A DNA stretch of 64,000 nt from an uncultured Chloroflexia bacterium (GTDB lineage: Bacteria > Chloroflexota > Anaerolineae > B4-G1 > SLSP01): positions 111,824 to 175,823 of the forward strand of contig CAVVUS010000037.1 in NCBI GenBank assembly GCA_963751345.1, written 5' to 3'. Below are positions 1 to 64,000 of this stretch, piece after piece. Within the stretch, counting starts at the first letter, position 1. Every line of letters begins with the position of its first letter. Position numbers and translations under genes: made by a program. A model generated the notes under the pieces. It was given only the letters and a program-made list of their open reading frames with translations. It ran no database searches and was not told where the DNA came from.

Positions 1-402
1 TATGACGATCTGCGGGCTGCCGGCTACGAAGTGATCGATTTCGGCGCCAACGATCTGCAGCCGGAGGATGACTATCCCGATTACGTGATCCCCTTGGCCC
101 AGGCGGTGGCTCGGGGTGATCTTAGCCGGGGCATTGCCATCTGTGGTAGCGGCGTCGGCGCCTCGGTCGCGGCAAACAAGGTGCGCGGCGTGCGCGCTTG
201 TCTGATCCACGAGATCTATTCCGCCCACCAGGGCGTGGAAGACGATGATATGAATGTAATGTGCCTCGGCGGCCGAGTTGTTGGCTACGAGGTGGCGTGG
301 GACCTGGTGCAAGCGTTCCTTGCGGCCCGATTCGAGCCACAGCCCCGCTTTCGCCGGCGCCTCGAAAAAGTGGCAGCACTTGAGGCCGGCACTACGCCCT
401 GA
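1..402 (+). CDS. rpiB: Ribose-5-phosphate isomerase B (RpiB/LacA/LacB family), 5'-truncated by window edge
   Basis: Motifs DDYPD, CGSGVGASVAANKVRGVRA, DDDMNVMCLGGRV, RFRRRLEK; frame open from base 1. Confidence 0.92.
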   Translation, partial: YDDLRAAGYEVIDFGANDLQPEDDYPDYVIPLAQAVARGDLSRGIAICGSGVGASVAANKVRGVRACLIHEIYSAHQGVEDDDMNVMCLGGRVVGYEVAWDLVQAFLAARFEPQPRFRRRLEKVAALEAGTTP

Positions 403-477
403 GGTGGGGGACTGGAACGGTTGCACCGCTGCCGCATGGGATGACTCACAGGTGAACGGAGTATCGGGAGGGTATAA

Positions 478-3309
478 ATGGGCGAGAATCCATTAGTTAA
501 GCTTCACGAATACGGCCAGAGCATCTGGCTGGACTTCCTGCGGCGGGATCTGTATACGTCGGATAAGCTACACAAATTGATCGAAAAGGACGGGCTACGG
601 GGCATGACCTCCAATCCCGCCATTTTCGACGAAGCCATCGCCGGCAGCCACGACTATGACGATGCGATCCGGGTGTTGGCGCTGGAGGGCAAGTCTCCGG
701 ATGAGACTTACGTCTCCCTGATGGTTGAAGATGTCCGAAGTGCCGCCGATAGTTTTCGGTCGGTCTACGATGCAGCCGGTGGGCACGACGGCTTGGTGAG
801 CATAGAGGTCTCGCCCCAGCTTGCGTATGATACCGCAGGCACCATCGCCGAGGCGCGCCGCTTCTGGGGTATGGTGAGCAGGCCCAATATCATGATCAAA
901 GTGCCGGCCACCTTGGAAGGCCTCCCCGCGATTCGTCAATTGCTCTCCGAGGGCATCAACGTCAACATCACACTGCTCTTCGGGCTGCCTCGCTACCGCA
1001 GAGTCGCAGAGGCCTTTGTCGCGGGACTGGAGGATCGCGTCGATGCAGGCCAGCCGATCGACCGGATCGCCTCTGTGGCCAGCTTCTTCCTCAGCCGGAT
1101 CGACGTCCTCGTCGACCCCTTGCTTGAAAAGATGATGGCTGGAGGCGGCGCTGAAGCGGGTCTGGCCAGGGATCTGCACGGGCAGGTGGCGATCAGCAGC
1201 GCGAAGATTGCCTACCAGATCTACAAGGAGGTTTTCGGAAGCGACCGCTTCAGGAAGCTGGCCGACAAGGGAGCACGTCCTCAGCGGCTGCTCTGGGCCA
1301 GCACCAGCACCAAGGACCCGGCCTACAGCGACGTGAAGTACGTCGAACCGCTGATAGGTCCGGATACGGTCAATACGCTGCCGACACAGACTCTGGATGC
1401 CTATCGAGATCACGGAAATCCGGCGTCAAGGATCGAGCAGGGGGTCGAGCAGGCTCGCACGCGACTCGACAACCTGGGGAAGCTGGGCATCAGCCTCGAT
1501 GCCGTGACCCACGAGTTGGAGAATGAGGGGGCGGCAAAGTTCATCATTCCCTACAACAAGCTGATGGAGACCCTCTCGACAGCGCAGCGAACCGCCTTGT
1601 CGATGCCCCTGGACACCCAGGCCTTTGAGCTGGGAGATCAGGAGCAGCTTCTGAATCGAGGGCTCAGTGTACTCGGGACTAAGGATTACGTGGCCCGCTT
1701 CTGGCGCAAGGACCCCAGATTGTGGAAGGACGACCTGACAGACCAGGCCGTGATCGTCGATGCCTTGGGCTGGCTGCAGGTAGCCAATCGGATGACAGAG
1801 CGAGTCCCGGAACTCACCGCGTTCGCCGCCGAAGTAGCGGAGGCCGGTTTCCAACACGTCGTGCACATGGGGATGGGCGGCAGCAGCTTGACGCCGCTGG
1901 TCTTCGAGCGCTCGCTGGCTCCCACGGGCAAGGGATTGCCCCTTACCGTCCTGGACAGCACCGATCCGGGCACAATCCTTCGCATTGCCCGCAGCGTACC
2001 GCTCGAAAAGACGCTCTTCATCGTCGCGAGCAAATCCGGCACCACCGCCGAACCCCTCGCATTCGGTGATTACTTCTATGCCCGACTGCAAGAACTCAAG
2101 GGGGAGAAAGCCGGAGAGAACTTCGTGAGCATCACCGACGAGGGCACACCCCTGGTGGAGCTCTCACAGGAGCGAGGCTACCGGAGGGTCTTCACCAATT
2201 TCAGCGACATCGGGGGGCGCTACTCGGCCCTCTCGTATTTTGGGATGCTTCCGGCAGCACTGATGGGCTTCGATGTTGGAGATATCCTGGCGCGCGCCCT
2301 GCGGATGGCCCACGCCTGCGCGCCCGCAGTACCGGCGACACAGAATCCGGGGGTTCGTCTTGGCGCCCTAATGGGAGAGTTGGCCCGCAGTGGGCGCAAC
2401 AAGGTTACCTTCCTCGCCCCGCCCGAGGCCGCGCCCCTGGGCATGTGGTTGGAGCAGTTGCTTGCCGAAAGCACCGGCAAAGAAAGCGCAGGGTTGCTGC
2501 CTGTTGCCGGCGAGGATGTCGGTGATCCCTTCGTCTATGGCAACGACCGGCTCTTTGTGCATATCCGGGTGAGGGGCAAGAGGGCCGCTTCGACTGCAGC
2601 GCTGAGCGCTCTGCGCCAGGCCGGACACCCGTTGGTCACCATCGATGTGGAGGAAATCCTCAACCTCGCCCAGGAGTTCTTCCGCTGGGAGATCGCGACG
2701 GCGGCTGCAGGCGCACTTCTCGGCATCAATGCCTTCAACCAGCCGAATGTTCAGGAGAGCAAGGACAACACGAACCGGCTTCTCGGCGTAGTCAAGGAGA
2801 AGGGATCGCTTCCCGAGGAGCACCCCGCCCTTTCCGAAGGGCCGCTCAGCCTGTACACAGAGCATCCAGGCACCAGCGTAGCCGAGACACTCGCCAAGTT
2901 CCTGGGGCAGGCGCAGCCAGGCGACTACGTGGCGCTGATGGCCTACGTCACCGAGGGCGCCGATGTCGATGAGGCGCTGCAGCGGCTGCGGCTCACCCTT
3001 CGGGACCGGCTCAAGGTGGCCACGACGGTGGGGTATGGCCCGCGCTTCCTGCACTCAACAGGCCAGTTCCACAAGGGCGGACCAAATACGGGTCTCTTCT
3101 TACAGTTGACGGCGGACGATGCCGAGGATCTGGACGTGCCCGGCCGGCCGTACAGCTTTGGCGTTCTCAAACAGGCACAAGCCCAAGGCGATCTGGATGC
3201 GCTGCGCAGCCACGGCCGCCGGGTGATTCGCATCCATCTTGGTGAGGATATCGTCGCAGGCCTTGAGGCTCTGCGGACAGCGATTAGTCAAGGACTAGAT
3301 GAAGGATGA
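478..3309 (+). CDS. tal-pgi: Bifunctional transaldolase / glucose-6-phosphate isomerase fusion
   Basis: N-half GQSIWLD, GMTSNPAIF, MIKVPAT, NVNITLLF, ASFFLSRID, LWASTSTK; C-half GMGGSSL, SKSGTTAE, IGGRYSALS, EQLLAESTGK, NAFNQPNVQESK; SD GGAGG. Confidence 0.95.
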   Translation: MGENPLVKLHEYGQSIWLDFLRRDLYTSDKLHKLIEKDGLRGMTSNPAIFDEAIAGSHDYDDAIRVLALEGKSPDETYVSLMVEDVRSAADSFRSVYDAAGGHDGLVSIEVSPQLAYDTAGTIAEARRFWGMVSRPNIMIKVPATLEGLPAIRQLLSEGINVNITLLFGLPRYRRVAEAFVAGLEDRVDAGQPIDRIASVASFFLSRIDVLVDPLLEKMMAGGGAEAGLARDLHGQVAISSAKIAYQIYKEVFGSDRFRKLADKGARPQRLLWASTSTKDPAYSDVKYVEPLIGPDTVNTLPTQTLDAYRDHGNPASRIEQGVEQARTRLDNLGKLGISLDAVTHELENEGAAKFIIPYNKLMETLSTAQRTALSMPLDTQAFELGDQEQLLNRGLSVLGTKDYVARFWRKDPRLWKDDLTDQAVIVDALGWLQVANRMTERVPELTAFAAEVAEAGFQHVVHMGMGGSSLTPLVFERSLAPTGKGLPLTVLDSTDPGTILRIARSVPLEKTLFIVASKSGTTAEPLAFGDYFYARLQELKGEKAGENFVSITDEGTPLVELSQERGYRRVFTNFSDIGGRYSALSYFGMLPAALMGFDVGDILARALRMAHACAPAVPATQNPGVRLGALMGELARSGRNKVTFLAPPEAAPLGMWLEQLLAESTGKESAGLLPVAGEDVGDPFVYGNDRLFVHIRVRGKRAASTAALSALRQAGHPLVTIDVEEILNLAQEFFRWEIATAAAGALLGINAFNQPNVQESKDNTNRLLGVVKEKGSLPEEHPALSEGPLSLYTEHPGTSVAETLAKFLGQAQPGDYVALMAYVTEGADVDEALQRLRLTLRDRLKVATTVGYGPRFLHSTGQFHKGGPNTGLFLQLTADDAEDLDVPGRPYSFGVLKQAQAQGDLDALRSHGRRVIRIHLGEDIVAGLEALRTAISQGLDEG

Positions 3310-4784
3310 CACAGAAGGAAATGCTCAAACATACACGACGACCTATCTTGATCGGGCTGCTCATCGTGGCAGGACTACTGATCGCGGGGTGCACGGCGAC
3401 GCCGTCGCCCACACCTACGACCACACCGGCGCCTGCGGCGACCGAGACACCCGTACCTGAACCTACGTCCACCCCCTCGCCGGTCGCCACCGCCGAGCCG
3501 TCTGCTACGCCGGAGCCGGAAGATAGCTTCGCCATAGAGGCGGTCAAAGCGGACCTGGCCCAGAAATATGGGATCTCGACATCGACGATCTCCGTCGTGC
3601 AGACGGAACCAATCCAATGGCCCAACAGTTGTCTCGGCGTTGAACTGCCCGGAACAGCCTGCGCAATGCACGTTGTCGATGGATACCGGGTCGTGGTCAA
3701 GACCGGGGGAATCCAATACGAGTACCACACGAACGCCGACGGCAGTGAGGTCCTGGCAGCGCTGGCACTCACCTGGCACCGCGAAGGCGGCATCGCCGGC
3801 TTCTGCAACGACCTCGTGGTTGACGTGACGGGTGAGGCCATAGCCTTCTCTTGCCAGGCGGGTCCATCTGCCGAAGTGACCCGTGAGTTGCTCTCGCTGG
3901 AGAACCGTCACCAACTGGATGCCTGGCGCATCAGTCTGCAGCCGTTTGAGTACAGCCAGACCGACTCAGCGACGGCGGATGCTATGTCTGTGCAGCTCAC
4001 CTTCACCGGGTATGGGACAAAGGCAGCAACGGATACCCAGCAGGCCGACATCGCCGCCTTTGCCGGCGCAACCTACGTCAACATCGGTGGGCTACAGGGA
4101 ACGGGGTCGGCAGCGGATGCCGCCGGCGCAGTCGTGGACGCATTCCTGACCGAGCTGATGGCGGATCCTGCAGGCGCGACCACGGCCCCCTACTTCAGCA
4201 CGCCGCTGCAGGCCGAAATCGACGCGGGGACTCCGGTGTCCGAGCTCCTTGGCATCCCGGGGGACTTCCTCTCCTATGGTATCGACACTAGTGAGGTGGA
4301 GAGCATTGCCAGCCGGGCCTTTGTGCAAGTAACGCTCAACTTCGTCAGCCCGATCCGGCGCGCATTCGAACTGGTTCAGGAGAACGACATCTGGAAGATC
4401 AACACCATCATCGTCTACGGTGTCCCGGATCAGGCACTGCCTACCGACATCGAGGCCGCCGATCTGGAGGTGCTGGACCTCGTATGGGCATTGAAGACCG
4501 GCGATCTACCCTCGGTAGAGGCATTGTTGACGCCCAATGCGACAACCGAGCTGGGCGACCTGACCCAACTCATGCAAGGGGTGGACAACATCACGGCACT
4601 GACACTTCGGCTCACAGGCGTCTCAGGAGGTCAAGCGGTCTACTTGGCTACCCTGCAGGTCGATACGGCCTCAGGCGCTCCATCCTGGCAGCAGGGCACC
4701 AATCAGCGATGGATCGGCCTGACCCAGCCAAATGGGGTATGGGAAATCAACCAGATGACGTCATCGGAGCTCACGCTGCCCTAA
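3306..4784 (+). CDS. Putative lipoprotein with Pro/Thr-rich linker, unknown function
   Basis: Hydrophobic signal ending LIAG-C lipobox, PT-rich linker, WPNSCLG...C...GY motif; start overlaps tal-pgi stop (ATGA). Confidence 0.75.
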   Translation: MTQKEMLKHTRRPILIGLLIVAGLLIAGCTATPSPTPTTTPAPAATETPVPEPTSTPSPVATAEPSATPEPEDSFAIEAVKADLAQKYGISTSTISVVQTEPIQWPNSCLGVELPGTACAMHVVDGYRVVVKTGGIQYEYHTNADGSEVLAALALTWHREGGIAGFCNDLVVDVTGEAIAFSCQAGPSAEVTRELLSLENRHQLDAWRISLQPFEYSQTDSATADAMSVQLTFTGYGTKAATDTQQADIAAFAGATYVNIGGLQGTGSAADAAGAVVDAFLTELMADPAGATTAPYFSTPLQAEIDAGTPVSELLGIPGDFLSYGIDTSEVESIASRAFVQVTLNFVSPIRRAFELVQENDIWKINTIIVYGVPDQALPTDIEAADLEVLDLVWALKTGDLPSVEALLTPNATTELGDLTQLMQGVDNITALTLRLTGVSGGQAVYLATLQVDTASGAPSWQQGTNQRWIGLTQPNGVWEINQMTSSELTLP

Positions 4785-4807
4785 GCGATCTGGGCGAGCT
4801 ACGCGAT

Positions 4808-5600
4808 ATGGCGGGAAAGGACAGGGCGGAGCACTTCGTATGGCCTCCGTATGTCGCCGAGTTCATCGGAACCGCGCTGCTGGTTCTCGTCGGCCTGTCA
4901 GTCGTGATCCTGAACTTCGGAAACGGCAGTCCGGTCGCCCGGCTGATCCCTAGTGCGGGGGCACGCCGGGCGATCACAGGCTTTCTCTTTGGCTCGACGG
5001 GCGGCCTCATCGCGATCTCGCCGATCGGCAAGGAGAGTGGTGCGCATATCAACCCGGTCGTCACACTCGCGTTCTGGCTGATGGGCAAGTTCCGGGGCCG
5101 GCACGCTGCCAGCTACGTCGTGGCGCAGTTGGCGGGTGGTATCGTAGGGGCACTTCCGCTGCTGGCCTGGGGAGCGATGGGGCGCAGTATCGAGTTTGGC
5201 GCGACGCTGCCGGGGCCGAGCGTGGGCCCCGGCATTGCGGTGCTTGGGGAGATCGCCACGACCCTGGCGTTGATCGTCGGGCTCTTTCTCTTTGTCCGAC
5301 ATCGCCGCCTCCGGGCTTTCACACCGGCGCTCTTCCCGTTTCTGTACGCCGCTATGGTCTTCCTGGAGGCGCCGCTTTCCGGGAACGAGCACCAATCCGG
5401 CGCGCAGCCTTGGCCCCGAAGTGGTATCGGGTGTGTGGCACGACTGGTGGATCTACTGGCTCGGCCCCCTGACCGGTATGCTGATCGGGGTCGCGCTCTT
5501 TCGATTCACCTGGTTGCGACGGGTCGAGATCGACGTGGTCAAGCTCTTCCATTTCGATTACGACCCACACCGCATATTCCGCCAGGATGGAGGGAACTGA
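4808..5600 (+). CDS. MIP/aquaporin family channel (frameshift near 5385)
   Basis: AEFIGTALL, SGAHINPVVT, GEIATT; SGTSTNPARSLGP continues in the frame of ORF 5292..5600. Confidence 0.88.
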
Positions 5601-5650
5601 CGCGCCCCACATAGCACTTACCTATTCGATGATGAGTGAGGAGACACAGG

Positions 5651-6467
5651 ATGGAAGGACTCAAGGACAAGAGAGTGTTGGTTACCGGAGCCACCTCGGG
5701 CATCGGGCAGGCGATTGCGGTTCGCTTTGCCGCCGAGGGCGCCCACGTGGGGATCAACTACTACTCGGACGAGGGATTAGTGGAGACGGACTACCGCGTG
5801 GAGGAGGCGGTTGAGGAGTGCCGCAAGCGCGTGGCCGAGATGGGCGTGGACTACGTCCTGGTGCAGGCCGATATCTCCAAGGAGGATGACGTGAAGCATC
5901 TGTTTGCAGAGGTCATCCGAGAACTCGGCGGCGTAGATATCCTCATCAACAACGCCGGGATACAGATCCCGGGGGATTCGGACAAGGTCGATCTGAGCGA
6001 CTTCGACCGGGTGGTCGGCGTCAACCTTAGAGGTGCGTACCTTTGCGCGCGCGAGGCGCTGCAGCACTTCCTGGCAGAGGACAAGCCGGGGATCATCATC
6101 AATGTCTCCAGCGTCCACCAGATCATCCCCAGGCCGCACTATATCAGTTACTCGATCAGCAAGGGCGGCATGCAAAACATGACGCGCACGCTGGCGCTGG
6201 AATATGCGGATCGCGGCATCCGGGTCAACGGGATCGGCCCGGGGGCCACCGCAACGCCCATTAACCGGGACTGGGTGAATGATCCCGAGAAACGGGCCGA
6301 GGTCGTGCAGCATATCCCTGTTGGGCGTGTGGGGACGCCTGAGGAGATGGCTGCCATCACGGCGTTCCTCGCGTCCGACGACGCGTCCTACATCACAGGG
6401 CAGACGCTCTTCGTCGACGGCGGGACTGACGTTATTTGCTGACTTCCGCACGCCGTGGTCAGGCTAA
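5651..6467 (+). CDS. gdh: Glucose 1-dehydrogenase-like SDR (frameshift near 6430)
   Basis: TGATSGIG, NNAG, SSVHQIIP, YSISK catalytic motif, ITGQTLFVDGG, then LTLFADFRTPWSG in a shifted frame. Confidence 0.85.
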
Positions 6468-6491
6468 GCCGTTCGAAGATTAGGAGTTCAT

Positions 6492-8937
6492 ATGGGCACA
6501 GATGACAACTACGCGCCTGGTTGGCCGGGTATCGAGCCGCGCTGGACGTCCAGCGCGAAGAGCGGCGTCGGCACTTCGCTCAGTCTGGAGAGCCGGGTGT
6601 GGTTCACCACGAGTCACGGCATCCTGGATGAGATCTACTATCCTCGGGTGGACCAGGCCTGCACGCGAGATTTGGGCTTGATCGTGACTAACGGATCCGA
6701 TTTCTTCTCGGAGGAGAAACGGGATACCCGTCACGAAGTCTCGTACATTGCCCCGGGTTGCCCCGCCTATAAGCTCGTCAACACGTGCGAACAGGGGCGG
6801 TACGCCATCGAAAAAGAGATCCTGGCTGATCCAACTTACGATGTGGTCCTACAACGGATCAAGTTCACGCCGTTGAAGGGATCACAGGAAGACTACCACC
6901 TATACGTCCTGCTGGCCCCTCACCTTGGTAATCGAGGGGCAGGCAACACTGCGTGGCTCGGGGACTACAAAGGTGTGCCCATGCTGTTCGCCGAACGTGA
7001 CGGCAACGCCCTGGCCCTCGCGTGCTCTGCCCCGTGGGTCAAGCGATCGGCCGGTTTCGTCGGCACCTCAGATGGGTGGCAAGATCTGCATCGCCATAAG
7101 CAAGATGACGTGGACCTATGACAGGGCGGAGAACGGCAATGTCGCCCTGATCGGCGAGATCGATCTGCACGGGGCCGGGGATACGTTCATCCTAGCGCTG
7201 GGTTTTGGCCTCAATGACGCAGAAGCAGGCTATCGAGCCCTGGCCAGCCTGTACAAGGGCTTTGATTCGGCACGCGCGGCCTACATCGACGAGTGGCAGC
7301 AGTGGCAGCAGGGCCTGATGGACCTGGACAAGTCCGATGCAGGGAAGATGAGCCTCTATCGAGTCAGCACCGCAGTGATGCGCACCCACGGGGCAAAGCG
7401 TTTCCGCGGCGGACTGATGGCCAGCCTGTCCATCCCGTGGGGTTTTTCCAAGGGGGACGACGACCTGGGCGGCTATCATCTGGTGTGGCCGCGCGACCTG
7501 GTGGAGATCGGTGGGGGGCTGCTGGCTGCCGGCGCCCTCGACGAAGCCGGAAGCATCCTCGAGTATCTGCGGGTGACGCAGGAACTCGACGGGCACTGGC
7601 CGCAGAACATGTGGATTAACGGCACGCCATATTGGACCGGCGTGCAGATGGATGAGACGGCCTTCCCCATCCTGTTAGTGGACCAGGCCCGCCGTGAAAA
7701 GGCTCTCCATAGGGATCTGGACCACTACTGGCCGATGGTCCGCCGGGCTGCAGGCTATCTGGTCTGCAACGGTCCCGTCACCCAGCAAGACCGCTGGGAA
7801 GAGGACCCCGGCTACTCCCCCTTCACGCTGGCGGTTGAGATCGCCGCGCTATTGGCGGCCGCCGATTTGGCGGAGCTCCAAGGCGATGAGACAGCAGCAG
7901 CCTATCTGCGTGAGACGGCAGATAGCTGGAATGACAGTGTTGAGAAATGGACCTACGCCACGGGAACCGACCTGGCACAGGAGGCGGACGTGGAGGGATA
8001 TTACGTCCGAATCGCGCCGCCGGAGGAAGCAGCGGCAGGCTCACCTGCCGAAGGATTCGTGCCGATCAAGAACCGGCCGCCCGGCCAGAGCGCCGAGGCC
8101 GCTACCCAGATCGTCAGCCCCGATGCGCTGGCCCTGGTCCGATTCGGGCTGAGAGGTCCAGATACGGCCGAGATCGCCAACACCGTCAAGGTAATCGATC
8201 AATTACTTAAGGTGGAGACCCCGACAGGTCCGGCATGGCACCGCTACAACGATGATGGTTACGGCGAGCACGAGGATGGCGCGCCCTTTGACGGCACAGG
8301 GACAGGTCGCGCCTGGCCGCTGCTGACCGGTGAGCGGGCCCACTACGAACTGGCTGCCGGACGGAAGGATGAAGCCGAGCGCCTCCTGAATGTGTTGGCG
8401 TCGTTCGCAAGCAATGGTGGGATGCTGCCCGAACAGGTGTGGGACGCGCCCGACATTCCCGAGCGGGGTCTCTTCTTCGGGAGACCTTCCGGGTCGGCTA
8501 TGCCGCTGGCGTGGGCGCACGCCGAGTACGTCAAGCTCTGTCACTCACTCAAGGATGGCCAGGTCTTCGATATGCCGCCACAGACCGTCCAGCGCTACCA
8601 GATCGACGAGACGCACTCCCCGCGCTCAATCTGGCGCTTCAACAACAAGAGCCGCGTCATTACTGCAGGGCTGATGCTCCGAGTGGAGGTTCTGAGCCCC
8701 GCGGAGGTGCAGTGGAGCTCGGATGGCTGGAAAACGGTCCAGAAGGTCGCGACGCAGGATACCGGGCTGGGCATCTACTTCGCCGATCTGCCTGCGGACA
8801 AGCTAGCTGCCGGCGATACGATCGCCTTTCGCTTCCTATGGCATGACGAACAGAACGAGCAGAGCTCGACGTTCACCGTGCAGGTCGTGGACTCGACCAA
8901 GGGATCCGAATCCAAGTTGCTTGCTGCCGATCAGTAG
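6492..8937 (+). CDS. Glucoamylase/glucodextranase, GH15 (frameshift near 7100)
   Basis: APGWPGIEPRW...K.GVGT, ASLSIPWG, YHLVWPRDL, QDRWEE, RYNDDGYGE, GRAWPLLTGER, LPEQVW, SAMPLAWAHAEY. Confidence 0.92.
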
Positions 8938-10055
8938 CGGATTGAGACGGGAGTTCCGATATCGACCCAATCGTAGAGCAGCCTGGCCTCCTCGGTCCCC
9001 AACACGACGCAGCCATAGGAGACCGGTGTGCCCAGATAGCCCGCCCAGAGGGTCTGGCCGTTGGACAGGATCGGGAGAGCATGAATCCCGTTCTCCGTCG
9101 ACCCGGCCCAATAGATGCCCAGCCACCACGGCATCCAGAGATCCCAGGCCGAACCATAGGCATTGGGAATCTTGCTCTGGATCCGGAACTCGCCCGCGGC
9201 GGTGTAAGACGGCGCCGCGCCCGTCGAGGCCACAAACGAATAGACCAGCTGGTCGCCCTGATAGGCGTAGAGATGCTGCTCCGATAGGCTGACGATGATG
9301 AGCTTGCCCTCGCCGGAGACGACAGGCGCCGTCCCGGCGAGACGTAGCACCTGACCAACGTAGATCTGTGAGGGATTGGCGATCCCATTCAGTTGCGCGA
9401 TCACGGCCACCGTGGTTCCGGTCCGCGCCGCGATTTGCGTCAGCGTGTCGCCATGTTGCACGGTGTAGGTCTCAGCGTCGACAGCGATCTCCGGCGTCGC
9501 CGTGACCTCAGGGGTCGCCGTCGCCTCACCGGAAGTCTCGGCGGGCGAGGGTGGCGAGATCGGCTCGGGCAGCACCAGCTCCTGACCGGCATAGATCGGG
9601 CTCCAGCTTGTGAGTCCATTCTCACGCATAAGAGCCCAGATCGAGACCCGGACCCTGGCGGCAATGCCGCTCAACGTATCTCCTGGCTGTACCAGATATG
9701 AGCGAGCATCCAGGCCGGGCATAGCCGGCGTCGGGACCGGCGTTGGCTCGGACGGCGTTGGCTCGCCTGGCGCCGATCCGTCCGATGGAGGCGTCAGCGG
9801 CGCCTGCGGCGCCGTCGTAGTCGTCGCGCCGGGAATCACCAGCCGCTGCCCAACGTAGATATAGACCGTAGTCAGACCGTTGGCCGCCATAATCTCGTTC
9901 ACGGTGGTCCCGTAGTAGAGAGCGATGCGGAAGAGGTTTTCACCTGCCTGGACGGTATGGGTGACGGTCTCCTGCGCGCGGACCGGACGGCCGAGCGCCA
10001 TACAGGCGAGCAGAATCAGTGACAACAGGGCAGCGCTGAGATGTCTACGTCGCAT
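8931..10055 (-). CDS. Secreted LysM-repeat L,D-transpeptidase (YkuD domain)
   Basis: Signal peptide, three LysM repeats (HTVQAGENLFRIA, YLVQPGDTLSGIA, YTVQHGDTLTQIA), GIH...SYGCV catalytic motif; SD GAGGAG before ATG 10055. Confidence 0.92.
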   Translation of the reverse strand: MRRRHLSAALLSLILLACMALGRPVRAQETVTHTVQAGENLFRIALYYGTTVNEIMAANGLTTVYIYVGQRLVIPGATTTTAPQAPLTPPSDGSAPGEPTPSEPTPVPTPAMPGLDARSYLVQPGDTLSGIAARVRVSIWALMRENGLTSWSPIYAGQELVLPEPISPPSPAETSGEATATPEVTATPEIAVDAETYTVQHGDTLTQIAARTGTTVAVIAQLNGIANPSQIYVGQVLRLAGTAPVVSGEGKLIIVSLSEQHLYAYQGDQLVYSFVASTGAAPSYTAAGEFRIQSKIPNAYGSAWDLWMPWWLGIYWAGSTENGIHALPILSNGQTLWAGYLGTPVSYGCVVLGTEEARLLYDWVDIGTPVSIRY

Positions 10056-10130
10056 AGAGGACTCCTCAAAGCAGCACGATGATTGACGTCCAAACGTCTC
10101 TAGTGGATAGTTAAGCCGATTCCTAAGATC

Positions 10131-10201
10131 TGTCATCCTGAACGGAGTGAAGGATCTACACCTGCAAAGCTGAGATCCTTCGCCTGCGGCTCGGGATGAC
10201 A
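10131..10201. repeat. REP-like palindromic element, TGTCATCCTGA...ATGACA family, copy 1
   Basis: Outer arms TGTCATCCTGA / TCGGGATGACA, inner arms GAAGGATCT / AGATCCTTC; related copy at 33078. Confidence 0.8.
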
Positions 10202-10226
10202 CTCACAGCACCTGCCTGACCCGCCA

Positions 10227-11546
10227 TCAGTGTGTTGCGCAGGCGATGCAAGGATCAAAGGCACGTACCACACGCCCTACGGCGCGCTCAAGCTCAAGAT
10301 CGACGTGGTCTGCGGTGATGTAACGCTCGGCGACAACGCGCAGTGCCCGCTCAATCGCCATCAGATTGTGGACGGTCGGGATGATGAACTCCGCCCTGGC
10401 GATCTTGCCTCGCTCGACCCGGTAGTGGTGGATCAGAGGACCGCGCGGCGCCTCGACCAGCCCGTACCCCTCACCGTCGCGGGGCGTATGCGGGACGTTG
10501 GTCTCCTCGCCCTCCAGGGGCTCGGCCAGGATCTCCATCGAACGCTCGATGGCGTAGACGAGCTCGATCCCCCGGGCCAGATCAAAGAGCATGATCGCGT
10601 GGGCCGGGTGTCCAAAAGCTTCCCGAAACAGGCGCAGATAGCGATCGGCCATTGGGGTCCCCATCTTCTCAATCAGGTTGGCCCGGGCGAGGCTGTTGGC
10701 GCGCATGACCTGGCCCCTGTAGCTGGTCTGCTCGGCGTAGCTGTCTTCCGTCTCCTCGACGGTGAGGTAACTCTCGTACTCTCGTGCAGGAAAGGCTGTA
10801 CAGACGCCCTCGTCCCCATCGCATCCCAGGACGCGAACCACGTCGCCATAGTAGTTGGGATGCGTCACACCTATCGAGGAGATATAGCAAGCCGGAGCGT
10901 CATCCCCCCAGGTGCCAAGGCGCTCAGCCATCGCCAGCGAGACTTCCCAGTACGTGTCAAACAACCCACACGCGATCGGCAGCGCGCGGGCAAGCTCTTG
11001 GCGCATGTGCGCCGCAGCCTCCGCCGTGATGCCGGACGTCACGCCACCCACGACTGCCTTCACCGGATGGATGAACTGCCCCCCTGCCAACGTGATCAGG
11101 TGGGTGCCCATCTGGCGGACCTGAAGCGCGCGTGTGGCCATCGTCGCGTCGGCGTCCGCGTGGAGCGTGCTGTCCTCGGCATCGTAGATGCTGGCCACAT
11201 TCAGCCGGTCCGGCATCGTGAAGACGAAAAGCGACGTGGCCTGGTTCTGCAACAACTGCCCAAGCAGCAGGAGCTCGCGAATCTTCAGCGCCAGTGGCGG
11301 GGGAGAGACGTCATAGATATCCTCCAGCGTCTTCACAGCAGCCACGTGGTGGGCAGTAGAGCAGACGCCACAGATGCGCGGCACGATGACCGGCATTTGC
11401 TCCGGCGGCCCGCCTTGCACCAGGAACTCGAACCCTCGATATTCGGTGGCCTGGAAACGCGCAGAGGTGACCTGACCGTGGTGCACTTCCACGACGACCT
11501 GCGCGTGACCTTCCATACGGCTCAGTGGAAACGTCAACGTCGCCAT
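10227..11546 (-). CDS. [NiFe]-hydrogenase large subunit, group 3 (MvhA/HydA-like)
   Basis: SRMEGH, RGFE, L1 PRICGVCSTAH, EAPRGPLIHHY, IIPT, L2 FDPCIACATH-stop. Confidence 0.9.
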   Translation of the reverse strand: MATLTFPLSRMEGHAQVVVEVHHGQVTSARFQATEYRGFEFLVQGGPPEQMPVIVPRICGVCSTAHHVAAVKTLEDIYDVSPPPLALKIRELLLLGQLLQNQATSLFVFTMPDRLNVASIYDAEDSTLHADADATMATRALQVRQMGTHLITLAGGQFIHPVKAVVGGVTSGITAEAAAHMRQELARALPIACGLFDTYWEVSLAMAERLGTWGDDAPACYISSIGVTHPNYYGDVVRVLGCDGDEGVCTAFPAREYESYLTVEETEDSYAEQTSYRGQVMRANSLARANLIEKMGTPMADRYLRLFREAFGHPAHAIMLFDLARGIELVYAIERSMEILAEPLEGEETNVPHTPRDGEGYGLVEAPRGPLIHHYRVERGKIARAEFIIPTVHNLMAIERALRVVAERYITADHVDLELERAVGRVVRAFDPCIACATH

Positions 11547-12397
11547 ATCACAGCACCTTCTCTTTCGAGTCTCACGATCCGGTTGCCACCTGAATAGTCA
11601 GAAAACTGGAAGAGGAAGAGCGCCAACTGCGGCGAGCGAAGCGCGGCATCGATCTCATCCTCGGCGATGGCGGTCATCGAGTCAAAAACGCGTTTGATGC
11701 TCTTCAGCCACACGCCCGACTCCTTCTCGATGAAGACATCGGAGGGCCCGCGACAACCAACGCACGGGTGACCCGCTCGCGGGCACGGGGCGCGACACCC
11801 ACCCCTTGTCGACGAGCCGACACAAAGATAGCCCTGGTTGATCAAGCATATGTCGGGCAGCACGTTGCCCTGCTCAAAACCAAGCAGCCGTTCGGGCCGC
11901 ATATCGCGAAGCTTGGTCCGCCCACACTCCTGGCACACGATCTTGCTGGCCTGGAAGTCGGGATCGTCCATCAGTACCGCCATGAAGAGCTCGGAGGTCG
12001 GTGGGCAGCCCGGCAGATAGAGATCGACGTCCACGTAGGCGTCCACCGGGTGACACTTGGGCAGTAGCCTCGGCACATCACGTCGCTCCGCCTGTGCCAA
12101 GAAGACCTCACGCACCTCATCCCGGTCCCCCAGGTTCGCAACGCCGCCTGAAATCGCGCACGTCCCAACCGGCACGACCTGGGCGGCGCGCTTAACGGCC
12201 CCGCGGAGCTTGTGCAGATCCTCGTCGGTCCGCACGCCCCCGCTGATGAGCAGGATGTCGACCTCGGGCACATCGTGCGCGGTGACGACCAGGGGCATAT
12301 AGACAAGGTCAAACTGATCGACCCAGGCATCCGCGTTGATCAGCGAGACCTCGCACCCGGCACACCCGGAGAGCTGCAGGACCGCGAAGCGCTTCAT
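11534..12397 (-). CDS. [NiFe]-hydrogenase small subunit (MvhG/HydD-like)
   Basis: CAGC, GTCA, PGCPP, VCQEC, C...LCVG..TRGGC.APCP....CVGCRGP; SD GGAGG before ATG 12397. Confidence 0.9.
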   Translation of the reverse strand: MKRFAVLQLSGCAGCEVSLINADAWVDQFDLVYMPLVVTAHDVPEVDILLISGGVRTDEDLHKLRGAVKRAAQVVPVGTCAISGGVANLGDRDEVREVFLAQAERRDVPRLLPKCHPVDAYVDVDLYLPGCPPTSELFMAVLMDDPDFQASKIVCQECGRTKLRDMRPERLLGFEQGNVLPDICLINQGYLCVGSSTRGGCRAPCPRAGHPCVGCRGPSDVFIEKESGVWLKSIKRVFDSMTAIAEDEIDAALRSPQLALFLFQFSDYSGGNRIVRLEREGAVIWRR

Positions 12398-12622
12398 CTG
12401 GCCTCCTCCACACACAGCCGAACGTGACCACACCCCTGTGAGTCTAGTTCAGCTTCGGCGAATCGCAAGACGCGGGACCCTCCGGGAAGAAAAGCACCAA
12501 TCCCGGAGGGTCAGACTGCAATCGTTCAAGTGCGAAAGGCTTTGCTTTACAACCATGTCAAAGACGGTATACTACCGCTGTCTTACGCCCACGTCACAAT
12601 CGAGGCTCAGATACAACATCCT

Positions 12623-14338
12623 ATGGAAGAGCAGCACATCAAACAAAGCGATCCCCGCGAGACCGTCCAAATCACGCTGCCGGATGGACTTACGTACGAA
12701 GGACCCGTCGGCACGACGTTGGAGTCCTTCCTCAGGGCAGCCTACCCCAACCCGGAGGCCCCCCTGATTGCGGCATTGGTCGACTGCCATCTCCGCGAGC
12801 TGACCTATCGGGTCAAGCGAGACTGCGTTGTGGAGCCGATCGATCTCTCACAGTCGGACGGCGTTCGCATTTACCGACGGTCCCTCACATTCCTGATGGT
12901 CGCGGTTGCCGACCAGCTCTTTCCGGGAACTGAGATCTACGTGGACCACTCGCTGCCTTACGGCGGTTACTTCTGCGAGGTGCGTAACCGCGCACCGTTC
13001 ACGGATGAGGAGTTGGCGCGCTTGAGCGCCGAGATGCAGCGCCATATCGATGCCGACACACCTATTCTCCGTGAGGAGGAGGTGCCCCTCGACGAGGCGC
13101 TCGATCTCTTCCAGACCCGTGGGGAGACTGACAAGGTCGGCATCTTCGAGACTCGTGATCGCACGCGAAAGGCCTACTTGCGGCTGTACGGTCTCAACGG
13201 CTATCGTGACTACTTCCACGGCTACATGGTGCCGAGTGCCGGCTATCTCAAGGTCTTCCGATTGGTTCGCTGGGAGGAGGGATTCATCCTCCAGTTTCCG
13301 CGACGCGTGCAGCCCACCCAACTGCAACAACCCATCCGCTACCCGCAGCTGAAACGTGTCTTCAGGGAATACGGGGAATGGCTTCGGCTTCTGGAGACGG
13401 AGAACGTCGGAGGGCTCAACCGGGCGATCAGTCGTGGGCGGATCCACGAGATCATCCTGGTCTCCGAAGCCCTGCACGAGCAGGTGATTGCCGACATTGC
13501 ACGGCAGATCGCCAGCCGCAGGGATCATGTACGGCTCGTGCTTATCGCCGGGCCTTCTTCCTCGGGGAAGACCACCTTCTCAAAACGGCTTGCCGTGCAG
13601 CTTCTAGCACACGGCGTGCGGCCCTTCGCCCTGGAGCTTGACAACTACTTCGTCAATCGGGAGCTGACGCCGAAGGATGAGGCCGGCGACTACAATTTCG
13701 AGGCGCTGGAAGCCCTGGATCTGCCCCGTTTCAACGAACAACTGGGGCCGCTCATGAGCGGAGAGGAAGTGCAGTTGCCGAAGTACAACTTCCTCACCGG
13801 CCAACGCGAGAATGGTCAGGTCGTCCGCCTTCATCCGGACCAGATCGTCATCGTCGAAGGTATCCACGGGATGAACCCACGCCTGGTCTACTCGATCCCG
13901 CCCGACAGCATCTTCCGTGTTTACGTCTCGGCCTTGACGCAGCTCAACCTCGATAGACACAACCGTGTCGCGACAACGGACACTCGGCTGATCCGGCGTA
14001 TCACGCGCGACGCGCGTACCCGCGGCTACTCTGCGATGGACACACTGAATCGATGGGAGAGTGTGCGCCGCGGGGAGAAAGAGTACATCTTTCCGTATCA
14101 GGAGTACGCCGACGTCATGTTCAACTCGGCACTCGTCTACGAGCTTTCCGTGCTCAAATCGCTGGCAGAGCCCCTGCTGCTCCAGGTCAATCCGGAGTCG
14201 CGCCAGTGGGTGGAGGCCAAGCGCTTGCTCAAGTTCCTACAGTGGTTCCGGCCTCTTGACATCTCCCTCGTGCCCGAGAACTCCATTCTTCGCGAATTCG
14301 TCGGGGGATTGGCGCTAGAGGATTTCCATTGGGATTAG
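12623..14338 (+). CDS. Nucleoside/uridine kinase with N-terminal TGS and ThrRS-like domains
   Basis: GVRIYRRSLTFL, DYFHGYMVPSAGYL, Walker A GPSSSGKTT, EGIHG, SILREFVGG. Confidence 0.88.
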   Translation: MEEQHIKQSDPRETVQITLPDGLTYEGPVGTTLESFLRAAYPNPEAPLIAALVDCHLRELTYRVKRDCVVEPIDLSQSDGVRIYRRSLTFLMVAVADQLFPGTEIYVDHSLPYGGYFCEVRNRAPFTDEELARLSAEMQRHIDADTPILREEEVPLDEALDLFQTRGETDKVGIFETRDRTRKAYLRLYGLNGYRDYFHGYMVPSAGYLKVFRLVRWEEGFILQFPRRVQPTQLQQPIRYPQLKRVFREYGEWLRLLETENVGGLNRAISRGRIHEIILVSEALHEQVIADIARQIASRRDHVRLVLIAGPSSSGKTTFSKRLAVQLLAHGVRPFALELDNYFVNRELTPKDEAGDYNFEALEALDLPRFNEQLGPLMSGEEVQLPKYNFLTGQRENGQVVRLHPDQIVIVEGIHGMNPRLVYSIPPDSIFRVYVSALTQLNLDRHNRVATTDTRLIRRITRDARTRGYSAMDTLNRWESVRRGEKEYIFPYQEYADVMFNSALVYELSVLKSLAEPLLLQVNPESRQWVEAKRLLKFLQWFRPLDISLVPENSILREFVGGLALEDFHWD

Positions 14339-14347
14339 GCTCCCTCT

Positions 14348-16180
14348 ATGGACCAGTGCCCTAAGTGCGGTGAGGCCCTGGGTGGGGCCACTATTGTCTG
14401 CCCCCACTGCGGAGCCACGCTCGTCGAGGACGAGAAAAGGCGCGCGTGGTTCGGCCGACGGCGGACGTCGCGCACCCCTCGGCAGCAGGGCCACCATCGC
14501 ATCTGGATACGATTGCTCCTCGCGCTGCTTGCGGTCGTGCTCTTTGTCGGGGTCCTCGCCGGCTCAGCCTACGTCGGCATCTATACAGGCGAACGAGACC
14601 GCCAGACCCGCAGGGAGACCGTCCTCCAAGAGCACTATCAAGCGGGTATCACGGCACTCAACGATGGGAACTCCGAGCGCGCCGTCGCGGAGTTCGCGTA
14701 TGTGCTGGAGCTCGATCCCGAGGACGGCCTGGCGGAGCAGGGGCTCACCGAAGCGCAGGCCCGCCTCGAGGTCAAGCCGACACCCACGCTGGAAGCCGCA
14801 CAATCGCTGGCGGAGCAACTCCTCGCGCAGGCTGAGGCCTCCTACGCCCAGGAGGACTGGGTCTCAACCGCCCGCACTCTGACGCAGCTCAGATCGCTGG
14901 ATACAGTCTTCGCTCAGGAGGAAGTGGAGGAAATGCTCTTCCACAGCCTCTACCAGGCCGGTACGCAGTACCTCGAGGAGGACTCGCTCGAAATCGGTAT
15001 CTCCTATCTCGACCAGGCCATCGCCCTTCGGCCCCTCGACGCGGACGTGGTGGCCCAGCGCAATCTCGCCGCGCGCTATCTCGACGCGCTCAACTACTGG
15101 GGCGTAGATTGGGAACTCAGCATCGAACGGTTCGGGACCCTCTACGCTACCGCACCCGACTACAAGGACGTCGCACAGCGCCTGTACCAGGCCCATGTTG
15201 AGTACGGCGACGACTTTGTCGAACGCGGCGAGATGTGTCCGGCGGAGGTCCAGTACAGCCAGGCGCTGCGTATGTACACCAGCACCTCGGTCGAGGAAGC
15301 GCGCGCCGATGCGGCCCAAACCTGTCTCAGCGCCACGCCGATCCCGATCAGCGGCACGATGCCAAGCCTGACGCCGCAGCCCATCGCGGGGTTTTCAGTA
15401 GGTCGCCTGGCCTACCCGGTGTATAACAGCGCCAGCGGCGCCTACGACCTCTACGCCCTCTACGCCGGCGGACGTATCATCCGCGTGGCGATCAACGGCG
15501 ATCAACCCTCGTGGGAGTGGAACACCGGCAGGGTGGTGTACCGCGATAGAGCCGCCGGCTCGGTGCAGTTGGTGCTCCCCGAGGAAGGCGTGCCGCTCCA
15601 GTTACTGCCCGCCGGCCAACAGGCGTGGCCGACCTTGTCGCCCGACAGCCAACGTCTCGCCTACGCCGCGGTAGCAGGGGATGGCAACTGGGCCATCTAC
15701 ATCGCGAATATAGATGGCAGCGGCGAACCACGCCAGCTTGCTGCCGGGTGGGCACCGTCGTGGAGCAACACCGGACTTCTCGCCTACACCGGATGCGATA
15801 GCGACGGGGGCTGCGGCATCATCCTCGATAACCCGGACGATGACCAGCCCGGCGGGCGCCTCACCGGCAGCCAGAACGACGGGGCCGTGAGCTGGGCACC
15901 GGCAGGCAACATGATGGCCTACATGGGCAACGTCACGGGGAACTGGGATCTCTTCCTGCTTAGCCCCGAGGGCGGTGTACAGCAGCTTACCACAGACACC
16001 TCGGACGAAGGGCTGCCCGCCTGGTCGCCCGACGGCGGCAAGATTGCGTTCGTGAGCAATCGCGGCGGGAGTTGGGCGCTCTATGTGATGGATCTCGGGA
16101 CGCAGGAGGTCCAGCGCATCCTTGACCTGGGTGCAGAGCTGCCGGGTTGGGAGAACCAACGCCTCGCCTGGGCGCCTTGA
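14348..16180 (+). CDS. Membrane-anchored zinc-ribbon/TPR/TolB-like PD40 repeat protein
   Basis: CPKCG/CPHCG, TM helix, TPR-like helices, PAWSPDGGKIAFVSNR repeats. Confidence 0.82.
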   Translation: MDQCPKCGEALGGATIVCPHCGATLVEDEKRRAWFGRRRTSRTPRQQGHHRIWIRLLLALLAVVLFVGVLAGSAYVGIYTGERDRQTRRETVLQEHYQAGITALNDGNSERAVAEFAYVLELDPEDGLAEQGLTEAQARLEVKPTPTLEAAQSLAEQLLAQAEASYAQEDWVSTARTLTQLRSLDTVFAQEEVEEMLFHSLYQAGTQYLEEDSLEIGISYLDQAIALRPLDADVVAQRNLAARYLDALNYWGVDWELSIERFGTLYATAPDYKDVAQRLYQAHVEYGDDFVERGEMCPAEVQYSQALRMYTSTSVEEARADAAQTCLSATPIPISGTMPSLTPQPIAGFSVGRLAYPVYNSASGAYDLYALYAGGRIIRVAINGDQPSWEWNTGRVVYRDRAAGSVQLVLPEEGVPLQLLPAGQQAWPTLSPDSQRLAYAAVAGDGNWAIYIANIDGSGEPRQLAAGWAPSWSNTGLLAYTGCDSDGGCGIILDNPDDDQPGGRLTGSQNDGAVSWAPAGNMMAYMGNVTGNWDLFLLSPEGGVQQLTTDTSDEGLPAWSPDGGKIAFVSNRGGSWALYVMDLGTQEVQRILDLGAELPGWENQRLAWAP

Positions 16181-16253
16181 CGAAACGGCGATTCAGAGTA
16201 TAAATGTTGACGCATAGATGTTGCGGCACTGGTGCCGGCGCACCTATACGCAT

Positions 16254-16328
16254 CGGGGCGTAGCGCAGCTTGGTTAGCGCGCACGGTTTGGGTCCGTGAG
16301 GTCGGCGGTTCGAATCCGCCCGCCCCGA
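16254..16328 (+). tRNA. tRNA-Pro (anticodon TGG), CCA not encoded
   Basis: Acceptor CGGGGCG/CGCCCCG, D arm GCGC..GCGC, anticodon arm CACGG-TTTGGGT-CCGTG, T loop GGTTCGAATCC. Confidence 0.97.
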
Positions 16329-16404
16329 CAAGAACGTCAAAGAAGCCCGTCCTTTGCGTGTCAAGAGCACAGACGCTATTGGACTCCCCCGATGAGCTAC
16401 GGAG

Positions 16405-17054
16405 CTACTGTCCCAGCTCGATCTCGTCCAGTGTGATACGTCCGGTCTTCAGCGCATAGAGCGCGGCCTGCGTCCGGCTTGCCAGCCCCAACTTCCCCAG
16501 GATACTGCTGACGTGGGTCTTGACCGTTTTCTCTGAGATGAAAAGCGCGCCGGCGATCTCGCTGTTGGAGAGACCGCGCGCCACCGCCAGCAGCACCTCG
16601 GATTCACGCTCGGTCAGCACCTCGGGGCTCGCTGTCGCGCGCACCTCGTGCACCAGCCGGGCCGCAACCTCCGGTGAGAGCTGCACCTGACCGGCCGCGC
16701 GGCCTTAATCGCCTTGCACAGCCACTCCGGCTCCGCATCCTTGAGAAGGTAGCCTGTCGCCCCCACGCGAATCGCGTCGAGAATGGCCGCATCCTCGAGC
16801 ACGCTCGTCAAGGCGATCACTTCGGTCTCGGGTATCTCCTGCCGAATCCTCTCAATGGCGGTGACGCCGTCCATCTCCGGCATCAGCAGGTCCATCAGCA
16901 CGACGTCCGGCCGATATAGGCGGGTTAGACGCACGGCCTCGACGCCATTCCTGGCCTCGCCCACCACCTCGATGTCCGAGTCCAGCGAGAGAAAGAGGTT
17001 CAGGCCCTGACGTACCACACTGTGATCATCCACGATGAGGACACGTATTGCCAT
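16405..17054 (-). CDS. NarL/LuxR family response regulator (frameshift near 16690)
   Basis: IRVLIVDDHSVVRQG, DVVLMDLLMP, GYLLK; HTH LTERESEVL...SEKTVKTHVSSILGKL in adjacent frame. Confidence 0.92.
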
Positions 17055-17203
17055 GTTGCCTCCAACTTTAGTCCTAGATGGGATTGGGTCCGGAGTCCCA
17101 GGTCACTTGGCTCGTCTGCCCGATGAAATCATGATCTCGAACGACTATGCTTATGACAGTGATTATATCCTAGACCCTGAAAGCTTCCCAGAGGAGGTAC
17201 GGC

Positions 17204-18194
17204 ATGACCCCACAACGACATAGAGGAACGCGATGGTAGAAGCAACTCGCTATTGAAACAACGTCGCTTAGCAAGTCCTTCGGCGAGGTGCAGGCCCTCA
17301 GAGGCCTTGATTTGGCCGTTCCCCGGACACTCGATCTATGGATTCCTCGGCCCCAACGGGGCCGGCAAGACGACGACGATGAAGCTGCTCCTGGGGCTGA
17401 TCCGTCCGACAGGCGGGATGGGCACCATCCTGGGGCACGATATCGTCAAAGAGAGCCTGGCCATCCGGGCGCGCATTGGGTACCTGCCACAACAGCCGCA
17501 CTTCATCGGCAGCATGACGGCACGCGAGACGCTGCGATTCACTGCCCGCTTCTTCTTCAGCGGGCCTAGCGCCGGCATCGAGCGACGAGTCGATGAGATG
17601 CTCCACGTGGTCGGACTGACGGAGAAGGCGGATCGTCCGATCAAGGGATTCTCGGGCGGCGAACGCCAACGCCTCGGCATGGCTCAGGCACAGATCAACG
17701 ACCCGGAGTTACTCATCCTGGATGAACCGGCTGCGGCACTGGACCCCATCGGCCGAAGAGACGTCCTCGCGGTGATGGAACAACTTCGGGAACGCACGAC
17801 GATCTTCTACTCGACGCACATTCTCGACGACGTACAGCAGGTGAGCGACACCGTGGCGATCTTGAATCACGGCGAGTTGGTAGCGCAAGGCCCCATCGAG
17901 CGGCTCCTCAACGGCGGTGGGCGCACCGTGTTCACCGTGACGATGGAGGGGAAGACCGGGAACGCCTATGCGCGTGTCACCTCCATACCGTGGGTTTCAG
18001 GGGTGTCAGAACTCCACCGCAACGGCACGACGACCTGGCAGGTGGAAGTGAGGGATGAGCAGGTCGCCAAGGAGCACCTGCTGAGGCTGATTCTGTCCGA
18101 ACCCTCTGTCGTGGTAACCAAGTTCGCACGCCGCACCTTCGAGCTTGAGGAGGTCTTTATGGCCCTCGTCGAGTCTCCCGCATCGGGGGCATAG
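17204..18194 (+). CDS. ABC-2 type transporter ATP-binding protein (5' frameshifts; start approximate)
   Basis: GPNGAGKTT, FSGGERQR, LILDEP, STH; SD GAGGAGG before ATG 17204. Confidence 0.9.
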
Positions 18195-18261
18195 CACACA
18201 ATGATGGAGATACGCAGAGACCCTTTTACTCATTTGGCAGCGAATCAAGAGGTGAGACAAG

Positions 18262-19071
18262 ATGACAACCTACGAACTCAATCCCAGTGAACTCCGCGGC
18301 TGGCACAGTGGCTTCGCGAACCTGCTACACAAGGAAGGCCGGATGTGGCTCGGCAGCCCGCGGTGGTGGATCCAGCCGTTGTTGTGGACAGGCATGCTGG
18401 ACGGACTGCTTGCCTTGGTCGTGTTTGTGCTCCCGATCGTGGTGAGCATGGATCCCACCAAGAGCAGCGCTCAGTTCGACCCTATGGCCATTGGGTTTCA
18501 GGCCATCTTCCAACTCGGGCCACTCTTCGTGGCGGTGGGCGCCGTGATCGTGGGGCAGAACTTGGTTCTTGGCGAGCGGGAGTCCGGCGTCGCGGAGTGG
18601 ATCCTGACCAAACCGGTCTCGCGCGCCGCCTATCTGCTGGCCAAGCTTGTCGCTAGCTCGGCAGGCGCGCTCGTCACGATGGTGTTGATACCCTCCGGCG
18701 TCGCATATGGGCTGCTGTCGGTGGCCAACGGCAGCGCGCTTCCACCCATCCCGTTCCTGACCTGCGTGCTGGGACTGGCGCTCCATACCCTCTTCTACCT
18801 GACCTTGACCCTGATGTTGGGAGTAGTCGTCAGTTCCCGCGAGAGACTTTTGGCCACAGCGCTTGGCACGCTGTTCGCCGGGTTGGTGATTCCTGGATTC
18901 CTTGGGAAGCTGGCCTTTGGTACGCCCTGGATCCTACCCGCCACGCTGCCGGCCCTGGGCACGGGACAGGATTTGCCGATGATGATCTCGTTACCCCTCG
19001 CGATGACGGCTGTATGGTGCTGTGCCTTCGTCGGCCTCGCCCTGTGGCAGTTCGAGCGAATTGAGCACTAA
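18262..19071 (+). CDS. ABC-2 type transporter permease
   Basis: Six hydrophobic segments, GERESG..EWILTKPVSR...LAK motif. Confidence 0.88.
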   Translation: MTTYELNPSELRGWHSGFANLLHKEGRMWLGSPRWWIQPLLWTGMLDGLLALVVFVLPIVVSMDPTKSSAQFDPMAIGFQAIFQLGPLFVAVGAVIVGQNLVLGERESGVAEWILTKPVSRAAYLLAKLVASSAGALVTMVLIPSGVAYGLLSVANGSALPPIPFLTCVLGLALHTLFYLTLTLMLGVVVSSRERLLATALGTLFAGLVIPGFLGKLAFGTPWILPATLPALGTGQDLPMMISLPLAMTAVWCCAFVGLALWQFERIEH

Positions 19072-19099
19072 GTTATGGGACGCGGCATCTCAGGGAACG

Positions 19100-22000
19100 T
19101 TAGCTGGAGTTCAGGGGCAGGGTCGCGCGCACGAGTGTGCCCTGCCCTGGGGCGCTCTCGATGACCAGTCGGCCGCCCAGACGCGCGACGCGCTCGCGCA
19201 TCGTCTGGAGGCCCAGGTGTCCCGGATACTCACCCTGCGGGTCGAAGCCGACGCCATTGTCCCGCACCTCCAGCACAAGCCCCTCAGCCGAGCACACCAC
19301 CCGCAGCACCACCTCGGTCGCCTGGGCGTGTTTGACCAGGTTGTTGAGCGCTTCCTGAGCCACCCGATAGAGCGCCTCTTTGGCAGCCAGGGCTATGGTA
19401 GGCTCATCGCAGACGTCTGTCTCCACGACGAGTCTGTGACGAGTGCGTATGGCATCTGCCTGCTTGGTCAAAGCCGCGATAAGCCCTTCTTTCTCCAGAG
19501 CGTCGGGGCGAAGCTCGAAGATCAGAGCGCGCATCTCTGCCAACCCGGCATCGGCAAGCGAGAAGACGTAGTCCAACGGATTCGCCATACTCGCCTTGAC
19601 CGCGTCATCCAGCGGCTGGCGGTCCAGCAAGGTGCGCGCCGTACGGGTGCCGAGGACGATGCCGTAGAGTGCTTGCGAGACCGAATCGTGGAGCTCGCGC
19701 GCGATACGGTTCCGCTCGGCTGATACCCCCGCCTGCTCCGCCGTCTCTCGCAGCCGAGCATTCTCGATCGCAAGCGCGGCCTGCGTCCCGATCGTCATGA
19801 CGGTGTTGACCACGTCCTCTGAAAAGGTGCGGGGCCGGCGGTAATAGAGCTCCAGCGCGCCGTAGAGTTTGTCGAGGATGATGATGGGCGCGGTCAATTT
19901 GGCATGGAAATCCCGCCGCACCAGCGACAACCAGCGGGCCAACGTCGGGTCATCCGGCGGCTGGACGTCGGCGAAATATGGGCCGAAGTCCGGCACACTG
20001 TGGGGTTGACGTTGCGCCACCGCCCGCTGAGGCTCCGTGCCGGTGAGACGAAAGGGACCTAACGCCTCGAACTCATACGGCATCCCCACCATAGCCACGG
20101 CCGAGCTCGTCTCACTCACGTCGTCATAGCGGTAGATCACGCCGGCATCGGCTCTCTCGAGTTCACAGGCCTGCTCAACGATCGTGCGAAGGATCTGATC
20201 GAGGGAGCGATCCGAGTTCAGGAGCTGCAGCACGTCACGCAGGCTCTCGGCAACGCGACGCCGCGTCTCGACCTCCCGCGTTCGCGCGGCGACCAAGTTC
20301 TCCAGCTCGCGACTCCGTGACTCAACCGTCTGCATACGCCATCGATATCCCCCGAGCAGCAGGAGCGCAAGTGCTGCAACGCTCCCCAGGCGGAATATCC
20401 ATGAGCTCCACCATGGCGGTGCCACATCCAGGAAGACAGAGGTGCCCTCGGTGTTCCAGACGCTGTCCGAATTCGCCGCGATAACGCGAAAGACGTACTC
20501 GCCGCCGCGCAGGTTTGTGTAGTCGACGTGACGACGAGTCCCGGCCTGGATCCAATCAGCATCCTGGCCTTCCATTTTGTAGGCATAGATCTGGTTCTCC
20601 GGCGCGTTGTAGTCGAGGGCGGCAAAGTCAAACGAGATCGCCCTGTCTTTGTAGGTCAGCGCAATACGCATGTCCGAAGGTCAGACTCGTATATAGGGTC
20701 TCGTTGTTCTTGCTGAAGGATGTGACCACGACAGGAGGGACGTAAGCGCCCGACATGAACGCTCGAGGGATAGAAGGCGTTCAGACCCGCAACCCCTGCG
20801 AAGAAGAACTCACCCCACGCGCTCTTGTGCGCAGCGCCATAGTTGAACTCGGTGCTCTGCAGGCCATCCTCGATCCCGTAGTTTCTGAACGCTGAGGCGA
20901 GCTGCGCTCCTTCCCTCACCAACGCAGGGTCAAATCGCGAGATGCCGTTGTTGGTGCTGATCCAGATTCGGCCATCTGAGTCTTCCAGCAGCGCATAGAC
21001 TCCGTCGTTGGGCAGGCCATCAGCCGTGGTGTAGCGCACGAAACTGCCGGCCGCGGGCTCGTACATGGCCAGACCGCCGCCATAGGTCCCGACCCAGATC
21101 GTCCCATCCGTTGCCTGAAGCAAGGCCAGGACGGTGTCACTGCCCAGAGTTCCGGGGTCATCCGGGACAGACCGATATTGCTTGACGCCCCCGGTCTCAG
21201 GATCCAAGACGGTGAGGCCCGCGTTCCAGGTCCCCAGCCACAGACGTCCTTCGCGGTCCTCCAGGATGGCACGCACGCGGTCACTGCTTAAGCCGGCGTC
21301 GCCCGACGGCTCGTGGCGGTAGTGCACAAACGTGCCTGAGGCCGGATCCAGCCGGTCCAGCCCCTGGGACTGCGTCGCGATCCAGATATGCCCGGCGCGA
21401 TCCTCGTAGAGCACACGAATCTGATCCTCAGCCAGGCTCTGAACATCTCCCGGATCGTGACGGTAGTGCGTGAAAGCATTCATTGAAGGATCGAAGCGGT
21501 CGAGCCCACCACCATACGTGCCGATCCACAGGCGGCCCTGGTGATCCGTGAGCAGCGCGCGTACGTCATCGTCGCTCAAGCTCCCTGGATCGCCCTCCCG
21601 GTGCTGGTAGTGCTCCACGACGCCGGACTCCCGATGCATACGATTGAGTCCCTCGTGCATCGTCCCGACCCACACGCTGCCATCTGATGTGGTCGAAATC
21701 GACCAGATGCTACTCTCGCTCAGGCTGTCTGGGACGCCCGGTTCGTGGCGATAGAGGACAAAGGTGGTCGCCGTGCGAGGCAGTTTGCTGAGTCCGGCAC
21801 CGTAGGTGCCGATCCAGAGCACCTCACCGGCGTCCTGGAAGAGGCTGCGAATCGTGTCGCCTGCAACACTTCGCGCGTCGGCAGGGTCATGCGCGAAGTG
21901 GTGAAAACGATCGCGCAGCGGATCCCAGAGGTTGAGGCCGTTCTGTGTGCCTACCCAGAGCCGCCTATCCCGGTCCTCGAGCACGTCCCAGACGGTGTCG

Positions 22001-22828
22001 TCGCTCAGGCTGTAGGGATCGTCGAAGTCGTTGGTGAACCGCGCAAGCACCGTACCGTCGGGATCCAGTTGGACCAGACCAGCGCCCTCCAGGCCCAGCC
22101 AGATGTATCCCTGCCCGTCCGCGGCGATGCAGCGAACTGCACCGTCAGCGTTCGCAGGCAGGTCTAGAAGCGTGAAGCTCTCAGCGCTTGGATCAAAGCG
22201 AACCAGCCCGAGGTCAGTGCCCACCCAAAGCAGCTGCGCGGATCCCATAGGAGCGCGCTGATCACAGTCCCCGCATCTGCCTCAAGAGGAAACCGCTGGA
22301 GTTCGCCGCTGGCAGGATCGAACTCGACCAAGCCCCCTGCCATCGTGCCTACCCACAACACGCCATTGGGATCCTCCGCGAGAGCGTAGATCTCATCACC
22401 CTCAAGGCTCTGCCCATCGCCGCTAGCATCGACGGCGCGCACAAACGCCTCGGTCTGGGAACAAAGCGATCCAGGCCGCTGTCGGTCCCAACCCGAGCGT
22501 CCCCGCCCGGTCGACCCACAGAGCGCGAACGTAGCTGTTCGCCAGGGAGGTACGGTCGCCGGGAAGGTGCCGGAAGACGGTGACCTCATATCCATTGTAG
22601 CGGTTGAGCCCATCCTCGGTCGCAAACCACAGAAAGCCGCGATGGTCCTGTGCGACATCCAATACGACGCTCTGGGATAGGCCTTGCTCCAACGAAAGGG
22701 TCTGGAAACGCAGTGTCGCAAGCGATAGATCGGCGGGTGGTGGCTGATTCTGCGCATACGTCGTCCGTGGCGATGCAGAGGAGACATAGCAGCGCGACTA
22801 GGGTGGCGAGAGTTCTCAGAACACGCAT
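19100..22828 (-). CDS. Sensor histidine kinase: beta-propeller sensor, Y_Y_Y, TM, GAF, HisKA_3, HATPase (several frameshifts)
   Basis: Signal peptide in 22586..22828; repeats D..G.LWIGT..GL; YAYKMEG..DW, YTNL..GEY; ERNRIARELHDSVSQ; DNGVGF, HLGLQTMRER. Confidence 0.88.
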
Positions 22829-22972
22829 AGGTCTCCAACTAAAGTCCTAGCAGAACTCAGACAAAAGCGTCGGGGAAACTCGTTTGTTGTCCTGATGCAC
22901 TCGAGGGCAGAGTATCGTACATTAGGGCTGTGACGATTATAGCATATCCAGAACGGTAGAAAGCGACACGAC

Positions 22973-23375
22973 ATGCCCAGAATCCTGCTTGTTGACGATC
23001 AAGGTTCGGTACGCGAGGGATTGAGAATGCGTTTGGCGCTGGAGACTGACATGGAGGTGGTGGGTGAAGCCGGTGATGGCATCGAGGCATTGCACGCTGC
23101 AGAACGGCTGGCGCCCGATGTCGTCGTGATGGACGTGGAGATGCCCCATATGGACGGCATTGCAGCGACCCGGCAGCTTCGGGAGGCAATGCCCCATGAT
23201 CGCCGTCATCATGCTCAGCATCCATGGCGATCGGTACGTCCGCGAGAGCGCACTCGATGCCGGCGCCGTCGCCTTTGTCGAGAAACGGGGTGGGTTGAAG
23301 CCGCTGTTGGACGCTATTCACGACGTGGACACAGCGAGAACGAGAATGAGTCCCGAAGGATCGGAGGAGCAGTGA
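22973..23375 (+). CDS. Stand-alone receiver-domain response regulator (frameshift near 23195)
   Basis: ILLVDDQ, DVVVMDVEMPHMDG, then VIMLSIH...AFVEK in shifted frame. Confidence 0.85.
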
Positions 23376-24197
23376 TGACAGAGATCGTGAGTCCGCTCAC
23401 AGGATATACCGCAGAACGAGCGACCGCCCGTTAGGGTCATAGGGCCGCGGATCGGAGGCAACCCGGCTTCGAGGCAGAGCTGGCCCATCTCATCGTGAGA
23501 CCGGGGACCACGCTCGCGCACCTGGGCAGCGATCGCTGTCTCTCGGCTTGGCTGCCAGTGCTGATCATCGTTGCCGTCGCGGTGGCATCTACGATAGCGA
23601 GGAGCTACGCGGACAGCCGTTACTTCTACGAGGATCAGGTTCGGTACTACACCCAGCATCCGGAGTTTGGGCCGGCCGGTGGGATAACCTTGGTCATGCC
23701 CCCGATAGGAACCGTCATGATCCGCATCGGTGAGCAGTTGACGGGGCTGGTGGGATCATGGGCGCTGTGGATCGACTGTCCTCTACGTCACGTCGGTCGT
23801 CAGCGCTCACGGCCGCGCAAGCTTCACGACAGCGGTGAGGCTGACGGCTGTGGAGCTGGATGCCCTATGCGCATCCGAGGGGTGCTGCAGATAGTGTATA
23901 TGCTCGTGGCACACGACCCGATCTTCAACCCGGGCCTCAGTAGCTTGGTGCTAGACAACGCCCCACCCTTCAATGGGTGATTACGAATACGTGATGGTGC
24001 CTCGCTCGGCGAGACTGTGGGGGGCCGTCCTCTCATATGTGGACATCTACCTGTTCTGGCATCTGGTTCTGGTCTGGCTCGGGATGCCCGCCTTGACGAA
24101 GCTCTCCCGCAAGTGGACGTGGTTCATTGTCCTGCTCGCAGCCGCAATGTGGATCGGGATCAGACTCTTGGTGGAGATCCGAAGGTATCGATACTAG
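23375..24197 (+). CDS. Yip1-like membrane protein (multiple frameshifts)
   Basis: RPGTTLAHL...WLPVLII, hydrophobic segments, DIYLFWHLVLVWLG across adjacent frames; precedes MacB-type ABC genes. Confidence 0.55.
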
Positions 24198-24212
24198 ACA
24201 GGGGAGCGGAGT

Positions 24213-24903
24213 ATGTCTGTGAAGAGTCTGGTCCGTACTGAGGCACTGTCACGCTGTTATCAGATGGGGGACCAGATCGTGCACGCCTTGGATGGCGTCG
24301 ACACCGTTATCGAGGAAGGGGAGATGCTCGCGGTGATGGGGCCTTCGGGTTCCGGCAAGAGCACGTTTCTGTACCTTCTCGGGGGCCTTGACCGCCCCAC
24401 CGCAGGATGTGTGTGGGTGCGTGGGGTCGCCATCGACGAGCTCGATGAGGACGATCTGGCAGCCTACCGCGTTCACGACGTCGGCTTCATCTTCCAGGCA
24501 TTCCATCTCATCCCTACGATGACGGCTATCGAAAACGTATGCTGCCGATGATCTTTGCCCGGATGTCTGAAGCAAGCCGTCGGGAGCGCGCCGAGACGCT
24601 GCTGGATCGCGTGGGCTTGAAGGAGCGGCTGCATCACAGGCCCACGGAGCTTTCCGGCGGGCAGCAGCAACGCGTGGCCATCGCCCGTGCGCTCGCGAAT
24701 GACCCCCAGCTCATCCTCGCCGATGAACCGACAGGTAATCTTGACACACAAAGCGGGGCCGAGGTTATGACTTGCTCACACGACTCAACCGTGAGGAGGG
24801 TCGAACGATCGTGATCGTCTCTCACGATCCCTCGGTGATGGACTACGCGACTAGGTCAATCCACTTCAGGGATGGCCGAGTGGTGGATCCGCTGGCGAAC
24901 TGA
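24213..24903 (+). CDS. MacB/LolD-type ABC ATP-binding protein (frameshifts)
   Basis: [43 protein letters not shown]. Confidence 0.92.
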
Positions 24904-24919
24904 GGAAAGGCAGGTTGCT

Positions 24920-26877
24920 ATGCGCACAAGGGATGCAAAAAGGGCGAAAGAAGTGGTCTGGACAGCGATCTGCGCGGGGGTGCTGATCGCTATGCTATCG
25001 CCTGTATCGCCGGGGGTGGCCCAGTCTCCGCTGGAGACCCCGGTGACGGTACCACAGTTCAGTTCAGAATCTCCGACGTGAACCACGCTCGTTGAGCAGG
25101 TGTCACGGGCGGTACGATGAGCATCTACGGCAATGGCTTTCACCCATCGTGTTCGGTTCGTCTTGTTGGACATGGCCTGCTGCCTACGACTTACGTGAAC
25201 TCCACGGCGTTGATGGCTCAGGTACCTTCGGGAATCCCTGGCGGCACGTATGATGTGGAGGTCACCGATGGAACAGATTCAGTACAGCTCGATGGCGCAC
25301 TGGCAATCTTGGCCCCGACGCCCACACCCGCACCGCGGTCCACCCCGCCGCCGGGCCATCCGATCCTCACGATCCGCAGCTACAAGGTGACACCCCCCAA
25401 GGTGCGGGCAGGAGAGGAGTTCGAGGTCACCATCGAGGTCTACAACAACGGCAGTCGAGCCGGCGAGAACACGATGGTCGTCTTTCCGGGCACCACCTTT
25501 GTCCCGGTCGGGGAGCCCGGCCATCTTCTCTGGCAACTGCACATCAATCACACCGTGGTCGTGACCCAGCCGATGCGCGCCCCGACCAGCCTCAACTCCG
25601 GACTCTACCAAGTGCAGGTCAACCTAGGAGCGAACGATTGGGAAGGAGACCACTACGACTATCCGCAGACGGTGCCGGTCGAGGTCATCGGCGCCACGCC
25701 TATCGCCGGCAGGCCCAGAGTGACGATCGAGAGCGCGTCAACCTCTCCTGCGGAGATCGTGCCCGGCGCACCGTTCACCCTCACCCTCTTGCTGGCAAAT
25801 CGTGGCAGCCGAACTGCGCGCAACGTCTTTGCCGCCTGTGGATCGGACGACTGGATCCTACCCGCAGCTAGTGGAAGTAGCATCTCCACGCCTCGGATTG
25901 ACATCGAGGGTGTGGTCAGCGTCACACTGCCACTTCACGCCGACCCGGCGATGCCCGGCGGGCGTCATCCTTTGTCGATTGACCTTTCCTATGAGGACTA
26001 CGACGGAACGAACTACAGCACCCAGGAGTTCATCGGGCTGGACGCCAATGCCAGTTTGAACGTTCAACCTCAACTGCTGATCAGGGAATACTGGGCGACG
26101 CCGGCGTTCATCAGTCCTGGCGACACCTTCACGCTCACCGTGGAGATCGCCAACGTCGGCGGTGGGACGGCGACGAGACTCACGATGGCGCTGGGAGGTG
26201 AGACCGGCGCGGCACTGGAGCCGTTCAGCCCCCTGACTACGGGCAACGTCAGCTTCGTTGACGAGATCTGGGGAGATGCAGCCACAACGGTCTCTTGGCG
26301 TTTGATGGCCGATGGAGCCGCCCAGCCTAAAGCATACAACGTCCCCGTGACCCTCGCCTATGATGATGCACAGGGCATCCGCCATAGTGACACGCAGCGA
26401 TTGAGCTTAATGGTGAGACGTCGCCCGGAGCTCCAGGGGATGTTCTACCGAGAGCCCGAGAGTCTGTCCGTCGGCGTCCCCACGGCGGTGTCGTTGGAGG
26501 TTCTCAACATCGGCAGCGGGCCTATTGACGTGACAGGGCTAGCCGCGACGAGCGATAGCGATCGAATGGAGATCACATCTGAGGGAAGCCCTTTTGTCGG
26601 ACCGGTCGAGTCCGGCGGTTCCGCGCCTCTGGACGTCACTATCACGCCTCGTCACCCCGGCTGGGCCGACATCACCATTTGCGTGACCTACCGCGACGAC
26701 TTCAACCAGTACCAGACCGTGACGGTGACCCTATCTGTGGAGGTAGCTGAAGGGCCGAAGGGCAACAGCGCGGTCCCAGAGGTTACCGCCCCGTCTTCCG
26801 GAGAAACATCCAGGTCGTCGACCCTCTGGAAGGTCGCAGGTCGGGTCGTGAAGGGTCTGCTCGGATTCGGTGGATGA
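24920..26877 (+). CDS. Secreted multi-Ig-domain protein (IPT/TIG plus COG1361-like repeats); 5' frameshift
   Basis: Signal peptide from ATG 24920; repeats PG..FTLT....N.G...A; context with MacB-type ABC genes. Confidence 0.7.
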
Positions 26878-26884
26878 GGCCCCT

Positions 26885-28242
26885 ATGAGGACTAAGGATC
26901 TGGTGAAACTGGTACTTCACAACTTGAGCAGAATGCGCACCCGCGTGACGATGACGGCGCTGGGTGTCGTGATCGGGACGGCGGCTGTGATGGTACTCGT
27001 CTCGCTTGGGGCAGGGCTGGCGCGCCAGACGCAGGAAGCCCTGATGTCCGGCGGTGGTTTGACCGACCTACAGGTTGTCGCGCCCATAGATTTCCAGGTC
27101 CGACAGGAACAACCGCCGGGCTCGGCGCCACAGCCGGCTGGGGAGACCACATCTGCCCGGTATGTAATCCTCGACGGTTGCGCCCTCGAGGAGATTCGCG
27201 CGCTACCCGGCGTCGAAGCCGTGTTCGTGTCCGAGAACCTGATGGCTCAGACCAAGGTGACCTACGGAGAGCTGATGGGCTACCCGACGCTGATTGGGAT
27301 GGAGGCATGCGATCTGGCCACAATGGGAATACAGCTCGCCCGCGGAACGCTTGAGATGCGCCGTGGTCAGGTCGTCGTGGGCGCCAGGGTCGCGGAGACC
27401 TCGCTTCGCGATCCTGCATCGTTCGACCCTTACCGCGAGGTCTCAGGCGGGGAAGCACGAGAGCCGCCAGACCTGCTGGGCGAGACCCTTCGGGTGCAGC
27501 TTACACGCTACACCGAGGATGGGACCGCGGTGGAGAAAACCTTGCGCTTCGAGGTCGTCGGCGTGTTGGCGACCAGTGGTTGGCGACACGACTTCACGAT
27601 CTACCTGCCTATGCGAGACGCACTCGATCTCAACACCTGGGCACAGGGCAGGCGCCGGGATCCCCGCCGGCAGGGATATACCCAGGCCATCGTGCGGGCC
27701 ATCGACGTGCAGCACACGCTTGAGGTCGAGCAGGCGCTCAAAGAGATGAGGCTGTCCGCCTTTTCCGAGCAGCAGCAGATCGAACAGGCCGAGGAATACT
27801 ACGCCACGGTCCAGGCCGTGTTGGGTGGGATTGGTGGCGTCGCCCTGTTGGTCGCCGCCTTTGGCATCGCCAACACGATGCTGATGGCGATCTACGAACG
27901 CACGCGTGAGATCGGCCTACTGAAGGCCATCGGCGCGACGCACCGGGATGTGATGCTGATCTTCCTCGCAGAGGCTGGGTCCATCGGGCTTCTGGGCGGG
28001 TAGGTGGAAGTATCCTCGGCCTGATCGTGAACGGGGTCATCAACGTGATCGCTGGCGCCGTACGCGCTAAGCAGGTCGCTGGGGGCGCCAGCGCGGGATC
28101 GGATCTCGGCATAGCCTATGCTCCGCTGTGGCTGCCCTGCTTTGCTGTTGCTTTCGCCGTAGTCGTTGGCATCCTCTCCGGCGCCTATCGGCCAACCGCG
28201 CGGCCAGATCTCGAGCCTTTGCAGGCACTCAAGTACGAGTAA
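26885..28242 (+). CDS. MacB/FtsX-type ABC permease (frameshifts near 28000)
   Basis: RVTMTALGVVIGTAA, GIANTMLMAIYERTREIGLLKAIGA, C-terminal LEPLQALKYE. Confidence 0.92.
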
Positions 28243-28375
28243 AGGTGCACCTGGATCTCTGACTTTCGTCGCAACTGGTTCCGTGCTTGAGCCGATGTGG
28301 TCCGTATTGGCTCGTGTATGATGAATCGTGGTGTGGATCCATCGCTTAGACACGAGTCGCAAGATGAGGTCTTCA

Positions 28376-28665
28376 ATGATCGTGGAGTTGCTTGCCGGAA
28401 TCGTGACGTTGGCGATGGGCGGTCTGCTCGGCTATGCCCTGTCGAGTCGCATTCCAGCACCGAGACGGGTACTAGGCATCGTCGGTGGGGCTTTGCGGTC
28501 CTCGTCGCTGCCTATATCGGCCGTGACACCCGCGTGGTCTCTGCTTTTGGATTCGCTATCTTCGCGAACAACCTGCTGATGAGCCTTATGCTCGGCACGC
28601 TGCTGGGCGTGTTCATCCGAAATCAGGCACGCGTCGGCACATCGTTAGTCAGTCAAGAACTCTAA
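28376..28665 (+). CDS. Small membrane protein (frameshift)
   Basis: SD GAGGT, hydrophobic segments in ORFs 28328..28579 and 28297..28665. Confidence 0.5.
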
Positions 28666-28680
28666 GAACTAGGAGGGGCA

Positions 28681-29341
28681 ATGAGAACAAGACTGAGAAC
28701 CGATATCCTGTTCGGCATTGTCGATCCTGTGGGCCATGATCCAGTGGTTGCGCTGCAGCCACCGCGACTCCACAGACAGCAGTACCGACCGTCGAATTGG
28801 CCCCAGCCAACCCGCCGGCTCTTGGAGCCGATCGGCACAGACAGCTGGCAGACGTACGAGGACTGTGATTACGGCTTCCGCCTGTTACACCCACCGGCTT
28901 GGTCGTACAAGCAGATGGCGATGTCCGGACCTGGCATGCCTGACGATTGGCCCGTCATTTCCGCTGTGGTCTTCTACCCGGATTCCATGGCCGAAGCACT
29001 CAACCACGAGGGACCGCCGGATCCGAATGCCCCGAACGTCGTGCCGCCCTTCTCCATCGAGGTCTATGTCGGCCCCCAGGCCGAGTTCAGACGTGCGTAT
29101 CCCGAGCCGGGAGCTACCGAGACCATCGACGTCAACGGGCGTCACAGTAGTCCTCGAGCGGGACACGTATGACGACTTCAACACCTACCGGTATGTCTAC
29201 CAACACCCTACGGACGAGACCATTTACGTCGTCCTGAGCGACGTCATCACGGGCTTCTCACAGCGGGCACAGGACAATCCGGAGTTCGTCGCACTGATCC
29301 CGCAGATCGTCACCAACCTGCAGTTTGTGGATCCCTCGTAA
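28681..29341 (+). CDS. Putative lipoprotein, PsbP-like fold possible (frameshifts)
   Basis: Strong SD AGGAGG; WQTYED.DYGFRLLHPPAW motif; C-terminal QIVTNLQF. Confidence 0.6.
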
Positions 29342-29472
29342 CGCGAGGGATCCACCCATCATCCGAGAAGCGCTTCAATGGGACCCAAAGATTTGCAGCC
29401 TTCGTGTATCGTGCTACGATGCTGCGCAGAATCAAGATCTTGACCTAGCTCGCGATCCCAAGGAGGCCCCGG

Positions 29473-30402
29473 ATGAAGCCACTGCGCAAGCACGTCGCCA
29501 TCGCCATCGACGGCGGAGGCATCAAAGGCGTGATGGTCTCGCGGGCGCTGGCCATCCTGGAGGACTACCTGGGACGGGGTGCGCCGGACATCTTCCATCT
29601 CGCCGCTGGGACCTCGACCGGCTCGATCATCTCGGCGGGTATCGCCGTCGGCCTGACCGGCGCGGAGATGCACGCGCTCTACGTGCAGTTGGGCGACACT
29701 GTCTTCCGCCGGACGCTGCGCAGCACGCTCTGGCTCCTGGCCCGCTACCGCTATCCGGCGGAGCCACTCGTGCGGGCACTGGGGAAATACCTCGGTGCAC
29801 TGACGATGGGCGACCTATGGACCTCCTCGCCGCGTATTGACGTCGTCATTACGACCTTCGACCTGCTGGAAAATCGCACGCTCTTCGTCAAGCCCTGGAA
29901 AGCGGAGTACGCTCTCTGGCCCGTCACCAAAGCCGTGCTCTGCCTCTTGCTCGGTACCGACCTACTTCCCGGTCGTGGAAGGGCGGTACGTGGACGGTGG
30001 CGTAGGCTCCTACGCCAATCCCTGCTACGTCGCCGCCTACGAGATCAAGTATTGCCTCGGCTGGGACCTGCGGAGACCACGTTGATCAGCCTGGGCACAG
30101 GGCGGGATCCTTATGCCCACGACGTGCAGAAGGTCAACCGGTGGCACGTGTGGGAGTGGTTGACGCCGCTGTTGGGCGCCTTTATGGAGTCCGCGGCCGA
30201 TCAGCAGGTGCACCTCGTCGACACCTTCTTCAAGGACCTGGATTTCCGCAGGTTCCAGGTGGACCTGGAGCGGCCCATCGCGATGGATGAGCCCGCGGCT
30301 ATCCCCGAGCTCACGGCCTACGGCGAGGAGCTCGGCCGCAAGATCATCGGAGATGATCTTGACCGGGCCATGGGGATCCATGCCACCGTCGCCCCGCAGT
30401 AG
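29473..30402 (+). CDS. Patatin-like phospholipase (compensating frameshifts ~29940-30070)
   Basis: DGGGIKG, GTSTG nucleophile elbow, YVDGG in alternate frame, ISLGTG. Confidence 0.9.
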   Translation: MKPLRKHVAIAIDGGGIKGVMVSRALAILEDYLGRGAPDIFHLAAGTSTGSIISAGIAVGLTGAEMHALYVQLGDTVFRRTLRSTLWLLARYRYPAEPLVRALGKYLGALTMGDLWTSSPRIDVVITTFDLLENRTLFVKPWKAEYALWPVTKAVLCLLLGTDLLPGRGRAVRGRWRRLLRQSLLRRRLRDQVLPRLGPAETTLISLGTGRDPYAHDVQKVNRWHVWEWLTPLLGAFMESAADQQVHLVDTFFKDLDFRRFQVDLERPIAMDEPAAIPELTAYGEELGRKIIGDDLDRAMGIHATVAPQ

Positions 30403-30410
30403 GACGCCTG

Positions 30411-30437
30411 CCGCCAACCTTGCGAAGGTTGGGGCGG
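30411..30437. repeat. REP-like hairpin with AACCTTGCGAAGGTT core
   Basis: CCGCC-AACCTTGCGAAGGTT-GGGGCGG right after patatin stop; same core recurs at 54758-54818. Confidence 0.7.
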
Positions 30438-30486
30438 TGCAGCCCCAAACCCCAACCAAAGTGGGACTACTAGCTCTTGACACGTG

Positions 30487-30495
30487 TGCTATAAT
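30487..30495 (+). promoter_or_regulatory. Extended -10 promoter (TG-C-TATAAT)
   Basis: TGCTATAAT at 30487-30495 upstream of a structured 130-nt segment. Confidence 0.55.
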
Positions 30496-30580
30496 GGTTA
30501 TGGACGGTCCCTTCGATGGGCGCGCACTCAGGGGTACCGTATCTCCTATATAGGAGGTGGTTTATGGACCATTACGCGAT

Positions 30581-30618
30581 GCGGAGGACCCGGCATTAGC
30601 CGGGTCCTCTCCGTTTAT
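30581..30618 (+). terminator. Strong hairpin, probable intrinsic terminator
   Basis: GAGGACCCGGC-ATTA-GCCGGGTCCTC followed by TCCGTTTAT. Confidence 0.6.
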
Positions 30619-30699
30619 AGGGGGGGTAGTTGCAGATCCTCGCTCTGAGAGTGATGGATTTACCCTAGGCTGAAATGGCCCCAGATTTCCCGATAACCC

Positions 30700-30728
30700 T
30701 TGATTACGTACCTTGAATATGTTATGAT
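30700..30728 (+). promoter_or_regulatory. Sigma70-type promoter
   Basis: TTGATT-17 nt-TATGAT with TGn extension. Confidence 0.55.
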
Positions 30729-30803
30729 AAGCGCCGATTTGATATGGTCTGCGACTCGGCACTAGAGCCGATTCTTCACGATTTCTGTCCCTGATAAGGC
30801 GCA

Positions 30804-31184
30804 ATGTATCCAGATAGTGAGATTCTGTTCCCACCCCGCTGTATCGATCAACTAGGTGACTTGCGTGGCCCCAAATGGCAGGACCTGACCTGCCGTGTCG
30901 CCCAACTGCCACACAATCATGAGGACGTTCTTGCCTTCGGCCTGATGTTGATTCGCCTGGGAAGCTGCCTCACCTGTGACCTCGACAGCTATCGCGCCTC
31001 CCTCGGATGCTGCACCTGCGCCCGGCGCACGGTGAGTGGCTACAAGGAAGATGACGCCTCTCTGCTTGACCTATACGAGAAGACGCTGGTGGAGGTCAAG
31101 AGTTTCACCGAGAAACAGCAGCCGCTTTCGGTGTCGCTGCTACTCGAGGAAAAGAAGGTCGTAACGCCTGGCAGGCCGATGTAG
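30804..31184 (+). CDS. Cys-rich hypothetical protein
   Basis: 126 aa ORF with CLTC and GCCTC motifs, downstream of a predicted promoter. Confidence 0.75.
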   Translation: MYPDSEILFPPRCIDQLGDLRGPKWQDLTCRVAQLPHNHEDVLAFGLMLIRLGSCLTCDLDSYRASLGCCTCARRTVSGYKEDDASLLDLYEKTLVEVKSFTEKQQPLSVSLLLEEKKVVTPGRPM

Positions 31185-31196
31185 CGGCGTCGCGCG

Positions 31197-32820
31197 ATGT
31201 GCCGACGATCCTGGCTCTGCATCTTGATCGTGATCGCCGCGCTCGGGAGCGCGGCGTTCTTGCTCCCCGAATCTGCTCATCCCTCTCGATTCGATCTTGA
31301 CGCGTGGATGTTTCGCCTCACCGGTGAGGAAAGCCTGCCTGCACAGGTCCGCGGCATGGCGCAGTGGGCCACCGGCTGGCTGCGTCCGCTCCCCAAGACC
31401 GCTCCCGACGTTGCCGTCGCTCACACCGACCTCTCTCCCTTCGGAGTGAACACCGAGCTGGAGCAGGAGGTCGAGCCGGCGAAGCGCGAGCGCTCGCTCC
31501 AGATGATCTCTGACGCAGGGTTCGATTGGATCCGGCAGCCCTTCCCCTGGTACGATATCGAGATCCACGGCAAGGGCGACTTCGAGGACCGCCGCCACGA
31601 GCCTGCCCGCTCGGCCTGGGACAAGTACGACAACATCGTCGATCTGGCCGAACAGCACGACCTGCAGATCATTGCGCGCCTCGGCGCTCCCCCGGACTGG
31701 AGCCGCAGCTGACGGCGTGGCCCGCGGCGCTTTCGGTCCGCCCGATAACCTTCAGGACTTCGCCGACTTCGTCGAGGCCGTGGTGACGCGCTATCAGGGT
31801 CGCATCCGCTTTTACCAGATCTGGAACGAGCCCAACGTCTACCCCGAGTGGGGAACGCAGCCGGTCGACCCGGAGGCGTATACCGCCCTCCTCTGCGCGG
31901 CCTACCACCGCATCAAGGCCGTCGACCCCGATGCGGTGGTGATCAGCGGCGCGATGGCCCAGACCTCTGAGCTCGGCACCTGGAGTACCAGCTACGAGGG
32001 CAACAACCTGATGGACACCATCTTTCTGCAGCGCATGTACGCCGCCGGCGCCGGTGATTGTTTCGACATCATGGCCGTCAACGACTATATGCTCTGGTCG
32101 GGCCCCACCGATCATCGGATGTCGCAGCGCGAGATCAACTTCTCGCGGCCGATGTGGCTGCGCGACGTGATGGTGGCCAATGGCGACGCCGGCAAACCCA
32201 TCTGGATCAGCGAGATGAACAGCAACGCAGCGCCTGAGGAGATCCCCGCACGCTACGGGAGGGTCACCCTGGATCAGCAGGCACGTTGGGCTCCCCTCGC
32301 CTACGATCGCATCCAGCGCGAGTGGCCGTGGGTCGGGGTGACGACCGTGTGGTTTTTCAAGAAGGCGTCCGATGCCGAGCAGCAGGACCCCTCGTATTAC
32401 TTCCGCCTGGTCGACCCCGATTTCACGCCGATGCCCGTCTACGACGCGCTCTCGGACTACTCAACACGCTGGAGCCCACGCTGTATCAAGGGCACCCACC
32501 AGGAAAGCACGTGGCAGTTGGACTACAGCGGGATGTGGGAAGGACGTGGCGTCGCCCGACGCCGTCCTCGGCCACTACCGCCGCACGACGGACCCCGACC
32601 GCCCAGGTGACGCTGACGTGGGAGGGCCGCGCGCTCGTCCTGGTCCCTGGTCCGGCCAAGGGGACCGTGCGCATCACCGACGAACGGGGCAACAGCCGGG
32701 AGGTAGAGCTGTCCGGCATCCCCGTGCGGCTTGCTGGCTCCCTGTTCGCTCAAGCCGCACCGGATCACGCTCTCTTGGGTAGCAGGCGAACTCTCGATCG
32801 ATGAGCTCGAGGTGCGATAG
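31197..32820 (+). CDS. Membrane-anchored/secreted clan GH-A glycoside hydrolase (GH5/GH39-like; frameshifts)
   Basis: PFGVN, GFDWIRQPFPW, YQIWNEPN (acid/base), KPIWISE (nucleophile). Confidence 0.82.
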
Positions 32821-33077
32821 CTAGGATCAGGACAGCCTTGCGGCTATTATTCGGCATTTCGCTCATCGCTAGCGCGCCCCCGTGCCTAGCGGGCCAGGGA
32901 GGATTTGGCCTCCGCGGGCTGCGCGCCACCCCGTGTCAAGCTCCCGGTTTGCGGTATAATAATGCTTCGGAAGCCCCCATGGTTTCCTTTATATACATGG
33001 CGTTGGATGGGCTCCAGGCCGGCCACGGAAATGTGATTGCATAAGACTAGGGGTCGGTCAACCTGGTTCCCGGCGAT

Positions 33078-33167
33078 TGTCATCCTGAGTGGGCGCCCAC
33101 ACAGTGAGCGCGTGAAGTATCTATACCTTGCAGGACTGAGATGCTTCGCCTTCGGCTCAGAATGACA
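33078..33167. repeat. REP-like palindromic element, TGTCATCCTGA...ATGACA family, copy 2
   Basis: TGTCATCCTGAG / CTCAGAATGACA outer arms, GAAGTATCT / AGATGCTTC inner arms. Confidence 0.8.
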
Positions 33168-33225
33168 TTTGCACCATTCAACTTGACTGAATCTGGACCG
33201 CTTTCGGTCCGGGAGGCACAGGTTT

Positions 33226-35820
33226 TTGGAAGCTGACTTCTCTGATACAGAGTCCACTCAGACGGACACCAACATCGGTACGGTAAGGCACGTTGCCATC
33301 CAGAAAGAGATGCGCAGCGCGTATCTCGACTACGCCATGAGCGTTATTGCCGCGCGCGCCCTACCCGACGCGCGGGACGGCATGAAGCCGGTACAGCGCC
33401 GCATCCTTTATGCAATGTATGATATGGGGCTGCGGCCGAACACGGCCCACAAGAAATCCGCTCGCATCGTCGGCGAGGTCCTGGGAAAGTACCACCCCCA
33501 CGGTGACAGCGCGGTCTACGAGGCGATGGCCCGGATGGCCCAGGACTTCTCCATGCGCTATATGCTGGTCGACGGGCAGGGTAACTTCGGCTCGGTCGAC
33601 GGCGACTCCCCAGCGGCGATGCGATACACCGAGGCCAAGTTGGCCCCGATCTCGATGGAGCTGTTGAGCGACATCGACAAGGACACGGTCGACTGGACCG
33701 AGAACTTCGACGGCAGCCTCAACGAGCCGACAGTGCTGCCGGTACGCCTCCCCAACCTGCTGATCAACGGCTCCTCCGGCATCGCCGTCGGGATGGCGAC
33801 AAACATCCCACCTCACAATTTGGGCGAGATCGTCGATGCCTTGACGCACGTCCTGGACAATTGGGAGCGCCGCGACGAGATCAGCGTCGAGGACCTGATG
33901 GCCTTCGTCAAGGGTCCTGACTTCCCCACCGGGGGCCAGATCCTGGGCAACGCGTCCATCATCAGTGCCTATGCCACGGGGCGTGGCAAGGCCATCGTCC
34001 GCGCCGTCGCCAACATCGAGGAAATGCGGGGCAGCCGCTTCCGCATCGTCATTACCGAGATCCCCTACCAGCTCAACAAGACGGGGTTATTGGAACGCAT
34101 CGCCAAACTGGTCCGCGACGGCCGGTTGGACGAGATCAGCGACCTGCGAGATGAGTCCGATAAGCGCGGGATGAGCATCGTTATCGAGCTGAAACGGGGC
34201 ACGCAACCCCAGAAGGCTTTGAACCGGCTCTACAAGAACACGCCGCTGCAGTCGACCTTCGGCATTCAGCTCCTCGCGCTGGTCGATGGCGTCCCACGGA
34301 TCCTGACCCTCAAGCGGATGCTGCAGATCTTCCTCGACCATCGTATCGAGGTCCTGATCCGCCGCACGCAGTACGATCTGAATAAGGCCCAGGAGCGGGC
34401 GCATATCCTTGAAGGGCTCCTGATCGCACTCGACCATCTTGACGCGGTGATCCGGACAATCCGCGAATCTCCCGACGTGGAAATCGCCCGAACGCGGCTG
34501 ATGGAGCGCTTTGGGCTCAGCGAGCTCCAGGCACAGGCTATCCTCGATATGCAGCTGCGGCGCCTCACCGGGCTCGAGCGCCAGAAGCTCGAGGACGAAT
34601 ACGCGGAACTGCTCAAGACGATCGCCTACCTGGAAGGGCTCCTCGCGTCGCCGCACCAACAACGGTATGTGATCCGCAAGGATCTGACCGAGCTGAGGGA
34701 GCGCTACGCCGATCCGCGAAGAACCCAGATTCTGCCCTATGCCGATGGATCCTTCAATGAAGAGGATCTCGTCGCCAAGGAGGATGTCCTGGTCTCGGTC
34801 ACGCAGCGCGGCTATATCAAGCGCGTGCCGTGGTCGGTCTACAAAGCACAGCACCGCGGCGGGCGGGGCGTGCTCGGGATGGCGACGAACGATGAAGACG
34901 AAATCCGGCTGCTCGTCTCAGCCAATAGTCATGACACCCTGCTGTTCTTCACCGATCGCGGGAAGGTCTACCAGGAAAAAGTGTACCAGATCCCCGAAGC
35001 TGGGCGCACCTCCAAAGGAGCACTGCTCGCGGGCATACTGGCCATCGCTCCCGAGGAACGCGTGACGGCCATCGTCAATATCGCTGACTTCGACGATGCG
35101 AGGTACGTGATCATGATCACGCGCCAGGCCACCACAAAGCGGGTCGCGCTCAGGGAGTTCGAATCAGTGCGCCCCAGCGGGCTGATCGCCTTGCGGCTGA
35201 ATGAGGGTGATGTGCTGGGATGGGCGCGCTTGACGCAGGGCGATGACGAGCTGATCCTGGTCACGGAGCAGGGTCAGGGAATTCGCTTCAACGAGCAGAA
35301 TGTCCGCGCTATGGGCAGAACGGCAGCCGGTGTCCGGGCGATGCGTCTGGCCGAAGGTGACCGTGTCGCCGTGGCCGAGGTCGTCGAGCCCGACGGGAAG
35401 TTATTCCTCGCCTCCCAGAAGGGCTACGGTCGCTGTACGGACCTGACCGAGTTCCGCACACAGAACCGAGGCGGTAAGGGCGTGCGTGCGTACGGGGTGA
35501 CCGAAACGACCGGGTCGATCATCGATGGACGGATGGTGCAGGATGAGGATGGGATCACGTTGATGTCCGAATCCGGACTCATCATACGGACCAAGATCTC
35601 CCGCATCCCTGTGATGGGCAGATACAGCCGCGGCGTCCATATTATGGACCTCAAGGAAGGAGATGCCGTGGCCTCGATCGCACGGCTCTTCAACGATCAA
35701 ACGGAGGCCATCGATGAGGATGATGGCGATCTGGGCAATGATGGGAACAACGCCGGGGAGGGATCACACCAGGATATTACCTATCCGGATGACGCCGATG
35801 CGGACGAATTCGGCGCCTAG
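33226..35820 (+). CDS. gyrA: DNA gyrase subunit A
   Basis: [33 protein letters not shown] catalytic Tyr, GyrA box QHRGGRG, CTD repeats, acidic tail. Confidence 0.97.
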
Positions 35821-35891
35821 CCAGACGACCGCACCACCAGCGAGAGGCGAATGTGGTTGCGGAGCCGGTTGACAGGTCGAGGGAGTCAACG

Positions 35892-37274
35892 ATGAGACAG
35901 AGACCAGGACACAGCGAGTTTCGCACGAGTTCAAATCAGCTCGTCGCGCTGCTCCCGGAGGGGGACGTCGATGTGCTGGCTGAGACACTCGTTGCCTTTT
36001 CCAACGCAGATGGTGGCACCATCTATGTCGGTGTGACCGAGGGCGGCAGGCCCACCGGCGCGGTTTTCCCCGAGGACCTCGAGAGCGGGGTGCAAGAGGC
36101 CGAGCTCAGATGCCGTCCGCCGGTCCCGGTCAGCTGGGAGCAACTGGAGGCCGGTGGGGCCTTTGTCTTTGTGGGTCGCGTCCGCCGCAGCCCGACCCTC
36201 CACACACTGGATGACGGCCGAGTCCTGGTGCGCACCGGGGCCGAGAACCGTGTGCTCGCCGGCACCCAGCTTCAGCAGATGGCGATGACTCGTTCCACGG
36301 GCGATTACGAGAGCGAACCTGTTCCGGGAGCTCATCGCGACGATCTCGACGATGAGGTACTCCGCGAGTTTGTGGAGGTCTGGCAGGACCGTCAAGGGCG
36401 CCAGTTCACACGCCCCCTTGAGGATTACCTGGTCGAGATGGGGTGGGTGATGCGTGACGGGCAACCCACCGTCAGTGGGCTGCTGTTGTTCGGCAAGAAT
36501 CCGACCGCATTCCTGCCGCGATGTGGCGTCACGTTGGTCCGCTTCCAGGGCACGGGGCTACAGAAGGCCGATGGCGGAGCCGCGTATGGCAGGCGGGTCG
36601 AGATGAATGACCCTCTGGCGCGCACGATCAAGCGCAGTTTCGAGATCCTGCAAGAGGAGACTCACACCGGCGCCGTCGTCCGTGGCTTGAAGCGAGAGGA
36701 ACAATGGATCTACCCCCTGAAGGCCATCCGCGAAGCCCTGGTGAATGCCGTCGCCCATCGGGACTACAGGTTGCAGGGCCGGGGCATTGAGATCCGTCTT
36801 TTCACGGATCGACTGGAGATCATCAGCCCTGGGGGATTGCCGGGGTTCATCACATTGGACAACATCGTGGAGGAGCACTTCTCACGAAACCCTCGCATCG
36901 TCAACGGGCTCTTTCAGTGGGGCTACATTGAGGAACTGGGGATGGGCGTTGACCTAATGTACGAAGAGATGGCCACGATGGGACATCCTGTACCGACATT
37001 CAAGGCGTCCGAAGCCTCGGTCACTGTGATTTTCGAGAGCAAGTTTGACCGTCATCCTCTGCCGGCAGGCGTCGCGGACCTCACGATGAACGAACGCCAG
37101 ACCAAGGCCCTGGCCTACATTAAGCAACATGGGCGCATCCGCAGTCGAGAGTACCAGGAACTCTGTCCCGACGTAAGTCCCGAGACGCTACGTCTTGATC
37201 TGTCGGATCTCGTCGAACGTGGTGTTCTGCTGAAGGTCGGGCAGAAACGTGGCACTTACTACATCTTCAAATAG
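35892..37274 (+). CDS. AlbA_2/Schlafen-like domain + HATPase_c_4 (RecG C-terminal-like) + wHTH protein
   Basis: VAFSNADGGTIYVGV, AIREALVNAVAHRDY, SPGGL, RNPRI, EELGMG, C-terminal DLSDLVERG. Confidence 0.88.
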   Translation: MRQRPGHSEFRTSSNQLVALLPEGDVDVLAETLVAFSNADGGTIYVGVTEGGRPTGAVFPEDLESGVQEAELRCRPPVPVSWEQLEAGGAFVFVGRVRRSPTLHTLDDGRVLVRTGAENRVLAGTQLQQMAMTRSTGDYESEPVPGAHRDDLDDEVLREFVEVWQDRQGRQFTRPLEDYLVEMGWVMRDGQPTVSGLLLFGKNPTAFLPRCGVTLVRFQGTGLQKADGGAAYGRRVEMNDPLARTIKRSFEILQEETHTGAVVRGLKREEQWIYPLKAIREALVNAVAHRDYRLQGRGIEIRLFTDRLEIISPGGLPGFITLDNIVEEHFSRNPRIVNGLFQWGYIEELGMGVDLMYEEMATMGHPVPTFKASEASVTVIFESKFDRHPLPAGVADLTMNERQTKALAYIKQHGRIRSREYQELCPDVSPETLRLDLSDLVERGVLLKVGQKRGTYYIFK

Positions 37275-37888
37275 TCACACGCCCAACAACTGCAGCCATC
37301 GCGGGTAGCCGTAGGCGTCCGCCGCATCCAGCGTAGGCGCGTTCGGTTGCGCAGGACGTGGCGCGCCACAATGTTCAAGGTCTCTCTCAGAGTGCTCTCG
37401 TCACCCATCCCCTCGAATCCCAGCGTCCACCAGACGTCGCCTTGCGCAAGGACCTCGGTCAGCTCCACGGAGCACTCTCGGTGTGGAGAGGTGGAACGTG
37501 GCACCACAACGAGCTTCCCATCGGGCATAACGGCATAGTTGCGCACCTGCCTGGCCTTCTGTACCGCCACCCAGGCATCCAGCGTCTCAAAGATCTCACC
37601 GTCGCGGGCGTACGCTGCCAGCCCAAACCCCCACTTCCGCCACAGCTCGATCGTGCCCGAAGCATCATCGGCGAAGGTTGTCATCACGCCCTGGTCATAG
37701 CGCTGCTTGACCTCGATGCGACCCTCGCGGAACTTGATCCCCAGGCCGTCGGTATCCCGCACGATCAGATAGTGATCGACCCGCGATGGCTGCAGATCCG
37801 GCCTCGGCATTTCTGCGGAGAACCACGCGCCCACGCCTTCCGGGGTCGGGCCCGAGAAGAACCACCTGACTTCGGCCGTAGCCCACAT
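37259..37888 (-). CDS. CYTH-like hypothetical protein
   Basis: EVRWF, RVDHYL, GIKFREGRIEVKQR, VQKAR, CSVELTEV, TLGFE. Confidence 0.65.
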   Translation of the reverse strand: MWATAEVRWFFSGPTPEGVGAWFSAEMPRPDLQPSRVDHYLIVRDTDGLGIKFREGRIEVKQRYDQGVMTTFADDASGTIELWRKWGFGLAAYARDGEIFETLDAWVAVQKARQVRNYAVMPDGKLVVVPRSTSPHRECSVELTEVLAQGDVWWTLGFEGMGDESTLRETLNIVARHVLRNRTRLRWMRRTPTATRDGCSCWACDYLKM

Positions 37889-37912
37889 TACGCTGTCGCT
37901 TTGCCTATGCGC

Positions 37913-38894
37913 CTAACGCTCGTCATCGGGGACGAGGTCGACCAGGGCACCGAATTCGCCCGCGTCGAACCAGTCCTCGATCAGGTGGAAGGAAATAGAG
38001 TACCGTGAGGGGAGTCCCAGCGTGCCCGCGACCAACCCATCGCGGATCGACGTCCGGGTGAACCACCGCGCGTCCTCAAGCTCGCCGTCGTTTCGTCGGA
38101 TCTCGGTAGTCGCTGCCTGTGCCGTAAAGCCCACCATCAACGACTGCGGGAACGGCCATGGTTGGGACGAATGATAGGCGACGCCACGAATCGTGATGCC
38201 CGCCTCTTCCCAGATCTCACGCGCGACCGCGGTCTCCAGGCTCTCGCCCGGCTCCACAAAGCCGGCGATGTTGGAGTACCGGCCCTTCGGCCATCGTGCT
38301 TGCCTGCCCAGGAGACAGCGGTTTCCATCGATGACAAGCACGATAATGGCGGGATCGACGCGCGGAAAGTGAATCTGCCCGCAATCGGGATTCTGACAGC
38401 GCAGCAGATACCCGCTCTCCTCACTTCGCATCGGACTGCCGCAGTGGCCACAGAAGCGGTGCTGCAGGTGCCAGTGCATCATCGCCTTGGCCTGGGCCGC
38501 CAGGGCTCCCTCTTCCGGATCAAGAAGCAGCGCCGCGCCCCGCAAATCGGCGAATTGGCCGATCCGGCGACCTCCATCCGCCTGGGGATCACAGCTATTC
38601 CCAATCCCGAGGCCAAAGTAGACGGTATCACCAAGGCGCCCCAGCAACACGGTGTCTATCTCGGAGCTTGGACACTGGTGTCGCAGGGTTTCTATCTCCT
38701 CGAATCTCAGAGTACCTGAGGTGTGCTGAGCCGTCCTCATTCAGCAGGACCTGGTCATGCCAGACCACGACGAACCGGGTCGCGGCATCGGAAAGGGTTC
38801 GCTCCAGCCAGGCGTGGTCCAGCCGCTGCCCGTGTACCCGGTCGATCGTATGGGAGACAAAGGCATTTCTCTGAGCGCGTACAAATGGATCCAT
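37913..38894 (-). CDS. nudC: NADH pyrophosphatase (frameshift near 38740)
   Basis: RFCGHCG, C..C.QIHFPRVDPAII, Nudix box GFVEPGESLE.AVAREIWEE, SQPWPFPQSLM. Confidence 0.95.
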
Positions 38895-39045
38895 CCTACC
38901 TCAACACCTCTAGAGCAGACTCGCGGATTGAACGTCATCGAAGTATACTGGGGGATGTAGCTGGGTCAACGCTCACTTACACTCTAGACAGAGCCCGCGG
39001 GACATACAATAGCCACATCTTGGGAAAGGACTCAGTTGGTTTCCT

Positions 39046-40578
39046 ATGGCCTTCAGACCAGGACACGCGAACCCTCTGACTGTACTTCTGGCTCTACTGT
39101 GCACCTTCCTGACGATTGTGCTTGTCGTGTTGGTCGTCAGGATTGGCGAGTTGGCCTTCGGGATGGCGGTGGTGGAGGCGCGGGGCTCGGCCCGCATCGT
39201 CACGCCGACTCCGCTGCCCACGGCCCCGAGCCTGACACCGACCGAGACTTCAGCGCCCACTGAGACCCCCACCCCAACAGCGACACCCACGCAGACTCCG
39301 ACGTGGACACCCGTGCCTACACGCACGCCGACCCCAACGCCGACACCCTACCCAACGCTCACACCTACGCTGTTGCCGGTGTTACGGCCAACCGCCGTAG
39401 ACGTGGGCATCCTCCCGACGCAACCGGTGTCCGCGACCTACCCCATACCGACGGCGGTGCCACGCTATCCCATCTCGGAGGAAGCGCTGACGGTCGTGCT
39501 CTTGGGCAACGACCAGCGTCCGGACTGGGAGCACTGGAATACCGACGCAATCCAGTATGCCGTCATCTATCCGAAGATACCTTCGGTCGCCCTGATCTCG
39601 ATCCCCCGAGACCTCTATGTATACATCCCACAGTTCTATATGAGCCGTGTGAACGTCGCCCACATGTATGGAGAGGTCAACAACTTCGACGGTGGCGGCT
39701 TCGGCCTCCTCAACCAAACCCTGCTCTATAACCTCGGGATCACGGCCGACTACTATGCTATGGTCAACTTCGAGGGCCTCAAGGGCATCGTTGACACCCT
39801 GGGCGGCATCGACGTGCCCGTGCACTGTCACCTCGAGGATTACTGGCCCTACCCGGATGAGAATGGTGAGTTCCACCGCATCGCCTTGGAGCCGGGCATC
39901 CAGAATATGAACGGCGAGCTGGCACTCTGGTACTCGCGTACCAGGAAGACGACCAGCGTTTTCAACAGGGAAGAGCGTCAGCAACAGGTTCTGGAGGCAA
40001 TCTGGCGGAAAGCGCGTGAAGGGGGTCTCTTGCAGGCCGTTCCCTCGCTCTACAACCAATACGGCGACATGGTGAAGACCGACTTGGGACTAAACCGAAT
40101 TCTCTCTCTGGCGTTGCTCGCTGCTCAGATCGAGCCGTCGCAGGTGACGATGTACAACATCGGCCGGACAGAGGTTGTTCCATACGTGACGATCTACGGT
40201 GGAAACGTCTACCTGCCTAAATGGGAGGAGATCGCGCCGCTGATCGATCGCGCGATGCTGCCGCCTTCGCCGAGCCGGGCAGCCCTGGCCTCCGTGAAGG
40301 TCGAGATCTGGAACGGGTCGGGCCACGATCAATGGGACCTATTGGCAGCCGACAGCCTCTACCAGAATGGCTTTACCCCGATCCTCGGAACGACGGATGG
40401 ACAGGGCTATGCCCAGACGACGATCCAGGTCTTTGGCGAGCATGCAAAGGGCACCGGGGTTACGGCCGTCGAGGAGATCTTCGGGGTCGACGAAGCTCAC
40501 GTCAGCTATCTGGGTGTCGCCAACGGTGACATCAGGGTACGACTGATCCTCGGAGCCGATTACCAGCCGTGCCGGTAA
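39046..40578 (+). CDS. LCP (LytR-CpsA-Psr) family protein with PT-rich linker and LytR_C domain
   Basis: LLGND, TDAI, ISIPRDL, VNFEG...VDTLGGIDV, NGELAL.YSR.R, REERQQ, VEIWNGSG, LILGADY. Confidence 0.92.
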   Translation: MAFRPGHANPLTVLLALLCTFLTIVLVVLVVRIGELAFGMAVVEARGSARIVTPTPLPTAPSLTPTETSAPTETPTPTATPTQTPTWTPVPTRTPTPTPTPYPTLTPTLLPVLRPTAVDVGILPTQPVSATYPIPTAVPRYPISEEALTVVLLGNDQRPDWEHWNTDAIQYAVIYPKIPSVALISIPRDLYVYIPQFYMSRVNVAHMYGEVNNFDGGGFGLLNQTLLYNLGITADYYAMVNFEGLKGIVDTLGGIDVPVHCHLEDYWPYPDENGEFHRIALEPGIQNMNGELALWYSRTRKTTSVFNREERQQQVLEAIWRKAREGGLLQAVPSLYNQYGDMVKTDLGLNRILSLALLAAQIEPSQVTMYNIGRTEVVPYVTIYGGNVYLPKWEEIAPLIDRAMLPPSPSRAALASVKVEIWNGSGHDQWDLLAADSLYQNGFTPILGTTDGQGYAQTTIQVFGEHAKGTGVTAVEEIFGVDEAHVSYLGVANGDIRVRLILGADYQPCR

Positions 40579-40617
40579 TGCTTCACATCGCGGGGAGATG
40601 CGGGAGAGGTATACACT

Positions 40618-41476
40618 TTGATCTTTGAGCACGATGAAACGCCGGAGTTCGTCAACGCGCGCTTGACCGCAGCGCTGGAGTCACTGGCCGAGCAGGACAC
40701 GCCGGATAGGCGGTCTGCCTTCTACACGGCCCTCCTCGGCAGCAGCCTGATCTTGCCTGCGCCGGAGGACGGATGCCCTCGCAGACGAGGAGGCCCTCGC
40801 TAACGAGGGTAGCGATCAGAACGCTGAGGATGTCACGTTGGCAGAGGACATCCCTCTCCTCATCTTCGAGAACGACGCGGGGGAGCCGGTGCTCATCGCC
40901 TTCACTGACGAGGACGCTGCGCTCGCGTGGGGCCCCGACAAGACGGGGTTCGTCGCACTCCGCGGGCTGGACCTGCTCCTGATCGCTATCCAAAATGGGA
41001 TTGAGGAACTGGTGTTGAATCCCGGAAGTCCGACCTCGCAGCGCATTCCGAGATACGAGTTCGAGACGATCGCCCTTGGCCGCTCGCGTGACTGCATATC
41101 CCCCCCCGAAGGCGAGGCCGAAGGCACACGCCCCTCCGCCCGCGCCGGGATGACGGTGCTCGTTGCACAGCCGGAGGAGTCCCCGCCTGAGGAATGGCAG
41201 GCGACCTTGAGGGAGGTGCTCGCGAGCTATCCCTCCGTGGAGTCGGCCTATTTCTTCCAACTACGCGGGATGCCGGACGGGCCGCGTCACGTCATTGGGG
41301 TAGCACTCTACGAGGGAATGACTTTCGACGCGCAGGAGCGATTGATGGACACAATGCTCGCCGAGATCGAGGCACTGCTTCCTGAGGGTTGGACGCTCGA
41401 CTTCGTCATCCTGGATGATCCCGGCTTTCTCAAGACGGTACAGGATACCGTCGCTCCCCTCTTTGACCGGGGCTAG
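40618..41476 (+). CDS. SseB family protein, N and C domains (frameshifts ~40770-40840)
   Basis: FYTALLGSSLILP, LIAFTDEDA, LVLNPGS, VESAYF, LDFV. Confidence 0.75.
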
Positions 41477-41892
41477 ACCGGTTGACCGCCATCGCCATCT
41501 CGCCGGGCAGGTGGCAGCTCGGGTTCGAGATCGACGATCTCTTGCACCGGCGAGTGTAGGCCATCACTAACGCTACCGGTACCTCCCGAGGCCTGTAATT
41601 CGGCGACGACATCCGGCGGACTGAGCGAGATGAACATCCGCAATCCCAGGAGGATCAGGACGAGATCGTCCACCTGGCCAATCCCGAGGAAAGCATCAGG
41701 CACCAAGTCGAAAGGTACGAGCAGATAGGTGAACACGAAGAGAGGCACCAGTTTGGTGAAAAACGGAACGCGGCTATCCCAAAACAGCTTCCACGCCAGC
41801 CCGAACTGTGACAGAAACTCCTTCAGCCAACCCAGAAGTTCCCGCTCCTGATTGTGACGCGACTTATCACGCTCGATGTTGCCCTGGTTCAT
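41473..41892 (-). CDS. YkvA/DUF1232 family membrane protein
   Basis: DSRVP...K, YLLVPFDLVPD..LGIGQVDD. Confidence 0.9.
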   Translation of the reverse strand: MNQGNIERDKSRHNQERELLGWLKEFLSQFGLAWKLFWDSRVPFFTKLVPLFVFTYLLVPFDLVPDAFLGIGQVDDLVLILLGLRMFISLSPPDVVAELQASGGTGSVSDGLHSPVQEIVDLEPELPPARRDGDGGQPV

Positions 41893-42227
41893 AGTTCCTC
41901 CTTCGTCCCGTTACTCGACAGTATTGTACACCGTAGCAGTCCAAACACATATGGCAACCAGCCGGCATGGCCGAGACAGAGCCGGCTCACAGAAATGATA
42001 CGGAATCCGGATGCGGCAAGTTGCACCAGCGGCGCCCTGCCGGCAGTACCGTGCTCTGCAAAGACCGGAATCGCATCGTGCCGACAGGACTTCCGATTCC
42101 GCAAGCATTTTCTCATCGAGGGAGGCGCGTAAGTGTCGATCCGCAAAACGCAATTGGTACGGTTCTGCTCTCCGGCACGTTGAAGTGAGACCGGTTCGTG
42201 GTAGATTAGGCGTAGGTGAAATAGCAT

Positions 42228-43241
42228 ATGCCTTTCCTTATTGATGGACACAACGTGATTGCGGCGCTCCAGGACATCGATCTGGAGGACCCTGACGACG
42301 AAGCCAAGCTCGTCATGAAACTCCGCGCCTGGACGGCGCGAATCCGGCATAAGGCGATCGTGATCTTCGATGGCGGGATCCCAGGCGGACCATCGCCGAC
42401 ATTGTCCACTGCCGACGTCAGGGTGATTTTCGCCGCGCGCCATCACACAAACGCCGACCGTATCATTGGGGAACGACTCAAGCAGCTGCCGGATGCCGGG
42501 AACTGGACGGTGGTGTCATCAGATCGCGAGGTTCTGGATGACGCACGTACAGCAGGCGCACGCGTCATAACCGCGACCGACTTCGCCGAATCGTTCGAAC
42601 GATCCGCAGTCGCCGAGAAGGAGAAACCGGAGGCCATCTCGTCGGCGGAGGTGGAGGCTTGGCTGGAGATCTTCCAGGAGTCGGAGGAGGAACACGCCGA
42701 AGTCCCTCCCGCATCCGCTCCGGTGGCGTCCGAAACCGTGGCGCGGAGTGACCGAAAGCCGCAGAAGACCCGGCGCAAGGTAGCGTCACACTCCAGAACG
42801 ACGACGCGGACCATCGCCGAGCAAATGGAAGTTGAGCTTCCGCCGGATCCCGAGGCCGGTCAGCCTACAGGCAAACCCGATTTCCCGACCAGGGTCGAGG
42901 TCAACGCGTGGCTCGAGGTCTTTCACGACGACCCCGACAGCACCATACCACCTCCGAACCTACCCAAGCCCAAGAAAGTAGCGCCCAAGCGTCCGGTGGT
43001 CAAGAAGACGGGAGGTCTCTCCGAAGCAGAGGTGGATACGTGGCTCTCCGTCTTCGGCGATGAGGACGACACTGACGTAGAGGGCAGTGCATCTCCACCG
43101 CCGAAAAACGCCGGTGCACACAGGCCAACCTCAAAGCTCGCCAAACATCGCGAGAACCTGGCGCCGCCGGATGACCAGACGGATCCGCAGCTATCGGAGG
43201 ATGATCTCGAGTTGTGGCATCGCCTCTTCGGCGATGGTTAG
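42228..43241 (+). CDS. NYN (YacP-like PIN) domain protein with repeated C-terminal motifs
   Basis: LIDGHNVI, VIFDG, ADRII, VVSSDREV. Confidence 0.85.
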   Translation: MPFLIDGHNVIAALQDIDLEDPDDEAKLVMKLRAWTARIRHKAIVIFDGGIPGGPSPTLSTADVRVIFAARHHTNADRIIGERLKQLPDAGNWTVVSSDREVLDDARTAGARVITATDFAESFERSAVAEKEKPEAISSAEVEAWLEIFQESEEEHAEVPPASAPVASETVARSDRKPQKTRRKVASHSRTTTRTIAEQMEVELPPDPEAGQPTGKPDFPTRVEVNAWLEVFHDDPDSTIPPPNLPKPKKVAPKRPVVKKTGGLSEAEVDTWLSVFGDEDDTDVEGSASPPPKNAGAHRPTSKLAKHRENLAPPDDQTDPQLSEDDLELWHRLFGDG

Positions 43242-43273
43242 CCATCTGTTCGATCTCGACCCAAGGAGGAAGT

Positions 43274-43825
43274 ATGCGCGTCAAGACCCAGATCATCATC
43301 GGGGCAATTGTCGTGGTGTGGGGGCTGTTGCTGCTCGTCGGCAATCTGGTGGGGATCGATGTCTGGGCTTATGTCTGGCCCCTCGTCCTTATCGCGATCG
43401 GCGTATGGCTGCTGACCCGACGCGGACGGCCGGGCGGACGCGCCTTTGCCCGGTTCATTCTGCTGGGCGATGTCCATCGTCGAGGAGCATGGAACGTGAA
43501 AGACGAAGACATCTTCTGCCTGATTGGTGACATCCATATGGACCTGACCCAGGCCCTTATTCCCCCGGGCGAGACCACGGTCCGGATGCAGGGGTTTGTC
43601 AACAGCATCACCTTAAGGGTTCCCCGCGACGTAGGCGTTGCAGTCTCTTCCACTGCATTTCTCACAACCGCCCGAGCCTTCGGACACAAGCAGGACTTCA
43701 TGATTACGCCCTATGAGGTCCAGAGCGACAACTATCCGGATGCCGATCGCAAGATACGATTCGAGCTCCTCTACTTCGTCGCCGATCTGAAGGTTCGGCA
43801 GCCTGAATCCACAGTCGAAGGCTAG
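43274..43825 (+). CDS. liaF: LiaF-like cell-envelope stress membrane protein (DUF2154)
   Basis: Two TM helices, WPLVLI.IG, IGDIHMDLTQA.IP.GET, VPRDVGV. Confidence 0.8.
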   Translation: MRVKTQIIIGAIVVVWGLLLLVGNLVGIDVWAYVWPLVLIAIGVWLLTRRGRPGGRAFARFILLGDVHRRGAWNVKDEDIFCLIGDIHMDLTQALIPPGETTVRMQGFVNSITLRVPRDVGVAVSSTAFLTTARAFGHKQDFMITPYEVQSDNYPDADRKIRFELLYFVADLKVRQPESTVEG

Positions 43826-43883
43826 GCGCGCGGCCCCCTGAATCGGGGAGCTCTTCAGGGTGGCGCGAAGTCAGCGAAGCGAA

Positions 43884-45071
43884 ATGGCGCGTAAGATCAT
43901 ACACCTGGATCTCGACGCCTTCTTTTGCGCCGTCGAAGCCCTGCGAGATCCCTCACTGCTGGAAAAGCCGTTTGCGGTGGGGGGGCTCCCCGAGCATCGC
44001 GGGGTCATCGCTTCGTGTTCGTACGCTGCCCGCCGCTACGGCGTGCGTTCTGCGATGCCGACAGCGCGAGCACTACAGCTTTGTCCCGACCTGATTGTCC
44101 TCCCCGGACACCACAGCGACTATAGTGGCTACTCACGCCGCGTTATCGCTCATCTCCACAACCTAACAGATCTTATCGAGCAAATCTCGATCGACGAGGC
44201 CTTCATCGACGTGAGCGATCTGCGCGCCCCGGCCCGGCAGATCGCCGTCGAACTGCAGCAGACGATCTGGCGCGAAGTCAGACTCCCCTCTTCGCTTGGC
44301 GTCGCAACCAACAAACTGGTTGCCAAGATTGCCAATACCGTGGGCAAGAGCAAGTCTAGCAGCGGGGCTTCGCCAATGGCAATCACCGTGGTGCCGCCCG
44401 GAGAGGAGGCGGCTTTCCTGGCGCACCTTCCGGTTACCGAGCTCTGGGGTGTGGGCCCGAAGACCGCTGCCGAACTCGAAGCGCTGGAGATCCGGTGGAT
44501 CGGCGACCTGGCAAGCTGGCCTGAGGAGGATCTAACTCGTCGCTTTGGCAAGCACGGGCACGATCTGGCTCTTCGAGCCCGCGGGATCGATGACCGGCCG
44601 ATCACCACGGAACACGAGGTGAAGTCAATCAGCCACGAGGTCACGTTCGCGCACGACGTGACCGATGCCGGGGAACTCAGGCGCACGCTCTCTCGGCTTT
44701 CGGAGAACGTCGGGCGCCGACTGCGAGCACAGTCGCTTGCCGGCGGCACGGTCAAGCTCAAACTCCGCTGGTCGGACTTCACCACGTTGACCCGCCAAGT
44801 CACGCTGACGGAACCCACGGATCGAGATGATGATATCTACCGGTCGGCCCTACAACTGCTGGAAGGGCATTGGCCCAAGGGCAGAGCCGTGCGTCTGATT
44901 GGCGTGGGCGCGAGCGGCCTCGTGCAGCCGATGGAGCAGTTGCATCTCTGGGATACGTCCATCCAGAAAGGGCGGCGTCTACAGCGAGCGTTGGACGAGG
45001 TACGAGATCGCTTTGGGCGTGACGCCATCCAGCGGGCCATCGAGATCGACCCAGACGGTCCTACCGAATGA
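43884..45071 (+). CDS. dinB: DNA polymerase IV
   Basis: HLDLDAFFCAVE, SYAARRYGVRSAMP, SIDEAFID, NKLVAKIA, WGVGPKT, VRLIGV. Confidence 0.96.
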   Translation: MARKIIHLDLDAFFCAVEALRDPSLLEKPFAVGGLPEHRGVIASCSYAARRYGVRSAMPTARALQLCPDLIVLPGHHSDYSGYSRRVIAHLHNLTDLIEQISIDEAFIDVSDLRAPARQIAVELQQTIWREVRLPSSLGVATNKLVAKIANTVGKSKSSSGASPMAITVVPPGEEAAFLAHLPVTELWGVGPKTAAELEALEIRWIGDLASWPEEDLTRRFGKHGHDLALRARGIDDRPITTEHEVKSISHEVTFAHDVTDAGELRRTLSRLSENVGRRLRAQSLAGGTVKLKLRWSDFTTLTRQVTLTEPTDRDDDIYRSALQLLEGHWPKGRAVRLIGVGASGLVQPMEQLHLWDTSIQKGRRLQRALDEVRDRFGRDAIQRAIEIDPDGPTE

Positions 45072-45125
45072 GGCCGCCGAAACGATCTGGGAGGTCTAGC
45101 GCTCTGCCTATGGGTATTTGCCGTT

Positions 45126-46118
45126 TCAGCGCCCTGGCCGGTAGGCGACGTCAGAGAGAAGATGCAACAGCATCTGCGCGTCATTGCAGTCCATCAGGCG
45201 GGCCCGATCTCTCCGGGCGACGCCCGAAGATGGCAGATAAGCTCCTAGGTGTTTGCGAAACTGGCGGACGCCGCGGTGTTCGCCGTGGAACGCGATCATC
45301 ATGCTCAAGTGCTCCTGGATCACGGGTAGACGCTCCGGCCACGGTATCTCATCGCGGTGCCGGCCTTCGAAGATCCAAGGGTTGCCAATCGCGCCGCGAC
45401 CGATCATCACGCCATCGCAGCCTGTGACCTCCAGAATCCTGTCAATGTCCGCAGGTGTCTGCACGTCACCACTGGCGAGTACAGGCACCGCGACGGCCCG
45501 CTTCACCTCTGCGATTGCGCCCCAATCTGCCGAGCCCAGGTAGCCCTGAACGGCGGTTCTCCCGTGTACTGCGATCAGGGCTGCGCCGTTGTCGGCCAGG
45601 GCCCGTGCGACTTCCAGGTAGTTGCGCGACTCGGCATCCCATCCGAGCCGGATCTTGCCGCTGACGGGTACATCGACGGCCTGGGTGAGATGGGCAAAAA
45701 GGCGGGCGATTCCCGCCGGATCTCGCAGGAGCGACGCTCCGGCGCCGGAACCCGCGACCTTGGGCTTGGCGCATCCGAGGTTGATGTCAATTGCAGTCAT
45801 TCCCAGCGATTCGACTTTGCGTGCCGCCTCGACGATCACTGCGTCATCGCTGCCGAACAACTGGCACACGACCGGAAATTCATCAGGGTGGAAGAGGAGC
45901 ATCTCTGCCGTCGCGGAATTCCCGAATGGCCCCGGACCATACACGATAGCATTTGAAGAGAGCAGGCCCGTATACACCAGGGCCGCTCCAAAGCGACGGC
46001 ACAGACGGCGGAATGGCTGATCGTTGTAGCCCGACATAGGGGCCAGCACGACCGGTTCATCAATCGAGGTCGGACCCAAGTGAAAGGCAGAGCGCGCCCG
46101 CGTGCTATTGCATGCCAT
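45126..46118 (-). CDS. dusB: tRNA-dihydrouridine synthase
   Basis: LAPMSG, QLFGSD, DINLGC, GAGASLL, KIRLGW, VHGRT, GVMIGRGAIGNPWIF. Confidence 0.92.
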   Translation of the reverse strand: MACNSTRARSAFHLGPTSIDEPVVLAPMSGYNDQPFRRLCRRFGAALVYTGLLSSNAIVYGPGPFGNSATAEMLLFHPDEFPVVCQLFGSDDAVIVEAARKVESLGMTAIDINLGCAKPKVAGSGAGASLLRDPAGIARLFAHLTQAVDVPVSGKIRLGWDAESRNYLEVARALADNGAALIAVHGRTAVQGYLGSADWGAIAEVKRAVAVPVLASGDVQTPADIDRILEVTGCDGVMIGRGAIGNPWIFEGRHRDEIPWPERLPVIQEHLSMMIAFHGEHRGVRQFRKHLGAYLPSSGVARRDRARLMDCNDAQMLLHLLSDVAYRPGR

Positions 46119-46272
46119 CAGATGATACGCCTGAGAGTCTCCATAGTAGGTGGCATTCTACCACAACGGGAGCGCGAGCGGGTGCCGATGACAAGGGACG
46201 CTGCACTACCGAGATTCAGACCTAGCGCCAGGTGCAGAGCGCATGATGCGATCAGAACTCGTAGCATCGGAT

Positions 46273-46300
46273 TTGACACCCTCAGGATATCGGGTACAAT
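46273..46300 (+). promoter_or_regulatory. Sigma70 promoter of the lysine operon
   Basis: TTGACA-16 nt-TACAAT. Confidence 0.75.
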
Positions 46301-46321
46301 ATCCCTCATTCAGGAAACTTG

Positions 46322-46372
46322 ATGATGCGACACACGATGTACCTGCGAGGGACGAAGAAGCCGGACCGCTAG
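46322..46372 (+). CDS. Leader peptide 1, MMRHTMYLRGTKKPDR
   Basis: Short ORF after AGGA SD with tandem AAG AAG codons; 3' end inside hairpin CCGGACC-GCTA-GGTCCGG. Confidence 0.7.
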   Translation: MMRHTMYLRGTKKPDR

Positions 46373-46402
46373 GTCCGGAGATTCGTGTTGAAGCAGGACA
46401 CC

Positions 46403-46442
46403 ACCGGCCCTAGTGCAAGCGCACAGGGTCGGTTTTCTGTTA
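46403..46442 (+). terminator. Attenuator terminator 1
   Basis: ACCGGCCCT(A)GTGC-AAGC-GCACAGGGTCGGT followed by TTTCTGTT. Confidence 0.78.
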
Positions 46443-46447
46443 CTTAG

Positions 46448-47925
<1,478 letters not shown>

Positions 47926-47942
47926 CTGGAAGGAGACATCCG

Positions 47943-49181
47943 ATGGCACAGACACTGAGTGAACAAATCCTGTCCCACGCTGCCGGGCGGGATGTGAAGG
48001 CCGGCGAACTCGCAGTCGTCGAGGTCAGCCGGGCAATGACGATCGATTCGATCGCGCCGGAGCTCATCGACGTCCTGCAGGATCAGCTCAACGTCTCGCA
48101 GATCCCGCATCCCGAGCGCTGCGCGATCTTCATCGATCACGTAGCGCCCGCCTCCAACCTCGCCACGGCAGAGGGCCAGGTGCGCGCGCGACGTTTCGCC
48201 CGCGAGCAGGGCATCGAGGCATTCTACGATGCAGGTCGCGGGATCTGCCATCAACTGATGGTTGAGGAACACCTCATATCCCCAGGTGATGTCGGGATCG
48301 GCTCGGACTCACACAGCACGACCTATGGTGCGGTCGCAGCTTTTGGCACCGGTATGGGGACGACCGACGTTGCGCTGGCCTTCGCCACCGGGCGGACGTG
48401 GCTCCGCGTCCCGGAAACGGTCCGCGTCGACCTTGTAGGGGATCTGGGACCCCAGGTAGATGCCAAGGATCTCGTGCTCCATCTGCTTAGTCGCATCCGG
48501 GCAGATGGCTTCACCTACCAGGCCGTGGAGTATCACGGGGCGCATGCCCTTTCCCTGGGCTCGCGAATGACCCTGTGCAGCATGTCCACCGAGATGGGGG
48601 CCAAGGCCGGGCTCGTGCCGCCCGATGACCTCACGCGCACATATGCGCCGGTGCCTGATTGGCTCGGTGTGCAGGACGGCGCCGCCTACCAGGACCGGTT
48701 CAGCGTCGATCTCAGCACGGTGGAGCCCTCGGTGGCCTGTCCCCCGAAGGTCGACAACGTGCGACGCGCACGGGATCTCGACGACGTCCACGTGGACCAG
48801 GTCTTCCTGGGCACGTGCACGAATGGGCGCCTGCAGGATTTGCACGCTGCGGCGGAGATCATGCGTGGCCGCCAGATTGCGCGCGGCGTGCGCATGATCG
48901 TCGTCCCGGCCTCTCACGCCATCCTACAAGCTGCCACGGAAGACGGCACCCTGGCTACGCTGCTTGCCGCCGGCGCGACGATCGGGCCTCCCGGATGCGG
49001 CGCCTGCATCGGCAGACATCTAGGCGTGCTGGGCTCCGGCGAGGTCTGCCTGTCGACCGGCAACCGCAACTTCTCCGGACGTATGGGCGCGCCGGATGCC
49101 CGGATTTACCTCGGGTCGCCACAGGTCGCCGCTGCTACGGCGATTCGCGGCGTCATTAGCGATCCTCGCGACGTAGCATAG
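47943..49181 (+). CDS. lysT: Homoaconitase large subunit
   Basis: IDHVAP, GICHQ, DSHSTTYGA, GTCTNGR, GCGACIG, STGNRNF.GRMG; operon context. Confidence 0.9.
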   Translation: MAQTLSEQILSHAAGRDVKAGELAVVEVSRAMTIDSIAPELIDVLQDQLNVSQIPHPERCAIFIDHVAPASNLATAEGQVRARRFAREQGIEAFYDAGRGICHQLMVEEHLISPGDVGIGSDSHSTTYGAVAAFGTGMGTTDVALAFATGRTWLRVPETVRVDLVGDLGPQVDAKDLVLHLLSRIRADGFTYQAVEYHGAHALSLGSRMTLCSMSTEMGAKAGLVPPDDLTRTYAPVPDWLGVQDGAAYQDRFSVDLSTVEPSVACPPKVDNVRRARDLDDVHVDQVFLGTCTNGRLQDLHAAAEIMRGRQIARGVRMIVVPASHAILQAATEDGTLATLLAAGATIGPPGCGACIGRHLGVLGSGEVCLSTGNRNFSGRMGAPDARIYLGSPQVAAATAIRGVISDPRDVA

Positions 49182-49195
49182 AAGGAGAGAAAACC

Positions 49196-49685
49196 ATGAA
49201 CCGCATCTGGCTCTTTGGTGACGACATCGATACCGATCAGATCATTCCCGGGCGCTACTCGCCCTACATGACGTCCGAGGAGAACCTGGCGACCTATGCC
49301 TTTATCGAACGGCGACCGGAGTTTGCGCCGAACGTGCGGCCCGGCGACATCATCGTCGCGGGCAAGAACTTCGGCTGCGGCTCCTCCCGCGAGTATGCCC
49401 CACGTGCCCTGGCAAAGTGCGGCATCGTGGCCATCATCGCGCCCAGCTTCGCGCGGATCTTCTTCCGGAATGCCATCAACCTGGGTATCCCGCTCTTCGA
49501 GGCCGATCTCACAGGCGCGGTCATGGACGGGCAGGCAGCGGAACTGGACCTGGAGCACGCGCAGCTCCGGCTTGAGGATGACGTTATCGAGCTGCCCAGG
49601 CCGCCGGCCTTCGTGGCCGACATCCAGGCAGAGGGCGGCATCGTCGCCTACGTCCAGCGCACCCATCGCTTCCCCGGAGAGGTCG

Positions 49686-49693
<8 letters not shown>
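49196..49693 (+). CDS. lysU: Homoaconitase small subunit
   Basis: DDIDTDQIIPG, NFGCGSSRE, SFARIFFRNAINLG. Confidence 0.9.
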
Positions 49694-50696
<1,003 letters not shown>

Positions 50697-50713
50697 AGCA
50701 AAGGAGAGACCCC

Positions 50714-50881
50714 ATGTTTGCAGAATGCCCTGAATGCGGTGCGCAGATCGAACTGGCCGAAGACACCATCCTTCACGAAATCGTGGTATGCCCTGACTGC
50801 GGAGTTGAGCTGGAAGTCGTGGAACTTGATCCGCCGACGGTTGCTCCGGCACCTGAGGAAGAGGAAGATTGGGGCGAATAG
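50714..50881 (+). CDS. lysW: Amino-group carrier protein LysW (55 aa, absent from ORF track)
   Basis: [55 protein letters not shown]: two CxxC and C-terminal EDWGE; SD AAGGAG. Confidence 0.97.
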
Positions 50882-50882
50882 G

Positions 50883-51740
50883 ATGGCCGTCAAAGTAGGC
50901 ATCCTGCTCTCCCGCGTCCGCGTCGAGGAAAAGCTGCTGATCCAGGAGCTGGACGCCCGCGGCGTGGACTACGACACCATCGATGACCGGCAGGTGATCT
51001 TCGACATCCAGCAGAATGGATGGCAGGACTATGACGTGATCCTTGAGCGGTGTATCAGCCACTCTCGAGCCCACTATGCCCTGCTGCTCTATCGCGACTG
51101 GGGGATTCCCACGGTCAACACCTACGAGGTGGCGAACACCTGCGGCAACAAGCTGCTGACGACCAGCGCGCTGGTCCGCGCCGGCGTGCCGACGCCCAAG
51201 ACCAAGGTCGCCTTCACGCCCGAGTCGGCGCTGGAGGCGATCGAGGAGCTGGGCTATCCGGTCGTTCTCAAGCCGGGGGTGGGCTCTTGGGGGCGCCTGC
51301 TCTCGAAGATCAACGACCGGGAGGCTGCCGAGACCGTGTTGGAACACAAGCAGGTGCTCGGCTCCTACCACCATTCGATCTACTACATCCAGGAATACGT
51401 GGAGAAGCCCGGGCGCGACATCCGCGCCTTTGTCGTGGGCGATGAGACGATCTGCGCGATCTACCGCTCCTCCCCGCACTGGATCACCAACACCGCGCGC
51501 GGCGGCGCGGCCAGCAATTGTCCGGTCACGCCCGAACTCGACGAGCTGTGTCTGGCGGGCGCGCGGGCCGTAGGTGGCGGCGTGGTGGCGCTCGACGTCT
51601 TCGAGGATCCGGACCGTGGGTTGCTGGTCAACGAGATCAACTATACAATGGAGTTCCGCAACAGCATCGACACCACCGGCGTGAACATCCCGGCGAAGGT
51701 GATCGATTACACGCTGCAGGTTGCGGAGAGCGGCATCTGA
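50883..51740 (+). CDS. lysX: Alpha-aminoadipate--LysW ligase (ATP-grasp)
   Basis: [50 protein letters not shown]. Confidence 0.95.
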
Positions 51741-51810
51741 ACGTTGGACGCTGAAACGTTGAGACGTTGGATCCGGAGCGATACTCGCGGCAACCCGTTG
51801 GTACGTTAGG
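51740..51810. repeat. ACGTT-core ~8-mer array between lysX and lysK
   Basis: AACGTTGG ACGCTGAA ACGTTGAG ACGTTGG ... ACGTTAG. Confidence 0.6.
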
Positions 51811-51832
51811 AAGCTGCCGGCAGATCAACGCT

Positions 51833-52910
<1,078 letters not shown>

Positions 52911-52919
<9 letters not shown>

Positions 52920-52960
52920 ACGTTCCCGGCATGTGAACGTGTCAAACGTTCAGAACGTCA
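52911..52960. repeat. ACGTT-core array at the lysK 3' end
   Basis: AACGTTTG AACGTTCC ... AACGTGTC AAACGTTC AGAACGTC. Confidence 0.6.
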
Positions 52961-52971
52961 CAGGAGCATCT

Positions 52972-54363
52972 ATGGGTACGAGTCACTATGATGTCGTCAT
53001 CGTCGGTGCCGGGCCTGCGGGGATCTTTGCCGCGCTGGAGCTGAGCAAGTCCCCGGGATTGCGCATCGCGATCGTGGATAAGGGACTTGACATCGACAAG
53101 CGCCACTGCCCGATCCGCGAGGGCAGCCCCGAATGCAACCACTGCCGGCCATGCGCGATCCTCGACGGTTGGGGCGGCGCCGGGGCCTTCTCAGACGGCA
53201 AACTGACGCTCTCGCCCGCCGTGGGCGGCCATTTGGCCGAGATCCTGGGCGAGGGACGGGCTGCAGAGCTCATCGGCGAGGTGGACGCCGCCTACCGTGG
53301 CTTCGGCGCCCCGGACGTCGTCCACGGCACCTATAGCGATGAGATCGAGGCGCTCGCCAAGCGGGCCTCGCTGGCTGGGCTGAGCTTCATCTCTGTCCCG
53401 ATTCGCCATATGGGCACCGAGCACTGTGTGGAGATTATGCGGCGGATGCGCGACGCGCTTCTCGACCGTGGCGTTGAGATCAAGATGCGCACACCCGTCG
53501 CCGAGATCCTCACTGAAGGCGGCAAGGTCATCGGCATTCGCACCGAGGCAGGTGACGTGCTCTCGGCGGAGTTCGTTGTGGTTGCGCCGGGCCGCGAGGG
53601 AGCCGGCTGGCTTGAGACCACGGCGCGGGCGCTGGGGCTATCGCTGGAGCGCAATCCGGTGGACCTGGGTGTGCGGGTTGAGATCCCCGCGGCGGTCCTC
53701 CAGCCGATCACCGACCTGGTCTATGAATCGAAGTTCGTCTACTACTCCAAGGCCTTCGATGACAAGATCCGCACCTTCTGTATGTGCCCCTACGGGGAGG
53801 TGAGCACGGAGTTTGCCGGCGACGTGATGACCGTGAACGGCCATTCCTTCGCCGACCACAAGACGGCGAACACGAACTTCGCACTGCTGGTCAGCAAGAG
53901 CTTCACCGAACCCTTCGACGACCCCATCACCTACGGCAAGAGCATCGCGCGGCTGGCCAATCTGCTCAGCGGGGGCATTATGGTCCAGCGCCTCGGGGAT
54001 CTGGAGTCCGGGCGTCGCTCGACCCACGAGCGGCTCTCCCGCTCCTTGGTCACGCCCACCCTTCCCAGCGCGACGCCGGGCGACCTGAACTTGGTGCTGC
54101 CCTACCGCTACGTGGCCAATATCCTGGAGATGATCCACGCGCTGGATGAGATTGCGCCGGGCGTCGCCTCGCGACACACGCTGCTCTACGGCGTTGAGGT
54201 CAAGTTCTACTCCAACCGCCTGAACCTCACCCGCGACCTGGAGACGGAAGTTGAAAATCTCTATGCCTGCGGGGATGGGGCAGGCGTCACCCGGGGCCTG
54301 ATCCAGGCCTCGGCGGCAGGCGTCGTCGCCGCGCGTGCCATCCAGCGACGTATAGCGTCGTAA
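52972..54363 (+). CDS. FAD-dependent oxidoreductase (COG2509-like)
   Basis: GAGPAG, C..C.PC, GGAGAFSDGKL, RTFCMCPYG, NGHS, GVEVKFYS, GDGAGVTRG. Confidence 0.9.
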   Translation: MGTSHYDVVIVGAGPAGIFAALELSKSPGLRIAIVDKGLDIDKRHCPIREGSPECNHCRPCAILDGWGGAGAFSDGKLTLSPAVGGHLAEILGEGRAAELIGEVDAAYRGFGAPDVVHGTYSDEIEALAKRASLAGLSFISVPIRHMGTEHCVEIMRRMRDALLDRGVEIKMRTPVAEILTEGGKVIGIRTEAGDVLSAEFVVVAPGREGAGWLETTARALGLSLERNPVDLGVRVEIPAAVLQPITDLVYESKFVYYSKAFDDKIRTFCMCPYGEVSTEFAGDVMTVNGHSFADHKTANTNFALLVSKSFTEPFDDPITYGKSIARLANLLSGGIMVQRLGDLESGRRSTHERLSRSLVTPTLPSATPGDLNLVLPYRYVANILEMIHALDEIAPGVASRHTLLYGVEVKFYSNRLNLTRDLETEVENLYACGDGAGVTRGLIQASAAGVVAARAIQRRIAS

Positions 54364-54364
54364 G

Positions 54365-54429
54365 AACCTTCCGGGTTGCTCGCGCCGTCTGAGGCGCGGA
54401 CGCCTCCTAGACGCACAACCCGGAAGGTC
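54365..54429. repeat. REP-like inverted repeat after the oxidoreductase
   Basis: ACCTTCCGGGTTG ... CAACCCGGAAGGT arms. Confidence 0.65.
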
Positions 54430-54450
54430 AGGAAACCACAAGGAGTCGGG

Positions 54451-57298
54451 ATGCAAGCAGACCCGTCAGCCGTGCTCGATTCTGTCCGAGACCTTCTGCG
54501 CTGGGGCTCGATCCTGCTCGGCGCGCTCGGCTTACTGATCGCCTTGTGGGTCCTCGTGCGAGTGGCTGACGCGGCGCTGGTGGCGCGAGGTCGAAGGGCT
54601 CGACGCTGAGCTTCGCGACACGACCGCCCACCTCGACGCAGACCTGGCCCGCCTCGAGGCCGAGGCCGCCCTCTTCCCCCGCGACATCTCCGCCCCGTAC
54701 GCGACGGCCGCGGGACAGCTCTACGAGAAGCTGGATCGGGCAAAGACGATCGTGGGCAACCTTGCGAAGGTGTTGCGGCCAACCTTCGCAAGGTTGCCGC
54801 AGAACCTTCGCAAGGTTCACCCACCAACGCCTGGCACCGTCTCCGCTTCCTCCTCGTCCGCGAGCCCAACGCCGCGCGCCAACGACGATCCCAGCTCCGC
54901 GCAGCACTGGTCCAGGCAAAGGCGCTCCGAGGCGAACTCGACGCGGCCGACGCGCTGCTCAAGGAGCTACGCGAGAAGCCTCTCGCGACAGCCAGGAAAG
55001 CTCGCGAGCTAGGGTCAACGCTTGAGACGGCGCTCGGGCTGGTTGCTGCCCTGCAGACGGGCGGCGTTCGCGGCGAGCGCCTGGACGACGTCCTCGTCAC
55101 GCTGCAGAGCTGGAAGGCGCAACTCGCGTCGCTGCCGGCCTACCTGTTCACCGGTAAGGAAAGCCAGGTCGCGCGGCTGGCACAGCCGGCATCGAGTCGT
55201 GATGGCGTGGCGGACGCTCTCCGAGCTCGAACCTGCGGCCCGCGAGCGCATGGCCGACCTGACGCGCTGGCAGAGCGCCCTGTCAAGCGTCCCGGCCGAA
55301 CTGGAGCAGATGGACCAGACCGTGGCATCGGCCACGACGTGTCTGGAGCAAACCCATCCCTCGATCGACACCAATGCCCTCAGCGAAGCCTGGGCGGTCA
55401 CGTCGGACCGGGCCCGCGAGCTTGACGCCTGCTATGAGGCCCCCACCCTTGACGATCTCGATGGGCTGGACCGGCTGGGCGCCGTGACGCAGGAAGCCAA
55501 CCACCTGGTCGCACAGCTCGCCTCGTTGGAGGCGCTGCGCGGATCGCTGGAGGAAAAGTTCGCCCAGGGCAGGGACCGCCTCGACGAGTTGGAGCGCCAG
55601 CTCCGGCAGCTCGCGGATGCCGGTCGCTATCCCCTGGACCGCGTCCCCTTCCAGGGAGAGCTCGACCGGATCCGGCGGCAGCTCACGGCCCTTGGGTGGC
55701 ACGTCGCCCTCTGCTCGCCGAGGCAACGCCCGCACCGCGCACGACCGCCCAATTGGAGTCGGCCCTGGCCTCCGCCCAGGTCATCGACCAGCAACTGCGC
55801 GCGCTCACGACGCGTCTGGCCGAGGCCCGCGAGGACCGGCGGCGCCTGGTCGAGCTTCTCGACGCCGAAACGCGACCCGGCGCTGCAGCCCAGGTCGACT
55901 GGCTGGTGTGGGCGCACGATCTGCACGCCCGTACACGCGGCTTCGACGAAGCCAACTGGACCTCAGGGCCGCGCGCCAGCACCGACGAGGACCTGCGCGT
56001 GCCGCAGATCCTGGCCGATGCGGAGGCCCTGAACCACCGGCGGGGACTCTGGATCCCCGAGCACAAGGAGGATCTCCTGGAGCCCAGCACGCTGGCCCGC
56101 CGCGTGCGCGAGGTCCAGGCCATCTTGACCGACACCGAGGCCTTCCAGAACCGCCTCGACAGGATCACGCGCCTGCTGCAGCGGCTACAGCAGACCGAGG
56201 AGCGGGTGAAGGCGGACCTGGAGACCGCCTACGGCGCCCTGGATCGCCTGGAGATCGTCGCAGCCGGGATCCTGCCCGCGGCGCTCTCGGAGGAGGACAA
56301 CCACTGGTCCGAGATCCGGGCGTACCTGAGCCAGGGATACGACCTCGATGCTGCGCTCGATGCTCCCGCGGAGGGAACCGTGTGGGAGAAGGCCGTGGCG
56401 GTGGCCGATTGGATCGCGGCGTGCTTGGCGACCCTCAGTGACTGGCACCGGGTGCTGCAGCGAGAGCTCGATGCAACCCGGACATCGCTCACGCGGGATC
56501 TTGGGGAGGTGAGCGAGGTCGCACCTTTTGATGATGAGCCCGCCGTCGTCGAGGGCCGGAGGGTCGTGGAGCTCGCGGCGTCCCCCTCGCGCAGCAAGGC
56601 CACGCCGGACGCGGCGGGCCTCACGGCGCTCAGCACCGAGGTCGCGGACCGGCTGCGCGCGCTCGCCCAGATCGACAAAGCCGTGGCGGATCTGACGTCG
56701 TCGGTGCTCACGCCGCTTGCCGAGCCCGTGGCCCACTGGCACGCGGCCCAGCAGGAGGCCGAGGCCGCCTACCGCCAACTCCAGCGGCTGGAACTCCAAT
56801 CGGCGCGGCAGTGGCCGCCGGTGAGCTGCGACACGGCGTCGGTCAAGGCACAGCTCGACCGGGCCGCGGAAGCGCAGGTCACGCTCGCCGAGAAGGGCAG
56901 CACCATCAAACAGGTCCTGAGCGAGATCCGGGACCTCACCGAGCGCTATCGTCGCGCCACAGCCCTCGTCGAGACGAACACCCAGGCCTACACCTCGCTG
57001 CGACCGGAGCTCGACGCGATGCTGGAGCAATCTGGAGACGTGGTGTAACGCCCTGGAGAGCTACCGGCAGCGCCACGAGGACGATCCCGCCGTCGTCGCC
57101 GCCATCCGGGCCCGGCTGGACGAGATCGAGAACGCCTCAACCCAACTGCAGACCGACTGGGACAAGGCTGCGGGCCTCGTCCCCGGAGACGAAGCCCGCA
57201 AAGCCCTTGACACCCTCTGGCGCCGTGCCCACCGCGACGTCCCCGTCGGCGCCGGCATCAACGTCATCCCCACCGGATGGGTGGAGGGTGGGCGTTAG
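54451..57298 (+). CDS. Large N-terminally membrane-anchored coiled-coil protein (many frameshifts)
   Basis: SD AAGGAG, TM helix WGSILLGALGLLIALWVLV, then L/A/E/R-rich helical ORF segments in successive frames. Confidence 0.6.
54757..54818. repeat. Three AACCTT(GCG/CGC)AAGGT palindromes within coding sequence
   Basis: GCAACCTTGCGAAGGT, CAACCTTCGCAAGGTTG, GAACCTTCGCAAGGTTC. Confidence 0.75.
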
Positions 57299-57333
57299 CA
57301 CATTCGCACGTTGACGCACGGTCAGCCTGGAGT

Positions 57334-57985
57334 CTATCGCCTCCTTCGGACGAGACCGAACAGGGCCACAGTGCTAGCCAATCAGCAGTAGTGAAGGCAA
57401 TATACGAGCTGGACCAGCAGAGAACGCGGTGACAAGCACGCCGGTCGCTGGGACTTCCTCGACGAAGATGTTGTCGAACCAAGCTGTGTCAAATGGCGCC
57501 GTCTGGCCCTGCGTCTGAAGCGTGATTCTGAGCGATGCGTAGTCTGTGCCACTCAGACGAAAAATCCGCCGACATGTCCTACCCACTCCCCTTCTCCCTT
57601 ATCCTCTGTGAGCGTGACGGAATCATAGGGAGTTCCCTGGCAGCCAGCGGCTGGATACCACTGGATAGTAATGGCACCAAGGCCCGTCGACAGAGTGCAC
57701 ACCGCCCCCCACACGAGCTGTGGGCCCAGGCTGGAGATGTCAGACACGCACTGCGTCAAGCTGATCGCATTGGCGCCTGCATTTGCGACCGAGGGTTCAG
57801 GGTGACCCACCTCCTGATCCCGAGCGAACTGACCGGCCGTCGAAGACCAGCCTGGAATGCTGACAGCGTCTCCATCACCGAAATCGCCGTTGATGACAAG
57901 ATTGTCGGCTGAGGAAATCGGCGGTGCAGCGGCGACAATGAGGACCAAACATGAGAGCGAGGATCGACCAACGCAAGGGCTTCAT
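57334..57985 (-). CDS. Secreted protein with C-terminal TM and basic tail (frameshifts)
   Basis: SD GGAGGT, signal peptide, NLVINGDF motif, C-terminal VPATG, hydrophobic stretch, VRRRR-stop. Confidence 0.6.
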
Positions 57986-58197
57986 CGCACAGACCTCCAC
58001 CTGACTAAGAGAGGGAAGCACTGTGCATCATTATAAACGTGATTCTGTCGGAAATCAAGGCGCAAAATGTGTCAATGGGTTCCCTTTCAGATCATCCACG
58101 GTATCTCCCTCGCGTGATCCCCATACCAGGGGGTGTCCGGGACGATCACTCACACGGCCTAACCACTGCTCGGCTGCGCCTACGATGGACCTCGCCA

Positions 58198-58226
58198 TTG
58201 ACCACCGGATCAAATCCAGATACCAT
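58198..58226 (+). promoter_or_regulatory. Sigma70-type promoter upstream of MNT gene and polysaccharide locus
   Basis: TTGACC-17 nt-TACCAT. Confidence 0.5.
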
Positions 58227-58282
58227 GTCTGCGTGGCGTTGAGCATCGCAGTGTCTCCTTCAGAAATAGAGGCCGGATTCGT

Positions 58283-58636
58283 ATGTCCCATCGCGAGGAG
58301 CTCCAGCAGCAACGAACGGCGCATGCGGCCGCCCTATGGGCGGAAGGCGCACGGCTCGCCACAGCCGCCGCAGCTCTCGGCGCCGAACGCGTGATCCTCT
58401 TCGGCTCGCTCGCCCGCGACGAGCCGGACCTGACCAGCGATCTGGATCTGCTCATCGTCTGGGATACCCCACTTGACTACCTATCCCGAATCGTGGAACT
58501 CTACAGACGCCTCGATCCTCACGGCCCGATCGACCTGCTCGTCTATACACCCGCCGAGATGTTGACGATGCGTGATCGTCCGTTCATCCGCCGGATCCTG
58601 ACAGAAGGCAAGGTGCTCTATGAAGTAGAGCGTTAG
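58283..58636 (+). CDS. Minimal nucleotidyltransferase (MNT), no adjacent HEPN gene
   Basis: VILFGSLAR....SDLDLLIV, IDLLVYTP.E, EGKVLYE. Confidence 0.9.
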   Translation: MSHREELQQQRTAHAAALWAEGARLATAAAALGAERVILFGSLARDEPDLTSDLDLLIVWDTPLDYLSRIVELYRRLDPHGPIDLLVYTPAEMLTMRDRPFIRRILTEGKVLYEVER

Positions 58637-58664
58637 CACGTTCCAACGTTTCCACGTTCAAACG
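58630..58664. repeat. ACGTT-core 8-mer tandem array
   Basis: GCGTTAGC ACGTTCCA ACGTTTCC ACGTTCAA ACG, directly before SD GGAGGTG. Confidence 0.8.
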
Positions 58665-58674
58665 GAGGTGTCTG

Positions 58675-59099
58675 ATGCCCCCCATCCAACGCTTCGAGGA
58701 CATCCAAACCTGGCAGACAGCGCGCGAACTGACCCGGCGGGTCTACACACTGTCAAACCAAGACCGTTTCTCGCGCGACCGCGGCCTGAGCGACCAGATC
58801 CGCCGCGCCGCCGTCTCCATCATGTCCAACATCGCGGAGGGCTTCGAGAGCGAGGGCCAAGCCCTATTCATCAGATACCTGGGCTACGCCAAAGCCTCCG
58901 CCGGCGAAGTCCGCGCCCAACTCTACGTCGCCCAAGACGTCGGCTACCTGACACAGCCGCAATTCACCGAACTCTACGACCTGGCCGACAAATGCAGCCG
59001 CCAACTCAGCCGCTTCATCGCGTACCTGCGAAGCCGTCCAACGAGCGCTGCCCGTTCGAACCCGGTATCGAATACGACACAGACGTTGGAACGTTTTAA
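58675..59099 (+). CDS. Four-helix-bundle protein (23S rRNA IVP / bAvd-like family); C-terminal frameshift
   Basis: RFEDIQTWQTAREL, DQIRRAAVSIMSNIAEGF, FIRYLGYAKASAGEVRAQLYVA.DVGYL. Confidence 0.93.
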
Positions 59100-59158
59100 C
59101 GTTAGCACGTTCCGACGTTCTCAACGTTCCAACGTTCACACGTTCACACGTTCCAACG
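59083..59158. repeat. ACGTT-core 8-mer tandem array (about 9 units), self-complementary
   Basis: ACGTTGGA ACGTTTTA ACGTTAGC ACGTTCCG ACGTTCTCA ACGTTCCA ACGTTCAC ACGTTCAC ACGTTCCA ACG, then GAGGTG SD. Confidence 0.88.
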
Positions 59159-59168
59159 GAGGTGTATC

Positions 59169-60311
59169 TTGTCCCAAACCGTCTTCATCAGCGGCATCTT
59201 CGACCTGCTCCACAGCGGCCACATCGCCTTCTTCCGCCAGGCCGCGGCCTACGGCGACCTCGTCGTCGCCATCGGCTCCGACCAGACCGTCTACGAGCTC
59301 AAGGGCCACCCGCCCATCAACGACGAGGACGAGCGGCTCTTCATGGTCAAGGCCGTCTCCTACGTCAAGGACGCCTTCATCTCCCGCGGCTCGGGCATCC
59401 TCGACTTCGAGCAGGAGCTCCGCGCCCTTAAGCCCGACCTCTTCATCGTCACCGAGGACGCCAACATCCCCGCCAAGCGCTGGCTCTGCGACGAGCTGGG
59501 CATCGCCTACCAGGTCGTCAAACGCGAGCCCTACGCCGGCCTCCCGCCGCGCTCCTCCACCGCCATGCGCGAGCTCGACCGCATCCCCTACCGCATCGAC
59601 CTCTGCGGCGGCTGGCTCGACCAACCCTACGTCTCCAAACACCACCCCGGCGCCGTGATCACGCTCTCGATCGAGCCCACCGTCGCCTTCAACGAGCGCA
59701 GCGGCATGGCCACCAGCACCCGCAACAAAGCCGTCGACCTCTGGGGCAGCCGCCTGCCCGCGGGCGACCCCGAGAAGTGGGCCAGGGTCCTCTTCTGCTA
59801 CGACAACCCCCCCGGCACGCAGACCATCTCCGGATCGCAGGACGCCATCGGCCTCGTCGTCCCCGGCCTCAACTACGCCACCTACGACGGCGCCTACTGG
59901 CCCACGCGCATCGAGCCCTGCCTCGACGAGCTGACCCTGCAGTTCACCGAGCGCGCCCTCACCCTCATCCCGCTCGGCCCCCGCGGCCCCGAGTACGACG
60001 TCCTCGCCGGCACGCACATCGACCGCGACGGCGCCAAGGCGCTCGCCGACGCCACCGACGCCTGCTGGGACGCCCTCCTCTCGCGCAACCTCCCCGCCTT
60101 CGGCCGCGCCATGCGCGCCGGCTTCGAGGCCCAGATCGCCATGTTCCCCCACATGATGAACGCCATGCTCGCCGGCATGATCGACACCTACCGCGACCGC
60201 GCGCTCGGCTGGAAAGTCTCCGGCGCCGGCGGCGGCGGCTACCTCATCCTCGTCGCCGACGGCCCCGTCAACGGCGGCTTCCAAATCGTCGCCCGCCGCG
60301 AGCGGTGTTGA
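59169..60311 (+). CDS. Cytidylyl/adenylyltransferase fused to GHMP-family sugar kinase
   Basis: GIFDLLHSGH (HxGH), PYRIDLCGGWLD, SGMATS, GSQD, GWKVSGAGGGGY. Confidence 0.9.
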   Translation: MSQTVFISGIFDLLHSGHIAFFRQAAAYGDLVVAIGSDQTVYELKGHPPINDEDERLFMVKAVSYVKDAFISRGSGILDFEQELRALKPDLFIVTEDANIPAKRWLCDELGIAYQVVKREPYAGLPPRSSTAMRELDRIPYRIDLCGGWLDQPYVSKHHPGAVITLSIEPTVAFNERSGMATSTRNKAVDLWGSRLPAGDPEKWARVLFCYDNPPGTQTISGSQDAIGLVVPGLNYATYDGAYWPTRIEPCLDELTLQFTERALTLIPLGPRGPEYDVLAGTHIDRDGAKALADATDACWDALLSRNLPAFGRAMRAGFEAQIAMFPHMMNAMLAGMIDTYRDRALGWKVSGAGGGGYLILVADGPVNGGFQIVARRERC

Positions 60312-60362
60312 GGGGCGACGCGACGCAAGGGAGCGGATGGGCAGAGGCGAGGAGGAGATAAG

Positions 60363-60760
60363 GTGATACGGAGCCATGAGGAGCTGGAGGTATATCGGGC
60401 AAGCGTTCGAAGCTGCGATGCGGGTCTTCGACGTGATCAAAGACCTTTCCACGCGAGTGAAACCTATTCGCTGACCGACCAAATCCGTCGATCCTCGCTG
60501 CTCTGTCTGCGGCAACTTGGCCGATGCCTGGCGCCGTCGTCGCTACGTAGCCGCTATTCGTCACCGGCTTAAGCACTGTGAGTCGTACGCTCGCCCTAGG
60601 CGCTGAGGCTGCCGAGACGCAGACGTGGTTGGCTTATCGCGGTCGAGTGCGGCTACCTCGCACCCGAGACCGCCAGATGACCTCCATACCAGCTACGACA
60701 ACATCATCGGAAACTCGTCCGTATGTATCACCAACCCCACGCCGTGGGTCTTAGCCGGCA
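60363..60760 (+). CDS. Second four-helix-bundle protein (multiple frameshifts; possibly degraded; end approximate)
   Basis: SHEELEVY, ETYSLTDQIRRSS, AWRRRRY, EAAETQTW, ECGYL, YDNIIG, NPTPW across frames. Confidence 0.8.
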
Positions 60761-60775
60761 GGATGCTAGGCGCCG

Positions 60776-60858
60776 AGATGCAGGAGATGCAGAGGCAAGC
60801 CCTCTATCCTCGTGCACCTCTGCTGCCTCTGCGCAGCTGCTCCTACGCTCCCCCGCAC
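60776..60858. repeat. GCAGAGG/CCTCTGC-type inverted arrays
   Basis: AGATGCAGGAGATGCAGAGGCA ... CACCTCTGCTGCCTCTGCGC; related purine-rich tract at 60312-60358. Confidence 0.6.
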
Positions 60859-60891
60859 ACAATCTTGCACCCCACTGGGCTGCACGCACCC

Positions 60892-60920
60892 TTGACACCC
60901 CCTCTTACCGGTGTTAAGAT
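60892..60920 (+). promoter_or_regulatory. Sigma70 promoter internal to polysaccharide locus
   Basis: TTGACA-17 nt-TAAGAT with TGn extension. Confidence 0.7.
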
Positions 60921-61097
60921 GGTGCACATTGGATGGACAAAGACTCGAGTCGCAACTGTGGCAATGCCCGGGGGCGCACCCTGAACCGGGCGAGCGCCCG
61001 CAGCACCACGCCGTCGTCCCCTGCTCATCGGCTCCTCGCTCTACCAGGAAGCCCTTTCCCTGGCCGCCCGAGATCGACGACACGTCCGGCAATCTCG

Positions 61098-61160
61098 TTA
61101 TTCTCTATTCTCACATTCTCAATTCTCTGATTCTTTCATTCTTGATTCTCTGATTCTGTC
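61098..61160. repeat. ATTCT-core 7/8-mer tandem array
   Basis: ATTCTCT ATTCTCAC ATTCTCA ATTCTCTG ATTCTTTC ATTCTTG ATTCTCTG ATTCTGT, ending a few nt before ATG 61164. Confidence 0.88.
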
Positions 61161-61163
61161 CCA

Positions 61164-62204
<1,041 letters not shown>

Positions 62205-62231
<27 letters not shown>

Positions 62232-62334
62232 AGAATCAAAAGAATGGGCGTGCAGTTCGCTGATTCTCCCATTCTGCATTCTCCGATTCTCCATTCTCTG
62301 ATTCTGTATTCTTTCATTCTGCATTCCGGATTCA
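62205..62334. repeat. AGAAT then ATTCT inverted arrays
   Basis: AGAATCAG..AGAATGA AGAATCAAA AGAATGG, then about 9 ATTCT units. Confidence 0.85.
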
Positions 62335-62356
62335 AGAGGCGTCCAGAGGTGAACCT

Positions 62357-62656
62357 ATGAGCGTACCGGACAAGCTTGAGCTGCTCAAAGAGAGCTATGC
62401 CGATGAGGAGGAGTTGAACCGCGTCCTGGAAAGGCTCTTAGACGTGGTCCTGAACCAGCATCGACTGCGTCTGGCGCGCTACGAGCGGGAGCTGCACGAC
62501 TTTGAGGAGAGGTTCGGGATGGACTCCGCGACGTTCGCGGCCCGTTTCGAAGCCGGCGAGTTGGGCGACCGCACCGACTATTTCGAATGGGCCGGTCTCT
62601 ACGCGCTGAAGCAGGACCTGATTGACAAGATTCACCGTCTGGAAGCTGCTGCATAG
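62357..62656 (+). CDS. Putative antitoxin (TumA-like)
   Basis: L..FEERFGMDSATF..RFEAGELGD..DYFEW; 2 nt upstream of a DUF6516-like gene. Confidence 0.7.
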   Translation: MSVPDKLELLKESYADEEELNRVLERLLDVVLNQHRLRLARYERELHDFEERFGMDSATFAARFEAGELGDRTDYFEWAGLYALKQDLIDKIHRLEAAA

Positions 62657-62658
62657 GC

Positions 62659-63066
62659 ATGATCTCAGCCCACGCTTACTTGGCAGGCGTCAAGGCGACC
62701 ATCGCACTCTGCCCTAACATCACACAGTGGGTGGTCCTGCGCGAGGAAGCCCAGGGCGACGTGGGAATGCTGCGTTATCGACTGACGTTCGACAGCAGCG
62801 ACCTCCTTGAGGTCTTCGAGTACTTCCGAATCGTAGGCGACCAGGTCGTGCGTCCGAAATATAGCTACCATTGGCAGGACAGTGCCGGTGCTCTCAAGAT
62901 GCGCTGGGACAACGCCGCGCATCATCCTGAAGTGGCGACGTACCCACACCACTTGCACCAGTCCTCGGAGGCTCACGTCTTGCCGCACGGCGAGGTGACC
63001 CTGGAAGAGGTGCTCGAAGTCGTGACGCGGCAAGAGGAACAAGCGGAAAAGCGAGAAGGCGAATGA
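62659..63066 (+). CDS. DUF6516 / TumE-like putative toxin
   Basis: KYSYHWQ, RWDNAAHH, TYPHHLH. Confidence 0.82.
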   Translation: MISAHAYLAGVKATIALCPNITQWVVLREEAQGDVGMLRYRLTFDSSDLLEVFEYFRIVGDQVVRPKYSYHWQDSAGALKMRWDNAAHHPEVATYPHHLHQSSEAHVLPHGEVTLEEVLEVVTRQEEQAEKREGE

Positions 63067-63163
63067 GCAAGCGCCTTCTCGCCTTCTCGCCTTTTCGCTC
63101 ATTCTCATTCTTGCATTCTGCATTCTTCATTCTCTGATCCTGTAAATCCTGTGAATCCTGTCC
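63041..63163. repeat. Stacked arrays: GCGAGAAG/CTTCTCGC hairpin, ATTCT array, ATCCTGT 9-mer array
   Basis: GCGAGAAGGCG / CGCCTTCTCGC; ATTCTC ATTCTTGC ATTCTGC ATTCTTC ATTCTCTG; ATCCTGTAA ATCCTGTGA ATCCTGTC. Confidence 0.85.
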
Positions 63164-63186
63164 AATCATCCGATCTCGGAGACCCA

Positions 63187-64000
63187 ATGTCACTTCTTGA
63201 AAAGTTCTCCAACCGCACCGCCACCGTCGGCATCGTCGGCCTGGGCTACGTCGGCCTGCCGCTGGCCGTCGTCTTCGCCAAGGCCGGCTTCCGGGTCCGC
63301 GGCATCGACCTCAACCAGGCGCGCGTCGACGGCGTCAATAGCTGTACGTCGTACATTGAAGACGTGTCGGACGAGACGTTGGCGCTCGCTCTGCGACCGC
63401 CTCTCGGCCGGGACCGACTTCTCCGTCCTGTCCGAGTGCGACGCGGTCTCCATCTGCGTCCCCACCCCGCTGAGCAAGACCGGCGACCCCGACGTCTCCT
63501 ACATCATCGCCGCCGCCGACCAGATCGCCCACTACCTCCACCCGGGGATGGTCGTGGTGCTGGAGTCGACCACCTACCCCGGCACGACCACCGAGATCGT
63601 GCTCCCGCGGCTCACGGGCAACGGGGCGCATCTGACGGTAGGCGAGGACTTCTTCCTCTGCTTCTCCCCCGAGCGCGTCGACCCGGGCCGCGAGGACTGG
63701 ACCACCCAGAACACGCCCAAGATCATCGGCGGGGTCACGCCCGCGCTGCCTGGAGATGGGCCGCGCCTTCTACGGCGCCGCGCTGGAGACCCTGGTCCCG
63801 GTCTCCTCCACCTCGGCCGCCGAGATGGTCAAGCTGCTGGAGAACACGTTCCGCGCCGTCAACATCGGCCTGGCCAACGAGGTGCTCCTGATGTGCGAGA
63901 CGCTGGGCCTCGACGTCTGGGAGGTCATCGACGCCGCGGCGACCAAGCCCTTCGGCTTCATGAAGTTCACGCCCGGCCCCGGCATCGGCGGCCACTGGTG
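63187..64000 (+). CDS. Nucleotide-sugar dehydrogenase (UDP-HexNAc 6-dehydrogenase, WecC/WbpA-like); frameshifts, 3'-truncated
   Basis: GLGYVGLPLA, ICVPTP, ESTTYPGTT, FSPERVDPG, AEMVKLLENTFRAVNI, TKPFGF, PGPGIGGH. Confidence 0.93.

Follow-up and report, generated by a model that had tools for sequence, protein, structure and literature searches.

Two genes of one protein family, separated by a single host gene, are each enclosed by arrays of short-period repeats, and the two repeats differ, in a 64,000-nucleotide (nt) stretch of DNA from an uncultured Chloroflexia bacterium (hereafter referred to as the window). What such an arrangement is, and how it comes to occupy the junctions between host genes, is the question raised by this locus. 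To our knowledge, the protein family (PF05635/TIGR02436) is widespread and has solved structures, with no known function outside DGRs, and we know of no origin or role assigned to the over-represented intergenic heptamer repeats that have been described for decades. No family-wide link between PF05635 genes and flanking repeats was found in the literature covered, which took in few subscription journals and no supplements. A clade-specific pairing of gene and array joins this orphan family and the intergenic short tandem repeats in one testable hypothesis; it also concerns annotation, as an array occupying an operon junction may be misread as a terminator, a CRISPR-like repeat or an assembly artefact.

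The locus has the following parts, given with their strand and the source of each assignment.

58283–58636, +, MNT-type nucleotidyltransferase gene (Pfam Polbeta and NTP_transf_2; weak NCBIfam MntA match)
58638–58664, +, upstream arm of cassette 1, 3.4 units of ACGTTCCA, period 8 (Tandem Repeats Finder; sequence)
58675–59055, +, four-helix-bundle gene 1, PF05635/TIGR02436 (Pfam, NCBIfam, PDB match, ORF list)
59083–59158, +, downstream arm of cassette 1, about nine ACGTT units (ACGTTCCA, period 8; Tandem Repeats Finder)
59169–60311, +, cytidylyltransferase-like/GHMP-kinase-C fusion, the host gene between the two cassettes (Pfam, NCBIfam)
60312–60362, +, upstream arm of cassette 2, purine-rich GGAGCGGA/GCAGAGG units (sequence reading)
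60363–60760, +, four-helix-bundle pseudogene 2, frameshifted (tblastn)
60775–60833, +, downstream arm of cassette 2, GAGATGCAG twice and then CCTCTGC units (Tandem Repeats Finder, 60775–60792)
61100–61157, +, ORF-less single-arm ATTCT array, about 7.6 units, period 7–8 (Tandem Repeats Finder)
62205–62326, +, ORF-less hairpin-type AGAAT/ATTCT array (Tandem Repeats Finder, 62262–62326, ATTCT, period 7–8)
62357–63066, +, TumA-like antitoxin (62357–62656) and TumE toxin (62659–63066) (Pfam, NCBIfam)
63031–63161, +, composite ORF-less arrays, GCGAGAAG/CTTCTCGC hairpin, then CATTCT, then ATCCTGTAA × 2.8 (Tandem Repeats Finder)
63031–63053 and 63072–63098, GCGGAA/CGCCTTCT arrays of this composite (Tandem Repeats Finder)
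63099–63134, its CATTCT array (Tandem Repeats Finder)
63137–63161, its ATCCTGTAA array, period 9 (Tandem Repeats Finder)

In cassette 1, ACGTT arrays flank gene 1 on both sides. The first unit directly follows the TAG stop of the nucleotidyltransferase gene, the upstream neighbour, and the upstream arm, which is unstructured by itself (fold z −0.5), ends at the ribosome-binding site (RBS) GGAGG, ahead of the ATG at 58675. The downstream arm folds as a hairpin (−34.8 kcal/mol, z −5.6) and ends at the RBS of the next gene, the fusion gene, which has orthologues at 80 loci. Gene 1 is a member of PF05635 (5.3e-33, 113.9 bits, cut-off 33.8) and matches TIGR02436 (3.7e-32, 110.8 bits, cut-off 24) and PDB 2GSC (7.5e-11); PF05635 is the sole Pfam profile matched by its protein, which has no recognisable catalytic domain. 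The conserved motif of the family is GxxRxxxSxxxNxxE (PMC3936711), and the translation of gene 1, inspected by eye, contains RxxxSxxxNxxE (RAAVSIMSNIAE) and lacks the leading G. The 3′ end of gene 1 is uncertain, because the frame remains open until 59658, and the missing stop is, with like uncertainty, either a stop loss or an assembly indel.

In cassette 2, pseudogene 2, the third and last four-helix family locus of the genome, is without a Pfam match and was recognized by tblastn searches with family members, which matched it in frames 1 and 2 (L109 best, E 9e-18). Its upstream arm is weak and irregular, with no Tandem Repeats Finder row, and its downstream arm forms a hairpin (−30.6 kcal/mol, z −1.9); GCAGAGG is the weakest family, represented by a single Tandem Repeats Finder row of two copies (60775–60792), and regular arrays of this family occur in the clade-mates of pseudogene 2 (L003/L135 and L140). 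Further downstream, the single-arm ATTCT array is unstructured (−1.4 kcal/mol, z +1.0) and stops 6 nt before the start of an epimerase gene. The hairpin-type array (−41.6 kcal/mol, z −2.9) has an AGAAT arm that starts within the epimerase gene, at its 3′ end, and an ATTCT arm that stops before the TumA-like gene. The TumA-like/TumE pair (TumE, Pfam 2.2e-21; NCBIfam TumA and TumE matches below cut-off) has arrays on both sides, and the composite arrays that follow it (−47.9 kcal/mol, z −4.2) end before a UDP-glucose-dehydrogenase-like gene. This region, in which five junction loci fall within 4.5 kb, shares the top rank for array clustering in the genome. No RNA run was listed as containing window positions 57900–63400; the matches were small-share DNA contigs only.

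Period-7/8 arrays with a fixed core and a variable spacer are real and occur far above chance in this genome, bearing out what had been read from the letters of the window, by Tandem Repeats Finder, Markov and lag 7/8 scans alike. Runs of a 5-mer core repeated at least three times at 7–9-nt spacing number 470, as compared with 152 in a third-order Markov resample; for ACGTT the counts are 67 and 1, and for ATTCT 41 and 0. A core-agnostic self-match scan found 62 segments at lag 7 versus 1 and 68 at lag 8 versus 2, the excess being limited to these two lags apart from the coding lags 6, 9 and 12, and about 92% of the segments are intergenic (57/62 and 62/68). Mismatches cluster in two to three phases of the unit (lag 8 variance statistic 4.83; maximum of 500 permutations, 2.35), and the fixed core with its variable spacer is therefore real. 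Genome-wide, the arrays abut stop codons and RBSs. The switch noted earlier, from purine-rich at the stop to pyrimidine-rich before the start, was confirmed in the ATTCT family, in which all 14 arrays lying no more than 30 nt downstream of a stop codon have the purine form and all 5 lying no more than 30 nt upstream of a start codon the pyrimidine form. A terminator-only reading was rejected, given that arrays occur in divergent intergenic regions (10/378; convergent, 11/378) and that the fold z is above 0 in 32% of array loci.

The count of arrays covered 58 PF05635 (23S_rRNA_IVP/TIGR02436) genes from 41 related genomes, each taken once and with enough flanking sequence. The detector called arrays upstream of 49, downstream of 49, on both sides of 45 and on neither side of 5. 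Among all 4,272 genes of this genome the corresponding numbers are 103 upstream, 127 downstream and 7 on both sides, a baseline that reflects one genome and a rough, purpose-made gene caller (77–80% coding). Both intact four-helix genes were missed by this caller, as they have frames that continue into the following gene, and its both-sides list (6 genes) was for that reason left out for the family. The C20 four-helix gene of this genome scores 97.8 bits against TIGR02436, above the curated cut-off. What was said of the two genes in the window, that each lies between arrays of a repeat family of its own, extends far outside the window, to 45 of the 58. The arrays around PF05635 genes have a median of 6 and up to 27 units, and the purine arm stops beside the RBS, leaving a median of 28 nt to the start of the domain. 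Neighbours are co-oriented in nearly all determinable cases (upstream 52/53, downstream 45/46). Of the arm pairs of the 45 bracketed genes, 39 are inverted and 6 direct, and pairing between the upstream and the downstream flank exceeds that of shuffled sequences (median z −2.8; 28/57 below −3); the PF05635 ORF thus lies inside complementary termini.

The array–gene–array layout also occurs in Bacteroidota, Verrucomicrobiota, Myxococcota and cyanobacterial plasmids. In the DNA sampled, PF05635-bearing genomes contained 111 arrays in 5,405 kb, 4 in 177 kb, 3 in 185 kb, 13 in 200 kb and 13 in 61 kb, and genomes with no PF05635 match contained none in 187, 188, 200 and 200 kb, 1 in 65 kb and 3 in 184 kb. 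A few arrays are present in G015 and G034, in which no PF05635 gene was detected. The arrays are not confined to four-helix genes: this genome has 111 core-agnostic array loci and 3 four-helix loci, and most arrays lie far from such a gene. No PADLOC match was obtained for the four-helix proteins.

Protein clades match repeat families, also in non-syntenic contexts, and the check proposed by the sequence-only reading, of clade as a predictor of flanking repeat across genomes, gave a positive result. In a maximum-likelihood tree of 65 proteins, the grouping follows the arm family; for example, the TGGATGC/CATCCAG group (9 rows, support 100/99) has as its sister the GCAGGTC/CCTGCGA group (3 rows, 100/100), and GGGAGTA/CCCTACT accounts for 5 rows and ACGTT for 3, window gene 1 among them. 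Each of the three family loci of this genome has the arm family of its own clade. Among 56 same-family pairs with data for both flanks, the flanks differ on both sides in 32 and on one side in 11, and the remaining 13 have both in common and are plain syntenic orthologues. The related genomes are not independent of one another. The four-helix ORFs are intact, their clades being conserved among the families of the order.

Gene and arrays occur jointly or not at all at one orthologous junction. The junction is filled in this genome (G000) and in G001, in which the gaps of 567 and 590 nt consist of array, gene and array; G019 (41 nt) and G021 (132 nt) have clean empty sites, and in another seven genomes both gene and array are lacking there. 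Comparison of this one filled site with the empty ones reveals no evident target-site duplication. The copy number of arrays differs between orthologous sites. The earlier suggestion that arrays mark small gene cassettes is supported for four-helix genes by the filled and empty sites, and is not supported for small genes generally, two-sided arrays being found at 0 of 1,112 genes of up to 180 aa in this genome. The sequence-only interpretation as a whole is partly supported.

With moderate confidence, we interpret these units as promoterless, sense-oriented, intervening-sequence-like cassettes, in which the arms would be the cognate sites of the encoded protein and the ORF-less arrays derivatives. 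The PF05635 gene is the single gene of a cassette of ~0.5 kb, arranged as a purine-rich array of 7–8-nt units, an RBS, an ORF of ~125 aa and a reverse-complement array. The cassette sits in sense between co-directional host genes, usually from the upstream stop codon onwards, and is gained and lost as a unit. Most likely, the arrays serve as cis sites for the oligomeric protein of the same cassette, each subunit recognizing roughly one unit; every protein lineage would then be specific for its own arm sequence, as with transposons and their subterminal repeats. We likewise infer that the cassettes are mobile. The many hairpin-type and single-arm arrays without an ORF would be relics or non-autonomous copies.

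Several observations count against the cassette reading. With no more than three family loci in this genome, 44 ATTCT, 18 TCAGC and 11 TACTCC array loci are without a cognate gene; moreover, 6 of the 45 arm pairs are direct, and 5 of the 58 genes have no array by the detector. The protein lacks a catalytic domain, a target-site duplication is not evident, and arrays occur in G015 and G034.

An unlikely alternative, the main idea of the sequence-only reading, is that the four-helix oligomer is a host regulator that wraps periodic RNA arrays, as TRAP and HutP do, and so acts on translation, processing or termination, autoregulating its own gene and controlling a regulon elsewhere, with no mobility. 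TRAP and HutP are ring proteins that bind periodic RNA triplets, with about as many repeats as oligomer subunits; the arrays here likewise have a short fixed core and short variable spacers, whereas the four-helix fold is unrelated and the protein is not homologous to TRAP. Such a regulator would explain the 7–8-nt period, the purine arm next to the RBS and the genome-wide contact of arrays with stops and RBSs, and both the sense orientation, which fits a role at the RNA level, and the clade–repeat match, which fits specific recognition, agree with it. However, a host regulator would not be expected to be gained and lost jointly with its arms, leaving clean empty sites, or to recur with the same clade and repeat family in unrelated contexts. 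The persistence of large array families without a cognate gene, the patchy distribution among congeners (ACGTT arrays are absent from 13/21) and the arrays in divergent and convergent regions also speak against it. We give still less credence to the possibility that the arms pair as a long stem and that RNase III cuts this stem and so releases the ORF loop from the transcript of the operon, in the manner of 23S rRNA intervening sequences, with the protein as dispensable cargo. The pairing of the flanks and the sense orientation would suit such excision, and according to PMC4990558 the Coxiella element is cut in its stem by RNase III and its ORF is seemingly unexpressed. Yet the arms are just ~79% identical (median 35 of 44.5 positions), their mismatches, mostly transversions (199), show no sense-strand bias indicative of RNA-specific G–U compensation (58 vs 82), 6 of the 45 pairs are direct, and the ORFs are intact in clades conserved across families.

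Ordinary slippage could also have generated the arrays as simple sequence repeats (SSRs), with four-helix genes inserting into, or surviving in, repeat-rich intergenic DNA. PMC4679880, PMC4692102 and PMC6749651 describe heptamer and octamer SSR excess in several phyla, in families such as TAACTGA in Beggiatoaceae, GGGAATC in Xanthomonas and GATAGRA in Chloroflexus, and give no known function. The present arrays count as long SSRs/STRRs (tandem 5–11-nt units), because they are over-represented and mainly intergenic, and their 7–8-nt units, location near stops and starts and species-specific families are similar. The distance of most arrays from four-helix genes and the variable copy number at orthologous sites would also be accounted for. 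Slippage nonetheless appears improbable, since the empty orthologous sites have no arrays, the arm family tracks the protein clade even in non-syntenic contexts, and cores are conserved while spacers vary, unlike the uniform decay of a slipped repeat. Unlike STRRs and long SSRs, the arrays pair as inverted arms (39/45) around a specific gene family; no repeats tied to a protein-coding cassette appear in the accessible parts of the three papers, and PMC4679880 contains no PF05635-family terms.

In architecture, the cassettes agree with the ORF-bearing 23S rRNA intervening sequences of Coxiella and Leptospira, which also have a PF05635 ORF in the loop of an element of ~0.4–0.75 kb with complementary termini and are co-transcribed in sense with the host operon, as the present cassettes would be. 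According to PMC4990558, two to three tandem GACAGAT heptamers, lying within the terminal inverted repeat, precede the homologous ORF in the Coxiella element, and the number of heptamers varies between strains. The present cassettes differ in lying between protein-coding genes rather than in rRNA helices, in having long periodic arrays instead of a near-perfect 28-bp stem, and in an arm sequence that tracks protein clade.

Mobile repeats offer a further comparison. REP/REPIN–RAYT systems and MITEs are short, dispersed, intergenic inverted repeats with many copies and a patchy distribution among relatives, each family being tied to a cognate protein gene that it flanks. The arrays resemble REP/REPIN–RAYT in being multicopy, intergenic, inverted and patchy, with a cognate gene flanked by its own family, whereas the cognate protein is not a Y1 transposase and the arrays are periodic, with variable copy number, rather than fixed palindromes; this genome has three weak Y1_Tnp matches. 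A DNA transposon or MITE with subterminal repeats would have inverted ends, a target-site duplication and a transposase of its own; the cassettes have inverted arms, no recognisable catalytic domain and no obvious duplication at the one filled site compared with empty sites. The relation to the DGR accessory variability determinant (Avd) named in the sequence-only reading stands as homology of the four-helix bundle alone, a resemblance stated in PMC10053308. A DGR link was rejected, as reverse transcriptase (RVT_1) yielded 0 candidates in this genome (G000; matches in 10/41 related genomes), and, unlike Avd, the four-helix genes have no template or variable repeats, their neighbours being a nucleotidyltransferase and a sugar-nucleotide enzyme.

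A Xanthomonas PF05635 homologue forms a pentamer, according to a title cited in PMC3936711. It is a tentative and rather doubtful proposal that PF05635 cassettes could represent a new class of mobile element, with an Avd-like pentamer binding one 7–8-nt unit per subunit, and that cyanobacterial STRRs, the GGGAATC, TAACTGA and GATAGRA families and the heptamers of rRNA intervening sequences could be its arms and ORF-less relics. PF05635-family genes have been reported inside cas loci (PMC3936711), and these may simply be such cassettes.

The genes of the 58283–63187 region of the window are separated at every junction by short-period arrays, and similar sites occur elsewhere in the window. By their folding z, the arrays divide into a hairpin type and an unstructured, single-arm type.

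Genes (in order) and arrays of the window
58283–63187, first: MNT-type nucleotidyltransferase gene
Second: PF05635 four-helix-bundle gene (gene 1)
Third: cytidylyltransferase/GHMP-kinase-like gene
Fourth: second four-helix gene, frameshifted (pseudogene 2)
Fifth: NAD-dependent epimerase gene
After the epimerase: TumA/TumE pair
Last: UDP-glucose-dehydrogenase-like gene, 5′ portion
58638–58664: array (Tandem Repeats Finder, as for the next eight)
59083–59158: array
60775–60792: array
61100–61157: array
62262–62326: array
63031–63053: array
63072–63098: array
63099–63134: array
63137–63161: array
~47780–47925: array site outside the region
51741–51769: array site outside the region
52918–52960: array site outside the region
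59078–59165: hairpin type, z −5.6
62200–62335: hairpin type, z −2.9
63028–63165: hairpin type, z −4.2
60770–60840: weaker hairpin type, z −1.9
61095–61163: unstructured single arm, z +1.0
58630–58674: unstructured single arm, z −0.5

The frame of gene 1 (58675–59658) runs through its downstream array without a stop at the end of its orthologues, giving 327 aa, and that of the second intact PF05635 gene of the genome, on contig C20, likewise reads through its downstream array (209 aa; locus L082, 1997–2626); together with the other frameshifted genes of the window, these frames may reflect assembly indels. The UDP-glucose-dehydrogenase-like gene (63188–64000) is divided among three or more frames (ORFs from 63151, 63197 and 63756), and a gene past 51835 (51835–52920) also looks broken; both are either pseudogenes or products of assembly indel errors. 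The 55000–57000 segment has 70% G+C and holds a 450-aa ORF (55696–57048), conserved beside the locus in the relatives' loci L003 and L004.

The arrays are real and far exceed chance in the genome to which the window belongs (G000; 5.40 Mb, 49 contigs). Requiring an exact 5-mer core to recur at least three times at a spacing of 7–9 nt, we found 470 runs (337 loci), compared with 152 (136 loci) in a third-order Markov resample; ACGTT accounted for 67 runs versus 1, ATTCT for 41 versus 0 and TCAGC for 18 versus 1. A core-agnostic scan for self-match at fixed lag revealed, coding lags 6, 9 and 12 aside, an excess at lags 7 and 8 only, with none at lags 4, 5, 10, 11 and 13, and the segments were mostly intergenic by rough gene calls (57 of 62 at lag 7, 62 of 68 at lag 8). 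Mismatches concentrate in two or three phases of the unit, with a variance that none of 500 permutations reached. The loci are also clustered, 27% having a neighbour within 3 kb (mean 13%, maximum 23% over 200 random placements), and the 58630–63163 region is a joint densest cluster. Arrays occupy 68 of 1,917 tandem, 11 of 378 convergent and 10 of 378 divergent intergenic regions. Among the 111 merged loci, ~38% fold with z below −3, as against 12% of 100 control regions, and 32% have z above 0.

G000 contains just two intact family genes plus a pseudogene, against more than 100 array loci, and the arrays at first seemed independent of four-helix genes. The C20 gene revised this view: it too is bracketed, but its units are of TGGATG type upstream and of CATCC type downstream, a family distinct from that around gene 1. 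Forty related genomes from this order supplied further PF05635 genes, located with a custom-built profile, and each gene was scanned over 220 nt of upstream and 320 nt of downstream sequence. With two twice-sampled loci removed, adequate flanks were available for 58 of 65 full-length genes. Arrays lie upstream of 49, downstream of 49, on both sides of 45 and on neither side of 5 of these 58; in the same windows around all 4,272 G000 genes, the numbers are 103 upstream, 127 downstream and 7 on both sides, with no two-sided case among the 1,112 genes of up to 180 aa. The proposal, made from sequence alone, that each four-helix gene is bracketed by its own repeat family is thus borne out, and the association is general. 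The paired arrays (arms) are inverted in 39 cases and direct in 6, with a best period of 7 in 35–37 genes and 8 in 11–14, and a median length of ~6.3–6.7 units (range 2.5–27). Of 53 upstream arms, 40 are rich in purines and 4 in pyrimidines, and the median distance from the end of this arm to the start of the domain is 28 nt. Among neighbouring genes of determinable orientation, 52 of 53 upstream and 45 of 46 downstream are co-oriented.

A maximum-likelihood tree of the 65 proteins contains well-supported clades, each with one arm family.

Arm families of PF05635 clades
TGGATGC/CATCCAG: 9 rows
GCAGGTC/CCTGCGA: 3 rows
GGGAGTA/CCCTACT: 5 rows
ACGTT: gene 1 and two relatives
GCGATAA: 5 rows
GACGAYA: 3 rows
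AACCTGA: 4 rows
AGTGGTY: 2 rows
ACGCAAT: 3 rows
GCAAGTRGG: 2 rows

Since kin inherit loci by descent, we compared flanking contexts: the 56 same-family pairs with both flanks known shared neither flank in 32 cases, one in 11 and both in 13 (16 more pairs lacked flank data and were left out). Clade thus predicts repeat family across genomes, a positive outcome of the test proposed in the sequence-only reading. Pseudogene 2 is nearest to a clade with regular GGAGCAGAGG/GGAGCGGA-type arms, the family recognized in irregular form around it. In the syntenic locus L004, the gene 1 orthologue (73% identity) lies on the opposite side of the nucleotidyltransferase gene and also has ACGTT units on its flanks.

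The downstream neighbour of the C20 gene has orthologues in other genomes, and the junction preceding them exists in filled and empty forms. The gap is 567 nt in G000 and 590 nt in G001, occupied by array–gene–array, whereas in G019 (41 nt) and G021 (132 nt) both host genes are kept without an array. The insertion begins at the upstream stop codon, with no obvious target duplication at the compared filled junction. A four-helix gene with arrays also occurs here in G006, in G016 (as a gene fragment) and in G020; seven more genomes have neither upstream, next to a different upstream gene. The suggestion that arrays mark small inserted cassettes is thus supported for four-helix genes, and comparative evidence lends good support to reading gene and arms as one putative cassette.

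The flanks pair better than shuffled sequence (median z −2.8), but selection does not maintain a conserved RNA stem, because the arms match at only ~79% (median 35 of 44.5 positions) and their mismatches are mostly transversions (199) without a sense-strand G–U bias (58 versus 82). The family has been likened to Avd (PMC10053308), and no reverse transcriptase was found in G000. One report describes the Coxiella intervening sequence as a 428-nt element with a homologous ORF in its loop, an RNase III-cut 28-bp terminal stem and two to three tandem GACAGAT heptamers, variable in number, upstream of the ORF (PMC4990558). Other reports record family members within cas loci (PMC3936711) and, in CPR bacteria, within insertions in rRNA (bioRxiv 10.1101/2024.02.27.582315), and heptamer excesses of unknown function in Beggiatoaceae, cyanobacteria and Bacteroidetes (PMC4679880), Xanthomonas and Nostoc (PMC4692102) and Chloroflexus (PMC6749651). 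The literature searched yielded no statement of family-wide, clade-specific array bracketing of PF05635 genes. We infer that the mechanism would most likely combine recognition of the arrays by the protein with mobility.

Array load tends to rise with PF05635 presence, although not cleanly and among mutually related genomes. In core-agnostic scans of DNA samples from ten genomes, six without a PF05635 match had 0, 0, 0, 0, 1 and 3 loci in 187, 188, 200, 200, 65 and 184 kb, and genomes with matches had 4 loci (177 kb sampled), 3 loci (185 kb) and 13 loci (200 kb; 13 matches). G030 is extreme, with 13 period-7/8 loci of many families in 61 kb (L234–L243) and six four-helix matches; G000 has 111 loci in 5,405 kb. 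Within the genus, the period-8 ACGTT pattern is distributed patchily, with 100 matches in G000 and 91 in G002 but zero in 13 of the 21 congeners. The reversed sequence TTGCA, used as a control, scores 383 and 177 matches in two genomes elsewhere in the order, one of which has a PF05635 gene with ACTTGCAC arms. Large G000 array families lack a cognate four-helix gene there, and genes with matching arms occur elsewhere in the order (CATTCTGT in L147, GCTGA in L084 and L121, TACTCC in L092–L118).

Beyond the order, 16 PF05635 loci from one genome each of Bacteroidota, Verrucomicrobiota and Myxococcota have arrays on both sides in 5 cases and on at least one side in 12; several additional arm pairs below threshold were seen by eye. 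The all-gene baseline given above is that of G000 only. Six plasmid-borne loci from cultured strains were also read: in four, those of Nostoc ATCC 53789, N. punctiforme, Trichormus variabilis and Riemerella, recognizable arrays of complementary units lie on at least one side; Nostoc PCC 7120 pCC7120alpha has a downstream array only, and the Calothrix locus an array only farther upstream.

Several relatives' loci show other arrangements. In L004, a HEPN-like ORF (by eye; 5507–5900) lies downstream of the nucleotidyltransferase gene; gene 1 occupies this slot in the window, where no HEPN partner was seen. L004 also carries two copies of a ~75-nt element (5014–5090 and 7141–7215), a GCCCTGAGC...GTAGGG hairpin between AACGTT units, one after the four-helix gene and the other after the host gene. 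In L002 (1341–2620), from another relative, the same pair of host genes encloses a different small-gene insert, with arrays of CAGTTGT and GATTTGC type around it. L018, from an Anaerolineales relative with no four-helix gene in this locus by profile search, has ~240 nt of heptamers (1268–1510; GGGAATT/GAAATTA, then TCTCCAA units) directly 3′ of the cytidylyltransferase/GHMP orthologue. In the long spacer after that orthologue in L003 (~7440–7900), a GC-rich unit of ~230 nt is tandemly duplicated and bounded by TCAGC triplets.
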